This document shows, one piece after another, positions 1-64,000 of a DNA stretch of 64,000 nt. This stretch comes from Paludibacteraceae bacterium. Lineage in GTDB: Bacteria > Bacteroidota > Bacteroidia > Bacteroidales > Paludibacteraceae. The number at the start of each line of letters is the position of its first letter. Position 1 is the first letter of the stretch. The translations under genes were made by a program, and so were the position numbers. The stretch lies in assembly GCA_016302585.1 (NCBI GenBank), contig JAEDNI010000001.1, positions 17,412-81,411 of the forward strand, written 5' to 3'. The notes beneath the pieces were generated by a model. It was not told the DNA's origin and did not search any database. It worked only from the letters and a program-made list of their open reading frames with translations.

Positions 1-1464
1 ACGTTCCGAGAGTTACGCGCTACGACCCGATTGGAGTTAACGCAATGGCCGCTATTAGGTTACGAGAGTGATTTCGGCGGACATGGTGTTGGGCACTTAA
101 GTTTAGAGGCTGCTTTCACTTGGGGTAAAATCACGATAGGCGATGTATATGGGCAGTTCGGATCGGGTCTGATTCTGGATCTATACGAGGACCGTGGCAT
201 TGGTATCGATGGAGCGCTACGCGGTGCGAAGATAACATTAGAGCCGTATAAAGGTATTCAGTTGCAAATGATAGGCGGTAAACAGCGACGTTATTGGAGT
301 TGCTATAAAGACCATGCCTGGGGCTGGAACTACACCCGCGATGCGACGATAGGCGGCGATGCGGAGATACATATTGAGCAATGGGTACCGAAGATGCAAG
401 CGCTGGATATGCGTTGGATGCTTGGCGGCAGTTATGTATCGAAATACGAGGCACCAGACACTATTATTGTGCCACAAGCCGGGGCGTTATACATGTATAA
501 CCTACCTCGCTGGGTGGGAGCCGGAGATGTACGGACGGAATGGCAGATGAAGGATGTGAACCTATTGATCGAGTACGCACGCAAAGCCAATGATCCGTGT
601 TTAGACAACGGATTCAGTTACCGAGACGGTGAAGCTTTGTTCATCAGTGCCGTTTATTCTCGCAAGGGATTTTCCGTATTGGCCCAAGTGAAGCGTACGG
701 ATAATATGACATTTCGCTCCGAACGCATGCGCACGGGTATTGCCGGACGACTGAATCACATGCCGGCTTTCGCGGAGCAACACACCTATGCCTTAGCGGC
801 GATGTATCCCTACGTAACGCAGTACAACAGCGGTGAGTGGGCATTTCAAGCGACCTTGCGCTATACATGGCCGCGCAAGACGAAGATGGGTGGAAAATAT
901 GGCACGACGATTAAAGTGAGTGCGGCTCATATTCGCGGATTGGCAGCCCCCGGCAGTTGGGATATCGATAAGACGAATGAGGGCGAGTATTATACGGATG
1001 TCAATATCGAGTTGAATAAGCGCATAGCGAAACGCTGGTGGCTTAACGCGATGCTGATGTACCAGAATTACAACCAGAAGATTATTGAAGGGCATGGTAG
1101 TTTTATTCGTTCCGGTATTGCGGTTGTAGACGCTCGTTATCAAGTGAACAACAATATCTCCATGCGAGGAGAATTACAATATATGTATTCACCCGATTAC
1201 AGGGGACAGTGGGTGTTTGCATTATATGAATTAAGTCTCTATCATCACTGGATGATCAGTGGTGAATGGAAGTATAACATAGGTGGTGCGGCAGAGGCAA
1301 CCCATGAACACTTCTACACGGCGGCGTTGACATACACCCATGGTGCACATCGCGCGATGGTAGGTTACACGAAGACGCAAGAAGGTTTTCACTGCGCGGG
1401 AGGTGTTTGTCGCTATGTACCGAAACAAGAAGGCGTATGCGCAAGTTATTCCTTTACATGGTGA
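1..1464 (+). CDS. Outer-membrane beta-barrel protein, 5'-truncated by the window edge (DUF6029-like by recollection)
   Basis: Frame 1 is open from base 1, so the TTG at 31 is not a real start. The sequence has an alternating beta-strand-like pattern and ends ...CASYSFTW, an aromatic C-terminus typical of OM barrels. It sits next to Omp28-like lipoproteins. Confidence 0.5.
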   Translation, partial: TFRELRATTRLELTQWPLLGYESDFGGHGVGHLSLEAAFTWGKITIGDVYGQFGSGLILDLYEDRGIGIDGALRGAKITLEPYKGIQLQMIGGKQRRYWSCYKDHAWGWNYTRDATIGGDAEIHIEQWVPKMQALDMRWMLGGSYVSKYEAPDTIIVPQAGALYMYNLPRWVGAGDVRTEWQMKDVNLLIEYARKANDPCLDNGFSYRDGEALFISAVYSRKGFSVLAQVKRTDNMTFRSERMRTGIAGRLNHMPAFAEQHTYALAAMYPYVTQYNSGEWAFQATLRYTWPRKTKMGGKYGTTIKVSAAHIRGLAAPGSWDIDKTNEGEYYTDVNIELNKRIAKRWWLNAMLMYQNYNQKIIEGHGSFIRSGIAVVDARYQVNNNISMRGELQYMYSPDYRGQWVFALYELSLYHHWMISGEWKYNIGGAAEATHEHFYTAALTYTHGAHRAMVGYTKTQEGFHCAGGVCRYVPKQEGVCASYSFTW

Positions 1465-2237
1465 TTGGTCTGCTTTGCAGTTGCGAAGTGATCAAGGAGG
1501 AAGATCGGTTGATTCCGGTTCCTACCCCTGTGACCAATAGTCGCACGCATGTACTATTGGAGTACACGGGTTTTCGCTGCGTCAACTGTCCCACTGCTGC
1601 GCAGACAGCGCAAGCGCTGCAGGAGTTATATGGCGAGCAGTTGATTGTGGTGGCACTGCATCCGGCTTCAAATCCTTTCACGCAGGGTTTATATGATTAC
1701 ACCTGTCCGGAAGCAGACAGTTTATACCTCTACATGGGCGGCACAGCCACCACACCATTCCCTGCGGGGAACATCGACCTGCAAGCGACTGATAATCGAT
1801 ATTTCTATGACTACAACGAGTGGTCAGGAGAGTTGATTCGCGCCATGCAGCAAGATACGATATGGCCGTATTTAGGCGTAACGACTGAAACGGATATCGA
1901 ACAGCAGACGATAGACGTAGAGGTATTGGCATACTCAGAAAAAGCCTTAGACACTCGTTTGGCAATCTGGTTGGTTGAAGACAGTATCCATGGTGCTCAA
2001 GCGATGCCGGATGGGTCGGTTAACACCGATTATTACCATCGACATGTACTACGTGCGGCGTTGAACGGGTGCCCATGGGGAGAACCGATATTGCTGCAGA
2101 ACACGGCCTCGCAGTACAAGTACACGATGCCGATACCCGCTCGGTGCAATGCAGCGAACTGTCATATCGTGGCACTTTTATTAGATCAAGATAACTATCG
2201 AATATTACAAGCATATGAAACGAATTTGGATGATTAG
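1437..2237 (+). CDS. Omp28-related, thioredoxin-fold-like lipoprotein with a CxxC motif
   Basis: An internal ATG gives MRKLFLYMVIGLLCSC (lipobox). The motif EYTGFRCVNCP is paralogous to EEFTGQGCGYCP in the gene at 2775. I trimmed the start from the 1407 ORF start. Confidence 0.6.
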   Translation: MRKLFLYMVIGLLCSCEVIKEEDRLIPVPTPVTNSRTHVLLEYTGFRCVNCPTAAQTAQALQELYGEQLIVVALHPASNPFTQGLYDYTCPEADSLYLYMGGTATTPFPAGNIDLQATDNRYFYDYNEWSGELIRAMQQDTIWPYLGVTTETDIEQQTIDVEVLAYSEKALDTRLAIWLVEDSIHGAQAMPDGSVNTDYYHRHVLRAALNGCPWGEPILLQNTASQYKYTMPIPARCNAANCHIVALLLDQDNYRILQAYETNLDD

Positions 2238-2748
2238 TGCAGTATTCTGCATGATGACCATGAGTGCACAAGCCATCGAAGTGGAAGTAGACGGACAAGG
2301 AGAAGTGCCGGAAGGAGAAGGCCTGGAGTTCACCGTGAATGAGGCCAGTATTGACCCGCTTTCGGGTCTCCCTGTGATGGGCGTAGAAGGAACGCTGATC
2401 AGCAGCGGTGCCCTGCAGGTAAGTATCACGCGTTCGTCAACCGGCTTGACAGATGAGTTCTGTTGCGCAGGGCAATGCCAGGCCGGAAATGGCGAAACGA
2501 CACAGTTACTGAATTATAATCCGTCGGATTTTGCGACCTGGTATATACATTATAATCCGGCAGCAGGATCGAATGAAACCATCACTTATACCTTCAAGGA
2601 TACAGAAGGCAGCCTGACGCTGACAGTGCACTTTAACTACGAATCGCAGGACGTGGAGCAAGTTTCCGATACCTACAAGGGTACGCAGAAGATACTGAAG
2701 GACGGCATAGTACTTATCATAAAAGATGATAAGGTTTATCATTTATGA
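2215..2748 (+). CDS. Small secreted hypothetical protein with a conserved C-terminal tail
   Basis: Signal peptide MKRIWMISAVFCMMTMSAQA, Cys-rich CCAGQCQAG, and a tail ending KILKDGIVLIIKDDKVYHL. Confidence 0.6.
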   Translation: MKRIWMISAVFCMMTMSAQAIEVEVDGQGEVPEGEGLEFTVNEASIDPLSGLPVMGVEGTLISSGALQVSITRSSTGLTDEFCCAGQCQAGNGETTQLLNYNPSDFATWYIHYNPAAGSNETITYTFKDTEGSLTLTVHFNYESQDVEQVSDTYKGTQKILKDGIVLIIKDDKVYHL

Positions 2749-2774
2749 TTTGAGATTTTAAAATTTTTATCGAT

Positions 2775-4139
2775 ATGAAACGTTTATTTATAGCTTTGTT
2801 GAGCTTAGCCGCTTTGACATTCACAGCATGTAACACTAACAATCCAGACGGACCGGTTCCTGATTCGTTCCCGAAGAAACACTTGATTGAAGAATTCACG
2901 GGTCAAGGCTGTGGTTATTGCCCTTATGGTATGAATTGTATCAGTGACTTCACTGCCAATGACACCAATTTCATCGTTATACTGCATCACTATGGTTACA
3001 AGCAAGATCACTTTACGGTAAGCGGCAGTAAAACCATCACCAATACTTTGGGCGTAAACGGTGCTCCGAGTATGACTATTGACCGAGCCAAGACAAAGAC
3101 TGAAAAAGGTAGCCAAACGGTTTTCCACCCGGGTTATCTGCCTACGACAGATAAGGCTCAGTTTGCTACCACGACCTATGCATCAATCGAGATAAAGAAC
3201 AGTTACAATCCCGATTCGCGTGTGCTGACAGCACGTATCTCGGGTGCAGTTTGCACCAATGATCATCCGGAATTGTATCTGACTATTATGGTCAAAGAGT
3301 CCGGCATGCTGGACGTTCAAGCTGACTATTTAGGCAGTTTCGAAGGTTGGAAAGAATTCCGTCATACCAATGCTGTTCGCGCTTTTCTGACGGACGCCAA
3401 GGGTGATGTAGTTACGATAAAAAAGCAACGTTACGAAACTGAATACTCGGTGGTATTGGATGATAACTGGGTTCCGGAGAACTGTATGGTTGTTGCTATT
3501 CTGAGCGAGAACTTCAAGCCAATTATTCAGGCGGAGGAACGTCCGGTGATAGAGGGTACCACAGGTGGTGCAGATATTGAGTGTGGAGGAGTGACCCCGT
3601 ATCCGGTAGCCGACTATTACCCGGAGCCGAGTGCCACGTATGGCCCCAGTGTGTATTCGGGAAAAGAAGCCGATACCCTGACCATCTCTCAAACAGCGAT
3701 TACCGGACGAGAGTCAGATATCAATGAATGGACCATCATGGCTGCAGATCCGGATGGTAATGTTAAGGTAAACGGAACGCGTTGTATTCCGTTCGTATAT
3801 CTATATTTATATGTTGCTTCGGATGCTACTACTCTTCCGACAGGCACGTATGAGTTGAATCGTTCGGGTCAAATTGGAACGGCATACGCCGGTTATCGCA
3901 ACGATGAGCTTCAGCAATTGGAAGGATGTATCTTCTATTACACCGGAAGAAGTTCATACAGACAAGGTCATCTGGATCCAAAGGCGACATGGATGATTGC
4001 AGATGGTACACTCACCATTACAGAAGAGGGATGGGAACTGATTGGTCATACCCGAAACGGAGCGGATATCCATTTGGTAGGTTCCACACCTATCAAAGAT
4101 GTCAATGCTTCTGCTCCTGCTAAACTGAAGAGGTTATGA
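2775..4139 (+). CDS. Omp28-related lipoprotein with a CxxC motif
   Basis: Lipobox MKRLFIALLSLAALTFTAC and the motif EEFTGQGCGYCPYG. 454 aa. Confidence 0.65.
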   Translation: MKRLFIALLSLAALTFTACNTNNPDGPVPDSFPKKHLIEEFTGQGCGYCPYGMNCISDFTANDTNFIVILHHYGYKQDHFTVSGSKTITNTLGVNGAPSMTIDRAKTKTEKGSQTVFHPGYLPTTDKAQFATTTYASIEIKNSYNPDSRVLTARISGAVCTNDHPELYLTIMVKESGMLDVQADYLGSFEGWKEFRHTNAVRAFLTDAKGDVVTIKKQRYETEYSVVLDDNWVPENCMVVAILSENFKPIIQAEERPVIEGTTGGADIECGGVTPYPVADYYPEPSATYGPSVYSGKEADTLTISQTAITGRESDINEWTIMAADPDGNVKVNGTRCIPFVYLYLYVASDATTLPTGTYELNRSGQIGTAYAGYRNDELQQLEGCIFYYTGRSSYRQGHLDPKATWMIADGTLTITEEGWELIGHTRNGADIHLVGSTPIKDVNASAPAKLKRL

Positions 4140-7100
4140 GTTTTACCCACTTACATGTCCACTCTCATTACTCGCTCTTAGACGGATTGTCGAAGGTCGA
4201 GGAGATCGTTGATAAGTGTATTGCCTCCGGGATGAACTCGGTGGCATTGACCGACCATGGTAACATGTACGGAATCAAGGATCTGCTTGACTATTGCAAG
4301 AAAATCAACAAAGCACGTAAAGAGGATGGTTTAGAGCCATTCAAGCCGATCGTAGGATGCGAGGCATACTGTGCTCGTCGCGGTCGTTTATCCAAGAAAG
4401 AGGATAAAGCGGTGAACGCAGAAGGGCGCACATATGTCATCGATCGTTCAGGTTGGCACCTGATCCTACTGGCGAAGAACATGGAGGGTTATCATAACTT
4501 ATGCCGATTGGTATCACATGGCTATATGTCCGATGCGTTCTATCATACGCCGCGTATCGATAAAGAACTATTGGAGAAATGGCATGAAGGGATTATCTGC
4601 AGTTCGGCCTGTCTGGGTGGCGAGTTACCACAGAAAGTGTTGGATGGCCTTGCGAAAAACGACTTCAGCGAAGCGGAAGAGACTATTCAATGGTTTAAGA
4701 ACCTCTTTGGCGAAGATTATTATATCGAGCTACAGCGCCATGAGACGCAGAAACCAGGTGGAGACCAAGAGGTATATGAACGTCAGAAACAGGTCAACCC
4801 TGTGCTTATTGAGTTAGCACGCAAACACGGCGTGAAGATCATTGCCACCAACGATAGTCACTTTGTGAATGAAGAGGATGCAGAGGCGCATGATCGATTG
4901 ATATGCCTCAGCACAAACCACTATGTGAATGATATCAATCGTATGCACTATACGAAGCAGGAGTGGCTTAAGACACCGGAGGAAATGGAGGCTATCTTCA
5001 ACGATATACCCGAAGCTATCACGAATACACAGGAGATCGCAGATAAGGTAGAGATATACAATATCGATCACGATCCTATCATGCCGAAGTTCGATATCCC
5101 GGCTTCGTTCGGTAAAGAGGAAGATTATCCGGATCGACTGGCTTTCGAAGCCGCATACCTGCGTCACTTGACGATGGAAGGCGCGCTGGAGCGCTACGGC
5201 AAAGAGCGATTGGAGACCGATGAGGTGCTCAAAGAGCGAATTGAATTCGAGTTGAACACCATCATCTCGATGGGTTTCCCGGGCTATTTCCTGATCGTGA
5301 TGGATTTCATTCGTGCGGCCCGTGAAGAACTGGATGTCAGTGTGGGGCCCGGACGTGGATCGGCTGCCGGATCGGTAGTAGCGTACTGTTTAAAGATCAC
5401 TGACCTGGATCCGCTGAAATATGATTTACTGTTCGAGCGATTCTTGAATCCGGACCGTATCTCTTTGCCGGATATCGATACGGACTTCGAAGATTGCGGT
5501 CGCGGTAAAGTGCTGGATTACGTGAGTCGTAAATACGGCGAGACACATGTGGCACATATCGTGACATACGGTAAGATGGCAACCAAATCGGCTTTGGCGG
5601 ATGTAGGACGTGTGCAACAGGTGCCCCTTGCTTTTGTGAATGAATTAAAGGGCTACGTACCAGATCGTGATTTCCCGGATACGGTATTAAAGAGTCTACC
5701 TCCCGGCGCCAAGAAGCCGAAGGTGAACTTGAAAAACTGCTATAAGTACATCGATGAGTTAAAACGCGAGTACGAGACAGGTGATCCGAATACCCGCTCG
5801 ATGTTGGAATACGCGGCTCGCCTGGAAGGTACGATTCGTCAAGTAGGTGTGCATGCCTGCGGAGTGATCATCGGCGCGGATGACTTGACCAACTTCGCGC
5901 CGCTGAGTTCGGTAGAAGATAAGAACAGCAAGAAACGTGTGCTGGTAACGGAATACGACGGACATGTGGTAGAGAGTGTTGGTCTAATTAAGATGGACTT
6001 CCTCGGCCTCATCACCTTGACCATCATCAAGGAATGTCTGCGAAACGTCAAGAAAGCACGCGGTATTGATATCGACATCGATCATATACCCATTGATGAT
6101 GAGTTGACCTATAAGTTGTTCCAAGAGGGACGAACGGTAGCAGTGTTCCAGTTTGAGTCGGCAGGTATGCAGAAATACCTGCGCGAACTGCAGCCAACCG
6201 TAATCGGTGACTTAATCGCCATGAATGCCCTTTATCGACCGGGACCGATGGATTATATCCCGCAGTTCATCAAGCGTAAACAGGGTATCGAGCCTGTGAC
6301 GTACGATATACCAGTGATGGAGAAATACCTCAAAGACACCTATGGTGTGACGGTATATCAGGAGCAAGTGATGTTGCTGAGTCGATTGCTGGCTAACTTC
6401 ACCCGCGGCGAGAGTGATAAACTCCGTAAGGCTATGGGTAAGAAGCAGATGGATGTATTGGCGTCACTGCAGGATAAGTTTATGTCCGGCGGCAAGGCGA
6501 ACGGACACGACGAAAAGGTGCTGACGAAAATATGGGAAGACTGGAAGAAATTCGCCTCCTATGCATTTAATAAGTCGCATGCCGCTTGCTACTCCTGGGT
6601 GGCTTATCAGACAGGATACCTCAAAGCGCACTACCCTGCTGAGTTCATGGCAGCGAACCTCACCGTCCACAAAGACGACATCAAGGAAGTGACGAAACTC
6701 ATGGACGAGTGTCGTGCTTTGGGGCTGAGTGTATTAGAGCCTGATGTGAATGAATCCGAGTTATCGTTTACGGTAAATAGCAAGGGTGCAATCCGATTTG
6801 GTCTGGGTGGCATCAAGGGTGTAGGTGAAGGAGCAGTAGAAGCCATCATCAGCGAACGGGAGAAAAACGGTAAATACACCAGTATCTTTGATTTCCTCGA
6901 GCGTGTGAACCTGCAAAGTTGTAATAAGAAGACTATTGAAAATCTGGCTAAAGCGGGTGCTTTCGAATGCTTCGATGACATCTACCGAGAACAGTTCTTC
7001 GGCACAGATGAAATCGGTAACACTGGTCTGGAGTTGCTAATGAACTACGGCAATAAATGGCAGGCCGACAAAGCAGTTAATTCCAATTCGCTCTTCGGCG

Positions 7101-7963
7101 ACTTAGCCGATGCGATTGAGATCAAACATCCGGATCTGCCTCAAGTACCTCGCTGGGACACGATTGAACGACTTAACAAAGAGAAAGACCTGATTGGTAT
7201 CTACCTCTCTGCGCACCCGCTGGATGAGTTCGAATTCGAATTGCGCGAACTTTGCAATGTAACGACGAATGAGTTGTCGCAATTCGAGAAATGGCGTAAA
7301 CCGGAGGAACGTGCAGAAGCAGAGAAACGCATTAAAATTGAGTTGGCAGAGAACGATGAAGAAATGGACGAACGTCCTATCATTCCTTCGGAGTTTATCG
7401 CAGCGCATAAGAATCAAGCTTGTCTCTTAGGCGGACTTATCACTTCGGCGGAACAACGCATCAGTCAGAAAGGTAATCCGTACGGACGTTACACGATAGA
7501 GGACTATAGCGGCAGTTATGAGTTTGCGCTCTTCGGCAATGCCTATACCAATTTCGGCCACCTATTACTCAAAGACCTGTATGTGCTCGTGCAAGGCGTT
7601 GTTCAACAGCGTGGAGCCGGACAAAAATGGTTCAGAGAAGGGCCTGATGAGAAAGCGGAGTTTGAGTTCGTGGTGCAAAGCGTGGAGACACTCAATGAGA
7701 CGCAGAAGAAACGCAGTGAAGGTATTCAGATTCGGTTAGCGTTAGAGGCTGTTACACCGGAACTGATCGATGAATTAGCAGATAAAATCAAAGAAAACCC
7801 GGGGCAAGGCCGACTGCATGTGACGGTATTTAACCCGCTGAATAAACAGCAGGTTGCGTTAACCAGTCGATCCCTTCCGATTCATGTTACACCACGATTC
7901 TATAAATGGTTAGTACTCAAGCGCGCAGAAGACGTATTGGAGTTCGCCGTAAGTGAAAAATAA
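4136..7963 (+). CDS. dnaE: DNA polymerase III alpha subunit
   Basis: 1275 aa. PHP-domain start MSFTHLHVHSHYSLLDG, GPGRGSAAGS, and FNKSHAACYS motifs. Confidence 0.97.
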   Translation: MSFTHLHVHSHYSLLDGLSKVEEIVDKCIASGMNSVALTDHGNMYGIKDLLDYCKKINKARKEDGLEPFKPIVGCEAYCARRGRLSKKEDKAVNAEGRTYVIDRSGWHLILLAKNMEGYHNLCRLVSHGYMSDAFYHTPRIDKELLEKWHEGIICSSACLGGELPQKVLDGLAKNDFSEAEETIQWFKNLFGEDYYIELQRHETQKPGGDQEVYERQKQVNPVLIELARKHGVKIIATNDSHFVNEEDAEAHDRLICLSTNHYVNDINRMHYTKQEWLKTPEEMEAIFNDIPEAITNTQEIADKVEIYNIDHDPIMPKFDIPASFGKEEDYPDRLAFEAAYLRHLTMEGALERYGKERLETDEVLKERIEFELNTIISMGFPGYFLIVMDFIRAAREELDVSVGPGRGSAAGSVVAYCLKITDLDPLKYDLLFERFLNPDRISLPDIDTDFEDCGRGKVLDYVSRKYGETHVAHIVTYGKMATKSALADVGRVQQVPLAFVNELKGYVPDRDFPDTVLKSLPPGAKKPKVNLKNCYKYIDELKREYETGDPNTRSMLEYAARLEGTIRQVGVHACGVIIGADDLTNFAPLSSVEDKNSKKRVLVTEYDGHVVESVGLIKMDFLGLITLTIIKECLRNVKKARGIDIDIDHIPIDDELTYKLFQEGRTVAVFQFESAGMQKYLRELQPTVIGDLIAMNALYRPGPMDYIPQFIKRKQGIEPVTYDIPVMEKYLKDTYGVTVYQEQVMLLSRLLANFTRGESDKLRKAMGKKQMDVLASLQDKFMSGGKANGHDEKVLTKIWEDWKKFASYAFNKSHAACYSWVAYQTGYLKAHYPAEFMAANLTVHKDDIKEVTKLMDECRALGLSVLEPDVNESELSFTVNSKGAIRFGLGGIKGVGEGAVEAIISEREKNGKYTSIFDFLERVNLQSCNKKTIENLAKAGAFECFDDIYREQFFGTDEIGNTGLELLMNYGNKWQADKAVNSNSLFGDLADAIEIKHPDLPQVPRWDTIERLNKEKDLIGIYLSAHPLDEFEFELRELCNVTTNELSQFEKWRKPEERAEAEKRIKIELAENDEEMDERPIIPSEFIAAHKNQACLLGGLITSAEQRISQKGNPYGRYTIEDYSGSYEFALFGNAYTNFGHLLLKDLYVLVQGVVQQRGAGQKWFREGPDEKAEFEFVVQSVETLNETQKKRSEGIQIRLALEAVTPELIDELADKIKENPGQGRLHVTVFNPLNKQQVALTSRSLPIHVTPRFYKWLVLKRAEDVLEFAVSEK

Positions 7964-7964
7964 C

Positions 7965-9200
7965 GTGAATTATAACGAAGCTGTCACATATCTGTATGCG
8001 TCTCGTCCACCTTTTCACATGGTGGGTGCAACAGCCTATAAACCGGGATTGGAGAACACGCTCCGGTTGCTGGAACAGGTAGGCAATCCGCATGAGCAAC
8101 TGCGTACTATACATGTAGCAGGAACAAACGGAAAGGGTTCGACGTGTCATTTGATTGCCGCAGCCTTGCAGGCCTCCGGACTGAAAGTAGGATTATTCAC
8201 CAGTCCGCATCTGGTAAGTTTGACCGAACGCATTCGCATCAATGGACAATCAATACCGGAAGCGGACGTAGCGGCATTTGTGACGAAGCACCACGCCCTT
8301 TTAGAGGCATTGCAACCTTCGTTCTTCGAAACAATGACGGCCATGGCTTTCGCGTATTTCGTACGCGAGCAAGTAGATATCGCCGTAGTAGAAGTAGGGT
8401 TAGGCGGACGGTTAGACAGCACGAATGTGCTGCACCCTATCCTATCCGTCATCACCAATATCGGGATGGACCATACGGAGTTTTTAGGTACTACCTTGAC
8501 GGCTATTGCCAGTGAGAAAGCAGGGATCATCAAGCCACGCGTGACCTGTATCATCGGCGAGACAAACGAAGAGACGGAGCCGGTGTTTAGGGAAAGAGCA
8601 GCAGAGTGCGAAGCGGAACTCGTCTTTGCCGACCAATGTGAGTATCTGCGTCAGTGTCGAGTTCGTTATGCCACAGAGTGCGAACTCAAAGGACTGTATC
8701 AGGAACATAACCTACAGACGGCTTTTGTGGCCCTGCGTGCATTGCATATCAGGCATGAGGCTATAGCAGAAGGTTTTGCAAATGTATGTCGTATGACGGG
8801 GTTGCGAGGCCGATGGGATACGTTACAAGAACGACCATTGGTGATATGCGACACGGGACATAACAGCCATGGACTGCAATACGTGGCGCGTCAACTGCAG
8901 ACACTGCCACACCCGCATATATGGATTGTATTCGGGATGGTGAATGATAAAGACACGGAGGTAGTGATGCACCTTATGCCGCATGGCGAGCGATACCATT
9001 ATATCTTCACGACACCGAATACGCAGCGAGCACGCAGCGCACAGGAGATGTTAGAAATATGGGGCAAAGAGGGTATCGCTCTCGAAAATCCCAAAGAAGC
9101 TATTCAGTTCGCACAGGAGCATGCAGCAGAAGAGGACGCCATCTTTATCGGAGGCAGTAATTACTTAGTATCAGATGCTATATCACGTTTTACATATTAA
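7965..9200 (+). CDS. folC: Bifunctional folylpolyglutamate synthase / dihydrofolate synthase
   Basis: Mur-ligase P-loop HVAGTNGKGST. I prefer the GTG at 7965, just after the dnaE stop, over the ORF-track GTG at 7953. Confidence 0.9.
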   Translation: MNYNEAVTYLYASRPPFHMVGATAYKPGLENTLRLLEQVGNPHEQLRTIHVAGTNGKGSTCHLIAAALQASGLKVGLFTSPHLVSLTERIRINGQSIPEADVAAFVTKHHALLEALQPSFFETMTAMAFAYFVREQVDIAVVEVGLGGRLDSTNVLHPILSVITNIGMDHTEFLGTTLTAIASEKAGIIKPRVTCIIGETNEETEPVFRERAAECEAELVFADQCEYLRQCRVRYATECELKGLYQEHNLQTAFVALRALHIRHEAIAEGFANVCRMTGLRGRWDTLQERPLVICDTGHNSHGLQYVARQLQTLPHPHIWIVFGMVNDKDTEVVMHLMPHGERYHYIFTTPNTQRARSAQEMLEIWGKEGIALENPKEAIQFAQEHAAEEDAIFIGGSNYLVSDAISRFTY

Positions 9201-9966
9201 GACGGCTTTTGCCGAAGAATGGCAGAAAGACCTGTTTGACCAGCAGATATGCGAGTTAGGCGTCGATACAATAGATCAGAATGATTACTATATCCAGTCA
9301 GATACATGGGAGCGCGTTCAGAAACAGATAGAAACTTTATGCGCTAACAGCACAGGAGCGACGCTAATTGAAGCCGAAGCTTGCGAGGATAAGAACTGGA
9401 ATGAGACATGGGAACTGGACCATCCGATAGAGGAACTGCCGTTAGGCATTCGCATCGTACCCCATTGCGCGTTCGGAGCCGGACATCATGAGACGACAGC
9501 GATGATGATAGAAGCCTTAATGAATTTCAAATGTCAAATTTCAGATTTCAAGTTTAAGGTCCTTGACCATGGTACAGGCACCGGTGTGCTGGCTATCTTC
9601 GCAAAGCGTTTAGGTGCAACGCATGTACTGGCTATCGATATTGATGAGAAGAGTGTGATCAATGCGCAGGAGAACGCAGCGATAAACGGAGAAGAGATAG
9701 AGGTGCGATTAGGAGATCGTATTCCGGAAGACGCAGGTGCTTTCGATTTGATATTAGCCAATATCCATCGGAATATCCTACTGGCGAACATGGCCTTGTA
9801 TGCAGCGCATCTGAAACAAGGCGGACAAGTATGGCTCAGCGGATTCTATGATACAGATTGCGAGGTATTGATTCAAGCTGCAAATGCGAAGGGATTAGCG
9901 CCTATTGCCACGCATGCCAATCATGAATGGCGCATGATACAATTGCAAAAATCAAGCAATAGATAA
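9175..9966 (+). CDS. prmA: Ribosomal protein L11 methyltransferase
   Basis: FGAGHHETT and the SAM-binding VLDHGTGTGVLAI, then DIDEKSV. Overlaps the folC end by 26 nt. Confidence 0.85.
   Translation: MLYHVLHIKTAFAEEWQKDLFDQQICELGVDTIDQNDYYIQSDTWERVQKQIETLCANSTGATLIEAEACEDKNWNETWELDHPIEELPLGIRIVPHCAFGAGHHETTAMMIEALMNFKCQISDFKFKVLDHGTGTGVLAIFAKRLGATHVLAIDIDEKSVINAQENAAINGEEIEVRLGDRIPEDAGAFDLILANIHRNILLANMALYAAHLKQGGQVWLSGFYDTDCEVLIQAANAKGLAPIATHANHEWRMIQLQKSSNR
9523..9557. repeat. Heptamer array (A/G)ATTTCA x5 inside the prmA CDS
   Basis: aatttca aatgtca aatttca gatttca agtttaa. It encodes NFKCQISDFKFK just before the SAM-binding motif. Confidence 0.85.
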
Positions 9967-10664
9967 TGAAGCATTTAACAGAAAAATTCATCCCGATGTG
10001 GGAACTCAATCCCCTTTGGGCGACGTTAACGGAAGAGGAGCGCAAGACTGTAGCGCAACATGTGGAGATCGTGCAGTACGAGAAGAACGAACAGATCCGT
10101 AATGAAGGCGAGGAATCGCAGTATATCTGGATGTTGCTAAGTGGGAAAGTACGTATTTTCAAAGAGGGTATCGGTCAACGTATGCAAATTATTCGCTTGC
10201 TGAAACCCTACGATATCTTCGGTTATCGCGCTTGTACCTCCCGCGATGTATATAACTCAAGCGCCAGTGCGGTGGAGGCATGTAACCTCTATCGTTTAGA
10301 CCGGGAGATCTTTAACCAGTTGGTGCAGACCAACGGTGCGTTATGCTATCAGATTCTATTGATGATTGCGCGCGACTTAGCGGTGTCAGAACGTCAGACG
10401 GTAAACCTCACGCAGAAACATATTCGCGGCCGATTAGCAGAGAGTCTACTGTTGCTGCTGAAGAACTACGGTTATGAACAAGACGGACGAACGATAGCGA
10501 TGTTACTGCCGCGCGAAGACTTGGCCAATATGAGTAATATGACCACCAGCAACGCCATTCGCACGTTGAGTCAGTTTGCACAAGAAGGCTTGTTAACGCT
10601 CAACGGCCGCCACATCCAGATTCTGGACGAGAAGGAATTGGAAAAAATTTCACGCTTAGGATAA
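9966..10664 (+). CDS. Crp/Fnr family transcriptional regulator
   Basis: 232 aa. N-terminal cNMP-binding-like domain and a C-terminal HTH (RGRLAESLLLL ... MTTSNAIRTLSQF). TAATG stop/start overlap with prmA. Confidence 0.8.
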   Translation: MKHLTEKFIPMWELNPLWATLTEEERKTVAQHVEIVQYEKNEQIRNEGEESQYIWMLLSGKVRIFKEGIGQRMQIIRLLKPYDIFGYRACTSRDVYNSSASAVEACNLYRLDREIFNQLVQTNGALCYQILLMIARDLAVSERQTVNLTQKHIRGRLAESLLLLLKNYGYEQDGRTIAMLLPREDLANMSNMTTSNAIRTLSQFAQEGLLTLNGRHIQILDEKELEKISRLG

Positions 10665-10667
10665 GAC

Positions 10668-10700
10668 AAAAAAAAATCGCCTCAATTGGCGATTTTTTTA
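10668..10700. terminator. Bidirectional intrinsic terminator between convergent genes
   Basis: aaaaaaaATCGCCtcaattGGCGATttttttt. A GC stem is flanked by an A-run and a T-run. Confidence 0.8.
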
Positions 10701-11663
10701 ATCCATCATATTACCCATATTGGAGGATATCTGTACCATCAGATCATACTCCTCGGGACTGAGATCATAGAAATAGAAGTTACGCGGGTCGATGGGGCGT
10801 CCCATATAATGCACTTCGTAGTGTAAGTGCGGACCGGTTGATTTACCAGTGTTACCCACTAAGGCAATGACGTCACCACGTTTCACTTTCTGACCTACCT
10901 TCACTTTCCGCTTTGAGCAGTGTGCGTAGCGGGTCGCGTAGTTGAAACCATGGTCTATCTCCACGGTCTCTCCGTAACCTTGACGCCAACCCGAATAAGT
11001 CACTACGCCATCACCCGTAGCAAAGATATCGGTACCAACCGGAGCAGAGAAGTCCATACCTTCGTGGAAACGACGAATATGATAGACCGGGTCTACACGC
11101 CAACCGTAACCGGAAGCCATGCGTTTAAGATCCTTATTGAGCACCGGTTGAATAGCCGGAATATTTTCCATACGCACTTCCTGATTCTTCGCCAATTCCA
11201 ATATCTCATCATACGAACGGGCTTGCACATACAGTTCTTTCTCCAGGATATCCACTTTACGCTGGATATCTGCAGCCAACTGCGTATTGGTCATTCGCGC
11301 TAAGGAGTCATAGTACGACACCTGCTGCGCCGCACCCAGACGTGCACTGAGAGGAATCGGCTCTGCCCCTAACATTGCGCGATAGAGGTTATCATCACGC
11401 TGCGACAGATCGGCCATCACAATCTGCATCTGGTCTACTTGCTTCTCCAGCACCTCCATCTGCGCAGATAAGTTGCGGTTATACTGCATCAACGAGGCCT
11501 CACGGGGTGAGGGAAAGAAATATAAGAAGACGTAGAAGAACAATACGCCTAAACATACACCGCTGATGATATAACCTCCAGACCGACGTAGCCAGTATCG
11601 GAAGCCATGCTCAATACGCTCTAATTGCAGCGTCTCGGGGTTAATACGATAGTGTTTTTTCAT
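10698..11663 (-). CDS. M23 family metallopeptidase
   Basis: HEGMDF ... GNTGKSTGPHLHYEV (HxxxD / HxH LytM motifs). N-terminal TM segment and coiled-coil. Confidence 0.9.
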   Translation of the reverse strand: MKKHYRINPETLQLERIEHGFRYWLRRSGGYIISGVCLGVLFFYVFLYFFPSPREASLMQYNRNLSAQMEVLEKQVDQMQIVMADLSQRDDNLYRAMLGAEPIPLSARLGAAQQVSYYDSLARMTNTQLAADIQRKVDILEKELYVQARSYDEILELAKNQEVRMENIPAIQPVLNKDLKRMASGYGWRVDPVYHIRRFHEGMDFSAPVGTDIFATGDGVVTYSGWRQGYGETVEIDHGFNYATRYAHCSKRKVKVGQKVKRGDVIALVGNTGKSTGPHLHYEVHYMGRPIDPRNFYFYDLSPEEYDLMVQISSNMGNMMD

Positions 11664-13378
11664 CTTTTTCTTTTTTTATCTTTCGATGGGTAACTTTTCT
11701 CCGGTTTATACCAGAAAAAATATTGGTTTTGTTGTTTTTTCTCTTCAGGTGTGCGCGCGACATAAACAGGTTCGCGCGTGTAAGGGTTAATGCCGGTATA
11801 GAACATCGTTGTGGACAAAGTCATCGGTGTCGGCGTGAAGTCCTGCACCTGCTCCGGCTTATAATGCATCCGCTTCGTCTCATCCGCTAAGACTTGCATG
11901 TCATGCTTCGTACACCCCGGAAGGGAGGAGATAAAATATGGAATCAGTTGTTGCTTCAATCCTGCCTCCTCATTGATACGTAGGAACTGATCTCTGAAAC
12001 GCAGATAGTTGGACCATGCGGGTTTGCGCATCACTTTGAGTACGTTATCCGAACAATGTTCTGGTGCCACTTTCAGTCGTCCCGACACATGGCGCGTGAT
12101 GAGTTGGCGAGCATAAGCTTCGTTCATCAGGTCATAGCGGATACCCGAGCCAACGAATGCATGCTTGACATACGGCAGTTTATCCACCGTGCGATAGATA
12201 TCCAGCACCGGCTCAAAATCCTGATTGAGATTCTTGCAAATATTGGGTTGCAGACAACTGGCGCGTGCACACTTCTCACAGATCGACATGTCCTTGCCGT
12301 GCATAGCGTACATATTGGCAGAGGGACCGCCCAAATCCGATATGACACCATGCCAGTCGGGTAACTGACTCAGTTTCTCTATCTGTCGTAAGATAGACGT
12401 TTTGGAGCGGGATACAATTTGTTTGCCTTGGTGCGCCGAGATCGTACAGAATGAACAGCCTCCGAAGCAACCGCGATGCATGCAGACGGACCATTTAATC
12501 ATTTCATACGCCGGGATATGCTTATCCTTATATTTCGGATGCGGGGCATATTGGTACGGGAGATCATAGATGGCATCCAGTTGTTCGGTTGTAATCGGGG
12601 GATAAGACGGATTGACTACCACCCACTGCTTTCCTACCGGCTGCACAAGGGTAGTCTGATGTATCTTATTCGACTCGATCTCCATCAGACGGAAGTTCTC
12701 CGCATGCTTGCGTTTATCGCGCAGCGCCTCTTCGTGCGAAGCCAGCATAATCGCGTCTTCTGGAATCTCCGATTTATCGCTTGTTAAGAATGCTGTCTGA
12801 GGAATATCGTGTATGAAACCTCGATCTACAATCTCCTTCATGGCTTGTTCTCCCATGCCATATACCAGCATATCCGCTCCGCTATCTACGAGGATGGAGG
12901 GCAGCAGTTTATCTTGCCAGTAGTCATAATGGGTGAGACGCCGCATGGAAGCCTCAATACCACCTATTACAATCGGTACATCCGGATATAGCTGTTTAAG
13001 GATCTTACAATACGTTATGGTACAATAATCGGGTCGTGCCCCTGCTTTCCCCTCAGGGGTATAAGCATCATCGGAACGTCTGCGTTTAGCCGCCGTATAA
13101 TGGTTTACCATCGAATCCATAGAGCCGGCAGAGACAGCGAAACAAATACGGGGTCTACCGAATTTTGTAAAGTCTCTAAAGTCCCCATGCCAATCCGGTT
13201 GGGGCACGATAGCTACCCTATAACCAGCTGCTTCCAATACTCTTCCCAACACCGCTGCACCAAAAGACGGATGATCGATATACGCATCACCGGTGAAGAA
13301 GACAATGTCCACTTCATCCCAGCCGCGTAACTCCATCTCCTTGCGGGTGGTAGGTAAGTATTTGAGTAAATCAGCCAT
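11660..13378 (-). CDS. YgiQ family radical SAM protein
   Basis: 572 aa. Cys cluster HRGCFGGCSFCTI and a lysine-rich tail KDKKRKR. Confidence 0.85.
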   Translation of the reverse strand: MADLLKYLPTTRKEMELRGWDEVDIVFFTGDAYIDHPSFGAAVLGRVLEAAGYRVAIVPQPDWHGDFRDFTKFGRPRICFAVSAGSMDSMVNHYTAAKRRRSDDAYTPEGKAGARPDYCTITYCKILKQLYPDVPIVIGGIEASMRRLTHYDYWQDKLLPSILVDSGADMLVYGMGEQAMKEIVDRGFIHDIPQTAFLTSDKSEIPEDAIMLASHEEALRDKRKHAENFRLMEIESNKIHQTTLVQPVGKQWVVVNPSYPPITTEQLDAIYDLPYQYAPHPKYKDKHIPAYEMIKWSVCMHRGCFGGCSFCTISAHQGKQIVSRSKTSILRQIEKLSQLPDWHGVISDLGGPSANMYAMHGKDMSICEKCARASCLQPNICKNLNQDFEPVLDIYRTVDKLPYVKHAFVGSGIRYDLMNEAYARQLITRHVSGRLKVAPEHCSDNVLKVMRKPAWSNYLRFRDQFLRINEEAGLKQQLIPYFISSLPGCTKHDMQVLADETKRMHYKPEQVQDFTPTPMTLSTTMFYTGINPYTREPVYVARTPEEKKQQNQYFFWYKPEKSYPSKDKKRKR

Positions 13379-13409
13379 CGCTTACTATTCGGATCCGGAT
13401 CCTACCCGG

Positions 13410-15137
13410 TTAATCAATCTGTAAATCCAATGTTTCTTTCAGTTGTGCGAGTGCAGGATTTTGTTCTGCCATAAGGGCATATTTTTCTTCCGCTGTAAAC
13501 GCCATCTGCTCTTGATTAAACTCCGCCTGAATCAGTTCTATACTCAGGTGCTCGTTATGCAGTTGAGCACGCAATTGACGAAGTAAATTAGGCAGTGCTT
13601 TGCGCATTTCCGCCAATTGCCATGGGTTGGGCAGGACGATTTGCGCTTGTTGTTCACCAATCAGTTGCGGAGCATAAATCTCCATCAACTCTTTCAGACG
13701 CAATTCCTCTTTATGGGCAGCCGCAAGACCAACCCATGCGTCTCTGAGTTGGTCAGCCGTAAAAGGGCGATTAGACTCCTCCTGTGCAGGAGTCTTAGTC
13801 ATTGGTGATTGGTTATTGGTAGTGGATGATTGGTTTTCTTTTGGAGCCTCTTCTTTCTTCGCGCCGAAAGCCAAACCAATCTTCGGCATCTTAGGGATGC
13901 TTGCTGTTGGAACACTTGGTTGACTAGTGGTACTAAGCTGTTCAGCTGGTTTAGCAGGCTCTGCGGGGTTAACAGGCTTTGCAGGATCAGCCGGTCTGGG
14001 TGCTGTTTTGGCTGTCTGTGGCGCCGATTGAGGCACATTTTGTACTACACCGAGTTGGCATAGTTTGATGAGCGCCAGTTCCACCGTTAGGCGTTTATTA
14101 CGCGCTGTGCGATAATTGATATCACAGGTGTTGAGGATATCAAGGGCCTGGAAGATCCAGATAGGGTGACAACGCTTTGCCTGCTCCCCATAGCGCGCAC
14201 GAATAGAGTCTCCTATCTCTAATAACGGGAGAGTTTGCGGGTCTTTGCTGACCAGCACATCACGTAGGTGTTGCGCAAAACCAATCACAAAATGTCCGGC
14301 ATCGAAACCGTTATTGAGTACATCGTTGAAGAGCAACAGCGTGCCCGCCACATCATGCGCCAGCGCTTTATCTACCAGCGAGAAGTAATAGTCGGCATTG
14401 AGTACATTCAGTACGGCTATTGTCTGTTCGTAGGTGATGGTGTTTCCGCAGAAAGCCACTAACTGATCGAAGATAGAGAGTGCGTCGCGCATACCGCCAT
14501 CGGCTTTCTGCGCCACTACGTTCAGCGCCTCTTCACTCACCGCGATACCTTCATTCGCAGCTACTTTCTGCAGGTAGGCGATGGTATCGGGTACGGTGAT
14601 GCGATTGAAATCGTACACTTGACAGCGACTGAGGATAGTAGGCAACACCTTATGTTTCTCAGTGGTAGCGAGAATAAAGATGGCATACGAAGGGGGTTCC
14701 TCCAGCGTCTTCAGCAGTGCGTTGAATGCACCGGCAGAAAGCATATGCACCTCGTCGATGATATAAACAGAGTACTTACCAATCTGCGGCGGGATACGCA
14801 CTTGATCAATGAGCGAACGGATGTCCTCTACCGAGTTGTTAGACGCCGCATCGAGTTCGTGGATGTTAAACGAACGCTGTTCATTAAAGGCCTTGCAACT
14901 CTCGCACTCGTTACATGCATCAAAGCCGTTTTGCGGATTGAGACAGTTGATGGTCTTGGCGAAGATACGGGCGCAGGTGGTCTTACCTACTCCACGCGGA
15001 CCGCAAAACAGGTATGCATGTGCCAGGTGATTTTGGCGAATCGCATTCTGCAGCGTCTGTGTAAGCGCTTGCTGACCCACCACGGACTCAAAGGTCTGCG
15101 GCCTGTACTTTCGCGCTGATACTACATAATTTTCCAT
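13410..15137 (-). CDS. dnaX: DNA polymerase III subunit gamma/tau
   Basis: MENYVVSARKYRPQTFESVVGQ, Walker A GPRGVGKTT, Zn module CNECESC, and a Pro/Ala-rich linker. Confidence 0.95.
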   Translation of the reverse strand: MENYVVSARKYRPQTFESVVGQQALTQTLQNAIRQNHLAHAYLFCGPRGVGKTTCARIFAKTINCLNPQNGFDACNECESCKAFNEQRSFNIHELDAASNNSVEDIRSLIDQVRIPPQIGKYSVYIIDEVHMLSAGAFNALLKTLEEPPSYAIFILATTEKHKVLPTILSRCQVYDFNRITVPDTIAYLQKVAANEGIAVSEEALNVVAQKADGGMRDALSIFDQLVAFCGNTITYEQTIAVLNVLNADYYFSLVDKALAHDVAGTLLLFNDVLNNGFDAGHFVIGFAQHLRDVLVSKDPQTLPLLEIGDSIRARYGEQAKRCHPIWIFQALDILNTCDINYRTARNKRLTVELALIKLCQLGVVQNVPQSAPQTAKTAPRPADPAKPVNPAEPAKPAEQLSTTSQPSVPTASIPKMPKIGLAFGAKKEEAPKENQSSTTNNQSPMTKTPAQEESNRPFTADQLRDAWVGLAAAHKEELRLKELMEIYAPQLIGEQQAQIVLPNPWQLAEMRKALPNLLRQLRAQLHNEHLSIELIQAEFNQEQMAFTAEEKYALMAEQNPALAQLKETLDLQID

Positions 15138-15699
15138 ATGCTATGCTGTATATATATTTCTCTTTTTCAAAGGTCTCGATGTTCGATTCTCGATTATCGA
15201 TTACTGTTTGCAATTGTTCAAACGATTGTATTCCTACTCCCTGTGCTTTGACGATGGCCTCTTTCAGGGTCCATAACCGCGTAAATTCCCTATCGCTTTC
15301 GATTTTTGATTTTTGATTTTTGATTTTTGATTGCTCAAATTTATTCATCGTTCGCGCGAGCAAGTCGTCGTCGGCATGGCGGATCGCTTCTATGTCAATT
15401 CCTATCGGATGCTCATCTATGGCTACGGCGATACCGTGTTTGCAATGACTGATACTGAAATATGGTCCGTTCGGCCAAAAAGGTTTTCCGTACTCGTTAT
15501 AGCACCAATCCTCTAACCCAAAACCCTTATTCTGCAAGCTCTCCGCGAGCATCATCCACGATTTGAGGCAACAGAACTGACCGAAGATATGCTTATAACG
15601 CAAGGCCTGTTCTCGCCGTTGAGTATTGACGAGCGGTAACAGCCTTTGCACCTCTTCGTCTGTACACTCCTCCATCCTATCAAATATCGCGATGTGCAT
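15088..15699 (-). CDS. 4'-phosphopantetheinyl transferase (Sfp-type)
   Basis: GIDIEAIR and WTLKEAIVKAQG motifs. It overlaps the dnaX start by 50 nt and the RND end by 20 nt, and it contains two heptamer arrays. Confidence 0.8.
   Translation of the reverse strand: MHIAIFDRMEECTDEEVQRLLPLVNTQRREQALRYKHIFGQFCCLKSWMMLAESLQNKGFGLEDWCYNEYGKPFWPNGPYFSISHCKHGIAVAIDEHPIGIDIEAIRHADDDLLARTMNKFEQSKIKNQKSKIESDREFTRLWTLKEAIVKAQGVGIQSFEQLQTVIDNRESNIETFEKEKYIYSIAYGKLCSISAKVQAADL
15175..15202. repeat. Heptamer array TCGATNN x4 inside the PPTase CDS
   Basis: tcgatgt tcgattc tcgatta tcgatta. Confidence 0.85.
15301..15332. repeat. Perfect heptamer array GATTTTT x4.5 inside the PPTase CDS
   Basis: gatttttgatttttgatttttgatttttgatt. 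It encodes KIKNQKSKI. Confidence 0.95.
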
Positions 15700-18600
15700 A
15701 AACTTTCCAATAGACGACAGGAAGGATGGTAACAGTCAGCGGCAGGGTGAAGATCGTCCCGAAACAAATCACCACACCCATCGGCATCCAAAGACTCGTA
15801 GCCGCAATAATCATTGGCAACACACCAAGGGCTGTAGTAGCACTGGTGAGGAAGACCGGTCGCATACGTCGTTGACCAGCATAGAAAGCGGCTTCACGAT
15901 AAGTGAGATGTTTGGATTTTCGGCAGTCCTCAGCGTATTCGTACATCATGATGGCATTTCGGACGATAATACCGATCAGACTGACAATACCTAACACAGC
16001 TGTGATGGATATATCGAGTTGGAATATCCACAAACCTAACATCGCGCCGAAGACGCAGAGTACGGAACTGGAAAGGGCCAGCAGCGCCAAACCGATCTTA
16101 CCAAAGTGATACAGCAGTAAGATCAACATCACAGCCAGTGCAGCCACAATAGACCAGAAGATCTGTGGGAGTATCATATCATTGATCTCCGTTAAGCCGC
16201 CGTAAGTGATGCTTACCCCTTCGGGCAAATCCGTAACATGCTTATCCACCCATTCGCGCACTTTCTTTTCGGCAGATACCTGACTGGTCGAGCCGCATAG
16301 GTCGGAACCCACCGTGATAGTTCGTACGGCATTTCGACGTTCGAGATGGGTATGATGCCAAGTGGGTTCGATAGAGGCTACCTGCCGCAGCGGCACCCAA
16401 ATCCCGGGAATTGCTGTAGGTACCTGAATTGCACCTAACTCATCTGTGTTCATCTCGCTCACACCGGCCGTATAGAGTACAACAGGTACACTGTAAGAAC
16501 CTTCGTACAAGGTTGTGATGGTGGCGCCTTGCGTAGCCTGACGCAGATATAGGGATAGAACAGTCTGGGTGATACCTAAACGTGTCGCCTCGTCGGGTTT
16601 GAGCACGATACGCGTTGAAGGTGCCATGTTACTATAATCGGAATGTACCCATTGCAGTTCGGGTTGCTCCATCATGAAGCGGAAGATACTATCGGCAATA
16701 GGGGCCATCTTCTCCCAGTCGTCGCCTTGTACACGCACCTCCAGCGGGTTTCTTACAGACTGATAGTCCAGTTGTTTGAAACGCGCATAAGCGTTCGGGA
16801 AATAATTCTCATAGCGACGGCTGTACTCTTTGAGGACCTGTCCGGTAGCATGGCTGGACTTCGTGTTCACAATGAGCTGTGCGTAGTTGGTAGCCGGTGT
16901 CTGCGGCGTATAAGTTGCATGGAAACGCGGGGAAGACTGACCAATGAAGGACGTCACACTCGTCACACGCTGATCGGCACGCAGGATGGTCGCTAAACTA
17001 TCCGCTACTGCTGCACTCTCTTCGAGTGGTGCTCCGTCGCGTAAATGAATCTCTACGGCAAAGAACTCCCGTTCTGCTTTCGGCAGCAGTTGCAGGTTCA
17101 GGCGTGTAAGCAGGAAGATACCGATACCTAAGGCACCGCCTAACATACACAAAACAATAATCGGTTTGTCGAAACAACGCTGCAGCAGTTTCTTATAACT
17201 ATCCTGCAACCAGGTGAAGAACTTATTCTGGATTCGTTCGAAGCGATTCAGTTCCTCTTCCTTGCGTTCGCGAATGAAGCGGAAGGAAAGATATGGTGTC
17301 ACCCAAGTCGCATAGAAGATACTGGCAACTAAAGCAAAGAGGACGGCCCATGGGAAGAGTTGTACGAACTCCCCTAATGGACCTGTGATGATACGCGTCA
17401 TGGGGAAGAACATACCGCATATCGCCATGGTAGCCAAGGACATTGGGACAAACAGCATACTCGTGCTAACCACAGCGGAGTACCACCGCGAGTGTCGACG
17501 AGCTAATTGGTTCGTATAGCCGTCAATGACAATGACGCTATCGTCCACGATCATTCCCAAAACGAAGATTAGGGCTGCCAGCGTGACGGTATTCAACTCG
17601 ATACCCGTGACAAACATCAGTCCGATACAGATTGCAGTGCAGACAGGTAGACCTGTCGCCGCTATGAGGGCCGTACGTAACGGGAAGAACATCAGCATGA
17701 CGGCTATCACCACGAGGATAGAGATGATGATGTCTCGTAAGAACGATACGACGGAGTCGTTTACTACCTTCGGCTGGTCTGTGATACGATGGAACCGTAT
17801 ATCGGGCGGCAGCATGGCAGCGGCTTGAGCCAGTTGTTTATCTACTTCTTGGCCAAAGGCCACGATGTTATTCCCGGGCACCATTTCCATGTTCAGGATC
17901 AGACAGGGTGCTCCGTCAAACTCGACGTACTGTTTGGGCTTCTGATAGCGCCGTTCGATCGTCGCAATGTCTTTGAGGCGTATGGTAGCACCGGTAGCAG
18001 GATCGGACCAGACGATCTGTTCCTGCAGTTCGTATTCCGACTGATAGGGGATCACCACTTGCAGCGCACCGCTAGCATCGTTGTCGCCACCTATGGTGCG
18101 CAGCCCCTGCAGGGCTACTTGTGCTTCGAGAACAGACGGACTGATGCCGTAGGCCGATAGACGTTCCGGATTGATGGTGATGGCTATCTCTTCTGTCTGC
18201 TGACCCATGATGCACAGTTTACCCATCTCGGGGATAGTGCGTAGAGTCGAACAGATTTGCTTGGCGTACTGCTCCAGTTCACGGGGACTGCGTTCCGCAC
18301 TCTCCACCGCAATAAGCAGAGAGGACGTGTTCCCGAAATCATCAATGAGTAAGGTCTGGAGAACACCTTGCGGCAGTTGAGTCTTCTGCAGCAGTGGTAG
18401 GCCGGCACGAATCTTATTCCATGCCTTATCGCCATCTACGCCGTGCATGCGTAGCATGACATAGACGTAGGAAAAACCGTCCTCACTATTACTATACGTA
18501 AGGGACTTATCGACTGCTTCGAAGGAATTGATATAATCCTCGAGGGGTATGGTCACCTGCTGCTCCACCTCACTGGCGGTAGCACCCGGATAGAGAGCTA

Positions 18601-18751
18601 CTACTAAAGCTTGACGGAGGGTGAACTGCGGGAACTCATCTTTGTTCATCTTCGGCAACGAATAGATACCGAAGGTCATAAGGATGAGGAACAGCGCGAT
18701 CACCAGACCGTGCCTCCGCATCGCTATTTCTATGTGTTTACTTGTTTTCAC
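15680..18751 (-). CDS. Efflux RND transporter permease subunit (AcrB/HAE family)
   Basis: 1023 aa with a 12-TM-like hydrophobic pattern and two large periplasmic loops. It follows an adaptor gene. Confidence 0.9.
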   Translation of the reverse strand: MKTSKHIEIAMRRHGLVIALFLILMTFGIYSLPKMNKDEFPQFTLRQALVVALYPGATASEVEQQVTIPLEDYINSFEAVDKSLTYSNSEDGFSYVYVMLRMHGVDGDKAWNKIRAGLPLLQKTQLPQGVLQTLLIDDFGNTSSLLIAVESAERSPRELEQYAKQICSTLRTIPEMGKLCIMGQQTEEIAITINPERLSAYGISPSVLEAQVALQGLRTIGGDNDASGALQVVIPYQSEYELQEQIVWSDPATGATIRLKDIATIERRYQKPKQYVEFDGAPCLILNMEMVPGNNIVAFGQEVDKQLAQAAAMLPPDIRFHRITDQPKVVNDSVVSFLRDIIISILVVIAVMLMFFPLRTALIAATGLPVCTAICIGLMFVTGIELNTVTLAALIFVLGMIVDDSVIVIDGYTNQLARRHSRWYSAVVSTSMLFVPMSLATMAICGMFFPMTRIITGPLGEFVQLFPWAVLFALVASIFYATWVTPYLSFRFIRERKEEELNRFERIQNKFFTWLQDSYKKLLQRCFDKPIIVLCMLGGALGIGIFLLTRLNLQLLPKAEREFFAVEIHLRDGAPLEESAAVADSLATILRADQRVTSVTSFIGQSSPRFHATYTPQTPATNYAQLIVNTKSSHATGQVLKEYSRRYENYFPNAYARFKQLDYQSVRNPLEVRVQGDDWEKMAPIADSIFRFMMEQPELQWVHSDYSNMAPSTRIVLKPDEATRLGITQTVLSLYLRQATQGATITTLYEGSYSVPVVLYTAGVSEMNTDELGAIQVPTAIPGIWVPLRQVASIEPTWHHTHLERRNAVRTITVGSDLCGSTSQVSAEKKVREWVDKHVTDLPEGVSITYGGLTEINDMILPQIFWSIVAALAVMLILLLYHFGKIGLALLALSSSVLCVFGAMLGLWIFQLDISITAVLGIVSLIGIIVRNAIMMYEYAEDCRKSKHLTYREAAFYAGQRRMRPVFLTSATTALGVLPMIIAATSLWMPMGVVICFGTIFTLPLTVTILPVVYWKVYAHRDI

Positions 18752-19745
18752 TTACTTTACAACCTTCGTAAAGTTTCTGATATCCTTCCGTGATGACCAC
18801 ATCACCGGGTTCCAATCCATTAAGCACGCGTACACCGTCTGCTTCGTAACCTCCTACAGTGATCAGACGTCTCGTGGCCTGGTCGTCTTGTTTGATCCAT
18901 ACGGTAGCACCTTCGGGTTTGAGAAGGATGCACTTCGCCGGCACGACGATGGCTTCGCTGCGCAGTACAGGCAGACATACGATACCTACCATACCTGTTC
19001 GCAGGATGTCTTTACCGCCTTCTACACGAGCTAGTGCTTCGTAAGTATGCGTGAGAGGATTAGCCGTCACACTCTTCGAACTCAAGCGAACAGGGAAATT
19101 CCGGTTGACGGCCGCACACTCCATCTCGCCCTTTTCGGATAGGTCACCCACTTCGGCCTCAGGTACGGTGAAACGAACGGTGAAAGCAGAGATATCCAAT
19201 ATCGAACAGAGTTTGGTACCCGGGATTATCGACTGCCCAACCGATACGTTCAGCCCACTCAACACACCATCGCAGGGTGCGGAAAGGGTGCACTCCTGCA
19301 GATGTTCTTTGGCTGCCGCATAGAGGGCTTTGGCTTGGGTGTACTGACTCTCAATCTCCACGAGTTTTTGGTCGGAAACCACCCCTTTGTCATGCACTTT
19401 GCTTACACGATTATACCCATCCTCCGCTTGACGGAAGGTTGCCTCAGCCGACTGAAGGGTATTCAGCGCTTGGGTGTTATCGACGCTCAGAATCGTCTGA
19501 CCTTTAAACACTTGTTGACCGTTCTTCGCCTCTACGGACACTACTCTACCTGCCGTCTGCATACTCAGAGGCGTCTCTTGGGCGGGTTCAACTACTCCGA
19601 CATAACGCGCTACAGCATTATTGGTCTGTTGCGCGATGATGACGGTACGAACAGGAATCGCAGCACGCTCAACATGCTTGCTTTCAGTCTTGCTGCACGC
19701 CATCAGGGCAAGAGATAAGAGAATTATATACGTAATTTTTCCCAT
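18738..19745 (-). CDS. Efflux RND transporter periplasmic adaptor subunit
   Basis: An internal ATG at 19745 gives the lipobox MGKITYIILLSLALMACS. The upstream 73 codons of the ORF overlap the MATE gene and look non-coding. Confidence 0.8.
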   Translation of the reverse strand: MGKITYIILLSLALMACSKTESKHVERAAIPVRTVIIAQQTNNAVARYVGVVEPAQETPLSMQTAGRVVSVEAKNGQQVFKGQTILSVDNTQALNTLQSAEATFRQAEDGYNRVSKVHDKGVVSDQKLVEIESQYTQAKALYAAAKEHLQECTLSAPCDGVLSGLNVSVGQSIIPGTKLCSILDISAFTVRFTVPEAEVGDLSEKGEMECAAVNRNFPVRLSSKSVTANPLTHTYEALARVEGGKDILRTGMVGIVCLPVLRSEAIVVPAKCILLKPEGATVWIKQDDQATRRLITVGGYEADGVRVLNGLEPGDVVITEGYQKLYEGCKVSENK

Positions 19746-21052
19746 TTTACAGATAAATATATAACTCGTGCAATTAAATGTGCAAAGTAAGCGATATAAA
19801 GGGCTTGTACGCCTACCCATCGATAGGTAGCTACATACAGCAGCACAAATCCGACAGCCGCCCATATCATTGCATTTCGTATCGGAACTCCTGCGGTGGC
19901 ACCTACATAGATACCATCCCACATAAACGCCAGTGCACTGACGATAGGCATGGCAATCAACCATCCCATGTACTTCTTCGCAGCAGCTAACACAGTCGCA
20001 TCATTGGTCATCAAGGCGATACAGTCTTGACCCCATACGGCATAGATCACCGTGAATACCAAGCCCACACCGATGGCCCAATAGAACAGTGCCCGGACAA
20101 CACTCTCGACTTTTATCGGAGTGCTCGTTAGCACCTTTGGGTTCTCGACTTTCGACTCTCCTATGGCTTTACCAACAAGCGCTTCTCCAGCATAAGCGAA
20201 TCCGTCCACGAAATAGGAGAAGAACATAAAGAGCTTCATAATGATACTGCTGACAGCCAGTTCTGTATCGCCATATCGGCTGGCCATGGACGTGAAGCCC
20301 ACATAGACCACCATGAAACAGAGCGAACGAATAAACAGGTTGCCGTTCAGCGCCATCATATGTCTCAGTTCCGACCATCGCAGTACCTCTTTCCAATGAC
20401 CCGTAACTCGTAACCTATAACCTATAACCACTATTAGGGCTGCAAGGATTAAACCAGAGTACTGCGCGATCAGAGTTCCCCATGCCACACCCACTACGCC
20501 CAGCGGCGTATAGACAGCCAAACAATAACTGGCTGCCATGTTAATGACGTTTACCACGATATCCACCGCCATCGCACTCTTCGCATCCTGCATGCCGATG
20601 AACCAACCCTTTACAGCCATCAGACTCAAAGTAGCCGGAGCAGCCCAAATACGAACGAAGAAATACGAACGTGCGACTTCAGCCACTTCCGGTGAACAGG
20701 GTACGATAGCCAGAACAGCAGTGACGAAGAACCACTGGATTGCCCATACGAAGAGTGCTCCTATAAGAGCAATACTCACGCTCTGGCTTAGTATCTTCCC
20801 GCATTCATCATTTTCTTCCGTACCCCTTCCGAACGCTTGAGCCGTAAGGCCACTGGTACTGATGCGGAGAAAACCGAAGTTCCAATACAATAAATCAAAG
20901 AGCATAGTGCCGATGGCTATTCCGCCTATCGCAGCGGCGTCACTCAGATGCCCGACGATTGCTGTATCTACGATTCCCACCAAGGGAATGGTGAAGTTCG
21001 CCAAGATACTCGGCACAGCAAGTTTTAATATGTCCCTATTTACAAGAAGCAC
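19724..21052 (-). CDS. MATE family efflux transporter
   Basis: 442 aa and 12 TM-like segments. N-terminus is ILKLAVPSILANFTIPLVGIVDTAIVGHL. Confidence 0.85.
   Translation of the reverse strand: MLLVNRDILKLAVPSILANFTIPLVGIVDTAIVGHLSDAAAIGGIAIGTMLFDLLYWNFGFLRISTSGLTAQAFGRGTEENDECGKILSQSVSIALIGALFVWAIQWFFVTAVLAIVPCSPEVAEVARSYFFVRIWAAPATLSLMAVKGWFIGMQDAKSAMAVDIVVNVINMAASYCLAVYTPLGVVGVAWGTLIAQYSGLILAALIVVIGYRLRVTGHWKEVLRWSELRHMMALNGNLFIRSLCFMVVYVGFTSMASRYGDTELAVSSIIMKLFMFFSYFVDGFAYAGEALVGKAIGESKVENPKVLTSTPIKVESVVRALFYWAIGVGLVFTVIYAVWGQDCIALMTNDATVLAAAKKYMGWLIAMPIVSALAFMWDGIYVGATAGVPIRNAMIWAAVGFVLLYVATYRWVGVQALYIAYFAHLIARVIYLSVKWEKLRI
20403..20430. repeat. Heptamer array (G/A)TAACCN x4 inside the MATE CDS
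   Basis: gtaactc gtaacct ataacct ataacca. It encodes IGYRLRVTG in the central loop. Confidence 0.8.
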
Positions 21053-22707
21053 AAGATCATTAGTTGTCCCGTGAGTACGCGCAAGAACATCGTCAGCGGG
21101 TAAACTGTAGAGTACGCTACGGCAGCACGGTCATTCGAACTACTCTGCGAGGTAGCGTAAGCCAATGCAGGCGGATCGGTCGTTGAACCTGCGATAAGTC
21201 CCATCAGCGTGAAGTAATCCAACTTCATCCACTTGCGTCCAATGATGCCGATGATGAGGAGCGGCAACAAGGTGATGAGCACACCGTAACCGATCCATAT
21301 ATATCCGCCACCCAACAAAGTAGGAATAAAACTCTTTCCGGCTCCGAAACCGACGGACGCCAAGAAGAGTGCGATACCAATCTCACGAATCATCAGGTTC
21401 GCCGAAGTGGTGGTATAAGTCACAACATGATACTTCGTTCCGAAAGCTCCCATCAGGATCGCTACAATCAGCGAGCCACCCGCCAGACCTAACTTAAACG
21501 GTTGTCCCAGCCCCGGCAGAGCAATGGGCAACATACCTAAGACCACACCTAAGACGATACCGAAGAAGAGCGATGCCAGATTTGGCGCATCAAGTTTCTT
21601 GGTAGAATTACCGAAAGCCTTCGCCATCTTATCCACCGCTTCCTGCTCGCCTACCACGGTCAGACGGTCTCCCATCTGCAACCGTAACTCCGGCGTTGCC
21701 AACAGTTCCACACCCGCACGACGAATACGCGTGATAGTGATGTTAAACGCTTCACGCACACGCAGGTCCATGATACGCTTACCGTTCAGTTTCGGTTTGG
21801 TGACGATGATATGGCGGTTGACAAGATGTACTTGCTTCTCCTGCTCCTCCCATTTCACATCCGTCAGTTGACCGAGTAGCAGCACCGTGCGTTCGTTCTG
21901 ATGATCCGTTATGAACCGCACCTGGTCACCGACGTGGAGAATGGTCTCGGCATCCGGCATGAACTCATTGCCTTCTTTATTTATCACGCGCGACACAACG
22001 ATCGTCACATGCGTAAGCAGACTCAGTTCGCGTACACGCAGACCCTCTATCTGCGGATTGGTCAGCGTCATGTCGTAACGCGATATCGTCTTTTGTTCAC
22101 CCTGCTCTGCTTGCACTTTCTCTTCCTCTTTCTCTACGCGGATACGGAATATCCAGCGGAGTAGCAGAAGCGAGAAGATGATTCCTACCACACCAAGGGG
22201 GTACGCCATTGCATATCCGCTTGCAATCACCGATGAGTCGGCACCTTGTGTGATGTCCTGAAAGGTCTGCTCGGCTGCACCCAGACCAGGCGTGTTCGTA
22301 ACCGCACCGAAGAGTACACCTGTGATAACCGGCGTCTCGACTTTAAAGATATAATGGATTGCTACAGCGGTCAAACAGCCCAATAGTACGATACCCGCCG
22401 CCAAAGCGTTTAAGCGGATACCACCCTTACCGAAGGACGAGAAGAAAGACGGACCTACCTGCAGACCTATCGAATAGACAAAGAGAATCAGACCGAGGTC
22501 TTTCGCAAAACTCTCCACCAACGGATCCAAGCGCATGCCGAAATGACTGCAGGCGATAGCGCAGAACAAGATCCACGTGATACCTAAGGTGATGCCTTTG
22601 AACTTCAACTTTTCGCCCAACCAGATACCTACCGCGATGGCCAAAGCCAGCACGACGATCGAGTGCGCGATACCCGTTCCAAAGATTAAATTATTGATCC
22701 ATTCCAT
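21040..22707 (-). CDS. YidE/YbjL-type putative transporter (AAE family) with central TrkA-C/RCK_C domains
   Basis: 555 aa. Two hydrophobic halves flank two soluble repeats (GLRVRELSL..., GKRIMDLRVRE...). Confidence 0.8.
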   Translation of the reverse strand: MEWINNLIFGTGIAHSIVVLALAIAVGIWLGEKLKFKGITLGITWILFCAIACSHFGMRLDPLVESFAKDLGLILFVYSIGLQVGPSFFSSFGKGGIRLNALAAGIVLLGCLTAVAIHYIFKVETPVITGVLFGAVTNTPGLGAAEQTFQDITQGADSSVIASGYAMAYPLGVVGIIFSLLLLRWIFRIRVEKEEEKVQAEQGEQKTISRYDMTLTNPQIEGLRVRELSLLTHVTIVVSRVINKEGNEFMPDAETILHVGDQVRFITDHQNERTVLLLGQLTDVKWEEQEKQVHLVNRHIIVTKPKLNGKRIMDLRVREAFNITITRIRRAGVELLATPELRLQMGDRLTVVGEQEAVDKMAKAFGNSTKKLDAPNLASLFFGIVLGVVLGMLPIALPGLGQPFKLGLAGGSLIVAILMGAFGTKYHVVTYTTTSANLMIREIGIALFLASVGFGAGKSFIPTLLGGGYIWIGYGVLITLLPLLIIGIIGRKWMKLDYFTLMGLIAGSTTDPPALAYATSQSSSNDRAAVAYSTVYPLTMFLRVLTGQLMILCFL

Positions 22708-22741
22708 ACGCGTAAATGCATATACACACTAAAAGCGACTG

Positions 22742-22773
22742 CAAAAGTACAAAAAAATAATGACATACACAAG
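22742..22773 (-). promoter_or_regulatory. Bacteroidota-type promoter (-33 TTG / -7 TACTTTTG) for the transporter gene
   Basis: The minus strand reads CTTGtgtatgtcattatttttttgTACTTTTGcag, about 30 nt upstream of the ATG at 22707. Confidence 0.7.
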
Positions 22774-22781
22774 AGTGTATG
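22751..22781 (-). terminator. Possible intrinsic terminator of the endonuclease gene
   Basis: A 7-bp stem (catacac/gtgtatg, loop aaga) is followed on the minus strand by tcattattttttt. It overlaps the next promoter. Confidence 0.4.
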
Positions 22782-22818
22782 CCATTTTTTTGCAGATTTT
22801 ACTGCATTTTTCTATCAA

Positions 22819-23889
22819 TCATCTTACTTCCTGTCCGGTGAGGGTATAAGTTCGACCACCGCGGAGGATGAAGATTTGGCCGTTCTTTATGACCTTACTC
22901 GTGATGGGCGATTGGTCATTGGAGGCTTGGTCAATATCGGAGGGTTGCGAGTCGCGCCAACCATTGCTTTTACCAGGTATGAATTCGGGGTCAGAGGAAG
23001 CCATCAGGTTTGCCATGTCCAACGTCTCATGGGCTTTTTCACCCCAAATATACTCTGCCAGATAGGGGTAATCGATGAAGGGATTGCGGTTATGTTGGAA
23101 ATCGCTTACGGCATCCGCACGGTTGATTTCCTTCACCGAAACCGGGTCCGCACGATGCCAAGCGATGAGCACGGCTTGTTCCCAGGGTTGGAACTCCAGG
23201 TAATTATCATTTTGCATAGCAAAACGTGATCCCACATCTTTATTATCCAGACGCCATCCTACCGTTTTCTTCTTGCCGTAGATAGGCAGGTCCGGATATT
23301 CACCATTCAGATCTCGTCCGTAACAAGTAACCATATAAAAATACGCTCGTGCAAAGTCTCCTTTATATTCATCTTTGGGTTCGAAGACCGAGAAATCGAC
23401 TTTCAGCGAGTCATGGTAGATCTTACCGATGCGCAAGGAGCCGGAGATAAACACATCTTTCTCGGGCACGCCGAGCGGGAAGTTACTACGTGCGCTGTTA
23501 GCCGTCGAATTCGAAGGGTTGAGATGAAAACAGTCCTTGTACGGATCATGTTCCTTGCCGCCCCACCAAGACTTCGCAAAGCTATGCTCGATATTACAAC
23601 CGGAAACAGCCGTTCCCGGCGAGCTAAACTGTTTCCAATCATCGCAATACATATCCATGCAGTAGCCGTTCTCATCGCGGTCAGAATAATAGAATACGTA
23701 CCAAGAAGAGGGGTTTCCGCTGCCATAGGGAATGACGGTATGGGGGCGAATAATCGTTTTCAACGTTCCTTTCAGCACCTCGCCTTTCTTTCCGTTGATA
23801 GCATCGTAATAATTCTCGGGCATTTGTTCCGCTGTCGCGGACAAGAGCACACTCATCAAAAGGAGTAATAAAAAGAAACGATTTTTCAT
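22819..23889 (-). CDS. Secreted endonuclease I family nuclease with a C-terminal tail
   Basis: Signal peptide MKNRFFLLLLLMSVLLSATA. NIEHSFAKSWWGG and FQHNRNPFIDYPYLAEYIWG motifs. A linker precedes the tail KVIKNGQIFILRGGRTYTLTGQEVR. Confidence 0.8.
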   Translation of the reverse strand: MKNRFFLLLLLMSVLLSATAEQMPENYYDAINGKKGEVLKGTLKTIIRPHTVIPYGSGNPSSWYVFYYSDRDENGYCMDMYCDDWKQFSSPGTAVSGCNIEHSFAKSWWGGKEHDPYKDCFHLNPSNSTANSARSNFPLGVPEKDVFISGSLRIGKIYHDSLKVDFSVFEPKDEYKGDFARAYFYMVTCYGRDLNGEYPDLPIYGKKKTVGWRLDNKDVGSRFAMQNDNYLEFQPWEQAVLIAWHRADPVSVKEINRADAVSDFQHNRNPFIDYPYLAEYIWGEKAHETLDMANLMASSDPEFIPGKSNGWRDSQPSDIDQASNDQSPITSKVIKNGQIFILRGGRTYTLTGQEVR

Positions 23890-23910
23890 AATATAAACGT
23901 TTTAACGGTG

Positions 23911-23942
23911 CAAAGGTAATGCTTTTTTTTGACATATGCAAA
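23911..23942 (-). promoter_or_regulatory. Promoter (-33 TTTG / -7 TACCTTTG) for the endonuclease gene
   Basis: The minus strand reads TTTGcatatgtcaaaaaaaagcatTACCTTTGcacc. The ATG lies about 22 nt downstream of the -7 box. Confidence 0.7.
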
Positions 23943-24095
23943 TTTTAACAAAAAACAAAAATGTATATATATACAAAGTATATATATAGTAAGAGTTATG
24001 GTTTTGCTAAAAATGGCATTTTATCATATGGCTATCCTGCGCGAATAATACGGTTATCATACGATTTTATAAGTACATTATATGATAAATCATCA

Positions 24096-24440
24096 TTAGT
24101 ATCCACTAATGATTTCCAATCCAAAAATATTGTATATTCTTCCGCATCGGCGAATATAGAGTTGCCCATCCTTAATAAATTTCTCCCCTTTCTCTTGTAA
24201 CCCGTCATCCGTAACTTGTGGCGTATAGGTCATTTTGCAGGCTGCGATAGGTCTGCATTTTGACCCATAAACCTAACTTGTACCCCTTCTGAAGCACTTT
24301 CGCCGAACACAATCGCCCGGTAGTCGTACTTATACATCGGTGTAGCCTCTCCGTCCTTAGCCGCGATAAGGACAACACTATCTCGGGTAAACGAAAAAAA
24401 ACAGTAATTTCGGATTCCGTCTTCCTTGCAGGAATTCCCC
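24096..24440 (-). pseudogene. Frameshifted remnant of a secreted-protein gene (C-terminal part only)
   Basis: Two adjacent minus-strand frames read ...AAKDGEATPMYKYDYRAIVFGESASEGVQVRFMGQNADLSQPAK* and MTYTPQVTDDGLQEKGEKFIKDGQLYIRRCGRIYNIFGLEIISGY*. The second carries the same C-terminal tail motif as the genes at 2215 and 22819. There is no start or signal peptide upstream, and an in-frame TAG lies at about 24445. Confidence 0.35.
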
Positions 24441-24533
24441 AGACCTTGGGTTCGCTAAGTATAGCGAACGAAAATCTTTTAAGCCTCAAAATACGCTCGT
24501 GCAAGCACAGACGATAATTTTTTGCTTAAAATC

Positions 24534-24564
24534 TTGCATATTCAAATTTTTTGTAGTATTTTTG
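24534..24564 (+). promoter_or_regulatory. Promoter (-33 TTG / -7 TATTTTTG) for the small lipoprotein ORF
   Basis: cTTGcatattcaaattttttgtagTATTTTTGtag, 25 nt upstream of the ATG at 24589. Confidence 0.6.
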
Positions 24565-24588
24565 TAGCGAATTTTAAACACTACCGTT

Positions 24589-24783
24589 ATGAGAACAAAA
24601 ATTTTCTTTGCATTTGCGATTCTTTTCTCAACTTTCATTCTGGTTTCATGCTCCAATCCGAAAGCTCCGAACACGGATGGTTTCCCTGCTCCCGATCCAG
24701 CCGTTCATTTCGACACTCCGGACGATAATAACCTTTACAAAGGAGACAACAGCAGTTTCTCCGACTACTACGAGAAAGACTAA
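24589..24783 (+). CDS. Small lipoprotein (64 aa), hypothetical
   Basis: MRTKIFFAFAILFSTFILVSC lipobox, an acidic Pro/Asp-rich mature part, and its own promoter. Confidence 0.55.
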   Translation: MRTKIFFAFAILFSTFILVSCSNPKAPNTDGFPAPDPAVHFDTPDDNNLYKGDNSSFSDYYEKD

Positions 24784-24865
24784 TCTTTAATTTACCATAA
24801 CGAAGAAACTCCTACCATCAACGTAGTAGAAGAAGCATGAAACGCCTCTTCATTGCTTGCGTGAA

Positions 24866-24985
24866 GCGATTGAAGCTGAAAGCGATTGAAGCTGAAAGCG
24901 ATTGAAGCTGAAAGCGATTGAAGCTGAAAGCGATTGAGGCTGAAAGCGATTGAGGCTGAAAGCGATTGAGGCTGAAAGCGATTGC
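24866..24985. repeat. 16-bp tandem array, 7.5 copies
   Basis: GCGATTGAAGCTGAAA x4, then GCGATTGAGGCTGAAA x3, then a partial copy. Intergenic. Confidence 0.95.
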
Positions 24986-25391
24986 AAAGAGTGGAGAGCC
25001 AAAAGGCGAGAGTCGAGAGTTATTGGCTATGCCAATAGTTGTAGAGGAATTGGGGATTGATGGAACGACATTCCATTCGGATACGATGATTGCGTCGGTT
25101 GGATTTGACCACCTCATTGGATGTGAACGTACTGGCCGACGTAGATGCGAACCTATACGACGCCCGGAGAATAGACATCAACTCGAGCGCGATGCGGAGT
25201 AAGATAAAAGAGAACCTGAGCGACGCGAGCAGCTGTGGCTGGTGCCGAACAAACGAGCGGAGCGGAAGAGAACGATCCGAGTGTAGCCGATAAGGTGCAG
25301 CATGCCGTTCGTAAGACCTTCATCACGAAGCGTGTAGTGAACCGGGTCGCGCAGGAACATGAGTGAAAACGACAAAAAAAAAGAATAGACT

Positions 25392-26462
25392 ATGCGTTAT
25401 TTGATTTCCGGCGGAGGAACAGGTGGACATATCTTCCCTGCCGTTAGTATCGCCAATGCGCTGAAGGAGTTGGATCCAGAGGCAGAGATCTTGTTTGTGG
25501 GTGCGTTAGGTCGCATGGAGATGGAGCGTGTGCCGCAAGCAGGATATGAAATCGTGGGTCTTCCTGTTCGGGGTTTTGACCGCAAGAAACCATGGAAGAA
25601 CGTGTCGGTATTAATCGACCTGTCAAAGTCAATTCGGCAAGTGAAGAAGATCATTCGCGACTTCAAGCCGAACGTAGGCGTAGGCGTAGGCGGTTACGCT
25701 TCTGGCGCAGCGATGTGGGCTGCGGCGAAGATGGGCATCCCCATCCTACTACAGGAACAGAACGGTTTTGCGGGCGTGACAAATAAGATCCTCAAGGACA
25801 AAGCGGCGAAGATTTGCGTGGCCTACGAAGGCATGGAGAAGTTCTTCCCTGCCGATAAGATCATCCTGACCGGAAACCCGGTAAGGCAGAATCTTTTAGA
25901 TGGTCGAAAGTCGGAAGACGATGGTAGAAAGACGCTTCTTATTATCGGCGGCTCATTAGGAGCACGGACCATCAACGAAGCTGTAATTGCCGGACTGAAG
26001 GAGTTAACGAATGAAGGACTTAAGGTGGTTTGGCAGACAGGAAAAGTGTATTACGAGAAATGCAAGGCCGCATGGGAGGCAGCAGGTAGTCCGGCCAATA
26101 TCGAGTGTCTGGATTTCTTGAGCGACATGCCGGATCGTTATGCCAATGCCGATCTGGTTATCTCACGAGCAGGTGCTTCGTCCATCAGCGAGATTTGTTT
26201 GTTAGGTAAACCGGCGATATTGGTTCCTTCGCCCAACGTAGCCGAAGACCATCAAACACACAATGCCATGGCGCTCGTGAATAAGGACGCAGCTGTGCTG
26301 GTGCGCGATGCAGAGGCCGCAGAGAAGTTGATTGCGACCGCGTTGGAACTGTTAAATGATCCAAAGCGATTAAAGACGCTGCAGACGAATGTGCTGAAGT
26401 TAGCACAGAAAGACTCCGCGAAACGAATCGCAGAAGAAGTGATTGCGTTAGCGAAGAAATAA
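25392..26462 (+). CDS. murG: Undecaprenyldiphospho-muramoylpentapeptide beta-N-acetylglucosaminyltransferase
   Basis: ISGGGTGGHIFPA and the C-terminal SRAGASSISE motif. 356 aa. Confidence 0.95.
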   Translation: MRYLISGGGTGGHIFPAVSIANALKELDPEAEILFVGALGRMEMERVPQAGYEIVGLPVRGFDRKKPWKNVSVLIDLSKSIRQVKKIIRDFKPNVGVGVGGYASGAAMWAAAKMGIPILLQEQNGFAGVTNKILKDKAAKICVAYEGMEKFFPADKIILTGNPVRQNLLDGRKSEDDGRKTLLIIGGSLGARTINEAVIAGLKELTNEGLKVVWQTGKVYYEKCKAAWEAAGSPANIECLDFLSDMPDRYANADLVISRAGASSISEICLLGKPAILVPSPNVAEDHQTHNAMALVNKDAAVLVRDAEAAEKLIATALELLNDPKRLKTLQTNVLKLAQKDSAKRIAEEVIALAKK

Positions 26463-26492
26463 AAAAATGCGGCCAGATGGTCGCATTTTTTA
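26461..26492. terminator. Bidirectional intrinsic terminator (murG / argS convergent)
   Basis: aaaaaaATGCGGCCagatGGTCGCATtttttt. Confidence 0.8.
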
Positions 26493-28304
26493 TTACATTC
26501 TTTCCGGAACCTCGATACCGAGAAGGGAGAGAGCAGATTGGATGACTTTCGCTACGTTCTTGGCAAGCAAAAGACGAAGAGCTCGTTTATCCGAATCCGG
26601 TTCGTTCAGGATTGAAAGATCGTGATAGAACGAGTTGAAATCACACGCGAGATCATACGCATAGTTGCAAATCACAGCAGGCGAGAAATTCTCTCCGGCA
26701 TTGCGAACGATAGCGGGATAATCCGTAAGTCGTTGGATGAGAGCGAGTTCCTTCGGATCCAACACCTCTCTCTCGTCTTCCCCAAGGGGAGAAGCTCCCT
26801 CTCCTTGGGAGAGGGTTGGGGTGAGGTCCGCTTTGCGCAGCACAGATTGAATGCGCGCGTAAGTGTACTGGATGAAGGGGCCCGTATTGCCGTTGAAATC
26901 AATCGACTCGGCGGGATTGAAGAGCATATTTTTCCGCGGATCCACTTTGAGGATGAAGTATTTCAAAGCGCCGAGCCCCACTTTACGTGCAATCTCATTC
27001 GCTTCTTCTTCCGTGATACCCTGCAGCGTATTCACTTTATCTTTGGAAATCTCCTTCGCTTCTTCCACCATCTTATCCATCAGGTCATCGGCATCGACTA
27101 CGGTTCCTTCACGTGATTTCATCTTACCGTTCGGCAGTTCGACCATGCCATATGAAAAATGGACGAGTTCTTTGCCGAAGGGGAAGCCGAGGCGGTCGAG
27201 CAGGATGGACAACACTTTGAAGTGGTACTCCTGTTCGTTACCCACCACGTAGACCATCTTATCAATCGGATAATCCTGAAAACGCAGTTTGGCCGTTCCG
27301 ATATCTTGCGTCATATAGACCGAAGTACCATCGGAGCGAAGGAGGAGTTTCTCATCCAGTCCGTCTTTGGTAAGATCAGCCCAAACAGACCCATCTTCGC
27401 GACGATAGAACGCACCACTTGCTAACCCCTTTTCTACTTCGGATTTGCCCTCGAGATAGGTGTTCGATTCGTAATATATCTTATCAAACGAAACGCCCAT
27501 GCGCTTATAGGTCTCATCAAAACCGGCATATACCCAGCTATTCATCTTCGTCCAAAGAGCGCGCACTTCGGGATCGTTCGCTTCCCATTTACGAAGCATT
27601 TCCTGCGCTTCGAGCATGAGCGGCGCTTCGCGTTTCGCGGTCTCCTCATCTTTGCCTGCGGCCATGAGTTCGGCTATCTGCGTTTTGTATTCTTTATCGA
27701 AACGAACGTAGTAATCGCCGATGAGGTGATCGCCTTTCTTACCGGACGATTCGGGCGTCTCGCCATTCCCATATTTGAGCCATGCGAGCATGGATTTGCA
27801 GATATGGATGCCTCGATCGTTGACGATATTGGTCTTCACAACCTTCCATCCATTCGCCTCTTGGATACGCGCGATGGAATAACCGAGGAGGTTATTACGT
27901 ACGTGACCAAGGTGCAAAGGCTTATTCGTATTCGGAGAACTATATTCGACCATCATGAGTTGATGACGATCAGGTTGCTGACCGTAGTTGGCATCCGTAT
28001 CGATGGCCTGGAGTTGACGAATCCAGAACGCATCGGCGATCACGAGGTTTAAGAATCCTTGTACGGCGTTGAATTTAGCAACAAGCCCTTCGCCATTAAC
28101 CGTTAACCATTCTCCTATCTCCGTAGCAATCTGAGCCGGTGCTTTGCGCGCCAATTTAACGAAGGGAAAGACCACAAGCGTGATGTTTCCTTCGAACTCC
28201 GGACGGGTCTTTTGCCATTGAATCTGGCTGTCCTCGACCTCAATAGTGTAGAGCGCTTTGACGGCGGATTGGACTAATACCGATAATTGTTGTTCTAATG
28301 TCAT
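26493..28304 (-). CDS. argS: Arginine--tRNA ligase
   Basis: SSPNTNKPLHLGHVRN (HIGH), GKMKSREG (KMSKS-like), and a DALR-type C-terminus ending ...GIEVPERM. Confidence 0.95.
   Translation of the reverse strand: MTLEQQLSVLVQSAVKALYTIEVEDSQIQWQKTRPEFEGNITLVVFPFVKLARKAPAQIATEIGEWLTVNGEGLVAKFNAVQGFLNLVIADAFWIRQLQAIDTDANYGQQPDRHQLMMVEYSSPNTNKPLHLGHVRNNLLGYSIARIQEANGWKVVKTNIVNDRGIHICKSMLAWLKYGNGETPESSGKKGDHLIGDYYVRFDKEYKTQIAELMAAGKDEETAKREAPLMLEAQEMLRKWEANDPEVRALWTKMNSWVYAGFDETYKRMGVSFDKIYYESNTYLEGKSEVEKGLASGAFYRREDGSVWADLTKDGLDEKLLLRSDGTSVYMTQDIGTAKLRFQDYPIDKMVYVVGNEQEYHFKVLSILLDRLGFPFGKELVHFSYGMVELPNGKMKSREGTVVDADDLMDKMVEEAKEISKDKVNTLQGITEEEANEIARKVGLGALKYFILKVDPRKNMLFNPAESIDFNGNTGPFIQYTYARIQSVLRKADLTPTLSQGEGASPLGEDEREVLDPKELALIQRLTDYPAIVRNAGENFSPAVICNYAYDLACDFNSFYHDLSILNEPDSDKRALRLLLAKNVAKVIQSALSLLGIEVPERM
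26784..26847. repeat. GC-rich imperfect palindrome embedded in-frame in argS
   Basis: acctc...CCCCAAGGGGAGaagCTCCctctCCTTGGGagagggttggggtGAGGT. It encodes the linker ...TLSQGEGASPLGEDERE... Confidence 0.6.
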
Positions 28305-29035
28305 AACTTAGGATATTTTCTGAACCATGAAGATATTTTGAGGCGAATGACACCAAAAAGCGCTTCAGAGAAGATTCCTCCGCTCATCTTGGAAGTTCCC
28401 AGGACGCGGTTAACAAAAATGATAGGTACTTCGATGATTTTGGCGCCACACTTATAGGCTGTGAACTTCATTTCAATCTGGAAGGCATAGCCTTTGAAGC
28501 GAATCTTATCGAGCTCCATCGTCTCGAGGGTATGACGTTTATAGCAAACGAAACCGGCCGTGGTATCTTTGATCTTCACCCCCAGGACAGTCCGCACATA
28601 TTTCGATGCGAAATACGACATCAGTACGCGTCCCATCGGCCAGTTGACTACATTCACACCCGTAATATAACGGCTACCGATTGCGAGATCTGCCCCCTGG
28701 TTTGCACAGGCGTCATAGAGTTTGAGCAGGTCGTTGGGGTTATGGCTGAAGTCGGCATCCATCTCAAAGATATAATCCGCTTCGTGCTCAATCGCCCATT
28801 TGAATCCGGCGATATAGGCCGTCCCCAAACCGAGTTTACCGGAGCGCTCCACGATATGCACACGTCCTTTGTATTTACCGGCCATGAGGCCCTTTACGAT
28901 ATCGGCTGTACCATCAGGCGAACCATCGTCAATCACAAGCACATTAAACTCCAACGGCAGTTCCATCACCGCCGTGATAATCGCTTCGATATTCTCTTTT
29001 TCGTTATAAGTAGGAATAATGACTAGTCTTTCCAT
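28301..29035 (-). CDS. GT2 polyprenol-phosphate mannosyl/glycosyltransferase (dolichyl-phosphate mannose synthase-like)
   Basis: IIPTYNEKENI, VIDDGSPDGT and EMDADFSH motifs. 244 aa. Confidence 0.85.
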   Translation of the reverse strand: MERLVIIPTYNEKENIEAIITAVMELPLEFNVLVIDDGSPDGTADIVKGLMAGKYKGRVHIVERSGKLGLGTAYIAGFKWAIEHEADYIFEMDADFSHNPNDLLKLYDACANQGADLAIGSRYITGVNVVNWPMGRVLMSYFASKYVRTVLGVKIKDTTAGFVCYKRHTLETMELDKIRFKGYAFQIEMKFTAYKCGAKIIEVPIIFVNRVLGTSKMSGGIFSEALFGVIRLKISSWFRKYPKL

Positions 29036-29036
29036 A

Positions 29037-29867
29037 TTACTCCTTTATCATTTGATCATTTAATTCATAAACAGGACTGGGTGTGGTACGATCAAGGGCC
29101 TTGAGGAAGATATCCTGGCCGGGCATAATCTCAATCTCCTCGAGATAGGACTTAACGGTGTCGTACGCCACTTCCGGATCGTTATTCTCCAAAGAAAGAT
29201 GGCAAAGCCATACGTTCCGCAGATCCGGATGCCAGTTACGCTCCAGCAGTTCACCACACACATCATTCGACTGGTGTCCGCGGGGCGAGAGGATTCGCTC
29301 CTTGAGATAGGTAGGATACGGACCATTGAGCAACATGTGCTCGTCGTGATTCGCCTCAATCACCAAGTGATTAGCCGTTCGGATATACTCCTCCATCTGA
29401 TCGTTCACCGACCCGCAATCGGTCATGAGTACAAAGCGCTGACCATTATAATCGATGCAGTAACCGAGGCAGTCAGTAGAGTCATGCTCAATACCGAAAG
29501 TATTGATGGTCATTCCGAACAGTTGCCATTCCTTCCCTTTCTCGAAATAACGACGACTGGTACGCAGTTTCTCCCTTACGCCATAGTTACGATCAATACC
29601 GGCATGGATCTCGGCGGTAGTGTAGATCGGTAGTTTAACCCGTTCACCCAACGTACCTACGGCACGAATATGATCGGCATGGTCGTGGGTAATCAGCACA
29701 CCCATAATATTTTGAAAATCCAGGTTCATCTCACGCAGACACTTCTGAATCTGACGCGCAGAGATACCCGCATCAATGAGTATTCCCCGTTGACGCGTAC
29801 CGAGGTAGTAACAATTGCCGCTACTACCGCTCGCAAAGCACCTAAATATGAGCCCGTTTTGCTCCAT
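29037..29867 (-). CDS. MBL-fold metallo-hydrolase
   Basis: LIDAG ... ITHDHADH motif. 276 aa. Confidence 0.85.
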   Translation of the reverse strand: MEQNGLIFRCFASGSSGNCYYLGTRQRGILIDAGISARQIQKCLREMNLDFQNIMGVLITHDHADHIRAVGTLGERVKLPIYTTAEIHAGIDRNYGVREKLRTSRRYFEKGKEWQLFGMTINTFGIEHDSTDCLGYCIDYNGQRFVLMTDCGSVNDQMEEYIRTANHLVIEANHDEHMLLNGPYPTYLKERILSPRGHQSNDVCGELLERNWHPDLRNVWLCHLSLENNDPEVAYDTVKSYLEEIEIMPGQDIFLKALDRTTPSPVYELNDQMIKE

Positions 29868-29883
29868 ACTACAAAATCGGCCA

Positions 29884-29915
29884 CAAAAGTACTAAAAAAA
29901 AATGACATATACAAA
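29884..29915 (-). promoter_or_regulatory. Promoter (-33 TTTG / -7 TACTTTTG) for the MBL-hydrolase operon
   Basis: The minus strand reads TTTGtatatgtcatttttttttagTACTTTTGtggccgatttt. Confidence 0.7.
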
Positions 29916-29932
29916 TATTTCTTTGAAATATC

Positions 29933-29963
29933 TTGCATATATAAAAAAAAAGTTGTAAATTTG
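29933..29963 (+). promoter_or_regulatory. Promoter (-33 TTG / -7 TAAATTTG) for the GH13 operon
   Basis: cTTGcatatataaaaaaaaagttgTAAATTTGcaccgaaat. The ATG at 29985 follows. Confidence 0.7.
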
Positions 29964-29984
29964 CACCGAAATTTGTGTACTACC

Positions 29985-32027
29985 ATGAAAAAAATGTTTC
30001 TTTTGAGTGCAATCGTGCTGCTGATTGCCGGTTGCAATTCGGGCAGTCAAGTAGCGTCTACTATTGCTAAATCCGATCCTATTATGCCGATTCGAATGAG
30101 CGGCGAGACAACACATATTGTGTTAACCGATTATGTGCCTGTGCTGTATGGCAATCCGGAGCTATGGGAGGGTTTGAAATGGTCGACGGCAGATGCGATA
30201 GAGTGCGTAAATCTGCAGGGTTCACCGATCGTAGAGGAGATGGATATAGTGAGCCGCGACAACTCGCTTCACGCCTTGGTTTTTCTTGATAAAAGCGGTA
30301 GCTTCGCTATTCCCGTTTTGCCAGATAAACCGGTTAGACAAAATTTGATTTCATTGGGCTATGTAGAGGATAAACTGCAGGTAGGTTTTTGCGAACCGGT
30401 AAGCAATCCGAGTTTTGAGGCTTATATCCAAAATACTCTGATTGACCATACCTTATGGCAAGAGAACGAGGACGGAACGTGGACATTGGATCTGGATGGG
30501 TTACAGGTTACAGATAACGGGTTACAAGGACGCACCTATTTGCGGATTTATGCGGAGGATGAGACGTATCTGTTTAATGATTTATTGTTACCCTTGCAGG
30601 ACGGAAAGATCATTACCGACGCGGCGCAACTGAATCGTCATGACCAGCAGGCACAAGTATTATATTCCTTGATGATTGACCGTTTCTATAACGGCAATGC
30701 GTCTAACGACTGGAAGATGAACAGCGAAGAAGTGCTGGATATCGTCGATTATCAGGGCGGAGACATCGCTGGTATTACGGCAAAGATTGAGGAAGGATAT
30801 TTTGATCAGTTAGGCGTTAACACTCTATGGATCAGTCCGATAACCCAGAATCCATGGGATGCATGGGGATGCTATCCTTTCGAGCACGGCAATAAATACG
30901 ATAGTTCGAAAACGTATACGAAATTCAGCGGTTACCACGGTTACTGGCCTATCTATGCCACGCAGTTAGACAGTCGCTTTGCTACGCCGGAAGAGTTCCG
31001 CACCTTATTATCTACCGCACACGCGCATGGAATCAACGTGATCTTGGATTATGTAGCGAATCATATGCATATCAATTCTCCGACGCTGCAGGAGCACCCG
31101 GATTGGCATACCGATTCAATTCTACCGGACGGAAGACGTAACTTCGAGTTATGGGACGAAGCACGTTTGACAACTTGGTTCGACAAACATATCCCTACTC
31201 TGGATTTGGAGCGCCCGGAGGTATGCGAAGCCATGACCGACAGTGCCTTGTATTGGTTAGAGAACTACGAGTTAGACGGCTATCGTCACGATGCATGCAA
31301 GCATATCCCAGAGTCGTATTGGCGTATCTTAGGCCAGAAGATTGCAGCCCGTTGGCCGGGTAGACATATCTGGATGATCGGTGAGACGTACGGTAGTCCG
31401 GAGTTAATCGGCAGTTACGTAAAGAGCGGTATGCTGAATGCACAGTTTGACTTCAACGTCTATTTTACGACACGTGAGGCCTTATGTGGGTTAAAGGGCA
31501 TGAACGAAGTGGTAGAGAACGAGTTGACTTCGCTGCATACCTACGGAGCGCATCACACAATGGGAAATATCAGCGGCAATCATGACCAGATTCGTTTTGC
31601 GTCGATTGCAGGCGAGGCAATCGACCTGCACGCGAACGGCAAAGAGGAAGGCTGGACGCAAGAGATAGGTATCGGCGATGCGGAGAAAGCCTACAAACGT
31701 GCATTGCTTCTTGAGGTGATTAACATGACCTTGCCGGGTGTACCGTGTATCTATCAGGGCGACGAATACGGCGAAGTGGGAGCGAATGATCCGGATAACC
31801 GACATATGATGCGTTTTGAGGGTTTGAACGAAGCCGAGCAAGAGATGCGCGCGAAAGTAGCGGAATTGATTCAAATGCGTCGGAGTTCAATGCCGTTGCT
31901 ATATGGAGATTTCATTGTGCTGGAGAGCAACGAGGATGAGATCAAGTATGCGCGAATCTATTTAGGCAAAAAAGTAATTGTCACCATTAATCGCAAAGAA
32001 TTAAGCTATAATATTACAGAAGAATGA
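29985..32027 (+). CDS. GH13 alpha-amylase family lipoprotein with an N-terminal extra domain
   Basis: The true start gives the MKKMFLLSAIVLLIAGC lipobox. GH13 regions are DYVANHM, DGYRHDACKHI, IGETYG and SGNHDQ. The 105 upstream ORF codons are antisense to the MBL gene. Confidence 0.85.
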   Translation: MKKMFLLSAIVLLIAGCNSGSQVASTIAKSDPIMPIRMSGETTHIVLTDYVPVLYGNPELWEGLKWSTADAIECVNLQGSPIVEEMDIVSRDNSLHALVFLDKSGSFAIPVLPDKPVRQNLISLGYVEDKLQVGFCEPVSNPSFEAYIQNTLIDHTLWQENEDGTWTLDLDGLQVTDNGLQGRTYLRIYAEDETYLFNDLLLPLQDGKIITDAAQLNRHDQQAQVLYSLMIDRFYNGNASNDWKMNSEEVLDIVDYQGGDIAGITAKIEEGYFDQLGVNTLWISPITQNPWDAWGCYPFEHGNKYDSSKTYTKFSGYHGYWPIYATQLDSRFATPEEFRTLLSTAHAHGINVILDYVANHMHINSPTLQEHPDWHTDSILPDGRRNFELWDEARLTTWFDKHIPTLDLERPEVCEAMTDSALYWLENYELDGYRHDACKHIPESYWRILGQKIAARWPGRHIWMIGETYGSPELIGSYVKSGMLNAQFDFNVYFTTREALCGLKGMNEVVENELTSLHTYGAHHTMGNISGNHDQIRFASIAGEAIDLHANGKEEGWTQEIGIGDAEKAYKRALLLEVINMTLPGVPCIYQGDEYGEVGANDPDNRHMMRFEGLNEAEQEMRAKVAELIQMRRSSMPLLYGDFIVLESNEDEIKYARIYLGKKVIVTINRKELSYNITEE

Positions 32028-33364
32028 AAAAAAGTTTACTTTTTATTGCAGCGGCCTTGATGATGGTCAGCTGCGCACAAGAAGAGTTACGACACCCGAA
32101 ATGGGCGTATGACGCAACGATTTATGAGTTAAACACCCGTCAAGCGACAGAGGAAGGTACGTTTGCGGCTGCAGAAGCACTCCTCCCCACCCTTCGCGAG
32201 AACGGAATCGACATCATTTGGGTAATGCCTTGTCAGCCGATTGGCGTGATCACTCGCAAAGGAACGTTAGGCAGTTACTACTCGATTATCGACTACTGCG
32301 CGATCAATCCGGAGTTCGGTACCCGAAAAGACTTCGAGCATTTCCTCAAGGAAGCGCATAAGCAGGGCTTCAAGGTGATTCTGGACTGGGTAGCAAACCA
32401 CACTGCTCCGGATAGCGAGTGGACGAAGAACGATGGTTGGCATTATCGCGACAGCTTAGGCAACCTGATGGTTCAATATGACTGGACTGATATCAGTAAG
32501 TTGAATTATGAGAACCAGGACATGCGCGCCGAAATGCTGAAGGCAATGCATTGGTGGATGGACAGCATCGGTATCGACGGTTTCCGCTGCGACGTAGCGG
32601 GCGAAGTGCCGACGGACTTCTGGAACTGGGCAATGGGCGACCTGCGTAAGACCCACCCGGATATGTTCACCTTAGCGGAAGACGAGGACAAAGCACAAGA
32701 GTTAACCGAGAGCGCTTTTGATATGTATTACGGTTGGACGCTGCATCATCTCATGAACGAGGTAGCGCAAGGAAAGAAAGGCGTAGAGGATCTCTGGGCT
32801 TATTTCGCAAAAGTGGACACGACGATTCGTCCGGAAGCCATTCGTATGAACTTCATAACCAATCATGACGAAAACAGTTGGAATGGTACAGAGCAAGAAC
32901 GAATGAGCGATGCGGTTAATTTGTTTGCTGCCTTCTGCTATGTAGTACCTGGCATGCCGCTGATTTACACGGGTCAGTTAAGCGGGAACCATCATCGTCT
33001 GGAGTTCTTTGAGAAAGATATGATCGATAAGGACGAAGCCTATTCGCAAGCGGCATTGTATCAACAACTGAATGCATTACGTGTTCGTAACAAAGCGCTG
33101 TTCAGTCCTGAGGTTGGTGCCCCGATGACTCGTATCCCGGCGGACAACGAGGCTATCTTTGCTTGCGCTCGCATCAAAGAAGGCAAATGGCACACGAACA
33201 CCGTGATTGCCGTGATGAACATGAGTGGTGAAGAGCAGACCGTAACGCTGGATCTGACCGGTATGGACGGAAAATACCTCTGTACCTGCGGCAAGGAGAT
33301 CGAGTTAGCAGCAGAGCAAAGCTTCACGCTCCAGCCCTGGCAGTTTAAGATCTTGGAGAAATAA
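32024..33364 (+). CDS. GH13 alpha-amylase, lipoprotein
   Basis: MKKSLLFIAAALMMVSC, then DWVANHT, DGFRCDVAGEV, LAEDED and FITNHDENSW. Confidence 0.9.
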   Translation: MKKSLLFIAAALMMVSCAQEELRHPKWAYDATIYELNTRQATEEGTFAAAEALLPTLRENGIDIIWVMPCQPIGVITRKGTLGSYYSIIDYCAINPEFGTRKDFEHFLKEAHKQGFKVILDWVANHTAPDSEWTKNDGWHYRDSLGNLMVQYDWTDISKLNYENQDMRAEMLKAMHWWMDSIGIDGFRCDVAGEVPTDFWNWAMGDLRKTHPDMFTLAEDEDKAQELTESAFDMYYGWTLHHLMNEVAQGKKGVEDLWAYFAKVDTTIRPEAIRMNFITNHDENSWNGTEQERMSDAVNLFAAFCYVVPGMPLIYTGQLSGNHHRLEFFEKDMIDKDEAYSQAALYQQLNALRVRNKALFSPEVGAPMTRIPADNEAIFACARIKEGKWHTNTVIAVMNMSGEEQTVTLDLTGMDGKYLCTCGKEIELAAEQSFTLQPWQFKILEK

Positions 33365-33385
33365 GGTGTAAAGTTTAGAGTTTAT

Positions 33386-33418
33386 AATAAATCCCGAACC
33401 AACCGTTCGGGATTTATT
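33386..33418. terminator. Bidirectional intrinsic terminator (amylase / fabG convergent)
   Basis: A 14-bp stem, aataaatcccgaac / gttcgggatttatt, with loop caacc. Confidence 0.8.
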
Positions 33419-33420
33419 GT

Positions 33421-34173
33421 TTAAGCCATTGCTCCGTTTACTTGAATCACTTGTCCGGAGACGTAAGAAGAAAGATCTGAGGCCAGGAAGAGCGCTACTT
33501 TCGCTATTTCTTCGGGTTTACCCGCTCGGCGCATCGGAATGATGGAGACGAACTGGTTGCGTGTCTCCTCGTTCAAGGCTTCGGTCATATCGGTTAGGAT
33601 ATAACCCGGTGCAATCGCGTTGGCCCGAATACCACGCGGACCTAATTCCTTTGCGACCGATTTCATGAGGGCGATGATACCTGCTTTGGACGCGGCGTAG
33701 TTGGCTTGTCCGGCATTGCCGTTGATGCCTACGACGGAACTGAGGGAGATGATGGAACCGCTGCGTTGACGCATCATGATAGGCGTAACCGCATGCGTGA
33801 AGTTAAAGACCGACTTAAGGTTGACATCGATCACTTGGTCCCATTGTTGCTCGGTCATGCGCATGAGTAAGGTATCTTGCGTGATGCCCGCATTATTGAC
33901 CAGGATATCGAGGTGACCATAGTCTTTGACAACCTGATTGACGACCTCTTGCGCTGCTGCAAAATCGGCGGCATTAGACGGATAGAACTGCACTCTGACA
34001 CCCAATTGCGTCAGTTCTTCGCGTGTAGCGATAGCGTGCTCGTTAAGCGATCGACCCGTGAAGGCGATTTGTGCTCCTTCACGCGCAAACGCCAAGGCAA
34101 TCTGTTTTCCTATTCCTCGTGTAGCGCCCGTGATGAGGGCCACTTTATTTTCTAACAACATAGATGATGGCAT
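33421..34173 (-). CDS. fabG: 3-oxoacyl-[acyl-carrier-protein] reductase
   Basis: ITGATRGIGKQIA, NNAG, and the YAASKAG catalytic motif. 250 aa. Confidence 0.9.
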   Translation of the reverse strand: MPSSMLLENKVALITGATRGIGKQIALAFAREGAQIAFTGRSLNEHAIATREELTQLGVRVQFYPSNAADFAAAQEVVNQVVKDYGHLDILVNNAGITQDTLLMRMTEQQWDQVIDVNLKSVFNFTHAVTPIMMRQRSGSIISLSSVVGINGNAGQANYAASKAGIIALMKSVAKELGPRGIRANAIAPGYILTDMTEALNEETRNQFVSIIPMRRAGKPEEIAKVALFLASDLSSYVSGQVIQVNGAMA

Positions 34174-34740
34174 TTAATCTTCGTTAATGGGGAAGACTCC
34201 GGTAGGATTGAGTATGGTATATTGACTCATCTCTTCGTTAGAATCGAAGCCTACACCATAGATGATACTCTTCTCGCGGGTGATATGAATCGTTGTATCC
34301 GAATAGACGCGATGGGTCTTCTGGTTCCAAAACAGGAGCGGCGTATCGAACTGTTCGCCTTTGCGATTGAGAGCATGCACGTTTCCACGTAACATCCATA
34401 TCTGACTATTCTCATCGTAATGGGCGTAATCCGCTTCCAGCAAAGCTTGTACCGTCAGGTTGATATCGAACTGCTCGAGATAGACGCCTTTGGGAAACTC
34501 CTGATAGGGAGGATCGGTCTTATCATATACCAACCATTGGGGGGAAGAGATACGATAGCGCGTGATGCCGGAATCTGAGATAAGGGTAGTCACACTATCC
34601 GTCCACAGCGCCGCAATCTCTTGCCGCGACTCTGTCTCTTCACTTCCGATAGACTTATCGGAGCAAGCGAGCAGAAACATAGCGAGCACCCCAAGGATGC
34701 TCGCCATGCTTAGCTTATCGAATAACCGTGGTCTCACCAA
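34174..34740 (-). CDS. lptC: LPS export periplasmic protein LptC-like
   Basis: 188 aa with an N-terminal anchor. The OstA-like pattern (...YQEFPKGVYLEQFD...LFWNQKTHRVYSD...) matches Bacteroidales LptC as I recall it. Confidence 0.6.
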   Translation of the reverse strand: MVRPRLFDKLSMASILGVLAMFLLACSDKSIGSEETESRQEIAALWTDSVTTLISDSGITRYRISSPQWLVYDKTDPPYQEFPKGVYLEQFDINLTVQALLEADYAHYDENSQIWMLRGNVHALNRKGEQFDTPLLFWNQKTHRVYSDTTIHITREKSIIYGVGFDSNEEMSQYTILNPTGVFPINED

Positions 34741-36130
34741 TCCAACCTCCTACGTAGTAGGTCGATCCAGAGAACTCATTCGGCAAGTCGAAACGCTCCT
34801 CTTTGGAGGGGAAGTACTTGCTATATGAGTTGATGAACTCGTTCGCTTGAACTTCTACCGACGGATCTACTTGTTTTGCCTTCACGAACTTATCTACAGC
34901 AGCCCAATAAACGGTCTTATTCAAGATACGACCCTTAGCATCCTGCGGATAGAGTTGCGTGGACGCGTAGCACATACCGATGATGATATAGCAACGACCC
35001 TGACCTTTGTTCAGACCCAGACTCTGGAGGGAAGCGATCGAAGCCAACGCGTACTTACGTGCCTCAGCGTATTTCTTGAGGTTGCTATAGCTGTAGAACG
35101 CTGCGTTGTACTGATAGTCCGCAACATCCTCAAGAGCATCCTCTTCCATAGCCAGTTTGATAGCCTGGTCGTAGTACGAGATAGCTGCCTCGTAGTCACC
35201 TTTCTTAGCGGCCATGGAAGCACAACCCGCTGCGGTCTCTGCGGTCGGCTGCAGTTTATGCGCCAATTCGCAAGCCTCGAAGTACACATCACTTTCGGTG
35301 CAACGAACGCGCTTGTACAGTTTTGCGATCTTCTGCAGCATATCGAGGTTCGCGCTGTTTTCCTTCACAGCAGCCGCATAGATCTCATCTAACTTCGAGC
35401 AATCAGCAGCTCCGGAGATAGCGAAGATATTATCTACATAATCCTTCTGCTTGCCTGCAATCTCTGCATTTTTATTATTCGGGTTGGTAGCTTGCTCGTT
35501 GAGAAGCGAGGAAGCAATCTCATAGTCTGCGATGAACTGCTCAGCCAAAGCGTTCGGATTCTCTTTATAGAGCGCATAGGAAACATCTACGAGTTTCACG
35601 AGCACCATGATCTTGCTAGCCGGCCCCATGCCTTCTGCCGATTGGCGTAAGCACTCGCGTGCCTCTTTGAGTTTGGTATCTCCGAAGAAATCGATATAAG
35701 CCAGACCCTTCTCTCCCAAGATATAGGACTTCGGATACTTCGGATCGTTGCCGAAATACTTGATACGCTTGTCCTGCATCTCAATAGCGAGGTTCGCCAA
35801 ACGTGCTTTCTCCGCTGCATCGGTCGTAGCGCCATAGAGGGCCTCTACGATCTTTGCTCCATCGGAATAGATGGACTTATTGGCATTCGGGCAGTGCTGA
35901 TACACATCCCACCACGGTTCATACGCATCGGCATACATCTTATTCTTTACCGACTCGTGGAAAAGGGATACATTCACAACGCACTCTTCGGTGATCGTCG
36001 GTTCTTCTTCCTCCACTACAGGAGCAGCCTCAGCCGCAGCGGGAGCAGCAGGAGTCTTCGGTTTCTTCGCGCAAGCCAGCGCTGGAACAGCCGCTGCTAA
36101 CGCTACTACAAGTAAACTTTTGAATTTCAT
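34715..36130 (-). CDS. TPR-like repeat lipoprotein, hypothetical
   Basis: Lipobox VPALACAKK, a Pro/Ala/Glu linker, and helical-repeat composition. Codon usage looks like a highly expressed gene. Confidence 0.6.
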   Translation of the reverse strand: MKFKSLLVVALAAAVPALACAKKPKTPAAPAAAEAAPVVEEEEPTITEECVVNVSLFHESVKNKMYADAYEPWWDVYQHCPNANKSIYSDGAKIVEALYGATTDAAEKARLANLAIEMQDKRIKYFGNDPKYPKSYILGEKGLAYIDFFGDTKLKEARECLRQSAEGMGPASKIMVLVKLVDVSYALYKENPNALAEQFIADYEIASSLLNEQATNPNNKNAEIAGKQKDYVDNIFAISGAADCSKLDEIYAAAVKENSANLDMLQKIAKLYKRVRCTESDVYFEACELAHKLQPTAETAAGCASMAAKKGDYEAAISYYDQAIKLAMEEDALEDVADYQYNAAFYSYSNLKKYAEARKYALASIASLQSLGLNKGQGRCYIIIGMCYASTQLYPQDAKGRILNKTVYWAAVDKFVKAKQVDPSVEVQANEFINSYSKYFPSKEERFDLPNEFSGSTYYVGGWIGETTVIR

Positions 36131-36193
36131 AATCGTTGTATTTTAGTTTAATTCTGAATATTCTGAGGATTCCGGTTCAAAATTCATGCCAAA

Positions 36194-37420
36194 CTATAAT
36201 TTGCGCTTAAAGAACCAGTTCTCGGCGATGGAAGCGCCTATGGTAAATCGCAGGCTATTGTCTTCCAATCCTGCGGGATTACCGCGATGGGTGTATTCGA
36301 TCGTGGTATTGATAACTGTACCTACCGACCAGAGCGGAAAACCGAGACCGATGCTGGCAGTTATCTTCTTTCCTCCCACTATTGCCACGTACTCATCTTG
36401 GATGTTAATACCTGCGCGCCAAAGCATTCGTTCCGCATAATTACGTCCAACGGGGTTATGGCGATACTCGACGCCAAAAGAATAGCGGTTTCGATCACGC
36501 AAGCCACTGGCACTACCCGGTTCACCTCCATACATGGCCGAAGCCATATATATACGTTCGTAATCGAAGGCCAGTGTCAAGCGGTTCGCCCAATTATAAC
36601 TACCTCCGACACCCCACATCATCGGCAGTTGCCATCCTCCGGAGATAACATAGACCGTATCGCCTTGAGTCTCAAACAACTGCAGTTCACTATGGAGTTT
36701 GAGTTTGGGCTCGAAGACCGCACCGAGACTGAATGCATGTTTCTCCCAGCGATGGAAGAACTGCGCTCCCGCACGGAAACGGACGTTGCTCACACTCAGG
36801 TTCTCATATTGGATGGTAGAGTTCACATTGGATTCGGTAAAGGACAACATACGCATGTGACTCAGTTCGCCCCACATATAATAGACATTCGCACCCAACG
36901 CAAACCAGTTACAGATATTAAAACTCAAACCGCCATACACCTGGCTGATGTTTCCTTCGCCGCCATAGTTTACCGTATAATGATATCCTCCTCCGGCCGT
37001 AGAGTCCGAAATAGAGATGTCGTATCCGACGGAACTATAGGGCTGCAAACCGATGGACATCGCAATCCATTGTTTATAGAGCGGGAACTGCATGGTGACA
37101 TACTCGAGGTTTCCGTTAGCTTTGTTCTTCTTTCCTCCCACATCTTTATATCGGCTCCAATTAGCACTGGCGGCAATATCAAACATGAAGGTAAGGGTAT
37201 CACAGGCCGTGTAAGAAGCCGGCTGAGCAGGGTTGATAGCGCGATTATTACGCATACCGTAACCCACCCCGCCCATGGCGCGATAGCCTACCGGCACGTT
37301 ATCATTCATATCTCCATAGGCATAACGGGAGAAAGGCGAACTCGTCAGATTCTGGGCTGCCACTCCGATGGTCCATGCCAAGGCGAAGAGGAGTAAAAAT
37401 ATTTTCTTATTTTTTATCAT
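36194..37420 (-). CDS. Outer-membrane beta-barrel protein, hypothetical (porin/FadL-like)
   Basis: Signal peptide MIKNKKIFLLLFALAWTIGVAAQ. Gly/aromatic-rich alternating strands. Confidence 0.55.
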   Translation of the reverse strand: MIKNKKIFLLLFALAWTIGVAAQNLTSSPFSRYAYGDMNDNVPVGYRAMGGVGYGMRNNRAINPAQPASYTACDTLTFMFDIAASANWSRYKDVGGKKNKANGNLEYVTMQFPLYKQWIAMSIGLQPYSSVGYDISISDSTAGGGYHYTVNYGGEGNISQVYGGLSFNICNWFALGANVYYMWGELSHMRMLSFTESNVNSTIQYENLSVSNVRFRAGAQFFHRWEKHAFSLGAVFEPKLKLHSELQLFETQGDTVYVISGGWQLPMMWGVGGSYNWANRLTLAFDYERIYMASAMYGGEPGSASGLRDRNRYSFGVEYRHNPVGRNYAERMLWRAGINIQDEYVAIVGGKKITASIGLGFPLWSVGTVINTTIEYTHRGNPAGLEDNSLRFTIGASIAENWFFKRKL

Positions 37421-37440
37421 GTCGATAGGACGACCTTATA

Positions 37441-38193
37441 TCACTGTTTATTAAATCTCAAAATCTCATTCAGGCCAATCAGCACCAGGTATTTCTCGTG
37501 ATGCATCGCTCGGTTCTCTGTGCGCGAAGTCCGCACGTTATTGAGGATATAGGATGCATGGCCGCCTGTGAGATAGGTCTGAAAATGCGGCACTTTCTCT
37601 CGTAATGTTCGCATATATCCTTTCACCTCATATGCCACACCTCGTACCACTCCTGCTGCTATCGCATCGCGGGTGTTCTTGCCGAAGAGCGGAATGAGTT
37701 CATTCTCATCCACCTCGACGAGAGGCAGTTTCTTCGTCATTCGCTGCAGAATCGTCAAACGCATCTTCAGTCCCGGCGCGATGTTGCCCCCCAGATATTC
37801 CCCTGCTTCGGAAACGAAGTCGTAGGTGATGGCCGAGCCTGCATCGATGATAAGCAGGTTCTCATTCGGGCAGAGACTTTTCGCTCCCACGGCCGCCGCT
37901 AAACGATCCTGACCCAACGTTTGGGGCGTATCGTAGCGATTGATAATCGGCACAGGTGTATTATGATCAAAGAGAACAAAATGCTGCGAGCGGCGATGGA
38001 GGGTATTGACAATAGCCGGCTCAATATTGACCACCGAACTGATTATCGAATCCCGGATATCGTACAGATCCAGCAACCGCTCTACATCGGCCGAGGAGAA
38101 GGACTTATAGATGAACTGGTTGATCATCGTGCCCTCATCCGTCATGAGCGCTACTTTGGTGCGACTATTTCCCTGGTCGATACAGAGGTTCAT
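37441..38193 (-). CDS. coaX: Type III pantothenate kinase
   Basis: MNLCIDQGNSRTK ... IIDAGSAITYD motifs. 250 aa. Confidence 0.85.
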   Translation of the reverse strand: MNLCIDQGNSRTKVALMTDEGTMINQFIYKSFSSADVERLLDLYDIRDSIISSVVNIEPAIVNTLHRRSQHFVLFDHNTPVPIINRYDTPQTLGQDRLAAAVGAKSLCPNENLLIIDAGSAITYDFVSEAGEYLGGNIAPGLKMRLTILQRMTKKLPLVEVDENELIPLFGKNTRDAIAAGVVRGVAYEVKGYMRTLREKVPHFQTYLTGGHASYILNNVRTSRTENRAMHHEKYLVLIGLNEILRFNKQ

Positions 38194-38196
38194 AGC

Positions 38197-39873
38197 TTAT
38201 ACCATGTTGGTATAGAGGAAACGCTTGATGGATTTCTTCGGCGTCTTCTCGAACTCATGTGGATAAAGTTTGACGATAGAAATCTGTTCGTACGCAGCCA
38301 ACTCGGAGTTCACTTGCTTACGCGAGTCTTCCATCAGTTCATCCAGTTGCTCACGCGTCAATCCGCTGGCATCCACTTCGTTATAATCCGGACAGATCAA
38401 CGCCACGAGACGGTTATCTTCCTGTTGCAGCACTAATGACTCGAGCACGAACGGCATATTGTTAATCTTCGCCTCAATTTCCTCCGGGTATATATTCTGT
38501 CCACTCGGACCAAGGAGCATGGTCTTACAACGGCCTTTGATATAGAGGAAGCCATCGCTATCAAGGCAACCGAGGTCACCCGTACGCAGCCAACCGTCCT
38601 CCGTAAAGGCATCTTTGGTAGCATCGGGTTTCTTGTAATAGCCTTGCATGGTATTCTCGCCACGAACGACTATCTCACCTATGCCTTCTTCATTCGGATT
38701 GAGGATCTTTACCTCCATGATACCCTCCAACGGCTTACCGCACGAACCCAATTTACTGCCTTCATCATAGGGAGTGAAGGTAATCAGCGGCGCGCACTCG
38801 GTCATACCGAAGCCAACCGACATCGGGAATTTGATGCGATAGAGGAAAGCTTCTACCTCCGGGTTCAAGGGAGCTCCTCCGATAATCATCTGCTTGAATT
38901 CACCTCCGAACGCCTCTATCAGTTGCTCGCGAATCTTCGAGCATACCACCTCGTCCAGGAACGGCACTTTCAGCACCCAGCTTACAGGCGGTTTCTGGAT
39001 CTGCGGCACAATCATCTTCTTATAAATCTTCTCGAGAATCAAGGGCACGGAGAGGATAATGGTCGGTTTGATCTCAGCAAACGCCTTCAACAGAATCTTC
39101 GGAGACGGAGTACGACCTACAAGATAGGTATGACCTCCGGCAGACAAGCAGGCGAGGAAATCGAAGGCACAGCCATAAGCATGGGCAAGCGGCAGGAAGG
39201 TCACGTGACGACTTTCGGTGCTAACCAGATGATGCTCCATGGCATAACGGATGTTACCCGCAAGACCGTTCAGCGGCATGACAACACCTTTACTGAAACC
39301 GGTCGTACCACTGGTATAGTTAATCGAACCGATTTGGTCATTACCACGCTCGTCGAACTGGACATCCTTCGCCCAATAACCCTCGGGATGTTTCGCTTTG
39401 AAGAGCTGCGCAATAGCTTCGTAGTTAATCATCTTCGGATCCAATGCCAATGAGATAGGATGCCAATCGTTCAGACTAACGGCAACCAACACCTTCGGAA
39501 TCTGATCCAAATCAATACCCTCCCAGTTGATATCGCTGATAAAGAGCAGCTTCGACTCGGAGTGGTTAATGATATGAATGGCATCATTGGCCCGGAAATC
39601 CTGAAGGATCGGCACGATGATGGCACCATATGTAATCGTAGCCAGATAAACCGCCACCCAGTTGCTGTTGTTGCGCCCCATCACAGCGATCTTATCATTC
39701 TTCTTCACTCCGCACGCCTTGAAGAGGATGTGCAGTTTCTCGATATTAATGGCCAACTGGCCGTAGGTTAAGGTCACATCTGTGTCATAGTCGGTCACAG
39801 CAGGGCGTTCCCAGTTATCACGCAAGGCACGCTCAAAGATCTTAACAAAATTGTATTTTTCGTCCGTCATCAT
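38197..39873 (-). CDS. AMP-dependent synthetase / long-chain-fatty-acid--CoA ligase
   Basis: AMP-binding motif YTSGTTGFSKGV, plus GWLRTGDLG and IKGRCK. Confidence 0.85.
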   Translation of the reverse strand: MMTDEKYNFVKIFERALRDNWERPAVTDYDTDVTLTYGQLAINIEKLHILFKACGVKKNDKIAVMGRNNSNWVAVYLATITYGAIIVPILQDFRANDAIHIINHSESKLLFISDINWEGIDLDQIPKVLVAVSLNDWHPISLALDPKMINYEAIAQLFKAKHPEGYWAKDVQFDERGNDQIGSINYTSGTTGFSKGVVMPLNGLAGNIRYAMEHHLVSTESRHVTFLPLAHAYGCAFDFLACLSAGGHTYLVGRTPSPKILLKAFAEIKPTIILSVPLILEKIYKKMIVPQIQKPPVSWVLKVPFLDEVVCSKIREQLIEAFGGEFKQMIIGGAPLNPEVEAFLYRIKFPMSVGFGMTECAPLITFTPYDEGSKLGSCGKPLEGIMEVKILNPNEEGIGEIVVRGENTMQGYYKKPDATKDAFTEDGWLRTGDLGCLDSDGFLYIKGRCKTMLLGPSGQNIYPEEIEAKINNMPFVLESLVLQQEDNRLVALICPDYNEVDASGLTREQLDELMEDSRKQVNSELAAYEQISIVKLYPHEFEKTPKKSIKRFLYTNMV

Positions 39874-39877
39874 AACA

Positions 39878-40315
39878 TTAATCTATTATAGGTAGTGTAT
39901 TAGTAATCGGAATGATATGCTCCGAAGCGGAGCCGGAGTGCATATACGAGACGCTATCGACCACGTACTGGCTGTTACCACGCCATGGCAATGTACCCAG
40001 ATAACGCTTCCAATGCAATTTAACACCTACGCTCGAGCCCTCCTCCAGTTGACGTGCCACGCGCTCGCTAGCCACAGAGAACTTCAACTCATTGGACTGC
40101 AGGTTTCCGCCCTTTGGCGCCTTAAACCCAGTCAGAATCATCTTACCCTCATAGGTCTTAAAGATAAAACCCTCTTTCTGGAAATAATTGATATCGCCTT
40201 CATTCACGCCCTCGCTATAGACAAAGCAGAACTTAAAAAAGATAAATCCCGCTATCAGGAGCACCAATCCCAGCGACAAGGATGTCCACACAATGATTTT
40301 CGTTTTCTTTTCCAT
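39878..40315 (-). CDS. Hypothetical membrane-anchored protein
   Basis: 145 aa with a single N-terminal TM segment (IIVWTSLSLGLVLLIAGFIFF). It has its own promoter upstream. Confidence 0.5.
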   Translation of the reverse strand: MEKKTKIIVWTSLSLGLVLLIAGFIFFKFCFVYSEGVNEGDINYFQKEGFIFKTYEGKMILTGFKAPKGGNLQSNELKFSVASERVARQLEEGSSVGVKLHWKRYLGTLPWRGNSQYVVDSVSYMHSGSASEHIIPITNTLPIID

Positions 40316-40367
40316 ACTATATCGCGCATTCTTATCGAATGTACACTATAAATAATAAAATCGGCTG

Positions 40368-40399
40368 CAAAGATACAACTTTTTTTTTACATAAACAAG
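40368..40399 (-). promoter_or_regulatory. Promoter (-33 TTG / -7 TATCTTTG) for the operon starting at 40315
   Basis: The minus strand reads CTTGtttatgtaaaaaaaagttgTATCTTTGcagccgatttt. Confidence 0.7.
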
Positions 40400-40435
40400 C
40401 GCGCACACATATTTTTTGAAAAAAGTGCATTTTAT

Positions 40436-40466
40436 TTGCATATATAAAAAAAAAGCAGTACTTTTG
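40436..40466 (+). promoter_or_regulatory. Promoter (-33 TTG / -7 TACTTTTG) for metK
   Basis: tTTGcatatataaaaaaaaagcagTACTTTTGcacccgattt. Confidence 0.7.
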
Positions 40467-40472
40467 CACCCG

Positions 40473-40570
40473 ATTTCGATCACGAGGATGGATTTGACTG
40501 CTTGCAACCTCGTTAAAACAATGCTAAAACTTGTGCCGCAAGCTTAAACAGTCGCTTGTGGTTATTTTTT
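40473..40570 (+). promoter_or_regulatory. Structured metK leader, a candidate SAM-responsive riboswitch (SAM-II-like pseudoknot plus terminator)
   Basis: P1 pairs 40482-40487 (acgagg) with 40508-40513 (cctcgt). Loop GCUUGC (40500-40505) is complementary to GCAAGC (40538-40543), which is also the left arm of a terminator hairpin. GAUUU, GCUU and AAGCUUAAA strings are reminiscent of SAM-II. Confidence 0.45.
40536..40570 (+). terminator. Leader (attenuator) terminator upstream of metK
   Basis: An 8-bp stem, CCGCAAGC / GCUUGUGG, with a 10-nt loop followed by UUAUUUUUU. It lies 19 nt before the metK ATG. Confidence 0.6.
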
Positions 40571-40588
40571 GTAAAAGGAATAGTAACA

Positions 40589-41842
40589 ATGAATTATTTA
40601 TTTACAAGTGAATCGGTGTCCGAAGGACATCCTGATAAAGTTTGCGACCAGATTTCGGACGCTATTTTGGATAATATGTTAGCGCAGGATCCGCAGGCTC
40701 ACGTAGCCTGCGAGACGATGTGTACGACCGGTCAGGTGGTGATTGCGGGAGAAGTGACCTGCAAAGGTTGGGTAGACGTGCAGCAGATCGCGCGCAAGAC
40801 GATTGCGGAAATCGGTTACACCAAAGCGGAGTATAAGTTCGAAGCGGAGAGTTGCGGTATTTTAACGGCACTCCATGCCCAATCGGCGGACATCAATATG
40901 GGTGTGAGTCGTGCGAACGTGGAGGAACAAGGTGCGGGAGATCAAGGTATGATGTTCGGCTATGCAACCGACGAGACGGATAACTATATGCCGTTAACGC
41001 TGGACCTGGCGCATACCTTAGTGTACACCTTGGCGCGTATACGCAAAGAAGGCGAACAAATGACCTATCTTCGTCCGGACAGTAAGTCGCAAGTAACCAT
41101 CGAATATAACGAACAAAATCAACCTGTTCGTATTGATACAATCGTACTCTCCACGCAGCATGACGAAGGAGTTACTCCGGAGCAAATCAAACGCGACATC
41201 GTTGATATTTTACTGCCTCGCGTAGCGAAACGCGACTCACGTTACAGCCATCTGTTAGAGATGTTTCTGCAAGACAAGGACGCGAAGTTATGGGTGAATC
41301 CGACCGGTAATTTCGTAATCGGCGGTCCTCACGGTGATACAGGTCTGACAGGACGTAAGATCATCGTTGATACTTATGGAGGACGAGGTGCCCACGGAGG
41401 AGGAGCTTTCAGCGGTAAAGACCCTTCAAAAGTGGATCGATCTGCGGCTTATGCGACGCGATGGATTGCGAAGCATCTGGTAGCGGCAGGAGTAGCGCAT
41501 GAGGCACTCGTACAGGTCAGCTATGCCATCGGCGTCGCAAAACCCGTCTCGCTCTACGTCAACACGTTCGGAACAGCTATGGTAAAGAAGAGCGATGCAG
41601 AGATTGCGAAGATCGTAGAGCAGCTGTTTGACCTTCGTCCCGCTGCCATCATTCGCGACCTGAAATTGACGCAACCGATCTATCAGGAGACCGCCAAATA
41701 CGGTCACGTAGGTCGTACGAACGAAGTAGTGACCAAGACGTTCCTGGACGCCAATGGCAATAATTACACCAAAGAAGTAGAGTTATTCACATGGGAGAAA
41801 TTAGACCGTTTAGTAGCCGTAAAAGCCGCATTTGGCTTATAA
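40589..41842 (+). CDS. metK: S-adenosylmethionine synthetase
   Basis: [36 protein letters not shown] and [16 protein letters not shown]. The start is trimmed from 40556. Confidence 0.97.
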
Positions 41843-42366
41843 TAGCCATCGTGCTGGGGGCAGTAATAATAGACCAGGTGATTAAGATCCTGGTAGCTAC
41901 CCACATGATGCTGAATACAGGTATCGAGATCACACCGTGGTTTCAAATCAGTTATGTACTGAATCCGGGAATGGCCTTTGGTATCGAATGGTTCAGTAAA
42001 ATCGCCTTAACGCTCTTCCGCATTGTAGCGGTCGGGTTATTGGGATGGTATCTGCATGTACTGTTAAAAAAAGAAGAGACTCCTGTCGGCTATATCGCAA
42101 CGATTGCGTTTATTGTGGCCGGAGCAATCGGAAATATCATCGACTGCATTTTCTACGGCAAGTTGTTTCCTGAGCAAGAGACAGGTTGGTTCTGCGGCAA
42201 AGTTGTAGATATGTTCTATTTCCCGCTAATTCACAACAGCGCAGGAGAAGTGCTTTTCTTCCGTCCGGTATTTAATTTCGCTGACAGCTGTATTACCTGC
42301 GGCGTGATCGTGATACTGCTCTTCTATATGAAGCAGCTGAATAGCGAGGAAAAAGCGAAAAGCTAA
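41791..42366 (+). CDS. lspA: Lipoprotein signal peptidase II
   Basis: NPGMAFG and FNFADSCI motifs with 4 TM segments. The first ATG overlaps metK by 52 nt, so the start is uncertain. Confidence 0.85.
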
Positions 42367-42376
42367 GAGGTAATAG

Positions 42377-42895
42377 ATGAAGAGCAGATTATTCATCATA
42401 ATGGGACTGATCGCGGCGGTAACTTTTACGAGTTGTCGCCCTAAAGGCATCCTGCATTCCTGGGAAATGAGGGAGATTATGGTAGACCTGCACAAGACCG
42501 ATGCGATGCTGCAAATAAGCGGGTTGACACAGGGTTATGATGAAGCTAAAAACATCTATTATGCACAGGTGTTGGAGAAACACGGCACCACACAAGCGCA
42601 GTTCGACAGTTCGTTAGTCTGGTATACGGCTCATCCGCAGTTATTCGATAAGATCTATCCGAAAGTACTGACCCAACTGAAAGCCGAAGAAGAGGCGTTT
42701 ATAGCGCAGAACGAAGAAGCACTGAACGCGCTTGCTTCTGAAACGATTGCTGTAGAAACGCCTAAAGAAGAGAGTGTGCAACGACCCTTTACACGCATGG
42801 ATTTGGATAGCGTGCTATGGGTTACACAACACGGTTATTGCACCGATTGGAATAAATGGGAGCGGAAACAACCCCTTGTTTTCGTTGATCGGTAA
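42377..42895 (+). CDS. DUF4296-like lipoprotein
   Basis: Lipobox AAVTFTSC. Its position directly after lspA is as I recall in other Bacteroidales. Confidence 0.55.
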   Translation: MKSRLFIIMGLIAAVTFTSCRPKGILHSWEMREIMVDLHKTDAMLQISGLTQGYDEAKNIYYAQVLEKHGTTQAQFDSSLVWYTAHPQLFDKIYPKVLTQLKAEEEAFIAQNEEALNALASETIAVETPKEESVQRPFTRMDLDSVLWVTQHGYCTDWNKWERKQPLVFVDR

Positions 42896-42909
42896 TGGCG
42901 AAGAACGCC

Positions 42910-43953
42910 TTAATGCATGATCTTATAGATCAATTCTTTCCACAAGTCGGCATCTTTGACAGAAGGATTATTAATTCCTTTCAGACGCGCATCGGTGTCT
43001 CGCAGATATCCGATAATTAAGAACGTTTTTCCGGCCGAGTAACGCTTGGCTGCTGTAGCGTAGTCTTTCACAAAATAGGGGTTGATACCCAATTCCTTCG
43101 CCACGTTTGCCTGACTCCTATCCGGCATGTAATGATACATGAGCAGATTTGAGAAGAAAGTGAACAGCGGAGCCAGTTCCCGAATCATCGGATGGTCTTT
43201 GCTGGACGCGAAATACTGCGCGATACGATTGGCATGCACCACATCGCCACGAATGAGTGCTGCCTGCATCTCCATGATGTTATAATCCTTGGAAATTCCG
43301 ATGTTTCGTTCCACTAAAGCGACATCGATGGTATTCACTCCTTCGGGACGACCGTCCAAGAGTTTCTGCAGCGCACCTACTATCGCGGAGAGGTCCGTTC
43401 CGATGGCATTGGCCAATAGCGGGGCTACGCGCGGATCGATATTTATTTGCTGACTGCTGTTGGCGGATTGCTTATTAAAATCAGCTATATAGGCATTTAT
43501 CCAGCGTTCTACTTCGTAATCACGCAGTTTGTCGGACTGCTGCCAGATGACCTGGGGATGTTCCGCAGCTTTCTTCCATACCCCTTGCCGTTTATCGGGT
43601 TTGCCGTTATAGCAAATGACCAATATCGTTTGGGGCATTAAGTTATCAAGATAAGCGCCAAAGGCATCCCATTTCTTAATCGATTGCGCTTCGCGCACAA
43701 TGACCACTTTTCGTCCGCCCATCATAGCAAAACCGCGTGCTGCGCCAATGATCGGAGCGATATCAGCTCCCTGCAGGTCACGCCCATAAACGATCTGGAG
43801 GTCAAACTCGCGTGCCATCTCATCCAGAGCATTTGCAGCAATGAAATCAAACACCTTATCGGTATAATAAGGTTCTTCTCCGCAAAGCACATAAATCGGG
43901 GCGTAGTTATCGGCCCGAAGGGCTTGCATAATATCTTCGTGTTTCTTAATCAT
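42910..43953 (-). CDS. holA: DNA polymerase III subunit delta
   Basis: 347 aa. The N-terminus ...YAPIYVLCGEEPYYTDKV is typical of HolA. Confidence 0.75.
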   Translation of the reverse strand: MIKKHEDIMQALRADNYAPIYVLCGEEPYYTDKVFDFIAANALDEMAREFDLQIVYGRDLQGADIAPIIGAARGFAMMGGRKVVIVREAQSIKKWDAFGAYLDNLMPQTILVICYNGKPDKRQGVWKKAAEHPQVIWQQSDKLRDYEVERWINAYIADFNKQSANSSQQINIDPRVAPLLANAIGTDLSAIVGALQKLLDGRPEGVNTIDVALVERNIGISKDYNIMEMQAALIRGDVVHANRIAQYFASSKDHPMIRELAPLFTFFSNLLMYHYMPDRSQANVAKELGINPYFVKDYATAAKRYSAGKTFLIIGYLRDTDARLKGINNPSVKDADLWKELIYKIMH

Positions 43954-44978
43954 TCCCAGTGTCGGTCTTTTGCAAAGAGTCGTTTCATTCCGCTCAGCAG
44001 GATGGCTGCTCGCATATGGCGGGCATAAGCGGGACTGTATGTATTTATTCGATCAGCATTTGCCATTCGTTCGCGCATCGTATGCCATTTACGGACGAAA
44101 CGGTTGGTTGCCGGGGTTGGTTCGTTTGCCTTGGGTGCTACCAACCGTTGCGCCAAAAGGTCTTGCCATAAACGCTCTGCCCTACTCTCTACCCTGGCTG
44201 TATAGAACGGGGCTTCGTCTTGCGGCAACTCGAGATGTTGCACCAATATCGCCATGAACAGTTGCCATACATCCATTAAGCACAAGGCTTGCAGATAGTG
44301 CTTCAGCCGCGGTTGATCCATTTGGCCTTTATAGCGATGCAGCAAGACCGTCAAGTCGTATAACTGCCTTGCATTCGCGCCCATCGAAAGCATATGTTCC
44401 CATGCATGCAGGAAGACGAAGAAGGCATTGAAGGTGGGTTCTGGAACAAGGAAAGAAGCATCCTGATATTTCATTTCGCAGGCATTCGCCATGCCATAGG
44501 TCTCGAAGGGTTCGTAGCGCCGGATATCATGCGGATGAACCAAGCCTACGCTCACACGATGCACTTCGATCGACACCCCATCTGCTATGAGGTTATAATG
44601 CTTATAATGGTCCAGTTCCTCATCGAACTTAAGCGCCTTCGGAAAGGTCTCGCGCATGACCGCACAAGCGGGATGATACTGGTTTTTTCCCACAAAGAGA
44701 TCGATATCCGACCATACCCGTTGAGACGGATCGTCATACAAAACCGCCAACCCTACTCCTTTCAGCACTACCGCCCGTATACCGGCTTTCTCGAGTGCTG
44801 CATAGGCTTGCTCAAAGACATGCCGAATCTGGACTTGTTGCTGTATAGTACAGAGACAGACAGATTTCATCTGTTGGTTCTCATGCGGCGAACAGTTCCC
44901 TTCGGCCAAGCGTTGGGGAAAGACCAGCGGCCCCACTCCCTGCGCCACACATTGATCATATGTAAGCGAATCAAGCAC
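43950..44978 (-). CDS. Uncharacterised nucleotidyltransferase family protein
   Basis: 342 aa. KGVGLAVLYDDPSQRVWSDIDLFV matches a nucleotidyltransferase G-x-[DS]...D-x-D pattern. 4-nt overlap with holA. Confidence 0.55.
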   Translation of the reverse strand: MLDSLTYDQCVAQGVGPLVFPQRLAEGNCSPHENQQMKSVCLCTIQQQVQIRHVFEQAYAALEKAGIRAVVLKGVGLAVLYDDPSQRVWSDIDLFVGKNQYHPACAVMRETFPKALKFDEELDHYKHYNLIADGVSIEVHRVSVGLVHPHDIRRYEPFETYGMANACEMKYQDASFLVPEPTFNAFFVFLHAWEHMLSMGANARQLYDLTVLLHRYKGQMDQPRLKHYLQALCLMDVWQLFMAILVQHLELPQDEAPFYTARVESRAERLWQDLLAQRLVAPKANEPTPATNRFVRKWHTMRERMANADRINTYSPAYARHMRAAILLSGMKRLFAKDRHWE

Positions 44979-46485
44979 TATGTGTCTTGCGGGTTAGGAT
45001 GGACCACATGGTAAGGAAGAAATACTTCACATCCGTTCGGAAAGGGTGCGCAAGGTATTCCGTCAAGTATTTATCTTCACTGGCAAAAAGTTCGTCGAAT
45101 GTCTTCGGATGATCGATATAGAAAGGCGGAATCAGTCCTGGTTTGCACAAAGTACGTTTCTCTTGCAGCCACTCCGGATACGTCTCAAACATCGTCTTAC
45201 TGATCGGCCTTACCCCTACCAGTTTCATATCCCTTTTGATCCAGTTGATGAGCATCGGCAGTTCATCCAACCAATACTTACGCATGAATCGTCCCCATGT
45301 AGTGATACGCCAATCGTCATTCGATTTATTGGCAATATCCATTCCTCCGCGGGCGTCGAAGACATACTGCTGAATATACTCGGCATAGGGGTGCATCGTG
45401 CGGAACTTATAGAAATACTTGATTTTCTTATGTTCGCATACACGCGGCAGTTTGATAAGCGGCCCATATACCTTAAATTGCTCTTGGGGATAAGGTTGCG
45501 AATGACGATGGGCAAAGACATACTCGATGTGCCCCATCGGGATCACTTCGTCTACCACAAATCCGCAGTAATAGAGTCGTCCGAAAACCTCGGTCTTACT
45601 CAGCATGCGTTTGCGACCGCGCGTCACATCGTAATACAGACGGCTGGTAAAGGACAAACGCGGCCAGACACGTTTATGGAAGAAATACAGGCTGTACACG
45701 ATCCAGTTAATCACAGGCGGATATTTCGCCAGAATCTTCTTCTTGATATACTCTTGCGGCCGATAGCAACATACATACCGTCCCTCATCCGGCAACTTCT
45801 GATTAATGATACAAAAGCGACGGTTGATACCCTTCGCGTCATTGAGCAGCGTCAGGTCCACGATGGTATTATAGGCGTAATCAGGTATCTGCAAGAAAGC
45901 AAAACGGTTGCGATCACAAACCGCTTTGGTCAAACGGGAGTTGAGCCGCGCCTTATCCAGCAACATCTGATAGTCCTCTTCGGTCGTCACAGAAAGCACG
46001 GACTGATGGATGGACTCGATAGAAGGCAACGGTCGTTCACGATCCTCCCGCTCCACTTGCGCCTTATAGCGCTTCTCGATCTGCATCGGTGGAACGGTCA
46101 TATTCGTCGCATACTTCCAGTAATGCTCGATCACGACCAATACCGTCTCCAATACAGCAACCATCAGGATCGTCCATTCCGCTACACGATACGACAAGCC
46201 CCATGGCAACTGCGGCAAGGCCCAGCGGCATAAGAAAACAAGGATGATGGAATCAGCCGCCAAGGAAAGAATGGATTGCCAGAACCAGGTATCTTTATAC
46301 GACCGATAGAGTTGCACAATCCAGCCGATGAATATCCAGAGGACAGCCAGCACGCCGAAGAGTGACCAATAAGCCGCAATACCACTTTTATCCGCAACCA
46401 TACGCCAAGCCCAGCACGCAAGAGCGGCCAGCACCCAGATCAACAAGTCCACAAAAATACGTCTCCTCCAGTCCTCCCGAATCAT
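44971..46485 (-). CDS. Polyprenyl glycosylphosphotransferase (bacterial sugar transferase family)
   Basis: N-terminal TM bundle and the C-terminal motif DELPMLINWIKRDMKLVGVRP ... KPGLIPPFY. Confidence 0.85.
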   Translation of the reverse strand: MIREDWRRRIFVDLLIWVLAALACWAWRMVADKSGIAAYWSLFGVLAVLWIFIGWIVQLYRSYKDTWFWQSILSLAADSIILVFLCRWALPQLPWGLSYRVAEWTILMVAVLETVLVVIEHYWKYATNMTVPPMQIEKRYKAQVEREDRERPLPSIESIHQSVLSVTTEEDYQMLLDKARLNSRLTKAVCDRNRFAFLQIPDYAYNTIVDLTLLNDAKGINRRFCIINQKLPDEGRYVCCYRPQEYIKKKILAKYPPVINWIVYSLYFFHKRVWPRLSFTSRLYYDVTRGRKRMLSKTEVFGRLYYCGFVVDEVIPMGHIEYVFAHRHSQPYPQEQFKVYGPLIKLPRVCEHKKIKYFYKFRTMHPYAEYIQQYVFDARGGMDIANKSNDDWRITTWGRFMRKYWLDELPMLINWIKRDMKLVGVRPISKTMFETYPEWLQEKRTLCKPGLIPPFYIDHPKTFDELFASEDKYLTEYLAHPFRTDVKYFFLTMWSILTRKTHSA

Positions 46486-46486
46486 A

Positions 46487-46972
46487 TCAGAAAATAGCCA
46501 CTAATAATTCCACAAACATCCATATACTGCAAATGAGCTTGAGCACCATGCCGAAGAACACACCGATGAAACTACCCATCGCTGCCCGTGTAGCCTCCTC
46601 GCGCTCCATGCCGTTACTGACCTCCGCGATATAGGCGCCGAAGTAAGGACCGACAATCACGCCTATCGGACCCAAAAACATCCCGAGAAACACCCCTATT
46701 ATACTACCCCTCATGCCGTTTGCCGTTCCACCAAAACGCTTCGTACCCCATGCCGGCACAAAATAGTCCAACAAAGTTACAACGACCGTCACAATCGCCC
46801 ATACCAGGAACACCCACCACGGGAAATGGACCTGAGAAGAAAACTCCGCCACGATCAAGCCCAACAACGAAACAGGTACTCCGGGCAAACCGGGCACTAC
46901 ACAGCCGACCAGACCAAAGATCATCAGGGCACAAGCTATTATCAGCAACGCTACATCCATATCAAATTTCAC
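46487..46972 (-). CDS. DUF456-like small membrane protein
   Basis: 161 aa, 4 TM segments, Gly-rich. Confidence 0.6.
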   Translation of the reverse strand: MKFDMDVALLIIACALMIFGLVGCVVPGLPGVPVSLLGLIVAEFSSQVHFPWWVFLVWAIVTVVVTLLDYFVPAWGTKRFGGTANGMRGSIIGVFLGMFLGPIGVIVGPYFGAYIAEVSNGMEREEATRAAMGSFIGVFFGMVLKLICSIWMFVELLVAIF

Positions 46973-46983
46973 TTTTGCGCCTG

Positions 46984-47015
46984 CAAAAGTACTGCTTTTT
47001 TTTTACATACGCAAG
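46984..47015 (-). promoter_or_regulatory. Promoter (-33 TTG / -7 TACTTTTG) for the DUF456 / sugar-transferase / NTase / holA operon
   Basis: The minus strand reads CTTGcgtatgtaaaaaaaaagcagTACTTTTGcagg. Confidence 0.7.
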
Positions 47016-47032
47016 ATTTTTTGTTAAAAAAC

Positions 47033-47063
47033 TTGCACATGTGTATTTTTTTGCGTATCTTTG
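47033..47063 (+). promoter_or_regulatory. Promoter (-33 TTG / -7 TATCTTTG) for prfB
   Basis: cTTGcacatgtgtatttttttgcgTATCTTTGcacccgattt. Confidence 0.7.
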
Positions 47064-47094
47064 CACCCGATTTATTTTGGCATATTATAGGCTT

Positions 47095-48201
47095 ATGATA
47101 ACGATAGAACAATTAAAAGACGTTCAGCAGCGCGCAGATAAACTAAAAGCGTACCTGCAAATTGACGAGAAACGAATTCAATTGGAAGAAGAGGAGTTGC
47201 ATACGCAAGCTCCGGGTTTTTGGGACGATGCGAAAGCAGCCGAGGCGCAAATGCGCAAGGTGAAAGGCATCAAGCGCTGGATAGAAGGCTACGAAGGTGT
47301 GCGTTCCGCGGTAGAGGAATTGGCGCTCAGTTTTGAGTATTACAAAGAGGAGTTGGTGACCGAAGAAGAGGTGGATGCAGCTTATGCACATGCACTCTCG
47401 GAGGTGGAGGACCTCGAGATGAAAAACATGCTGAGCCATGAGGAAGATCAAATGCCGGCTGTGCTGAAGATCGTATCCGGAGCAGGTGGAACGGAGGCAC
47501 AGGATTGGGCGGAACAGTTGATGCGTATGTATCAGCGTTACTGCGAGAAGCATGACTACAAAGTGACCATCGCGAACCTCCAGGAAGGCGACGAGGCGGG
47601 CATCAAGACCGTGACCTTCAATATCGAAGGCGACATGGCGTACGGCTATCTGAAGAGCGAGAACGGAGTACATCGTCTGGTACGCGTGAGTCCTTATAAC
47701 GCGCAAGGAAAGCGCATGACGAGTTTTGCTTCGGTGTTTGTAGTGCCCCTCATCGACGATACGATCGAAGTGGAGGTTAATCCGGCAGGCATCAGTTGGG
47801 ATACTTTCCGCAGCTCTGGAGCAGGAGGACAGAACGTCAACAAAGTGGAGTCCGGTGTGCGCTTGCATTATAAATTCATTAACCCGCTCACGAACCAGCC
47901 GGATGAGATAGTCATCGAGAACACCGAGACGCGCGACCAGCCGAAGAACCGAGAGAACGCCTTGCGGCACTTGAGAAGTCAACTCTATGAGTTGGAACTG
48001 GAGAAACGTCGTCAGGCGCAAGCTAAAGTGGAGGCCGGTAAGAAAAAGATCGAATGGGGTTCACAAATCCGTTCATACGTCTTTGATGACCGCCGCGTAA
48101 AAGACCATCGCACGAACTATCAGACGTCGAATGTCAATGCCGTGATGGACGGAGACATCGATGCCTTCATCAAAGCATACTTAATGGAATTCCCGGATTA
48201 A
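47095..48201 (+). CDS. prfB: Peptide chain release factor 2, encoded in a single frame
   Basis: MITIEQLKDVQQRADKLKAYL..., GGQ motif SGAGGQNVNKVES, and the recognition loop RVSPYNAQGKRMTSF. The start is trimmed from the 46720 ORF. Confidence 0.9.
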   Translation: MITIEQLKDVQQRADKLKAYLQIDEKRIQLEEEELHTQAPGFWDDAKAAEAQMRKVKGIKRWIEGYEGVRSAVEELALSFEYYKEELVTEEEVDAAYAHALSEVEDLEMKNMLSHEEDQMPAVLKIVSGAGGTEAQDWAEQLMRMYQRYCEKHDYKVTIANLQEGDEAGIKTVTFNIEGDMAYGYLKSENGVHRLVRVSPYNAQGKRMTSFASVFVVPLIDDTIEVEVNPAGISWDTFRSSGAGGQNVNKVESGVRLHYKFINPLTNQPDEIVIENTETRDQPKNRENALRHLRSQLYELELEKRRQAQAKVEAGKKKIEWGSQIRSYVFDDRRVKDHRTNYQTSNVNAVMDGDIDAFIKAYLMEFPD

Positions 48202-48234
48202 TGAAGAAAACGAAAGTTATCATTCAATAAAATA

Positions 48235-49455
48235 ATGGATATGAAAAAAATTACATTATTAATCTGCATTCTGTGTTCTGTATTCTGTGCTCCGATACAA
48301 GCGCAGACAGACACGACGGAAGTGAAGAAAGATACCATCGAAGGATGGAAGTTCACGACGATAGACAGCGTGGGTATCACGCGTGTGAAGGACCAGAACC
48401 GAAGTGGTACGTGTTGGGCGTTCTCTACGCTGGGATTCTTAGAGAGCGAAGTGCTACGAATCAAAGGCAAAGAGGTTGAACTCAGCCCGATGTTTGTTGT
48501 AAGCAAAACGCTGATTGATCGTGCCACGTACACCGTACGTATGTATAATGAGCCGCGTTTTGCAGAAGGAGGTTCGGCCTATGATGTGATCTACTGCATG
48601 GAGCACTACGGATTAGTACCAAAAGCTGTGATGCCCGGTATTCGCTATGGCTGGACAGAAGCGGATACGCTGCCTGTTTTCAGCGAGCTAAGTGCTGTAG
48701 CCGAAGGTTATCTGAACGGGCTGAAGAAACAGAAGAAGTTAAGTCCTGTTTGGCGCGAAGGCCTGCAAGCTATCTACGATACCTATCTGGGTCCCTGCCC
48801 TACGGAGTTTGAGTACGAAGGTAAAACGTACACCCCACTTACCTACGTCGAAAGTCTAGGATTAGTAGCTTCGAACTACGTTTCGCTTACGAGCTACACC
48901 CATCATCCGTTCTACGAGAAGTTTGCACTCGAAGTGCCGGATAACTGGCGCATGGATCAGATGTATAATGTGCCGATCGATGAGTTGATGGCTGTGATCG
49001 ATAACGCTTTAGCGAAGGGCTACACGCTGGCATGGGCGGCCGATGTATCGGAGATTGGTTTCACGCGCAAAGGAATCGGTGTGGTGCCTGATGCAGACAA
49101 AGGCGCAGACCTCACCGGAAGTGACATGGCGAAATGGGTGGGTTACACGGCCGATAAGAAGAAAGAGGAGTTGACCAAACATCCGCTGCCTGAGAAAGAG
49201 ATCACCCAGCAAATGCGTCAAGATGCCTTTGACAACTGGGAGAACACCGACGATCATGGCATGCAGATCTTCGGCGTAGCCAAAGACCAGAACGGTAAAC
49301 GCTATTACATGGTGAAGAACAGTTGGGGCACCTTACGTTCGGATTTCGGCGGTATTTGGTATATCAGCGAAGCGTATATGCGCTATAAGACGAACGATAT
49401 CCTGGTGCACAAAGACGCTATTCCTAAAGACCTGCGCAAAAAGCTTGGTCTTTAG
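48235..49455 (+). CDS. C1-family cysteine peptidase (aminopeptidase C / bleomycin hydrolase-like), secreted
   Basis: Active-site QNRSGTCWAFS, signal peptide MKKITLLICILCSVFCAPIQA, and C-terminal HGMQI...NSWG. Confidence 0.85.
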   Translation: MDMKKITLLICILCSVFCAPIQAQTDTTEVKKDTIEGWKFTTIDSVGITRVKDQNRSGTCWAFSTLGFLESEVLRIKGKEVELSPMFVVSKTLIDRATYTVRMYNEPRFAEGGSAYDVIYCMEHYGLVPKAVMPGIRYGWTEADTLPVFSELSAVAEGYLNGLKKQKKLSPVWREGLQAIYDTYLGPCPTEFEYEGKTYTPLTYVESLGLVASNYVSLTSYTHHPFYEKFALEVPDNWRMDQMYNVPIDELMAVIDNALAKGYTLAWAADVSEIGFTRKGIGVVPDADKGADLTGSDMAKWVGYTADKKKEELTKHPLPEKEITQQMRQDAFDNWENTDDHGMQIFGVAKDQNGKRYYMVKNSWGTLRSDFGGIWYISEAYMRYKTNDILVHKDAIPKDLRKKLGL

Positions 49456-49490
49456 ATTGGTTATTGATAATTGGTCATTAGTAATTGATG
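49456..49490 (+). repeat. Heptamer array ATTGGTN x5 filling the pepC-like / yigZ-like junction
   Basis: ATTGGTT ATTGATA ATTGGTC ATTAGTA ATTGATG. It begins 1 nt after the TAG stop, and its last three nt are the downstream ATG. Confidence 0.9.
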
Positions 49491-49841
49491 GCAGCAGAAG
49501 GAATCTATAAAGACCGCGGAAGTAAGTTCTTGGGGTTCGCCGAAGCGATCCAAGACGAGGAACAAGCCAAAGCGCGTATCGCCTGGTATAAGAAGAAATA
49601 CCACGATGCACGGCATGTATGCTATGCCTATCGTTTGGGCCCGAACCTATGGCGCACCAAGGATGATGGAGAGCCGCATGGAACGGCCGGAGCACCTATC
49701 TTGCGCTCGATCGATGCACGCGGGTTGGATAATATTTTAGTGGTCGTGGTGCGCTATTTCGGCGGCACGCTGTTAGGTACAGGAGGACTAATGGTCGCCT
49801 ATCGAGAAGCCTCTAAAGCAGCATTGGAAAACTATGGATAA
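49488..49841 (+). CDS. YigZ/IMPACT-family N-terminal domain protein (short form)
   Basis: HVCYAYRLG...DDGEPHGTAGAPIL...VVVRYFGGTLLGTGGL. Only 117 aa, with no C-terminal DUF1949-like domain. Confidence 0.6.
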   Translation: MAAEGIYKDRGSKFLGFAEAIQDEEQAKARIAWYKKKYHDARHVCYAYRLGPNLWRTKDDGEPHGTAGAPILRSIDARGLDNILVVVVRYFGGTLLGTGGLMVAYREASKAALENYG

Positions 49842-50823
49842 GTATAAAGACATACGAGCCTATCGAGTGGGCTGGATCTTAGCCGTTATTGATTGGTTTA
49901 CAGTGCTCCCGATCTTGAAGATCTGGGCGTTGCGAACGACGAAAGGCATTCGTCTTGAGTATCTGGGAGAACGCAAACAGATCGAGCGCGATATCAAACA
50001 CGGAGCGTTCTTCTTGACCAACCATCGCGATATCATCCTAGACGCAGCATGGCTGTCCTATCGCTTGCGGCTACGTTATTTCATTCGCCCGTTTATGGGT
50101 GTGGGTAATAACCTGTTTGCCAAACCATGGATCGAGCACCTGATGCGTTTTATGCGCTGTTTCGTCGTGAAACGAGGGGAAGGAGTACATGCGCAACTGG
50201 AGAACGCGAAACAGTTAAGCGCGTACATCCGCATGCTGCGCAGCCAAGGAAAGTCGATCTGGCTCGCTCAACGCGAAGGACGAGCCAAAGACAGTAACGA
50301 CCTGACGCAAGCCAGCGTGCTGCATATGTTGACCTTGGGCGACGATGACTTCTTTGAGAACGTCAAAGCCCTGAATATATGTCCGGTAAGTATCACGTAT
50401 GAGTTCGACCCGTGCGACTATCTGAAAGCGGCCGAGATGCAGTTGAAACGCGATAATCCGAAATGGCGGAAGAGTAAACGCGACGATGTGAAGTCCATGC
50501 AGACAGGTATTCGCGGTGAGAAAGGACGTGTAGTCTATCGCCTCACGCCGAGTATCAACCCGGAGATCGAGGCACTCCTGGCCAATGAACCCGAATGGCG
50601 TACCGCTCCTATTCACGACCAGTTGCAGCGGGTTTGCGATATCATCGACCGACATATCCATCAAGGATATGAGATCTTCGATCGTGGCACGGAATTTGAT
50701 GCGTATATAGAGAGCCGACTCGCGATGATCGATATTCCGAACAAGGACGAAGCCTTCTTGCGAGACAAGTTATATGAGATGTACAACAACCCTGTAATAA
50801 ATTACAAAAAAGCTTATGAGTAA
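49834..50823 (+). CDS. Lysophospholipid / glycerol-phosphate acyltransferase family protein
   Basis: HX4D motif TNHRDIILD, and AQREGRAKD. Confidence 0.7.
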   Translation: MDKYKDIRAYRVGWILAVIDWFTVLPILKIWALRTTKGIRLEYLGERKQIERDIKHGAFFLTNHRDIILDAAWLSYRLRLRYFIRPFMGVGNNLFAKPWIEHLMRFMRCFVVKRGEGVHAQLENAKQLSAYIRMLRSQGKSIWLAQREGRAKDSNDLTQASVLHMLTLGDDDFFENVKALNICPVSITYEFDPCDYLKAAEMQLKRDNPKWRKSKRDDVKSMQTGIRGEKGRVVYRLTPSINPEIEALLANEPEWRTAPIHDQLQRVCDIIDRHIHQGYEIFDRGTEFDAYIESRLAMIDIPNKDEAFLRDKLYEMYNNPVINYKKAYE

Positions 50824-51268
50824 AAGAGCAATATTTCCGGGTAGTTTTGACCCGTTTACCGTGGGCCACTATGACATTGTGAAGCGTGGCTTGGAGTTAT
50901 TCGATGAGATCATCATCGCTATCGGTCGTAACAGCACTAAAAAAGAGACCTTCCCTATCCGTGAACGCGAGGAAGCGATCAAGAAGATTTTCGCAGATGA
51001 ACCCCGCGTGAAGGTAGCTATATACGACTGTCTTACCGTGGATTTTGCCAAGGAGCAGGAAGCACAGTTCATCCTCCGAGGTATGCGTTGCATCGGTGAT
51101 TTCGAATACGAGCGTAACATGGCGGAGGCCAACAAACAGTTAGGCGGCATAGAGACCATCATCCTCTATACGCGCCCCGAATACGCACATATCTCCTCTA
51201 CCCTTGTGCGCGATCTGTACGCTTACGGCAAGGATGTAAGCGAGTTTGTTCCCAATAGATTAAGATAG
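50816..51268 (+). CDS. coaD: Phosphopantetheine adenylyltransferase
   Basis: AIFPGSFDPFTVGHYDIV ... ISSTLVRD. Confidence 0.95.
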   Translation: MSKRAIFPGSFDPFTVGHYDIVKRGLELFDEIIIAIGRNSTKKETFPIREREEAIKKIFADEPRVKVAIYDCLTVDFAKEQEAQFILRGMRCIGDFEYERNMAEANKQLGGIETIILYTRPEYAHISSTLVRDLYAYGKDVSEFVPNRLR

Positions 51269-51295
51269 TCGTTTCACTAAAAGTTACCCGATACA

Positions 51296-52912
51296 ATGAA
51301 GCGACAAATACTCCTTTTCCTTTTGTTTCTCGTCCTCTCTCCCTTTTCCGTATGGGCGCAAGGGCGGCAGGCTACCACTCGTGCAGATGAGTGCATCACG
51401 ATCTTCAACGATGTGCTGCGCCAAGTAGATGTGAACTATGTGGACACCCTCAACTACGAGGACCTGACGGAAACAGCCATCAACGCCATGCTGCGTAAAA
51501 TCGACCCGTACACAGTGTATTATCCGAAGAAAGACGATGACAACTTGCGTATGTTAACAACCGGTAAATACGGAGGTATTGGAAGTATCATCCAGCAGCG
51601 ACCCCTAAAAGTACAAGGAAACAAAGCGAAAAGTGACTCGCTGGGTACCTATATCGTGAATCCGTACGAGGGCAAACCGGCTCAACGGGCCGGATTATTG
51701 GCAGGAGACCGTATCTTATCGGTGGACGGCAAGAGCACAAAGGGACTTGGGGTAAGCGACGTGAGCAATAACTTACGCGGCGTACCGGGTACTACCGTCG
51801 TTCTGGAGATCGAGCGCGAAGGAGTAGCCAAGCCGTTTAAGGTGGAGATCGTGCGCGAAGATATTCACTTGGAGCCGGTTAGTTACTACACCGTGTTCCG
51901 TGCAGACAGCCTACCCCAACCTGTCGGATATATCGCTTTCAGCGAGTTCACCGAGGGTTCGGCACTGGCTTTCAGTAATGCGTTGGATGACCTGTACTAT
52001 AACCAAGGTGCGCGCAAACTGATCATTGACCTGCGCGGTAACGGTGGAGGTATCGTCGACGAAGCGTTGCAGATCGTGAACCTCTTCGTCGATCGCGATC
52101 AGCTGGTGGTAGAGACCAAAGGCAAGACTTCGCAAAGCAATCGCGTCTATAAGACACGAAATAACCCGCGTTACAAAGACCTGCCGCTCGTGCTACTTGT
52201 GGATAAAAACTCCGCTTCGGCCAGTGAGATCGTCGCAGGAGCCCTGCAAGACTTAGGTCGGGCGAAACTGATCGGTCAACGTACCTTCGGTAAAGGACTG
52301 GTACAAAACGTACGCCCGGTGACCTTAGGCGGACATCTGAAAGTGACGACCAGTAAGTATTACCTTCCTTCCGGACGTTGTATTCAGGCTATTGACTATA
52401 GCGAGCGGCAGAAAGGACATACCCTCAAACGCGATACGGCAGGAGGCATCTTACCCGATATCGTGCTGAATGACTCGGCGAAAGTAGATATATGCTATTC
52501 CCTCTATATCAACCATTATTTCTTTGATTTCGCGACGCGCTATTTCCGCCAACATCCGACGATAGCCGACCCCAAGGAATACGAGGTGAGCGATGCGGAT
52601 ATCGAGGACTTCTGCACTTTCCTGGATGAACGCGGTTATAAATACGAGACCGAGACCGGCAAGTACTACGCCGACATGCTGACAATGGCTAAGAACGAGG
52701 ATATCGACCCGACCATCCTGGCGAAGTTAGAAGCCTTAGAGCAAGACTTAACGCCTAATTTCCGCGAAGCTATCGCGCGTAACATAGACGAAGTGAAGGA
52801 ACTGTTGGGAACGGAAATCGTGCTGCGCTATTACTACCAGCGCGGGCAAGCCGCTTACCAGGTGCGCTTCGATAAAGAGATCAAGCGAGCGTTAGCGGAA
52901 CTGAAAGAATAA
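51296..52912 (+). CDS. S41 family C-terminal processing peptidase
   Basis: PDZ segment GKPAQRAGLLAGDRILSVDG, LIIDLRGNGGG, and NSASASEIVAGALQD. Confidence 0.9.
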   Translation: MKRQILLFLLFLVLSPFSVWAQGRQATTRADECITIFNDVLRQVDVNYVDTLNYEDLTETAINAMLRKIDPYTVYYPKKDDDNLRMLTTGKYGGIGSIIQQRPLKVQGNKAKSDSLGTYIVNPYEGKPAQRAGLLAGDRILSVDGKSTKGLGVSDVSNNLRGVPGTTVVLEIEREGVAKPFKVEIVREDIHLEPVSYYTVFRADSLPQPVGYIAFSEFTEGSALAFSNALDDLYYNQGARKLIIDLRGNGGGIVDEALQIVNLFVDRDQLVVETKGKTSQSNRVYKTRNNPRYKDLPLVLLVDKNSASASEIVAGALQDLGRAKLIGQRTFGKGLVQNVRPVTLGGHLKVTTSKYYLPSGRCIQAIDYSERQKGHTLKRDTAGGILPDIVLNDSAKVDICYSLYINHYFFDFATRYFRQHPTIADPKEYEVSDADIEDFCTFLDERGYKYETETGKYYADMLTMAKNEDIDPTILAKLEALEQDLTPNFREAIARNIDEVKELLGTEIVLRYYYQRGQAAYQVRFDKEIKRALAELKE

Positions 52913-52940
52913 AAAAAAAGAGGCACGTGCCTCTTTTTTT
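52912..52940. terminator. Bidirectional intrinsic terminator
   Basis: aaaaaaaaAGAGGCACGTGCCTCTttttttt, a perfect palindrome. Confidence 0.85.
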
Positions 52941-53766
52941 AATGCATAAACTTCGCCAATTTCTTCTGTGCGAGGAAAAGAACCCAATCCGGTGTGTGCT
53001 TCAGCAGCGGTGTGCACAACCAGTTAATCACACCCGGAGTATCGGCTTTCTTACCGCGGAACATCTTCCGTAGGGCCCGTTTCACCAGTTTCTCAGGCGG
53101 AATACTAACCGTCAAATTTACAGCCAGTTTACGGAGCTTGGGTGCTAAGCCGAAAAGGGCCGTATCTACGGCTCCCGGAGCCATCACGGTGATTCCTACG
53201 TTCTGCGGATAGAGTTCGTACCACAGCGACTTGGAGAAATTATAGATGAAGGCTTTGGAGGCATTGTAGGTCTGAATACCCGGCATAGCCATCCACGCCG
53301 ACATACTACTCATATTCAATATATATCCACGCATGCGTTTGCGTCTGCATATACGCGTGTGAGCCTCTTCGGGCGTCAGTTCGCGTTGCAACATATCCTC
53401 GGCAAACAGACGTGTCATCTTCGCTACGGTCATGATATGGAGCTGCAGCATCAGTTCGATACGCTTCATCGAAGTGTTGCAATACTGGTTAAAGAAGAAT
53501 ACGCCCGCGTTATTGATGAGGATATCGATGACATAGCCTTCCGCCTTGCACCAATCGTGCAATTGCTCCGCCGCGTCGGGCAGGCTCAGGTCCGCAAAGT
53601 GCGCGTTCGTCTTCACACCATACTGCGAGGCGAGATCAGCGGCTACTTCCTTCAGTTCCTTCTCTTGGTTGCTTACCAGCAGCAGGTCACAATGATAGTC
53701 ACGCGCCAACTGGGTCGCATACTGCAAGCCGATACCACTACTTGCGCCCGTTACTAATGCTAGCAT
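52939..53766 (-). CDS. Short-chain dehydrogenase/reductase (candidate hydroxysteroid dehydrogenase)
   Basis: VTGASSGIG, NNAG, and the YNASKAF catalytic motif. Last gene of the reductase operon. Confidence 0.85.
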   Translation of the reverse strand: MLALVTGASSGIGLQYATQLARDYHCDLLLVSNQEKELKEVAADLASQYGVKTNAHFADLSLPDAAEQLHDWCKAEGYVIDILINNAGVFFFNQYCNTSMKRIELMLQLHIMTVAKMTRLFAEDMLQRELTPEEAHTRICRRKRMRGYILNMSSMSAWMAMPGIQTYNASKAFIYNFSKSLWYELYPQNVGITVMAPGAVDTALFGLAPKLRKLAVNLTVSIPPEKLVKRALRKMFRGKKADTPGVINWLCTPLLKHTPDWVLFLAQKKLAKFMH

Positions 53767-55024
53767 CTTTCTCTAATTTGGCAATTTCTTTCTTGATACG
53801 CGGCGCGATCACTTCGCCATCGCGCTCTACGCACTCGTGGCACTTCATATTGAGCGTATACATACGTCCTACGCAGTAGTTCGAACGACCGCAGTTTGCA
53901 TGATAATGCGGGTTCTCCTTCACATGCTTTACGAAGTCCGGATCCTTGATCAGTACGTGCGCTATCTGGAAGAGTTCGAAACCTTCATCCATGATCTGCT
54001 GGCAGTTATCGCCGTTCTGCACGCCGCCGACATAAATCAGCGGAATATCGATGTCCTTCAGCGCCTCTTGGAACAGTTTGGCTTTCTCCATGAAATACAA
54101 CTCCTTAAACGGCGAAGTGGGCAACATGATCTGGTGTACGCCCGGAATATTCAAAGCGGCTTTCAGCCACCAAAACGATTTCATCGGCATGTAATGCGCA
54201 AGGGTCTTGTACGGCATGGCACCGCTCAAAATGGTCATCGGCGAACGACTGACTGTACCGCCGGAAAGCACGATACCGTGTACTTTATGCTTCGCGATCT
54301 CGCGGGCTACCTGAATACCCTCTTCGATGCTTACACCACGCCAGCAGTCATCCCACATATTAGTTTTTACCACAACGGCCATGTCGTCTTTTGCATGCTC
54401 CATGACAGCATCCAGCGCCTCGTTAAGAAAACGACAGCGGTTCTCAAAACTACCGCCATACTGGTCGTGACGATGATTCGTACGACGTGCCAAGAACTGC
54501 GACAGCAGGTATGCATGTCCGGCATGAATCTCCACGCAGTCAAATCCGCACTTACGGGCGAAATCAACGGCCTCACCGAATTTCTGAACGAGGTGCTTGA
54601 TCTCTGCTACTTTCAGACGACGATGAATCGTCGGCGAATAGAGGTTAAAGCCATTCGATGCACTTACCGGCATACAATGGCAGGTATAGAAATGCGTCAT
54701 GTTACCGCAGTGGCCCAACTGAATACTGGCCTTCGCGCCTTCCGCATGAATCGCGTCGGTCATCTTCTTCATATCGGGGATGATGGCATCATTGACATAC
54801 AACTGACCATCAAAAGACACACCGTTCAGATCCACCGCACAGTACGCAACAGTCGTCATTCCTACTCCGCCGCGAGCTACGGATACATGATAGTCTTGCA
54901 GTTCTTGGGTCGGCTTGTTCGCACGAGCCATATTCTCAAAAGCCGCGCTGCGGATAAATCGATTCCGCAACGTGATAGGTCCCAATTGGAAGGGAGAGAA
55001 CAATTTATTATCGTTCATTTGCAA
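53738..55024 (-). CDS. Old-yellow-enzyme family NADH:flavin oxidoreductase
   Basis: FSPFQLGPITLRNRFIRSA and VEIHAGHAYLLSQFL. C-terminal Cys cluster HANCGRSNYCVGR...CHEC. Confidence 0.75.
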   Translation of the reverse strand: MQMNDNKLFSPFQLGPITLRNRFIRSAAFENMARANKPTQELQDYHVSVARGGVGMTTVAYCAVDLNGVSFDGQLYVNDAIIPDMKKMTDAIHAEGAKASIQLGHCGNMTHFYTCHCMPVSASNGFNLYSPTIHRRLKVAEIKHLVQKFGEAVDFARKCGFDCVEIHAGHAYLLSQFLARRTNHRHDQYGGSFENRCRFLNEALDAVMEHAKDDMAVVVKTNMWDDCWRGVSIEEGIQVAREIAKHKVHGIVLSGGTVSRSPMTILSGAMPYKTLAHYMPMKSFWWLKAALNIPGVHQIMLPTSPFKELYFMEKAKLFQEALKDIDIPLIYVGGVQNGDNCQQIMDEGFELFQIAHVLIKDPDFVKHVKENPHYHANCGRSNYCVGRMYTLNMKCHECVERDGEVIAPRIKKEIAKLEKDASISNGRK

Positions 55025-55032
55025 TTTGTGAT

Positions 55033-55842
55033 TTAATAAATAAACGGAATAATACGTTTCAGTTTCTTGCGATCAAACTCATCCGGGAACTCTTCCTCGT
55101 ATTTGTGATAGATCGAGTTGGCACGCGGCACAAGGTTGCAGCAGCTGAACCAGAAGAACAACAGACCGGATACAGACCAGGTAAGGATAGCAAAGCCGAG
55201 CCACTCGGTGATCTCACCCAGATAGTTCGCACTCGTCACATACTTATACATACCTTTCTTCGGCAGGTAGTGGTTCGTATCACCCGGTTTACGCAAGTGA
55301 CGAATCACATGATCGGAATGCACATTGATAATCCAGCCAATACAGAAGATCACGGTACCGATGATGAAACGGGGATCAGTTAACCAAGCCTGGGTATAGA
55401 GATGCGAGTAATACGGGTCTTTCGGCGCGATATGGAACAGGAAATAGCCTTGGATATATCCGTTAATCAGATTCCAAATCACCGAGAGGAACATAATAAC
55501 TACCGGCATCTTGCTCTTACCCTTCAGCAGGAAGGGGAAGATAAACGAACGCTGGAAATAATGGAATTCAAAGATCAGGAAGAAGATCCAATAAGGCGCT
55601 TGTTGTACGATCGGCGCCAACGTAGGATTACCCCATGCCTTGAAGTACTCGTACAGCACCACAAAAAATACAGGGCATTCCATCAACAGCCAGCCGGCTT
55701 TGTTGTTCATGGACGGACCCCATTTCTCTGTTCGCATCTTACCGTAACCGGCATCAACGAAATAAAGAGAAACGAAAACGACCAAACCGACCAAAAACAT
55801 GATCATTAACAGGTCGCTAAAAAAGGAGTTTAAAATTTCCAT
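55033..55842 (-). CDS. 3-oxo-5-alpha-steroid 4-dehydrogenase (steroid 5-alpha-reductase) family membrane protein
   Basis: ANYLGEITEWLGFA, and the C-terminus KRIIPFIY resembles the ...IPFIF end of SRD5A. Polytopic. Confidence 0.75.
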   Translation of the reverse strand: MEILNSFFSDLLMIMFLVGLVVFVSLYFVDAGYGKMRTEKWGPSMNNKAGWLLMECPVFFVVLYEYFKAWGNPTLAPIVQQAPYWIFFLIFEFHYFQRSFIFPFLLKGKSKMPVVIMFLSVIWNLINGYIQGYFLFHIAPKDPYYSHLYTQAWLTDPRFIIGTVIFCIGWIINVHSDHVIRHLRKPGDTNHYLPKKGMYKYVTSANYLGEITEWLGFAILTWSVSGLLFFWFSCCNLVPRANSIYHKYEEEFPDEFDRKKLKRIIPFIY

Positions 55843-55902
55843 ATTGTTTGTTATATTAATTTCTGTTGTTCAAACCCGAAATCGTTCGGCAAAAAAAGCG
55901 TA

Positions 55903-55934
55903 CAAAGTTACGAATAAATATTCGTATATACAAA
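55903..55934 (-). promoter_or_regulatory. Promoter (-33 TTTG / -7 TAACTTTG) for the 5AR-OYE-SDR operon
   Basis: The minus strand reads TTTGtatatacgaatatttattcgTAACTTTGtacgc. The leader of about 54 nt contains the hairpin ccgaa/ttcgg. Confidence 0.6.
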
Positions 55935-55940
55935 AAAATC

Positions 55941-56870
55941 TTAAGAATCGGAAACTTTTTCTTGCTTTTGGCATACAAATAAACCGAATATGATTAACCC
56001 CATACCTATCCACTTACCGATCGGCAGGTGTTCGCCGAAGAATAAAAACATCCATAAGGCCGTGAAGGCAGGACGGATATTATTGAAGGCATTGGCTTGC
56101 GTTACACCGATCTTTCGAAGCGCATAGCAGAAGAGGATAAATGCAATCACAGACGCAAAAATGGTCAGATACGCCACGCACCCGAGTGCTATTTGCGTAT
56201 CAAAATTTGAAATCTGGAATCTTAAATCTAAAATCGTTGAAGGTCCTTCGCGCCACAACCAAATCGGAATGAAATACATCAAACTGATCAGTTGGGTGTA
56301 GAACACGAACGAAAGCGCACTGTATTTCTGAGGCGCCTTGCGCATCATAATAGAATCTACCACAGCCGCTGAAACAGCTGCAAAAGCCATGAGAATTCCC
56401 CAGTAGTTACCTATCGAATAATTGGTTGTACCTATGAGCGTCAAAGCGAACACGCCGCCCGTTGAGATCAAAATTCCGAGAATATTGTACTTCGTCACGC
56501 GTTCGCGCAACAGAATGCCCGCAAAGATAGGACTCAGCAGCGGCGAAGTCGAGAGCAGCGTCTCGGCGATCGTCGGGCTGTTCAACGCATCAAACGTAAA
56601 AGTCTCCAATAAATAATACAAAAACGGCTGACACGTACCCGCAAGAAGAAACAGCGGCAGGTCCTTCAGGTCCATCTTCTGCAAACAGAACAAACTGTGT
56701 TTCCTACAGACAAGGCCAATAATAAACATCAGCAACACAGACGGCACAAACCGAAGCACGATCATCGTAAACGGCGGCAGAACGGTCAAAGCTTGTTTGA
56801 TAGCTATACCGCTCACCGACCAGCTCAACATCGATACCAAAAGAGCTACTATAGGAAGGGATTTCTGCAT
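55941..56870 (-). CDS. EamA/DMT family transporter
   Basis: 309 aa, 10 TM segments in two halves. A heptamer array lies in the central loop. Confidence 0.8.
   Translation of the reverse strand: MQKSLPIVALLVSMLSWSVSGIAIKQALTVLPPFTMIVLRFVPSVLLMFIIGLVCRKHSLFCLQKMDLKDLPLFLLAGTCQPFLYYLLETFTFDALNSPTIAETLLSTSPLLSPIFAGILLRERVTKYNILGILISTGGVFALTLIGTTNYSIGNYWGILMAFAAVSAAVVDSIMMRKAPQKYSALSFVFYTQLISLMYFIPIWLWREGPSTILDLRFQISNFDTQIALGCVAYLTIFASVIAFILFCYALRKIGVTQANAFNNIRPAFTALWMFLFFGEHLPIGKWIGMGLIIFGLFVCQKQEKVSDS
56203..56237. repeat. Heptamer array AAATCTN x5 inside the EamA CDS
   Basis: aaatttg aaatctg gaatctt aaatcta aaatcgt. It encodes LDLRFQISNFD in the inter-domain loop. Confidence 0.85.
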
Positions 56871-56875
56871 TTAAA

Positions 56876-57760
56876 TTAGAGCGAGCTTGGCCACGTATTG
56901 TTTTCTATTCCCGCTAAACGACATATCGTTGCGTGTGTCTCTTTCAATAAACGTTCGGTCTCTACGGCACGAGGTTTCGTAGTATCCGGATAGATAGGTG
57001 CCCCGATAACAACCTGCGTCAAGGGTTCATCCTTCGGTCCAAACAGACGCCATATTCCTGTCCGCTCGCGATAGGTAACTGCGAACGGAATGATAGGTTT
57101 GTTGTACTTATATGCCATCGTAAACGCACCTTTCTGGAACGGACGAAGCGGTTTATACCAATCCCAGCGCTTAGCCTCGGGGAAGATATGAAACCAATAA
57201 CCCTCTTTGTCATACGCATCGAACGCCGCATTAAAGGCTTTCATTGCACTCAAACCCGCTTCGGCGGAAGGAATAGGTATTCCGCCTACAATACGCAGAT
57301 AGAACTGGTCCTTGGTGCGGAAATTCGGTGCAAACATCGGTATACGCGTGCGCGGCGAAGCATGAAAAGTGGTCAATACAGAGGCGCAGTCATGGCGGTA
57401 ACAGTGGTTCGCGATGGTGATCGCACCGCGTGAAAGGTCGAACTGCTTCAGCCATCGACGAACACCACAGGACGAACGACGCCATTTTGTCTCGCCCTCA
57501 ATACGCCAGCGCAACCCGTATCTAATGCGCAAAATCCATCCCAAGATACGCAGCACAAAGCTATAGCCATACCACACGCGCAGCCTGTTACGCCAAGACG
57601 GATCATAATACGGATAGGTAGCATCTACCGGCAGATACTCCCGATCATAAACCGGCTTATACAAACCTACATACGGGTCGTCCTCCGGATAACTCATCGT
57701 CACGGGCGGTACATACGTACCTTCCGTCACTTTCAAATCAGTATATCGCTTATTTTCCAT
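56876..57760 (-). CDS. Lysophospholipid acyltransferase family protein
   Basis: HX4D motif ANHCYRHD and FPEAKRW. Confidence 0.7.
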   Translation of the reverse strand: MENKRYTDLKVTEGTYVPPVTMSYPEDDPYVGLYKPVYDREYLPVDATYPYYDPSWRNRLRVWYGYSFVLRILGWILRIRYGLRWRIEGETKWRRSSCGVRRWLKQFDLSRGAITIANHCYRHDCASVLTTFHASPRTRIPMFAPNFRTKDQFYLRIVGGIPIPSAEAGLSAMKAFNAAFDAYDKEGYWFHIFPEAKRWDWYKPLRPFQKGAFTMAYKYNKPIIPFAVTYRERTGIWRLFGPKDEPLTQVVIGAPIYPDTTKPRAVETERLLKETHATICRLAGIENNTWPSSL

Positions 57761-57803
57761 TCACCAATCACCAATTACCAATTACCAATCACCATTCACC
57801 AAT
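57755..57803 (-). repeat. Heptamer array ATTGGTN x7 (minus-strand reading) spanning the HAD stop and the acyltransferase start
   Basis: The + strand reads ttccatt caccaat caccaat taccaat taccaat caccatt caccaat. It encodes the HAD C-terminus LLVNGDW*, then a 21-nt spacer, then the next ATG. Confidence 0.9.
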
Positions 57804-58405
57804 AAAAACTTCGCTCCTACACTTCGCGCTGCAGCTCCGTCTTTCTCATCGCGGTCGCCCACAAACAATGTCGTCTCAGCCTCCGCTCCCATCAATTCCA
57901 ATACGCGGCGCGCGCAGTACTCCGAAGGCTTCAACGAACCCATTTCGGGAGCGGAAACCAGCAGTTCAAACTGACTCGGATCAACATGCAGCACTTCCAG
58001 TTTCTCTACCACACAGCCGTAATCCGAGAAGATGGCCATCTTGATGCCTCTTTCCTTGCACTCGGAAATAAGGTCCATCACTTCATGGCGAATCGGCTGA
58101 CGCTTGGCGATCAGACGAATCATTGCCGGCATATACACCAGTTCGTACCATTTAGCGGCTATCTTCGCATTCCACCAGTGGCCGCGAGCCATCATATGAA
58201 AGAAACAGTCATAAAACTCCTCTCCCGTCGCAAACTGCAGATAGTGCATGTTACGACGCGCCAGACGTTCGGACGTCAAAAGAGGCAGACACCAAAAGAG
58301 ACGTCTCACCATTCTACGCGCTAAGCCGCGTTTGTCATATAATGTACCATCAAGATCGAGAACGACGCTCTTGACGCCGTTTAGCACGTGCTTTTTGTCT
58401 GTCAT
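57782..58405 (-). CDS. HAD family hydrolase
   Basis: VVLDLDGTLY (motif I) and VGDRDEKDG (motif IV). Confidence 0.8.
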   Translation of the reverse strand: MTDKKHVLNGVKSVVLDLDGTLYDKRGLARRMVRRLFWCLPLLTSERLARRNMHYLQFATGEEFYDCFFHMMARGHWWNAKIAAKWYELVYMPAMIRLIAKRQPIRHEVMDLISECKERGIKMAIFSDYGCVVEKLEVLHVDPSQFELLVSAPEMGSLKPSEYCARRVLELMGAEAETTLFVGDRDEKDGAAARSVGAKFLLVNGDW

Positions 58406-60194
58406 CGATTTTATTTGCTCTTTCTATAACGAGCTCGCTAATGCGTTCGAAACTATCCTCCAAGCGTTGCAACATATTAAATTTCGTCCGACGTTTCTCG
58501 TCCTGCATCAGCAGGTTAAACTTAAACTGACCATCGCGGAATCCGTCCTTCAGACACGCTGCCTTGAAGCGCGCATAGGCGTTCGAAAGCAAGATATGGG
58601 TCTCCGGTTCATGTAAGCGATAGGACTGCCGTTTACTCTCATACTCGAGGTTGATATGTTGCAGTTTCTCGTCCACCACTTTCGTAAACGCCTCGGCCTG
58701 TTCCTGACGAATCTTCTCGTTCTCAAACTCGTAGTAGAAGTGGTATTTCGACTCCTCCACATCCGCAAAGCCCACGAAGAACTTCGTCTTGATGCCCGTC
58801 TCCTCTTCCGCCTGATGCACAGCGTTCATGAACTGCAGTTCATACAGTTTCTCGCCTGTCATGGAGACAATACCATTCACTTTCGACACCATATGAACCG
58901 TAGGCGTATTCTTGTACCTTCCGCCCACCTCCACCAGGTCATTCATGTTATAGCGGTACAGACCCGAATAGGTCGTCACATACGCGCAGTAGCGTTTGCC
59001 CAACTCCAATTCATCGATCTGAAGGAAGTGTTTACGGGGACTGTCTAACTCGCTCTCCTCAACAAACTCATAGTAATGGAACTGCGGGAAGAGCACACTC
59101 TCATTCGTATCATCCAGCGAGAAGCCGAAACGGCACTCCGTCGCAATATATCCCAACTCCTGATAGAAGGTCTTATCCCAGTCAAACTGGTCCATGTACT
59201 TATCCATGTAGATCTTCGTGTTACCGCATTTCCACGTACTGAGGTATTGCAACCAAGGCCAGAAATCCTTCGGATACATATGTCCCGTCTCCTCGAGAAT
59301 CTTACGCAACTCTGCGGCACGTTCCGGTTTGGGTGAGATATACTGGTCTAACTCCGCACGAATCTCAAACGGAATATCGAAGTTCTCGCTGATACCGCCT
59401 GTCTCGATATCATGAAGCATCTCCTCAAGGTTCTCATTCATCACGCGCAGCAACTCCAATATCGTCGAGGGGTTGGCTGTGGCCCATAGCGTCACATCTC
59501 GATGCTGAAGCGCCAAACGCATCAAGGTATAGTTACGTGCACCATAATCCGGAATGGACATCACGGCCGCTGGACCCGTATAATGCTTCTTGATAATAGA
59601 CGGAATATCGCGAACCAACACACCACTCACCGAGCCATACAAGGTACCGTCAGGAGCATAACCTTCGCATTCCTTGCCTACCGTCGTGAAGATATGACCG
59701 CCAAAGATGCGGCTGCGGTGCTTAACAAAGTTCCACGTCCAGATATGACTCATCTTGCCGTACACATCCTTCAGGTACTTATGGGTCATCGGAATCCATT
59801 TCGGTTCACTCGTCGTACCCGATGTGGTAGCATACATATCCGGTTTACCCGGAAACAGCACATTCTCTTCGCCGTTCTTATGACGCTCCACATACGGACG
59901 CAAGGTCTCAAAACTATTGTTTACCGGCACATACAAGCGATACAGACGGAACAAATCCTCCGCCGTCGTAGCACTTAAGATACGATCAAAATGGTGCTCC
60001 TTGCCATACACGGTATCACGCGAAATAGTCAGAATGTCACGCAGCGTCTTCTCCGCCGTGTGACGCGGCTTACGGCTCCAGAAGCGCAAACGGACAGTCT
60101 GAGAACCGCCTACCAACCAAAGCATGAAATTAATTAACCAGGGATAAGGTAAGGCTCTGCCTTCCTGGTCAACATAGGGTTTTATCTTTGCCAT
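58350..60194 (-). CDS. GH3 (auxin-responsive promoter) family adenylating enzyme homologue
   Basis: About 614 aa. ATTSGTTSEPKWIP is an AMP-forming motif typical of the GH3 family. Basic C-terminal tail. I prefer the start at MAKIKPYV (60194) over 60233. Confidence 0.7.
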   Translation of the reverse strand: MAKIKPYVDQEGRALPYPWLINFMLWLVGGSQTVRLRFWSRKPRHTAEKTLRDILTISRDTVYGKEHHFDRILSATTAEDLFRLYRLYVPVNNSFETLRPYVERHKNGEENVLFPGKPDMYATTSGTTSEPKWIPMTHKYLKDVYGKMSHIWTWNFVKHRSRIFGGHIFTTVGKECEGYAPDGTLYGSVSGVLVRDIPSIIKKHYTGPAAVMSIPDYGARNYTLMRLALQHRDVTLWATANPSTILELLRVMNENLEEMLHDIETGGISENFDIPFEIRAELDQYISPKPERAAELRKILEETGHMYPKDFWPWLQYLSTWKCGNTKIYMDKYMDQFDWDKTFYQELGYIATECRFGFSLDDTNESVLFPQFHYYEFVEESELDSPRKHFLQIDELELGKRYCAYVTTYSGLYRYNMNDLVEVGGRYKNTPTVHMVSKVNGIVSMTGEKLYELQFMNAVHQAEEETGIKTKFFVGFADVEESKYHFYYEFENEKIRQEQAEAFTKVVDEKLQHINLEYESKRQSYRLHEPETHILLSNAYARFKAACLKDGFRDGQFKFNLLMQDEKRRTKFNMLQRLEDSFERISELVIERANKIDDRQKARAKRRQERRSRS

Positions 60195-60202
60195 ACGTCT
60201 TG

Positions 60203-60904
60203 TTATTTCTCTATTGTATAAGCGTAGTTGCATACGCGGATGAACGCCTCATACCCGCCGCGCACCTTGCGATACATACGCGTGATACGCCAGGCGTTCT
60301 GCGCATAAGGAACGACCGATCCGTATTTAGTCACCGCTTCCCAGTTAATCTCCGACTCCACATTCGATTCTGTCTCGTAATTACGCATCAGCAACTCGTC
60401 GTTATAATACATCTCGATGGAACTGATATGTACTGCGGATACATTGTCATATGCATACGTGCTCTTTACGGTATAGCCGAAGAACTGTTTCTTAGAAGCT
60501 ATCACATCCACCGATGCATTCTCCACATGCGCCTCTGTCACATCGTCGTTCTGCATGGAGGTAGAAGTAAGCAACGCCTTACACTCCACATCACATTGAC
60601 CCAACAAGTTGATGCGCGCCATGGCATTCGCTTGCGCTTCAGCTTCTTCTAAAGACGGACAAACCGACGAAATGCCTTCGCCGATAATATATTTATGCGA
60701 TAGCTCCCCCTCCGCATCGTATTGCACGTTCATCGTCTGCTCTATCTGCTCCGCCATAGGTTGAGCATCGGGAAAAGCACGCCAACCCTCACGGGACAAA
60801 CGCATGGCTTCCTTACGAACCGCCCTACTCACCGCCTGAACTTGAACCGACACGCCCAACAGGCATACCATCGCTATTCCAATTATAAGTCTATTTGTCT
60901 TCAT
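60203..60904 (-). CDS. Secreted hypothetical protein (233 aa)
   Basis: Signal peptide MKTNRLIIGIAMVCLLGVSVQVQA. I recognise no family. It is preceded by a repeat-filled leader. Confidence 0.55.
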   Translation of the reverse strand: MKTNRLIIGIAMVCLLGVSVQVQAVSRAVRKEAMRLSREGWRAFPDAQPMAEQIEQTMNVQYDAEGELSHKYIIGEGISSVCPSLEEAEAQANAMARINLLGQCDVECKALLTSTSMQNDDVTEAHVENASVDVIASKKQFFGYTVKSTYAYDNVSAVHISSIEMYYNDELLMRNYETESNVESEINWEAVTKYGSVVPYAQNAWRITRMYRKVRGGYEAFIRVCNYAYTIEK

Positions 60905-60996
60905 ATTTAAAGTCTATTTGTCTTCCAATTAAAAGTCTATTTGTCTTCCAATTAAAAGTCTATTTGTCTTCCAATTAAAAGTCTATTTGTTTTCAT
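60885..60996 (-). repeat. 23-bp tandem array, about 5 copies; copy 1 contains the gene's start codon
   Basis: + strand units begin at 60885, 60908, 60931, 60954 and 60977, reading (a/t)aAAGTCTATTTGT(c/t)TTC(cat/cca)ATT. Confidence 0.95.
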
Positions 60997-61108
60997 AGGC
61001 TCAAAAATTCGTTTGCTTACATAGGCTCAAAATTCGTTTGTTTGCATAGGCTCAAAATTCGTTTGCTTGCATAGGCTCAAAATTCGTTTGTTTGCATAGG
61101 CCCATACC
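60994..61108 (-). repeat. 25/26-bp tandem array, 4.5 copies
   Basis: CATAGGCTCAAAA(A)TTCGTTTG(c/t)TT(a/g), with units at 60994, 61020, 61045 and 61070 plus a partial at 61095. Confidence 0.95.
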
Positions 61109-61130
61109 TACGCAAATTACAATTTGCGTG

Positions 61131-61162
61131 CAAAGGTACTAAAAAAAAATGAAATACACAAG
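61131..61162 (-). promoter_or_regulatory. Promoter (-33 TTG / -7 TACCTTTG) upstream of the repeat leader
   Basis: The minus strand reads CTTGtgtatttcatttttttttagTACCTTTGcacgcaaatt. Confidence 0.65.
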
Positions 61163-61208
61163 AATTTATCCTTAAAAAAAATTCAACTTGCAATCCCCGT
61201 TGGACAAA

Positions 61209-61263
61209 TAGTAGGTGATTAGTAGGTGATTAGTAGGTGATTAGTAGGTGATTAGTAGGTTAT
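61209..61263. repeat. 11-bp tandem array x5
   Basis: TAGTAGGTGAT x4 plus TAGTAGGTTAT, located 47-100 bp upstream of the -33 element. Confidence 0.95.
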
Positions 61264-61315
61264 AATCGGTATCAAAGGCAAACCATCTTATTACGTCCAT
61301 ATTCCGTATATACAC

Positions 61316-61346
61316 AAAAAACAGCCACCGAAGTGACTGTTTTTTA
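61316..61346 (-). terminator. Intrinsic terminator of the lipoprotein gene
   Basis: aaaaaACAGCCACcgaaGTGACTGTttttt, with one mismatch. It has a T-run on both strands. Confidence 0.7.
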
Positions 61347-61366
61347 TCAAATCCGCTATTCTGGAA

Positions 61367-62251
61367 TTACTTCAAGGAAGCACGCTTTTTTGCAGATTCC
61401 TTTAAAGCTGCTTTCTTAACAACACGCTTCGGAGCAAAAGCAGCAGCTTCGCCACCTTCTTCTGCAATAGTAGCAGTAGCATTGAAAGTGTACTCAACAC
61501 CATTATCACCAACTACAGAACCACTGAAAGCATACTCAGTACCCTCTTTATTGAGTGCACCATCCAAGTTCATTTTCTCAAGAGTTGTCCAATCATCATC
61601 ACCTTCTCCCCATTCTACGTAGTTATAAACATATTTACCATCGCTGTAGAAAGCTTCCTCGGTGAATGTACCACTTGCTTGCTCAGCGTAGAAGCAGAGT
61701 TTAAGTGCATAACCATCTTGTGCTTCAGCCGAGATACCCATGAGACCATAATCCTTCATAAGAGAGAGATCTACCGTAGCAGAAGTAATGTTCAAAGCAA
61801 CAGTTTCTTCAATTTCCAACTTCGGAGTGGTGAATTCCTTGATACCTACTTCACCAATAACTGTGTAAGTGGAATCCAGATAGATAGCAACAACAGCTAA
61901 TTCAGTCTCGGAAGGAAGTTCTGAGAAAGAATAATTAACCTCACCTTGACTCATAACATAAGCAGCAACCACATCCCAATCATAAGAACCACATTCCTGT
62001 TTCAAGTCCTCTGCTATATAATAGCCCAGAGAATCACCTGCTTCCTTAATACTCTCTGCGTAATATACAGTCCAGTAATAATAAGCAGCGGTGTCAGTCG
62101 GAGTAACAGTAATATCAGCACTTGTTGCTGTGATGTTCTCAACGAGAATAGCGAACTTACCGTCCTTTCCAGGAGTCGGGTTGTTTCCGTTGCAAGATGC
62201 AAAGCTGAACGCTACCAGCGCTACAGCCAGAATCGAAAAAATCTTTTTCAT
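61367..62251 (-). CDS. Surface lipoprotein, hypothetical, with a Lys-rich C-terminal tail
   Basis: Lipobox VAFSFASCNGN. Acidic body and tail KRVVKKAALKESAKKRASLK. It is AT-richer than its neighbours and A/T-ending codons dominate. Confidence 0.6.
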   Translation of the reverse strand: MKKIFSILAVALVAFSFASCNGNNPTPGKDGKFAILVENITATSADITVTPTDTAAYYYWTVYYAESIKEAGDSLGYYIAEDLKQECGSYDWDVVAAYVMSQGEVNYSFSELPSETELAVVAIYLDSTYTVIGEVGIKEFTTPKLEIEETVALNITSATVDLSLMKDYGLMGISAEAQDGYALKLCFYAEQASGTFTEEAFYSDGKYVYNYVEWGEGDDDWTTLEKMNLDGALNKEGTEYAFSGSVVGDNGVEYTFNATATIAEEGGEAAAFAPKRVVKKAALKESAKKRASLK

Positions 62252-62336
62252 AAAAAAACGTTTTTTTAGTTAATAAATAGAAATTGATTTATTGATTATA
62301 TGTTCAATTTCTCAAATTGCTTGTGCAAAAGCGCTG

Positions 62337-62368
62337 CAAAATTACAAAATAATCATAATTTTTGCAAG
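62337..62368 (-). promoter_or_regulatory. Promoter (-33 TTG / -7 TAATTTTG) for the lipoprotein gene
   Basis: The minus strand reads CTTGcaaaaattatgattattttgTAATTTTGcag. Confidence 0.6.
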
Positions 62369-62446
62369 AAAATGCAAAAAAAATGTACAAATACATGAAT
62401 TTTGCCAAGTCTACTTTACAAAATCCGTTCTTTATGCCCAAAATGA

Positions 62447-62478
62447 TTTGTGTATTTGAGAAAAAAGCAGTAACTTTG
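62447..62478 (+). promoter_or_regulatory. Promoter (-33 TTTG / -7 TAACTTTG) for the gene at 62487, with a near-leaderless geometry
   Basis: TTTGtgtatttgagaaaaaagcagTAACTTTGtcgccgaaATG. Confidence 0.6.
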
Positions 62479-62486
62479 TCGCCGAA

Positions 62487-63779
62487 ATGAAAAGAATCGG
62501 TTTGTTCCTTTTTTCAATACTCCTCTGTGCGCAGGCTTGGAGTATTCCTGAGTATAAGTTAGCCTACCGCCTTGGCGGCTCGGCAGAGATGATGATGCCT
62601 GACGGAAAAGTAGATGTCTGGATTCAACGCCCCGTGCTCGGCGGACAATTCGCCGTAGAGTTTCTCTCTACCGGACGATGGAAAAGCCTCAAACAGTGGA
62701 ACAATGCCTCGATCGGCGTGGGTGTGAGTTACCTCAACTTAGGAAACGATGCGCAATTAGGTTCTGCCATCGCTGCGTATGGTTATATGAACCATCCTTT
62801 CTATAACGGCACCCATTTCCGCATCGGTTTGCGTCCTACGATCGGTGTCGCAGCTGTCACCAAAACCTATCGAAACACCCTACCCGACGGCTATCGACCT
62901 TATTATCAGGGAGACGGAGGATTCAAGAAATCAAATCAGTCCATCGGTTCCATCCTAAACGCCTATCTGGCTATGGAGCTATACATGGATTTTCCAATCA
63001 AAGACGGCTTTGAGATAACCCTTTCCGGAGGATGGCATCATATCAGCAACGGCAGTTTCATGCACCCCAATTCCGGTTATAACATGTTTGGCGGCGAATT
63101 AGGTCTCCGTTACATTCCGGGTAATACCCAAATAGCCAATGAACCCAAATCCGCCAAGGAATTGCATGAAGACGTAGATAAACCATGGGCAGTAGAGATC
63201 AGCGCTACAGGCGGAGCGAAGCAGAACTACTATGCCGACAACCAAAACGGCCAGCGCTTCTATGGCGTCGCTTCCCTCAAAGCCGCAGCCTACTGGGTTC
63301 CCTTCAGCGTCTTCCGTATAGGTGCAGGTGTCGATGCTTTCTATGACGGTTATTACGGAGCTGTCAACGATGAGTTCGCAGCTGCAAATCCCGGCGCTCC
63401 GATCACCTATTTCGGCAAGACCTATCTCGCGCAGCGCGATATAAAGAATTGTTTCCGCGTAGGTATAAGCCTTCAACCGGAATTTATCATCGGCAAGTTA
63501 ACTGCCGGCATCCATGTCGGCTTCTATGTCTTCGACCCGATCAAGAACTTGGAGCCCTATGAGCAAGCCAAAGACGCAGCGGACGCAGGTACATCCCTTA
63601 ACCGCGGCGTCTTCTATGCGTACGACTTCTCCAAAGCCAGCAATTATCAGGACGGCTGGTGTTACATGCAATTCGTGCTCAAGTATCACGTACTTGACCA
63701 CCTCTTCGTGCAATTAGGACTGAAAACACACGGCGTTCGTGCCGAATTTATCGACGCCGGTTTAGGAGTTGCCTTTTAG
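62487..63779 (+). CDS. Outer-membrane acyloxyacyl hydrolase / PagL-like lipid A deacylase family protein
   Basis: Signal peptide, beta-barrel-like composition, and GGWHHISNGSF (the HxSNG motif of lipid A deacylases). 430 aa. Confidence 0.5.
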   Translation: MKRIGLFLFSILLCAQAWSIPEYKLAYRLGGSAEMMMPDGKVDVWIQRPVLGGQFAVEFLSTGRWKSLKQWNNASIGVGVSYLNLGNDAQLGSAIAAYGYMNHPFYNGTHFRIGLRPTIGVAAVTKTYRNTLPDGYRPYYQGDGGFKKSNQSIGSILNAYLAMELYMDFPIKDGFEITLSGGWHHISNGSFMHPNSGYNMFGGELGLRYIPGNTQIANEPKSAKELHEDVDKPWAVEISATGGAKQNYYADNQNGQRFYGVASLKAAAYWVPFSVFRIGAGVDAFYDGYYGAVNDEFAAANPGAPITYFGKTYLAQRDIKNCFRVGISLQPEFIIGKLTAGIHVGFYVFDPIKNLEPYEQAKDAADAGTSLNRGVFYAYDFSKASNYQDGWCYMQFVLKYHVLDHLFVQLGLKTHGVRAEFIDAGLGVAF

Positions 63780-64000
63780 CAACTGATCTTCGATCAGATA
63801 GATAAACTCTACCGGCACGCCGCAATCCACCAATTGGCGCCGATCGGGTCGGAAGAGATTAAAGAAGTCTTTTACATTCCCGCATAACTGTCGGGCCTGA
63901 CGATAGTTCTCAAAAGCCATCATTCGGTCGCCTTTCAGCAGCAGACAGTGGCCGTAATTGATATAATCCATCGGTTTGGTCGAACCCTTGCGCAGCAGTT
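63762..64000 (-). CDS. C-terminal part of a helical-repeat (TPR-like) protein, truncated by the window edge
   Basis: The minus frame is open to base 64000. ...YINYGHCLLLKGDRMMAFENYRQARQL resembles a TPR unit. Confidence 0.35.
   Translation of the reverse strand, partial: LLRKGSTKPMDYINYGHCLLLKGDRMMAFENYRQARQLCGNVKDFFNLFRPDRRQLVDCGVPVEFIYLIEDQLLKGNS

Follow-up and report, generated by a model that had tools for sequence, protein, structure and literature searches.

Within the 64,000-nucleotide stretch of Paludibacteraceae DNA analysed here (hereafter, the window), three minus-strand genes encode an SRD5A-like membrane reductase (5AR), a flavin enzyme of the OYE family, and a classical SDR. 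The features of the locus, in the direction of transcription of the trio, are the following:

55934-55903, minus strand: promoter of the Bacteroidetes sigma-AB type, an exact match to TTTG-N20-TAACTTTG
55934-55931 and 55910-55903, minus strand: promoter boxes, -33 TTTG and -7 TAACTTTG, respectively
55909-55926, minus strand: operator-like dyad of 18 bp, TACGAATA-TT-TATTCGTA, in the promoter spacer and overlapping the TA of the -7 box
55842-55033, minus strand: 5AR gene, 269 aa, containing NYLGEITEWLGFA and with the C-terminus IPFIY
55018-53738 (counted from ATG), minus strand: OYE gene ('5BR'), 426 aa
53766-52939, minus strand: SDR gene, 275 aa, with TGASSGIG and YNASK
52940-52913, both strands: palindromic bidirectional intrinsic terminator, AAAAAAAGAGGCACGTGCCTCTTTTTTT, with a 12-pair stem and flanking A and T runs

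The first-pass annotation of this DNA had described three adjoining or overlapping genes bounded by a promoter and a palindromic terminator, and the ORF coordinates and exact motif positions confirmed this layout. Between the 5AR stop and the OYE ATG there are 14 nt (the ORF listing gives TTG at 55024 as an alternative OYE start), and the OYE and SDR genes overlap by 29 nt. The terminator sits between the SDR gene and a convergent S41 peptidase gene and is shared by both. The promoter pattern was found six times in the window (1.08 expected from shuffles), and a promoter of such form lies ahead of the 5AR gene in 64 of 80 related loci. Perfect 8+8 dyads are present in 25 of the 64 kin 5AR promoters and 7/8 dyads in seven further ones, compared to just one of the 102 promoter-like sites found elsewhere in these loci, and the half-sites covary among kin (CGAA/TTCG, CAAA/TTTG, and CTAA/TTAG). 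This conserved dyad within the promoter suggests control of the operon by a repressor, which would bind there. A functional tie of the trio to the upstream GH3-HAD-acyltransferase-EamA genes was rejected, because that block shows conservation in this family alone and because a separate promoter precedes the trio. We consider it likely that the three genes form a single operon, bounded by a promoter and a terminator of its own, which encodes a Bacteroidales steroid A-ring cassette.

All three enzyme families named at first pass were upheld by Pfam matches (5AR: PF02544, E 6e-41, 140.3 bits against a cut-off of 22.6; OYE: PF00724, E 4e-56, 191 bits against 27; SDR: PF00106, E 3.5e-33, 115 bits). 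Among PDB structures, the 5AR matched bacterial PbSRD5A (7C83; 1e-53) and human SRD5A2 (7BW1; 4e-40). It aligns with these two proteins over its full length and keeps the Glu of QEL/MEC (MEC), the Tyr of HYF, and the motifs NxHSD...RxLRKPG (HSDH..RHLRKPGD) and NYLGE (NYLGEITEW), which we take to comprise the catalytic residues (Glu and Tyr) together with the elements for NADPH binding known from the SRD5A2 structure; it differs from both as a bacterial orthologue with a linked flavin partner gene. Affinity to TECR/SRD5A3 was not borne out, the TECR homologue art-1 matching at 5.6e-9 compared to the values given above for SRD5A2 and PbSRD5A. The 5AR is 55% identical to that of a Parabacteroides merdae isolate (262 aa, E 1e-100), and in the 5AR tree both fall in an OYE-linked clade from which stand-alone paralogues are split off (SH-aLRT 99). 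An OYE gene immediately follows the 5AR gene in 19 of 21 loci of the 46–60% identity class, whereas this is the case in none of the 19 loci of the 33–44% class.

The OYE is 50% identical to the 5BR of the same isolate (415 aa, E 2e-153). By sequence, the 5AR and the OYE are orthologues of Parmer_04016 and Parmer_04017, respectively, in the P. merdae isoalloLCA cluster. When homologues of the P. merdae 5BR were searched for, the 120 matches listed were all from Parabacteroides, at identities of at least 87%. The top NCBIfam match of the window OYE was BaiCD (NF041087), with 182 bits against a cut-off of 825 and restricted to the N-terminal part. BaiCD/FadH proteins, which provide the best family and PDB match, have the N-terminal FMN TIM barrel in common with the window OYE, but they are ~640–670 aa long and carry C-terminal FAD/NAD(P)H domains, whereas the 426-aa window protein consists of the barrel and a C-x5-C-x10-C tail without FAD/NAD(P) domains. 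The C-terminal Cys cluster mentioned in the first-pass annotation was confirmed at C376, C382, C393, and C396. Its first three members are invariant in 27 orthologues, as are C104 and the residues H165, H168, and Y170. The latter three represent the His-x2-His/Asn pair and the Tyr proton donor expected of an OYE, and they align with HAAHGY in 3KRZ. In an alignment with E. coli FadH, the Cys tail occupies the position of the 4Fe-4S motif; however, the BaiCD/FadH motif reads C-x2-C-x3-C-x11-C and that of the window C376-x5-C382-x10-C393, with one canonical Cys missing. The OYE thus has neither the 4Fe-4S motif nor the FAD/NAD(P)H domains that characterise BaiCD/FadH Fe-S flavoenzymes. A PDB search with the last 100 residues gave no meaningful match, and an AlphaFold2 model (29 sequences; mean pLDDT 59.9, <50 in the C-terminal Cys region) was of too low quality for the tail to be judged.

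The first-pass annotation had likened the trio to adjacent 5AR, 5BR, and 3-beta-HSDH genes in P. merdae and Odoribacteraceae that are reportedly responsible for isoalloLCA formation. When published-cluster proteins were compared using the P. merdae isolate, this likeness stood for the 5AR (55%), the OYE (50%), and the gene order, but failed for the SDR, which is not orthologous (22%). The isoalloLCA ('indirect allo-bile-acid') cluster of Bacteroidota is ascribed to Sato et al. 2021 where PMC10382948 cites it. Li et al. 2021 (bioRxiv 10.1101/2021.01.08.425963) knocked out the P. merdae cluster Parmer_04016-18, showed 5AR and 5BR activity for Bacdor_03091 and Bacdor_03090 of B. dorei, respectively, and identify Bacdor_03089 as the purified 3-beta-HSDH. 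Secondary sources disagree in pairing isoalloLCA with '3-beta-HSDH-I' or '-II'. The P. merdae / B. dorei cluster (Bacdor_03091/03090/03089) resembles the window operon in order and direction (5AR, short OYE 5BR, SDR). In contrast, the RND pump and response regulator upstream of the P. merdae cluster have no counterpart upstream of the window operon, whose third gene belongs to another SDR subfamily, whose promoter has its own dyad, and whose host is a rumen-type Paludibacteraceae MAG.

The SDR carries the classical motifs TGASSGIG and NNAG, has the catalytic set S153, Y167, and K171 invariant among orthologues, and contains a lineage-specific 16-aa insert (residues about 129–144). It shares 22% identity with the SDR encoded after 5BR in P. 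merdae (Parmer_04018 by position) and 37–48% with the SDR following the OYE in Barnesiella, Coprobacter, and others. We assign it to a subfamily (SDR_A) that is separate from the in-cluster 3-beta-HSDH type of P. merdae (SDR_B), and the earlier view of this gene as a P. merdae-type 3-beta-HSDH was not borne out. Many Bacteroidales genomes have both types, with SDR_A between 5BR and SDR_B. This four-gene form (5AR-5BR-SDR_A-SDR_B; Barnesiella viscericola, Coprobacter secundus, and others) is like the window operon in having SDR_A after 5BR (42–48% identity), but it adds SDR_B, whereas the window operon stops at the terminator after SDR_A. No SDR_B was found in the host genome (best match 27% identity, E 3e-11), in the 80 related loci, or in five complete kin genomes. 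SDR_A is HSD17B12-like by annotation (the Coprobacter protein is named 'hydroxysteroid dehydrogenase 12' by one source) and probably corresponds to what Li et al. call a 'putative 17-beta-HSDH'. Because we found no published activity or assay for SDR_A in the literature, 3-beta-HSDH activity and an isoalloLCA end product are unsupported here.

In the host genome, a 1.63-Mb Paludibacteraceae MAG (90.8% complete), no canonical bile salt hydrolase was found; its sole PF02275 match was rejected as such an enzyme and is a C45 AAT-type protein. Sample titles place the nearest relatives in rumen, reticulum, omasum, and abomasum, and related lineages with the same trio in horse, pig, and human hindgut. 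The trio is present in about 75 of 80 close loci, and the 5AR-OYE pair is conserved across Bacteroidales families, with the cassette being accessory at the level of the order (about 41 of 400 sampled genomes). Among rumen kin, dN/dS values of 0.03–0.10 for all three genes indicate strong purifying selection.

Based on orthology, the 5BR would interconvert 3-oxo-5-beta- and 3-oxo-delta-4 steroids at the His-His-Tyr/FMN site of the OYE, and the membrane 5AR would reduce the delta-4 bond with NADPH to the 5-alpha (flat, 'allo') form. Judged by its family only, the SDR would oxidise or reduce a ring hydroxyl or oxo group, most likely at C3. The predicted products are 3-oxo-allo steroids and a hydroxy epimer, which need not be isoalloLCA because the SDR is of the second type and not the P. 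merdae 3-beta-HSDH type. Candidate substrates are 3-oxo bile acids in places where the bacterium is exposed to bile, and plant or host neutral steroids in the rumen. Bile does not reach the rumen and, for this reason, bile acids may not be native substrates. The rumen provenance of the nearest relatives weakens the bile-acid framing; given this provenance and the strong purifying selection, bile acids may not be the sole or main substrate, with plant steroids as a candidate alternative.

It is possible, although we hold this tentatively, that the rumen cassette acts mainly on plant steroids (sapogenins, phytosterol 4-en-3-ones) and gives rise to the 5-alpha/5-beta and 3-alpha/3-beta products of the rumen. 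A review's account (PMC10385484, citing Meagher et al.) has diosgenin-type saponins converted in the rumen to smilagenone, smilagenin, epismilagenin, and tigogenin, and such sapogenin chemistry requires exactly delta-4-3-ketosteroid 5-beta/5-alpha reduction and 3-oxo reduction. The stomach-compartment origin of the closest relatives, the selection on the genes in the rumen clade, and a lineage without the bile-acid-tested SDR_B are consistent with this. However, the support is purely circumstantial: MAG sample names are no proof of niche, the same trio occurs in the hindgut lineages, and the enzymes may just be promiscuous. The substrates considered under a ruminal plant-steroid role are diosgenin-type sapogenins and phytosterol-derived enones. 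More speculatively, and with some doubt on our part, the rumen Paludibacteraceae cassette (5AR, short 5BR, and SDR_A, without the 3-beta-HSDH type) would hydrogenate and epimerise plant-steroid A-rings, with SDR_A setting the 3-hydroxy stereochemistry and a repressor acting at TACGAAAT-N2-ATTTCGTA.

It appears rather unlikely that the trio constitutes the complete bile-acid pathway to isoalloLCA (5BR, 5AR, 3-beta-HSDH), in which the SDR would serve as the 3-beta-HSDH. That 5AR and 5BR have orthologues in the P. merdae cluster fits such a pathway, as do the hindgut samples among the relatives; another SDR may supply the 3-beta-HSDH activity, and a 2026 paper that used Sato's references filed the cluster of an Egerieousia MAG as 5AR/5BR/3-beta-HSDH. 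Nonetheless, the window SDR belongs to a subfamily that co-occurs with the P. merdae type as a separate one, published SDR_A assays were not found, the nearest relatives are rumen MAGs, and the genome was without a canonical bile salt hydrolase. If the purified B. dorei 3-beta-HSDH (Bacdor_03089) is SDR_A, the full isoalloLCA reading would hold. A role in endogenous lipid metabolism, with the 5AR as an enoyl/polyprenol reductase and the SDR as a 3-ketoacyl reductase tied to the upstream GH3-HAD-acyltransferase-EamA genes, is highly improbable: eukaryotic very-long-chain fatty acid elongation does couple the SRD5A-family reductase TECR with HSD17B12, the Coprobacter SDR_A name recalls the latter, and the lipid-type genes upstream are on the same strand and conserved within the family, but the 5AR is far nearer SRD5A2 than art-1 and is orthologous to a bile-acid-tested 5AR, in other families the upstream block and the trio are unlinked, a separate promoter serves the trio, and the cassette is accessory among Bacteroidales.

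The trio is a further copy of a known gut-bacterial steroid A-ring gene set, which inverts and reduces the first ring of bile acids and related steroids, here in a small-genome rumen Bacteroidales and with another dehydrogenase as third gene than the one tested in strains from the human gut. Its occurrence is ordinary because gut Bacteroidales have already been reported to carry the cluster commonly (PMC10942478; Li et al., bioRxiv 10.1101/2021.01.08.425963). The whole rumen-associated lineage carries SDR_A alone as its SDR type, and annotation pipelines over-read the SDR when they label it '3-beta-HSDH' and predict production of isoalloLCA. That foregut bacteria with little or no bile keep the steroid A-ring cassette under purifying selection points to other steroid substrates. 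We know of no enzymes for the conversion of saponins to sapogenins in the rumen, and rumen saponin-derived sapogenins are linked to photosensitisation disease in sheep. If the plant-steroid proposal is true, the rumen Paludibacteraceae cassette would be the enzyme set behind ruminal plant-steroid A-ring chemistry.

The cluster to which the window's three genes belong is already published: it has been reported in most human gut Bacteroidales (PMC10942478) and annotated in primate metagenome-assembled genomes (MAGs; PMC13682396), and the window contains a further member. Based on ORF calling, Pfam searches and pattern checks, all details of the layout proposed in the first-pass annotation (three minus-strand ORFs, promoter and palindromic terminator) were borne out:

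55934-55903, minus strand, promoter TTTG-N20-TAACTTTG (exact pattern match)
55842-55033, minus strand, 5AR ORF, 269 aa (PF02544, E 6e-41)
55018-53738, minus strand, Old Yellow Enzyme (OYE, '5BR') ORF from ATG 55018, 426 aa (PF00724, E 4e-56)
53766-52939, minus strand, SDR ORF, 275 aa (PF00106, E 3.5e-33)
52940-52913, palindromic terminator at the downstream end of the operon

The 5AR stop codon lies 14 nt from the ATG of OYE (ORF calling gave an alternative OYE start, TTG 55024), and OYE and SDR share 29 nt. The promoter pattern is enriched in the window (6 matches vs 1.08 expected).

Among 400 Bacteroidales genomes, spread evenly over families, about 41 contain a 5AR sharing 46-82% identity with that of the window, and about 45 contain a homologue with 33-45% identity. 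When the neighbourhoods of 40 loci drawn from both classes were compared, an OYE with 47-55% identity to that of the window directly followed 5AR in 19 of the 21 higher-identity loci and in none of the 19 lower-identity loci. The two 5AR classes separate in a maximum-likelihood tree (SH-aLRT 99), with the window placed within the OYE-linked clade; OYE-linked genomes include Parabacteroides acidifaciens, Barnesiella viscericola, B. propionica, Coprobacter secundus and Ca. Caccoplasma. In a P. merdae isolate (GCA_009719975.1), one contig encodes a 253-aa 5AR, a 408-aa OYE and a 283-aa SDR consecutively, in agreement with the Parmer_04016-18 cluster, which comprises three genes, Parmer_04016 being the 5AR. 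Deletion of Parmer_04016-18 abolishes isoalloLCA formation, and 5AR activity of Bacdor_03091 and 5BR activity of Bacdor_03090 from B. dorei have been shown (Li et al., bioRxiv 10.1101/2021.01.08.425963). The likeness to the 5AR/5BR/3-beta-HSDH cluster of Sato et al. claimed in the first-pass annotation holds for 5AR (55% identity to the P. merdae protein, E 1e-100) and OYE (50%, E 2e-153) and is not supported for the SDR, which is 22% identical to the one in the P. merdae cluster.

The stand-alone 5AR paralogues (loci L102-L120; 33-45% identical, no OYE neighbour) form a clade that includes G268, a MAG of Microbacter, the sole other genus of the window's GTDB family in the genome sample, and they occur across other Bacteroidales families. 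Clustered at 90%, they form groups of only 1-3 members, indicating that they are rarely sampled. In genomes of family f40 (G039, G165, G267 and G349; loci L087, L121 and L102-L104), 5AR is present twice, with each identity class represented once and neither copy next to an OYE. Li et al. (bioRxiv 10.1101/2021.01.08.425963, Fig. S5B legend) also list 5AR homologues from rumen fungi (Neocallimastigomycota) and from Metamonada, which hints at gene transfer to anaerobic gut eukaryotes.

The SDRs that follow 5BR fall into two subfamilies, SDR_A (the window type, probably the 'putative 17-beta-HSDH' of Li et al.) and SDR_B (the P. merdae in-cluster type), in three arrangements:

5AR-5BR-SDR_A-SDR_B: Barnesiella, Coprobacter and seven further sampled lineages
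5AR-5BR-SDR_B: Parabacteroides and Caccoplasma
5AR-5BR-SDR_A: the window, all 80 related loci and a few other lineages

SDR_B was found neither in the window's genome (90.8% complete; top match 27% identical, E 3e-11), nor in the 80 related loci, nor in five 100%-complete genomes from the window's genus and its sister family. The Coprobacter SDR_A is annotated by JGI as 'hydroxysteroid dehydrogenase 12'. A 3-beta-HSDH label for the window SDR is unsupported, because no published SDR_A assay was found in the literature, the purified B. dorei enzyme Bacdor_03089 may be of either type, and secondary sources conflict over Sato's 3-beta-HSDH-I and -II labels. The classical SDR motif set is complete (TGASSGIG, NNAG, S153, Y167 and K171). 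Ahead of strand beta-5 lies a lineage-specific 16-residue insert, ELTPEEAHTRICRRKR (residues about 129-144; window 53335-53382); some close relatives share it (275-aa forms), while others (259-aa forms) and every other family lack it. In two rumen relatives, SDR_A is followed after a few hundred bases by another paralogue of this subfamily (48% identical; L009:9677-10456 and L074:9669-10454).

Alignments of the window 5AR with PbSRD5A (7C83) and human SRD5A2 (7BW1) span the entire protein, which retains most NADPH-binding motifs together with the Glu and Tyr contacting the 3-oxo group in SRD5A structures. By sequence, the OYE is related to BaiCD and FadH but truncated; these two are its top NCBIfam and PDB matches, over the barrel part only. 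Its His-x2-His-x-Tyr site (H165, H168 and Y170, invariant in 27 orthologues) would let the enzyme add or abstract a hydride at C5, with a proton gained or lost at C4, on a 3-oxo steroid. The short C-terminal tail has three invariant cysteines (C376-x5-C382-x10-C393) where E. coli FadH has the 4Fe-4S motif C-x2-C-x3-C-x11-C, the second Cys being absent from the window protein; the AlphaFold model is of too low quality to inform this tail. All 27 orthologues share the short form, which is thus normal for the cassette. By analogy with relatives in which these steps were shown, 5BR would convert a 3-oxo-5-beta steroid by dehydrogenation into its delta-4 enone (or catalyze the reverse reduction), 5AR would reduce the enone to the 5-alpha form, and an SDR would carry out a hydroxyl/oxo step.

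The promoter spacer contains a perfect dyad, TACGAATA-TT-TATTCGTA (55926-55909), which ends with the TA of the -7 box. A perfect 8+8 dyad occupies the same place in 25 of 64 kin 5AR promoters (7 of 8 positions in 7 more), compared to 1 of 102 other promoter-like sites in these loci, itself probably a 5AR promoter. The half-sites covary (CGAA/TTCG, CAAA/TTTG, CTAA/TTAG), as would be expected if a dimeric regulator bound there, and the dyad is a candidate operator. A genome-wide count of the 18-bp form TACGAAWW-NN-WWTTCGTA gives four sites (two exact matches and two that differ at one position, against 0 for the reversed-pattern control), each directly ahead of a -7 box:

window 55909-55926
contig 2 of the window's genome (G000:C2), 5549-5566
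contig 16 (G000:C16), 38244-38261
contig 27 (G000:C27), 14935-14952

The three non-5AR sites stand before a gene for a 1550-aa TamB/AsmA-like protein, before a capsule-type locus (with UDP-glucose dehydrogenases, EpsG and GT2) and before genes of secreted proteins that gave no Pfam match; the four sites may represent a small regulon under one regulator. The P. merdae and B. dorei clusters are induced by 3-oxoLCA (Li et al., bioRxiv 10.1101/2021.01.08.425963). Upstream of the P. merdae cluster (isolate contig L125, 1-4229) lie genes for an RND efflux pump (MFP, AcrB), for a P-II-like protein and for a response regulator of the OmpR type, the last of which overlaps the 5AR start, whereas the window has the dyad promoter instead.

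The window's genome is 1.63 Mb in size, and the presence of Microbacter in its GTDB family agrees with a placement in Paludibacteraceae. Its nearest loci are from rumen MAGs (RUG631 and an SRR873603 bin; 97-99% protein identity), followed by 'Paludibacteraceae bacterium' MAGs from the forestomachs of sheep, cattle, goat, buffalo, yak and deer; remoter members were recovered from the guts of horse, pig and human. Comparison among rumen relatives shows strong purifying selection on each of the three genes (dN/dS 0.03-0.10, with dS saturated). No canonical bile salt hydrolase was found in the 90.8% complete genome; its sole choloylglycine-hydrolase-family match (G000:C17; L123:1150-2352) was rejected as one, being a C45 AAT-type autoproteolytic acyltransferase/hydrolase. 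Bile enters the gut past the forestomachs, and the tested bile acids are therefore unlikely to be the main substrates of the rumen population. We hypothesize that the rumen cassette acts on plant steroids such as products of diosgenin-type saponins, which are converted in rumen contents to smilagenone, smilagenin, epismilagenin and tigogenin (Meagher et al., as cited in PMC10385484). This chemistry calls for exactly the cassette's three enzyme types, although hindgut relatives carry the same trio and its enzymes may have broad substrate ranges.

The strand that encodes the trio also carries, upstream of it (55941-60233), genes for a GH3-family adenylating enzyme, a HAD hydrolase, an acyltransferase and an EamA transporter; the GH3 protein matches the lyso-ornithine lipid synthetase OlsH weakly (88 bits; cut-off 620). 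A role of the trio in endogenous lipid metabolism is nevertheless unlikely, given that 5AR is far nearer SRD5A2 than the TECR homologue, that the cassette is accessory in Bacteroidales (400-genome sample), and that this block adjoins the trio in most loci of the window's family and in no other sampled family. To the published steroid cluster, the window makes modest additions: a lineage with SDR_A only, a rumen setting and a promoter dyad.

Follow-up and report, generated by a model that had tools for sequence, protein, structure and literature searches.

A seven-unit array of ATTGGTN heptamers fills the junction between a HAD-superfamily hydrolase gene and an acyltransferase gene in the window (the whole stretch of 64,000 nucleotides that was analysed, from the 1.63-Mb metagenome-assembled genome of an uncultured rumen Paludibacteraceae bacterium), and we consider it probable that this array is a heptanucleotide simple-sequence repeat of the LSSR/STRR-like kind, made by slippage and kept where it is harmless, rather than a dedicated switch. 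The array lies on the minus strand (57755..57803), and direct reading of this strand from 57803 to 57755 gives the units ATTGGTG, AATGGTG, ATTGGTA, ATTGGTA, ATTGGTG, ATTGGTG and AATGGAA; TRF reports the head-to-tail repeat at 57757-57803 (period 7, 6.7 copies, 87% matches, score 66), which falls within the 5-11-nt unit range of LSSRs. Upstream stands the HAD gene (57782..58405, minus strand, 207 aa; Pfam PF00702, 6e-16, and PF13419, 8e-11), whose reading frame ends in TTA TTG GTG AAT GGT GAT TGG TAA (LLVNGDW and stop): these last seven codons and the TAA lie within the array, the first of them, TTA, beginning 2 nt ahead of it. The stop is followed by a 21-nt spacer consisting of array units only (TTGGTAATTGGTGATTGGTGA; 57761..57781, minus strand), the final TGA of which immediately adjoins the ATG of the acyltransferase gene (PlsC/LPLAT-type, 56876..57760, minus strand, 294 aa; Pfam PF01553, 3e-8); this ATG (57760-57758) is itself contained in the last, degenerate unit AATGGAA. 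Sequence, ORFs and TRF thus agree with the preliminary description, in which seven ATTGGTN units had been said to span the HAD end, its TAA, the 21-nt spacer and the acyltransferase ATG. T(G/A)A triplets recur every 7 nt in the array, six in all, so that each reading frame is closed twice. Both genes belong to a minus-strand string GH3-HAD-acyltransferase-EamA-steroid reductase-like, with a GH3-family (acyl-adenylate-forming) gene at its head (58350..60233; Pfam PF03321, 1e-64), and orthologues of the acyltransferase, 44-96% identical, are present in 76 loci. No Rfam match, promoter or terminator was found at the junction; RNA folding of 57730-57830 gave no significant structure (z = -1.44), and start-codon occlusion by RNA structure was set aside for this reason.

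The same site carries 2, 5, 6, 7 or 22 units in five independent assemblies: with the seven units of the window as reference, there are 22 in L130 (flanks 98.8-99.2% identical to the window), six in L021/G041 (96.6%), five in L129 (95.9%) and two in L022/G042 (94.9%), the numbers being taken from short-read assemblies and possibly inexact for the 154-nt allele. The distance from the HAD stop to the acyltransferase start shifts over these alleles in steps of 7 nt per unit (-11, 7, 14, 21 and 126 nt) while the start-proximal context remains constant, and the differences include duplication of a 21-nt block of three units. Such copy-number polymorphism among related genomes is a property of heptanucleotide LSSRs. 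The array had been put forward as slippage-prone, with unit number in relatives as the check: copy number is indeed not invariant (2-22 units), and the prediction that gain or loss of a unit shifts the stop-to-start distance is borne out as well. The further claim that such events alter the HAD C-terminus or its stop holds only in part: at most two tail residues changed in simulated single-unit gains and losses, and in 12 of 12 cases the protein kept its length of 207 aa, its end being buffered. Among the natural alleles the tail reads LLVNGDW, LLVNGNW or LLVNGK before the stop, and the spacing alone differs. In case of the 2-unit allele, stop and start overlap by 11 nt (...TTA TTG GTG AATG GAA AATAA) around a single ATTGGTG seed, and the same overlap, ATGGAAAATAA, is found in L041 (79% aa identity). 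Judged by sequence comparison, this overlap is probably the ancestral layout; alternatively, the 2-unit state of L022 could be a full contraction.

We propose that a 7-nt unit, for which the local sequence supplied the seed, gave rise to the array through replication slippage or unequal exchange, and that the same events still change its length. The older layout, as displayed by the relatives, would be the HAD stop overlapping the acyltransferase start by 11 nt with one ATTGGTG seed, and this seed would then have been duplicated in tandem. Sequence and simulation show that three units suffice to shut all three frames, because a stop triplet (TGA or TAA) is present in each unit and the unit length is not divisible by 3: HAD ends within three units, its length and tail nearly independent of copy number, and the upstream protein is thus protected at any copy number. 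Copy number is still drifting (5, 6, 7 and 22 units between flanks 96-99% identical), and changed translation of the acyltransferase, if there is any, would be a by-product. The same process would operate genome- and genus-wide, with arrays expected to survive only at junctions, often anchored on a stop, or, in a stop-free orientation, in tolerant protein loops. For the excess of heptamers in prokaryotes polymerase slippage has been proposed, 7 nt corresponding to the stretch of DNA that the replicative polymerase contacts (Mrazek 2007, as relayed in PMC4679880 and PMC4692102).

Comparison of the junction across 63 usable species of the genus revealed 14 overlaps, 10 spacers shorter than 12 nt and 39 spacers of at least 12 nt. 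The latter are mostly tandem arrays of period 7, 8 or 10 with mutually unrelated units (such as AGGTTAA, GAATTGA, AAATTGT, TTTATAA, TCAACTAG and GACAACCTAG), and 16 of the 39 are strict copies of the species' own stop-containing terminal unit, compared with 3% of shuffled spacers. Orthologous junctions without an array, with a non-repeat spacer or with an ATGA overlap also occur. An inserted gene at this position was found neither in the window nor in 75 relatives. In the loci of relatives with 'no upstream ORF', either the stop overlapped the start or a run of N was present, and cassette insertion was discarded as their explanation.

Using a TRF score of at least 40, we counted 225 period-7 arrays in the genome versus 0 in an order-3 Markov simulation; their density of 13.8 per 100 kb is about 15 times that of nineteen other Bacteroidales families (0.9 per 100 kb), whilst relatives of the genus reach 8.5 per 100 kb with the HAD/acyltransferase junction excluded. 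Length and frequency above the expectation from genome composition, as known for heptanucleotide LSSRs, are therefore found here. The ATTGGTN family accounts for 62 exact runs of at least two units, and ATTGGTG itself was counted 377 times, where permutations of the same composition have a median of 184.5; about 280 ATTGGTG copies stand isolated. A genome-wide count had been suggested in the preliminary description together with enrichment at gene junctions: the frequency lies far over chance, and the ATTGGTN family is well above expectation at junctions, where its placement is non-random. In total, 137 of the 225 arrays contact intergenic DNA or gene ends, in a genome with a non-coding share of only 8.5% (ORF model), and 88 lie inside ORFs, many of them in frame within housekeeping proteins; genes with arrays at or in them include the housekeeping genes dnaX, gltX, miaB, rlmN and murF. 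Roughly 10% of junctions carry an array in each orientation (co-directional 98/998, convergent 17/161, divergent 14/153). Among the 98 co-directional cases, 66 overlap or adjoin the upstream stop and 59 finish at most 10 nt from the next start codon. Strictly stop-anchored period-7 arrays number 16 against 0.05 expected; this stricter test was used in place of a looser version (one extra copy, periods 5-6 included), whose shuffled control was too high for it to be informative. Arrays following a stop contain more G than C in 45 of 59 cases because their units contain stops, while arrays adjoining only a start show no G/C bias (7 vs 11): only the after-stop bias holds, and a start-codon polarity rule (A/C-rich before starts) was ruled out. 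Loss of mismatch repair was rejected as a cause since MutS, MutS2 and MutL are all present in the genome and uninterrupted. Within the order, the ATTGGTN pattern occurs in 19 of 301 sampled genomes, the window's own included, and a reversed-sequence control pattern in about 20, which makes the two about equally common outside the source genome; ATTGGTN is thus sporadic and was dismissed as an order-wide conserved motif. Two features of the distribution count against our explanation: the 225 arrays fall into 70 unit families, of which ATTGGTG/CACCAAT has 37 members and the top 11 together about 135, and arrays of the same family cluster locally (12 adjacent pairs within 3 kb against 4.95 +/- 2.2 expected). 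Neither dominant families nor clustering is expected under pure local seeding, and both suggest that units differ in expansion rate, that arrays are copied from one another or that unit content is under selection.

Turnover of the repeats can also be followed elsewhere in the window. A second ATTGGTN-type array (49456..49487, plus strand; TRF and sequence), reading ATTGGTT, ATTGATA, ATTGGTC, ATTAGTA and ATTG, fills the whole gap between the TAG (49453-49455) of one ORF (48235-49455) and the ATG (49488) of the next (49488-49841); its unit number is equal in G041 and it is largely missing in G042. This array had been noted before, at 49456-49490, as being in the opposite orientation: it is real and does lie on the other strand of the window, but relative to its own genes the orientation is the same. 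A third ATTGGTN array (13801..13834, plus strand in TRF), overlooked in the preliminary description, is read from the minus strand in frame within dnaX (13410-15137) as ...NQSSTTNNQSPMT..., in the low-complexity linker, and is missing in both of the 95%-identical relatives G041 and G042. At about 5% divergence several window arrays have an unchanged copy number, and those at prmA (9523) and EamA (56202) have given way to another unit of equal period; the HAD/acyltransferase array differs already at about 1% divergence.

A different reading, which we regard as unlikely, is that the junction is a contingency-type locus in which slippage sets the distance between HAD stop and acyltransferase start, and hence re-initiation in a Shine-Dalgarno-less Bacteroidales operon. 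Tuned coupling of this kind would agree with the spread of 2 to 22 units and of gaps from -11 to 126 nt among strains, with the last TGA adjoining the ATG in a fixed start-proximal context at varying distance, and with the graded expression of Haemophilus influenzae hmw1A according to heptamer copy number (PMC8262952, PMC12721329); the 59 of 98 co-directional arrays ending close to a start are also predicted by a translation-related role. Against it, convergent junctions, which are without a downstream start, are equally rich in arrays (17/161 vs 98/998), and orthologous junctions show overlaps, non-repeat spacers and unrelated units. The genes are housekeeping or lipid-metabolism genes and not surface antigens: the association with surface, antigen or restriction-modification genes that marks phase-variable contingency loci is absent both for HAD and acyltransferase and for the housekeeping genes elsewhere. 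Several window arrays are moreover unchanged in copy number at 5% divergence, and the rates therefore resemble those of an ordinary variable-number repeat, not of a fast switch. Coupling as the purpose is unsupported because arrays occupy about 10% of junctions in all orientations, 88 lie in ORFs, the genes are housekeeping and the orthologous units are unrelated; the array distribution thus disfavours tuned coupling, which may be a side effect. It is also decidedly unlikely that the arrays constitute an evolvable module, a three-frame stop combined with an adjustable spacer that sets downstream re-initiation without Shine-Dalgarno sequences, or that they stem from a dedicated activity, perhaps linked to PF05635. 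If the module existed, operon stoichiometry would be adjusted through copy number at about 10% of junctions, and a dedicated writing or copying activity would explain why few unit families dominate and why they cluster locally.

We judge it very unlikely that the arrays are footprints or ends of mobile cassettes, or dedicated copying products, in place of local growth. A possible link to PF05635 '23S rRNA IVS protein' genes comes from the four PF05635-like genes of the genome, all of which have short-period arrays (7, 8, 10 or 16) near their ends, three of them scoring in the both-ends test, and from CCTAGG-type 10-mers that stand beside one of these genes and likewise make up the spacer between HAD and acyltransferase in L036 and L052; the dominance of few unit families and the local clustering of same-family arrays fit as well. 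This association is only modestly significant, however, because 7.4% of all genes are flanked by arrays on both sides and 39% on at least one side. Gene insertion at the HAD/acyltransferase junction occurs in 0 of 75 relatives, an inverted array arm was not found there, nor were inverted arms enclosing a PF05635 four-helix-bundle gene, and in the array-less allele the ATTGGTG seed belongs to the coding part of HAD; in many species the units repeat that species' own gene end with its stop, and local seeds are ample, with some 280 isolated ATTGGTG copies. That the repeats serve as RNA or DNA sites for a regulator (S1, a cold-shock or a CsrA-like protein), as proposed for TAACTGA repeats, appears highly improbable to us. 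One family, with 62 exact runs and 37 arrays in TRF, prevails in the genome, recurs sporadically in the order (the 19 of 301 genomes that include the window's own) and is placed just upstream of starts, in agreement with PMC4679880; yet there are 70 different unit families, ATTGGTN arrays stand in either orientation and also within ORFs, and about 20 genomes of the order contain the reversed-sequence control too. Units are replaced within 5% divergence, and the unrelated units of different species at the same junction speak against a single regulator with sequence specificity, and equally against a single motif having spread horizontally. An assembly artefact is hardly credible: the source is a short-read metagenome-assembled genome and assemblers can collapse or expand tandem repeats, but the array at this site recurs, between coherent flanks, in five assemblies obtained independently in different studies, the 49-nt array is shorter than a read, and hundreds of similar arrays are present in about 75 independent assemblies of the genus.

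Since 2007 it has been known that bacteria contain an excess of 7-nt tandem repeats, and under the slippage reading the junction provides a clean natural allele series (overlap, 5, 6, 7 and 22 units) as well as a replicated natural experiment, in which about 60 species would each have rebuilt the junction from their own stop-containing gene end. It offers a concrete explanation for survival, in that a stop in a unit that is not a multiple of three shuts all frames, and could serve as a test bed for the effect of spacing on re-initiation in Shine-Dalgarno-less Bacteroidota and for why a 7-nt slippage unit is favoured. In practical terms, the arrays will mislead gene callers (starts, stops, fused ORFs) and, in rumen MAGs, add peptides with a 7-residue period to housekeeping proteins.

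Heptamer arrays are a kind of bacterial repeat already known, of which the HAD/acyltransferase array is a further example. LSSRs, with units of 5-11 nt and an excess of heptanucleotides in some prokaryotes (Mrazek, Guo & Shah 2007 PNAS, as relayed in PMC4679880 and PMC4692102), are described in these accounts as tandem 7-nt units far over chance length, scattered through the genome, mostly non-coding, abundant in particular lineages and with slippage proposed as origin, all of which resembles our case; the rumen Paludibacteraceae host is outside the LSSR-rich taxa that they list. Further differences are the very high density (13.8 per 100 kb), the many unit families, the frequent stop anchoring and the many arrays standing in frame in housekeeping proteins although 7 is not a multiple of 3. 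Closest in placement are the TAACTGA direct repeats of marine Beggiatoaceae, cyanobacteria and five Bacteroidetes including Paludibacter propionicigenes (MacGregor 2015, PMC4679880): heptamers that overlap a stop, close three frames and stand immediately upstream of start codons have been described there, being intergenic, forward, often located over the upstream stop and found with few Shine-Dalgarno sites (PMC4679880). Forward orientation, pre-start position, overlap with the upstream stop and three-frame stops are likewise found at our junction, whereas the unit is ATTGGT(G/A) and not TAACTGA, many unrelated units play the same part and the unit at one junction varies by species. The GGGAATC/GGGGAYT repeats of Xanthomonas and Nostoc (Rehm et al. 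2015, PMC4692102) are similarly genome-wide, about 90% intergenic, nearer to the upstream ORF end and strongly length-variable between close relatives, but they are G-rich and form G-quadruplexes (PMC4692102), while ATTGGTN is without G-runs and significant structure. In H. influenzae, phase variation of hmw1A/hmw2A by 7-bp repeats (PMC8262952, PMC12721329, PMC2424069) resembles our case in that slippage alters the number of units in a heptamer array placed ahead of a coding region; in hmw, copy number grades expression through a promoter/5'-UTR array at a single adhesin contingency locus with demonstrated effects, in contrast to the hundreds of arrays at housekeeping genes here. Finally, the cyanobacterial STRR heptamers of Calothrix PCC 7601, as cited in PMC4692102, form tandem-heptamer families at about 100 dispersed sites per genome. 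They belong to another phylum and are described as intergenic markers, not as stop-anchored junction fillers or in-frame protein inserts. One STRR family of Calothrix PCC 7601 is reportedly TTGGTCA, a rotation of ATTGGTC.

As the preliminary description had stated, a seven-unit array lies at 57803 to 57755, reading ATTGGTG AATGGTG ATTGGTA ATTGGTA ATTGGTG ATTGGTG AATGGAA directly on the minus strand; the tandem-repeat finder TRF returned it as 57757-57803 (period 7, 6.7 copies, score 66). The array joins two minus-strand ORFs, both assigned through Pfam, within a gene string GH3 / HAD / acyltransferase / EamA / steroid-reductase-like: a HAD hydrolase of 207 aa (57782-58405), whose 3' end ...TTA TTG GTG AAT GGT GAT TGG TAA encodes LLVNGDW*, and a PlsC-type acyltransferase of 294 aa (56876-57760), whose ATG (57760-57758) falls within the last, degenerate unit. 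The 21-nt stop-to-start spacer (57781-57761, minus strand) consists of array units only. Six T(G/A)A triplets recur in the array at 7-nt intervals, closing each reading frame twice, with the final TGA immediately adjacent to the acyltransferase ATG. A companion ATTGGTN array (49456-49487, plus strand) fills the whole gap from a TAG at 49453-49455 to an ATG at 49488, and a third (13801-13834) lies in frame on the minus strand within dnaX (13410-15137, minus), where it contributes residues to the low-complexity linker in DNA polymerase III tau/gamma (...NQSSTTNNQSPMT...). At the junction the RNA fold was not significant (z -1.44), and no Rfam family, promoter or terminator was found at the array site; the sole Rfam match within the window is a SAM-II riboswitch aptamer at 40478-40537 (+; RF01726, 61.8 bits against a gathering score of 44).

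Relatives of the window provide an allele series at this junction. With flanks 98.8–99.2% identical to the window, the metagenome contig L130 exhibits 22 units and a gap of 126 nt, including a duplicated 21-nt block of three units, the exact length of this 154-nt allele being uncertain; genome G041 (flanks 96.6% identical) has 6 units and a 14-nt gap, and both retain the tail LLVNGDW* of the seven-unit window allele. At 95.9% flank identity locus L129 carries 5 units, a 7-nt gap and the tail LLVNGNW*, whilst in genome G042 (94.9%; locus L022) only 2 units and hence no array are present, the sequence ...TTTTT ATTGGTG AATGGAAAATAA placing the HAD stop 11 nt into the acyltransferase ORF (an 11-nt overlap; tail LLVNGK*). 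The variation in unit number expected from slippage was thus seen (2, 5, 6, 7 and 22). It had also been proposed that a single-unit change would alter both the stop-to-start distance and the HAD C-terminus or stop: when all single-unit gains and losses were simulated on the window allele, the spacer did shift by 7 nt in either direction, but HAD kept its length of 207 aa and changed in no more than 2 residues. Because locus L041 (79% aa identity) displays the same ATGGAAAATAA overlap as L022 with different upstream sequence, the overlap is probably the ancestral state, the alternative being complete contraction in L022.

Searching with the acyltransferase yielded 76 loci, every one in a MAG of uncultured Bacteroidales from rumen or gut, with many of them labelled Paludibacteraceae; 63 species in which the HAD-acyltransferase junction could be recognised were compared. 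The stop and start overlap (ATGA or ATGGAAAATAA) in at least 14 of the 63, and the spacer is shorter than 12 nt in 10 and 12 nt or longer in 39; some 30 of these 39 longer spacers are, as judged by eye, tandem arrays with a period of 7, 8 or 10 nt. Different species have unrelated units (AGGTTAA x7, GAATTGA, AAATTGA, AAATTGT, TTTATAA, TCAACTAG, TACCGTAA, GACAACCTAG, GACCAAY), and in 16 species the spacer opens with a copy (at most 1 mismatch) of the last 7-8 nt of its own gene, including the stop codon, compared to 3% of shuffled spacers. More distant relatives (61–71% identity) show the two genes overlapping or with a very short gap between them. The junction arrays are therefore derived, having arisen many times over, each independently, at a single junction. 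The 10-nt unit family with the palindrome CCTAGG (GACAACCTAG / TAGGTAGTCC), which forms this spacer in two other species (L036, L052), also flanks several genes in the window's own genome (contig C51:2970-3040; contig C12:6403-8841), one of them PF05635-like.

Turnover was also visible elsewhere in the window through comparison with the syntenic genomes G041 and G042 (substitutions of 4.4% and 5.0%). Copy number is unchanged at this distance for some arrays (15174, 15297 and 30499); the dnaX array is missing from both (95% identical), and the array at 49456 is kept in G041 and mostly gone in G042. At the prmA array (9523-9555) AAATTTC is exchanged for TTCAGTN in close relatives, and at the EamA array (56202-56235) AAATCTN for AAATTGT in G042, in each case at the same place and about the same length. 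Retention of the period while the sequence changes speaks against a sequence-specific binding site, an explanation also disfavoured by the diversity of units, and argues for a period-7 mutational process in which units would be born, homogenised and lost. Synteny is broken at 24091-25228, where about 1.1 kb in the window stands against about 8.8 kb in G041 and G042; among the contents of this 1.1 kb are 7.6 near-perfect copies of a 16-nt unit (24864-24984) and an array of period 7 (24988-25020). Three adjoining arrays at 60877-61260, with 5.1 copies of a 23-nt unit, 4.6 of a 25-nt unit and 4.7 of an 11-nt unit, have no alignment to either genome (gap at 60905-62189).

The window's genome (1.63 Mb, 68 contigs, 48% G+C, approximately 91% completeness) contains 62 exact (ATTGGTN)≥2 runs, the genome-wide count that the preliminary description had called for. 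TRF returned 225 period-7 arrays at score ≥40 and 361–381 at score ≥30, compared to 0 when the genome was simulated with an order-3 Markov model. The observation is real and statistically overwhelming, and an assembly artefact is ruled out by five independent assemblies. Periods 8 (34 arrays), 10 (23) and 11 (63) are also raised; 33 of the 63 period-11 arrays (TRF score ≥40) are intergenic, an example being TAGTAGGTGAT x 4.7 at 61209-61260. Period-7 density is 13.8 per 100 kb in this genome, 8.5 in 74 genus relatives (417 kb, HAD/acyltransferase junction excluded) and 0.9 in 19 other families of the order (330 kb). Of 301 genomes sampled from the order, 19, the window's among them, contain runs of four ATTGGTN units: 52 in the window's genome and at most 14 in any other, a reversed control pattern being roughly equally common outside the window's genome; heptamer arrays are therefore sporadic in the order, and the window's lineage is exceptionally rich in them.

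Placement was analysed on a gene model built simply from the longest ORFs (1380 in number, 91.5% coding), an approximation and no substitute for curated annotation. Among the 225 arrays, 60 lie entirely between genes, 69 lie over a stop codon, 15 over a start codon and 88 inside ORFs. Arrays are found at roughly 10% of junctions regardless of type (co-directional 98/998, convergent 17/161, divergent 14/153). The co-directional arrays overlap or abut the upstream stop in 66 of 98 cases, finish at most 10 nt from the next start codon in 59 and contain a sense-strand stop triplet in 77. Strict stop anchoring, for which the gene's last unit had to contain the stop and be followed by two or more additional copies, each with at most 1 mismatch, was found for 16 period-7 arrays, compared to 0.05 expected from shuffled spacers. 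Of the 59 arrays abutting only a stop, 45 have more G than C on the sense strand, and no G/C strand bias was found for those abutting only a start. In-frame heptamer arrays affect 75 ORFs genome-wide, running through them in the stop-free orientation; many of these ORFs encode unmistakable housekeeping proteins (including Glu-tRNA synthetase (gltX), MiaB, RlmN, MurF, TsaB, IspD and DnaX), and the arrays add inserts with a 7-residue period, for instance NHQSPIT (encoded by CACCAAT), KSKVESR and LSTLNSQ.

For the origin of the arrays the evidence best supports slippage from local seeds, after which a survival filter would act. Duplicating 7 nt within a gene would shift the frame, whilst a duplication taking in the stop codon would leave the upstream protein intact and add only spacer; three stop-carrying units would close all frames, after which further gain or loss of units would be nearly neutral. 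Stop-free arrays could survive in tolerant loops where net length preserves the frame. Mismatch repair is intact in this genome; loops of 7 nt exceed the 1–4-nt range recognised by MutS in E. coli. As a cause of the bias towards 7 nt, the length of the DNA segment that the replicative polymerase contacts has been proposed (Mrazek 2007, as cited in PMC4679880 and PMC4692102). Isolated ATTGGTG copies (about 280 in the genome) offer ample seeds. Local seeding alone does not explain the unevenness of unit families, with ATTGGTG/CACCAAT accounting for 37 of the 225 arrays and 11 families for about 135, nor the clustering of same-family neighbours within 3 kb (12 adjacent pairs compared to 4.95 ± 2.2 expected); expansion rates that depend on the unit, or copying among neighbouring arrays, probably come in addition.

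Tuning of translational coupling through stop-to-start spacing, as the preliminary description had suggested, could draw on the range of -11 to 126 nt across alleles. However, arrays are as frequent at convergent junctions, the gene context is housekeeping, orthologous junctions do not conserve the array and several arrays are stable at 5% divergence, so that this explanation is disfavoured and a regulatory purpose is less likely than a tolerated by-product. An origin of the arrays as cassettes or their footprints has some support from genes resembling PF05635 ('23S rRNA intervening-sequence protein'), all four of which (C38:11754-12217, C51:2970-3697, C62:712-1427 and C12:2335-2676 on contigs of the window's genome) have short-period arrays (7, 8, 10 or 16) near their ends, three of the four being scored as array-flanked on both sides. 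Nevertheless, this association is suggestive and only modestly significant, since flanking by arrays on both sides is seen for 7.4% of all genes, and no relative exhibits a gene insertion at the HAD/acyltransferase junction.

The array is one more case of an already known kind of repeat, and the value of the locus lies in a useful allele series together with a clear reason for array survival at gene ends. It displays the defining features of heptanucleotide long simple sequence repeats (LSSRs, 5-11-nt units). With the TAACTGA repeats described by MacGregor (PMC4679880), a family present in Paludibacter too, it shares overlap of the upstream stop, stops in three frames and a position directly upstream of a start, whereas the unit differs. 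The heptamers of Xanthomonas and Nostoc (PMC4692102) are alike in location and length variation, and with regard to contingency loci of the hmw1A type (PMC8262952, PMC12721329) the array is at most a candidate for such a class.

Follow-up and report, generated by a model that had tools for sequence, protein, structure and literature searches.

Variable start-region repeats in the putative leader of a Paludibacteraceae gene and their possible effect on translation

In Neisseria opa (CTCTT) and Streptococcus pyogenes sclB (CAAAA), repeats in the 5' coding or signal-peptide region switch genes by frameshift, and multi-uORF leaders are known from yeast GCN4 and from bacterial leader peptides. Gut and rumen Bacteroidales are known for invertible promoters, and work continues on how Bacteroidia ribosomes choose start codons in the absence of Shine-Dalgarno pairing. 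The Haemophilus influenzae genes hmw1A and hmw2A carry a heptanucleotide repeat, (ATCTTTC)n, in the 5'-UTR (PMC12721329; PMC8262952), and the expression of hmw1A is inverse to the copy number of this transcribed tandem repeat (PMC12721329). In Porphyromonas gingivalis, BrickBuilt is a dispersed minisatellite/MITE present at 19 loci per genome (ATCC 33277), always intergenic at 49 to 591 nt from the nearest coding sequence, with leader and tail flanks that end in the TIRs GAGACCTTTGCA and CCGAAAGGTCTC (PMC4596501). Start selection in Bacteroidia involves A at positions -3, -6, -12, and -13 and low structure, and genuine starts are depleted of other AUGs over a distance of about 20 nt; the TSS of F. 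johnsoniae genes is found 4 to 5 nt past the -7 element (PMC6847099).

The locus described here was found in a window of 64,000 nucleotides (the whole stretch of DNA that was analysed) from an uncultured Paludibacteraceae bacterium of the gut or rumen. Two arrays on the minus strand stand between a conserved TAnnTTTG box and an ORF of 233 codons (Table 1). Tandem Repeats Finder reported them with a period of 23 (5.1 copies, 60877-60994, 91% matches, score of 201) and a period of 25 (4.6 copies, 60986-61101, 92% matches, score of 195). Allowing up to 3 mismatches, the 23-mer consensus had 5 matches in the window and none in 100 dinucleotide-preserving shuffles; the 25-mer consensus had 3, plus a fourth copy of 26 bp, and none in the shuffles. 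The sequence-only reading had described a start region duplicated in tandem about nine times, and these proved to be four units of 25/26 bp and five of 23 bp. Reading of the minus strand also bore out the main ATG at 60904, the TGG replacing ATG in the three middle 23-mers, and the ATG at 60996 in the most upstream 23-mer, which opens a uORF encoding MKTNRLLIGRQIDF. Each 25/26-mer has its own ATG and mini-ORF, exactly as had been proposed (MQTNEF, MQANEF, and MQTNEF, each followed by a stop, and ATG-TAA, encoding M alone); these ATGs are at 61097, 61072, 61047, and 61022. The five or six decoy starts claimed amount to six upstream ATGs, once a previously unlisted one at 61105 is included.

The box upstream of the arrays, at 61138-61131, was already noted in the same reading, and its conservation suggests a promoter role: all relatives, even those of the diverged L003 and L005 clades, have it at the corresponding position as TA(cc/at/ct)TTTG. 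The motif is not discriminating alone (42 occurrences versus roughly 31 expected in 128 kb of both strands), and a test for its enrichment before crudely assigned gene starts of the window was uninformative. Scans for sigma-70 promoters and terminators, models that are not relevant to Bacteroidetes, gave no more matches than shuffled sequences. The palindrome directly after the box, a candidate operator or 5' hairpin, is kept in L003 (with no spacer), in L005, and in all close relatives. The minimum free energy of the leader was -47.4 kcal/mol, versus -40.1 +/- 4.1 for shuffles; no long hairpin involving the arrays was predicted in the leader RNA, and a structured-RNA leader is not supported at this z score (-1.8). 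An Rfam search of the 58 to 64 kb region returned only RalA, elsewhere and below threshold (24 bits versus a gathering score of 170).

Table 1. Features of the repeat locus and the putative operon, in window coordinates
Feature	Position	Strand	Remarks
Third array, 11-bp unit CCTACTAATCA, 4.7 copies	61209..61260	(-)	About 70 bp upstream of the promoter box
Putative Bacteroidetes-type -7 promoter box TACCTTTG	61131..61138	(-)	Read directly; a TSS would lie 4-5 nt downstream
Perfect 9+9 palindrome ACGCAAATT-gt-AATTTGCGT	61110..61129	(-)	Directly after the box; inverted repeat, 100% complementary
Extra uORF, 17 codons, MGLCKQTNFEPMQANEF, then stop	61053..61105	(-)	ATG at 61105, +33 from the promoter box
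25/26-bp array, four units, GCCTATG[C/T]AA[A/G]CAAACGAATTTT(T)GA	61001..61101	(-)	Sequence reading and Tandem Repeats Finder
25/26-bp units one by one	61101-61077, 61076-61052, 61051-61027, 61026-61001	(-)	
23-bp array, five units, register [ATG/TGG]AA[A/G]ACAAATAGACTT(T/A)(T/A)AAT	60882..60996	(-)	
23-mer copy c1	60996-60974	(-)	ATG
23-mer copy c2	60973-60951	(-)	TGG
23-mer copy c3	60950-60928	(-)	TGG
23-mer copy c4	60927-60905	(-)	TGG
23-mer copy c5	60904-60882	(-)	ATG, functional start; encodes MKTNRLII, signal peptide
uORF from the ancestral start codon, MKTNRLLIGRQIDF, then stop	60952..60996	(-)	Frame differs from main ORF; stop inside 23-mer copy c2
Main ORF, 233 aa	60203..60904	(-)	Signal-peptide-like N terminus MKTNRLIIGIAMVCLLGVSVQVQA/VS; first gene of conserved cluster
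Downstream genes of the putative operon	56876..60194	(-)	
GH3-family enzyme, putative operon	58350-60194	(-)	Pfam
HAD hydrolase, putative operon	57782-58405	(-)	Pfam
Fourth array, 7-bp unit [A/T]TGGT[G/A]A, 6.7 copies	57757..57803	(-)	Covers HAD 3' end and acyltransferase start region
Acyltransferase, putative operon	56876-57760	(-)	Pfam

Comparison with relatives shows that the units arose within the lineage by duplication of the start region of this same gene, an origin that had been suspected and that the repeat-free outgroups L003 and L005 support. In these outgroups, whose proteins are 69% and 65% identical, respectively, the same box and palindrome are followed by a short leader that runs straight into ATGAAAAAGAGTAGACTT, with no 23- or 25-mer array; the proteins begin with MKKSRLLVGIAMVCLL or MKKERVWIGIV. 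The first 15 nt of the 25/26-mer (GCCTATGnAAACAAA) match the native gene start, and a hybrid unit in L011 (GCCTATGAAAACAAACGAATTTTTGA) connects the two. Several scenarios fit the exact order of duplication behind the ATG-TGG-...-ATG arrangement, and none was singled out. The corresponding region of the L005 clade holds an unrelated insertion of 45 nt that lies between TGCTTA repeats. In L026, L013, and L027, a TIR-bearing insert (GTCCCATTAAAA...TTTTAATGGGAC) lies inside the 23-mer array and has ends similar to the unit.

In a set of about 25 independent contigs, both the 25/26-mer and the 23-mer ranged from 1 to 5 copies, so that the proposed variation between strains was found and an identical number in all of them was not. 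Writing alleles as (number of 25/26-mers, number of 23-mers), the window carries (4,5), L012 (at least 2.3, 3) with a protein that is the same as that of the window from M12 onward, L028 (2,3), and L021 (5,2); the last three come from SRR27722926, ERZ940875, and ERZ27309604, respectively. Three contigs (L010, L002, and L030) are (1,2), two (L001 and L011) are (2,1), and nine show (1,1), the commonest and a stable state. Within the sub-lineage of the window (box TACCTTTG or TACTTTTG, then GTAGG in the leader), no two of the six contigs carry the same allele. These copy numbers come from short-read metagenome assemblies, which may collapse or break repeats, and several contigs end in or at the arrays; such breaks are suggestive of frequent, reversible copy-number change within a clonal population but do not constitute evidence of it, and the differences seen are between samples. 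Internal 23-mer copies read TGG in all alleles, and every allele showing the gene start has an in-frame ATG in the ORF-proximal copy and an intact ORF. An ON/OFF device based on uORF phasing, as first envisaged, finds no support in this pattern. Changes in copy number occur upstream of the functional start, so its frame is unaffected. Frameshift phase variation was rejected, since the last copy invariably holds the functional ATG and the roughly 25 contigs yielded no OFF allele. Judged by these alleles, the locus is a hypervariable VNTR in a leader that would be transcribed from the putative promoter and TSS, and it does not switch a gene ON/OFF by frameshift.

Among known systems, the hmw 5'-UTR repeat of H. 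influenzae comes closest. Both loci have an array that is transcribed, or here predicted to be, between a promoter (here putative) and the start codon, with copy numbers that differ between strains. Variation at hmw results in graded expression and not in ON/OFF states, while a graded effect is here a proposal. The hmw repeat has a 7-bp unit in 11 to 63 copies with no AUG in the unit, whereas the present arrays have units of 23 to 26 bp in 1 to 5 copies, consisting of start-region copies with AUGs and mini-ORFs. Moreover, hmw forms a long hairpin with a G-rich arm and is cleaved by RNase III, whereas no strong RNA structure is predicted here.

With BrickBuilt, the locus shares the phylum, a 23-nt unit, spacerless head-to-tail copies, and promoter proximity. 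The likeness of the units is one of length only, the BrickBuilt consensus being given as a figure (PMC4596501). In contrast to BrickBuilt, there is one locus in the 64 kb, and its unit derives from and overlaps the coding start, the last 23-mer encoding residues 1 to 8. The array flanks are the native promoter/leader and ORF, both common to repeat-free relatives. The BrickBuilt TIR pattern, with up to 2 mismatches, gave 4 matches versus 4.5 expected by chance, none of them at the locus. Neither unit recurs in the rest of the 64-kb window, which is too small to exclude dispersal at BrickBuilt density (about 1 per 120 kb), and the flanks of 31 related loci contained no further copy. Scans of viral contigs gave a single unrelated chance match to the 23-mer (L032) and none to the 25-mer or 11-mer. 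Membership in BrickBuilt was rejected, given the absence of TIRs and flanks and the overlap of the unit with coding sequence. The kinship suggested by the sequence-only reading comes down to a common length of 23 nt, the array being neither intergenic nor flanked by TIRs and showing no dispersal in 64 kb.

As in opa and sclB, the repeats involve the signal-peptide start sequence and have units whose length is not divisible by 3. However, the opa and sclB tracts lie downstream of the functional start and set the frame, whereas at the present locus the last copy contains the functional ATG and the frame is constant. The stack of several very short ORFs before the main start recalls GCN4 and leader peptides, and the overlap of a uORF stop with the main ATG (ATGA) in L002, L008, and L010 is a classic termination-reinitiation geometry, as in multi-uORF leaders. 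Unlike in those systems, nothing here suggests a sensing function, and the uORFs are recent copies of the N terminus that vary between strains. In one lineage (L009), the sole 25/26-mer reads ATA where the others have ATG, and the uORF is therefore not essential.

The 233-aa protein matched no family in Pfam or NCBIfam, and its AlphaFold2 model (pLDDT of 45) was too poor for a fold search. Its homologs form only 8 clusters, from metagenomes throughout. The synteny of its gene with those encoding the GH3-family enzyme, the HAD hydrolase, and the acyltransferase is found in L001, L002, and L005, and the gene order and 9-nt spacing after the 233-aa gene are also those of L001 and L002. This cluster, with an adjoining PagL-like gene, plausibly modifies envelope lipids.

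The lineage makes no use of Shine-Dalgarno sequences, and the most likely effect of the arrays would be heritable tuning of translation. We give a probability of about 0.45 to the reading that serial duplication of the start region produced locus-specific minisatellites, prone to slippage or recombination, whose copy number heritably tunes translation. Bacteroidia ribosomes would ignore Shine-Dalgarno sequences and choose accessible AUGs from their local context, and each 25/26-mer, a replica of the ancestral initiation site (GAGCCU-AUG-nAAACAAA), could act as a decoy opening a mini-ORF of 1 to 9 codons. The 23-mer copies would lengthen the leader, give the real AUG another, A-richer upstream context with A at -3, and, in arrays of at least 3 copies, leave a minimum of about 47 nt free of AUG before it. 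Like a volume knob, a change in copy number would then shift translation of the first gene in a lipid-related operon to a new heritable level, and not act as an ON/OFF switch. The decoy AUGs have C at -3 and G at -6, identical to the genuine start of (1,1) alleles, and the main AUG of the window has A at -3, 8 A residues in -15 to -1, and a predicted P(unpaired) of 0.54. The ATG at 61105 and that of the first 25-mer are predicted to be buried in one hairpin, with a mean P(unpaired) of 0.25 to 0.31 around these first two AUGs. A translational throttle of this kind would be consistent with start selection in Bacteroidia (PMC6847099).

Nearly as likely, the arrays could be a neutral mutational hotspot, an AT-rich start region prone to replication slippage or unequal recombination, whose effect on expression is incidental and small and in which selection merely removes alleles that lose the ORF-proximal ATG. 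The predominance of the unexpanded (1,1) allele, the loss of the ATG in the L009 unit, the unrelated insertion in the L005 clade, and the undistinctive structure of the leader RNA are all in line with neutrality. So are the unrelated 11-mer, 7-mer, and 16-mer arrays in the same genome region, which suggest a general tendency to tandem repeats, and mutation rate alone could yield six distinct alleles in one sub-lineage. Nevertheless, Bacteroidia deplete AUG near genuine starts (PMC6847099), and up to six accessible native-context AUGs are thus unlikely to be without any effect. The invariable placing of TGG in internal 23-mers and of ATG in terminal ones suggests selection on AUG arrangement, and the 3.5-kb operon region holds four of the six strong arrays of the 64-kb window, a clustering that also speaks against neutrality.

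An action at the DNA or transcription level, in which the 25/26-mers add weak internal promoters and thereby leaderless or short-leader transcripts, seems improbable. Each 25/26-mer does contain a near-consensus -7 box (gAATTTTG or aATTTTTG) that agrees with TAnnTTTG at 7 of 8 positions, but the first T is replaced in all units, and the match carries little weight because the motif alone is barely enriched in the window. The TTTG of the preceding unit lies 17 nt upstream, short of the consensus spacing of roughly 19 to 21 nt. The -7-like box ends 5 nt before the next ATG, and the spacing known from F. johnsoniae would put a TSS at or beside the A of that ATG (PMC6847099).

We consider it very improbable that the arrays or their copy numbers were produced by short-read assembly. 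Contigs do break in or at arrays in L012, L019, and L022 to L024 and in L031, the left side of L025 looks chimeric, and the 5-copy 23-mer array occurs in no contig other than that of the window; however, TGG-type internal copies (L012 and L028) and a 5-copy 25-mer array (L021) are found again in independent assemblies, which come from different studies and were made with different assemblers, the copies are told apart by substitutions, and arrays of about 100 to 115 bp each are shorter than the k of 141 used in several assemblies, according to their "k141" contig names. An inverton or MITE-like cassette, with promoter and leader between inverted repeats (11-mer flanks versus 23-mer unit) and the 23-mer array as the amplified arm of a recombination site, seems highly improbable: colinear blocks (ATACC[G/A]ATTATAA...CTATTTGTC versus GACAAATAGACTTATAATTGGAAT), an inverted-repeat signal reached in 4 to 52 of 1,000 shuffles for some alleles, and the TIR insert with unit-like ends in three contigs point to it, but the signal does not rise above chance in the window and L010 (121 to 143 of 1,000 shuffles) and absent from the L005 clade despite its 11-mer array, the right arm is native coding sequence common to L003, all of the roughly 20 promoter-containing contigs have one orientation, and no recombinase was found among the genes examined beside the locus.

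Tuning of translation by copy number, our preferred reading, would extend to a broader claim that we regard as doubtful, namely that a ladder of decoy starts made of a gene's own initiation sites is a new kind of expression rheostat in non-Shine-Dalgarno bacteria. If it held, slippage in copy number would reset the share of ribosomes reaching the real start of a surface-lipid operon, through the choice of start codon and not through changes in reading frame or in promoter spacing. Start-proximal VNTRs, of which the window has at least 3, would then correspond, in Bacteroidales, to the SSR contingency loci known from Haemophilus and Neisseria, and would be a first indication that gut and rumen Bacteroidales also diversify expression through leader repeat number. 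The locus offers a natural allelic series, with the same promoter and ORF and 1 to 9 native initiation-site copies in the leader, suited to asking whether native-context upstream AUGs compete, relay ribosomes by reinitiation, or are ignored. Neutral arrays would still make it a useful high-resolution strain marker.

The other arrays of the operon region are variable too. The 11-mer array has 4 to 7 or more copies and is present in the diverged L005 clade and absent from L003, and the 7-mer array is missing in L002 and L008 (...TTATTGGTGAATGGAAAAT...) and has roughly 3 to 4 units in L001 and L009. Elsewhere in the window, a 16-bp array at 24864 had appeared to interrupt a gene just after its ATG. 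This was rejected, as homologous genes begin about 45 nt past the array, which is a leader array of another gene.

The locus consists of a minus-strand ORF of 233 aa (60904-60203) and an upstream region in which the terminator of the upstream lipoprotein gene is followed by the 11-bp array, the spacer, the TAnnTTTG box, the palindrome, the 25/26-mers and the 23-mers. Tandem Repeats Finder gave the 23-mer and 25/26-mer arrays scores of 201 and 195, with 91-92% inter-copy matches. The 23-mer and 25-mer consensuses had zero matches in 100 dinucleotide-preserving shuffles and none elsewhere in the window, whose 64 kb are small relative to the density of BrickBuilt elements. The minus strand reads as the sequence-only reading had described it: the main ATG lies at 60904 (MKTNRL...), TGG replaces ATG in the three middle 23-mer copies, an ATG at 60996 opens MKTNRLLIGRQIDF*, and the 25/26-mers encode the mini-ORFs MQTNEF*, MQANEF*, MQTNEF* and ATG-TAA. 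An extra ATG at 61105 opens a 17-codon uORF, so that six upstream ATGs precede the real start.

Repeat arrays and leader elements in the window (positions of the window)
Feature	Position	Strand	Remark
11-bp array CCTACTAATCA x 4.7	61260-61209	-	direct reading of strand
A/T-rich spacer, ~70 bp	between 11-bp array and box	-	direct reading of strand
Box TACCTTTG	61138-61131	-	direct reading of strand
Perfect palindrome ACGCAAATT-gt-AATTTGCGT	61129-61110	-	directly 3' of -7 box
Four 25/26-bp units GCCTATGnAAnCAAACGAATTTT(T)GA	61101-61001	-	
Five 23-bp units	60996-60882	-	
7-bp array [A/T]TGGT[G/A]A, 6.7 copies	57757-57803	-	HAD 3' end to acyltransferase start region
16-bp array AAGCGATTGAAGCTGA, 7.6 copies, 99% matches	24864-24984	+	5' leader of small conserved gene

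The N terminus of the ORF is a typical signal peptide. No Pfam or NCBIfam family matched the protein, its AlphaFold2 model (pLDDT 45) was too poor for use, and its homologs formed only 8 clusters, all metagenomic, among 5.8 billion proteins. Two GTDB representatives bear the gene, both uncultured Bacteroidales MAGs (one is the rumen genome RUG631), and other contigs come from pig-gut and rumen metagenomes. A GH3-family enzyme starts 9 nt past the ORF, with genes for a HAD hydrolase and an acyltransferase next in line; upstream, the opposite strand carries a PagL-like gene. Relatives keep this gene order, suggesting that the cluster is probably an envelope-lipid operon.

Repeat-free relatives show the proposal that the repeated unit is the start-codon region itself to be correct. 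Two distant clades carry the same gene (contigs L003/L004, 69% protein identity, and L005-L007, 65%), with a TA(cc/at)TTTG box and the palindrome but no 23- or 25-bp arrays. Within 39 nt after the box, L003 has ATGAAAAAGAGTAGACTTTTGGTGGGAATAGCAATGG, encoding MKKSRLLVGIAMVCLL; this region is plainly homologous to ATGAAGACAAATAGACTTATAATTGGAATAGCGATGG (MKTNRLIIGIAMVCLL) of the window, which identifies the 23-mer as the native start codon followed by the first seven and two-thirds codons. For its first 15 nt (GCCTATGnAAACAAA) the 25/26-mer agrees with the native start, and L011 has a hybrid unit (GCCTATGAAAACAAACGAATTTTTGA) that connects the two repeats. An unrelated insertion of ~45 nt, flanked by TGCTTA direct repeats, lies just 5' of the ATG in L005 (2966-3012), L006 and L007, so this initiation region was remodelled independently in that lineage too. 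The palindrome, a candidate operator or hairpin at the 5' end of the mRNA, is kept in all clades (in L003 as an 18-bp form without spacer).

Shine-Dalgarno pairing plays no part in initiation by Bacteroidia ribosomes. In F. johnsoniae, low structure and an A at -3, -6, -12 and -13 favour initiation, the ~20 nt around genuine starts are depleted of AUG, the mean leader is 33 nt and transcription begins 4-5 nt past the -7 box (PMC6847099). By these norms a leader of ~220 nt with six extra AUGs would be abnormal. Every 25/26-mer AUG has the context (GAGCCU-AUG, C at -3, G at -6) of the genuine start in alleles with one copy of each unit; if that start works, the decoys should work too. Whole-leader folding predicted the first two AUGs in a hairpin (P(unpaired) 0.25-0.31), later decoys increasingly open (0.39-0.55) and the main AUG open (0.54), in an RNA that was not unusually structured (z = -1.8). 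In the window, the main AUG is preceded by A at -3, by 8 A within -15..-1 and by ~47 nt without AUG, which the TGG copies provide. Mini-ORFs of the 25-bp form stop 4 nt ahead of the following AUG. Where the unit has 26 bp, and also in alleles with two 23-mers, the uORF stop codon shares bases with the following ATG (ATGA). Both geometries would permit termination-reinitiation.

We therefore consider two readings of the arrays. Most likely, they would tune translation of the first gene heritably, like a volume control, and might also affect how stable the operon mRNA is: the number of copies would fix how many decoy initiation sites there are, how long the leader is and in which context the real AUG stands. 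Neither the sign nor the size of such an effect is predictable from sequence. Almost as likely, the locus is a neutral slippage hotspot in which purifying selection retains the last ATG. The sole 25/26-mer of L009 has ATA in place of ATG, so the uORF is dispensable.

The 11-mer array, with the unit CCTACTAAT[C/A]A, has 4 to 7 or more copies and occurs also in L005 (2741-2815), L002 (2747-2799) and L008 (2726-2778). The L005 clade (65% protein identity) keeps its sequence amid diverged intergenic DNA; L003 lacks the array. Its presence in the L005 clade makes it older than the other arrays, and its period, close to one helical turn, could reflect a phased protein-binding array. The flanks of this array (61260-61272 and 61203-61211) show colinear inverted matches to the 23-mer unit (60876-60899), of 13 nt at 85% and 9 nt at 100%, as if promoter and leader formed an inverton-like cassette between them. 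In shuffle tests the pairing gave an equivocal signal, not robustly above chance (by allele, between 4 and 143 of 1000 shuffles reached it, and 143 of 1000 for the window). Compared with window positions 61140-61200, the DNA between 11-mer array and box is replaced and ~125 bp longer in the GTDB representatives L008 and L009 (~2790-2930) and in L015-L016.

The variation on which a volume control would depend, for which the sequence-only reading had proposed a comparison of strains, was found when ~25 more contigs from independent assemblies, all in the clade of the window (proteins 93-100% identical), were parsed, every copy number deriving from short-read assemblies. Written as numbers of 25/26-mers and 23-mers, alleles ranged from (1,1) to (4,5), that of the window, and (5,2), that of L021. 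L028 is (2,3); L010, L002 and L030 are (1,2); L001 and L011 are (2,1); L008, L009, L014-L018, L020 and L029, including both GTDB representatives, are (1,1). L012, whose protein equals that of the window from M12 onward, has at least 2.3 and 3 copies. In the window's sub-lineage, defined by a TACCTTTG or TACTTTTG box and then GTAGG in the leader, the alleles of all six contigs differ. Within the clade, (1,1) appears to be the ancestral state; it is stable, which is expected because slippage needs more than one copy. Several short-read contigs break off within or at an array (L012, L019, L022-L024, L031), which fits within-sample heterogeneity without proving it. Against the view that the copy numbers are an artefact of short-read assembly, TGG-type internal copies (L012, L028) and the five-copy 25-mer array (L021) recur across assemblies from different studies. 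In L025 (1-87), a ribosomal-protein-like coding sequence (...RKGPKRTV) is joined directly to a 25-mer unit, probably a chimeric assembly via the common GCAAACAAACGAA string.

In every allele the ORF-adjacent copy has an in-frame ATG, and the ORF is intact. The first 23-mer copy always has ATG, the ancestral start, and the internal copies, of which the window shows three and L012 and L028 one each, have TGG in all five cases. Any 23-mer duplication puts a stop codon in frame with the ancestral ATG, so expanded alleles rely on the last-copy ATG, and copy-number changes upstream of it cannot shift the frame. Unit lengths of 23 and 25, neither divisible by 3, thus alter uORF phasing, as proposed, but leave the main-ORF frame unchanged. 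In L011 the first ATG is in frame with the main ORF and predicts an N-terminally extended protein of 253 aa. Since the window and the ~25 clade contigs include no OFF allele and the start lies in the last copy, an ON/OFF frameshift switch of the opa/sclB type, here with repeats upstream of the functional start, is not supported.

The closest functional analogue would be the heptanucleotide array upstream of H. influenzae hmw1A/hmw2A, which is transcribed in the 5'-UTR, has 11 to 63 copies by strain, and lowers expression when longer via a long RNase III-cleaved hairpin (PMC12721329). Both arrays lie between promoter (here a predicted one) and start and vary among strains; unit size, AUG content and RNA structure differ. 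The likeness to BrickBuilt is limited to phylum and a 23-nt period. BrickBuilt is a dispersed MITE with 19 loci, always intergenic, whose leader and tail flanks end in TIRs (PMC4596501), whereas the present unit overlaps coding sequence, its flanks are native sequence common to repeat-free relatives, and no BrickBuilt TIR was found at the locus; kinship with BrickBuilt is not supported. A partial literature search, no proof of absence, returned no bacterial repeat with the start-codon region as unit. The locus is a 5'-leader VNTR whose unit is unusual; its chief value lies in the natural series of alleles that it offers for work on how Bacteroidia choose start codons.

Three pig-gut contigs carry ~174 bp or more inserted between the first and last 23-mer copy (L026 382-555, L013 ~126-300, L027 ~157-330). 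This insert has terminal inverted repeats (GTCCCATTAAAA / TTTTAATGGGAC), is bracketed by the 13-bp direct repeat ATAG[G/A]CTTT[C/T]AAT and resembles the 23-mer at its ends (10/12 positions); it is possibly a MITE targeting this site. Its body is absent from the window. The 7-bp array, in the same operon, is also variable: the window, L001 (~3330-3377) and L009 (~6090-6137) have it, L002 and L008 do not, and in these two the HAD stop and the acyltransferase ATG overlap. The array alters the HAD C terminus from ...LLVNGK* to ...LLVNGDW* and adds an upstream ATG. Homologs (123-144 aa) of the gene behind the 16-bp array start MPIVVEELGIEGTTFHSD, ~45 nt downstream of the array, and, compared with the 123-aa homologs, the window's copy seems to change frame after residue ~60.
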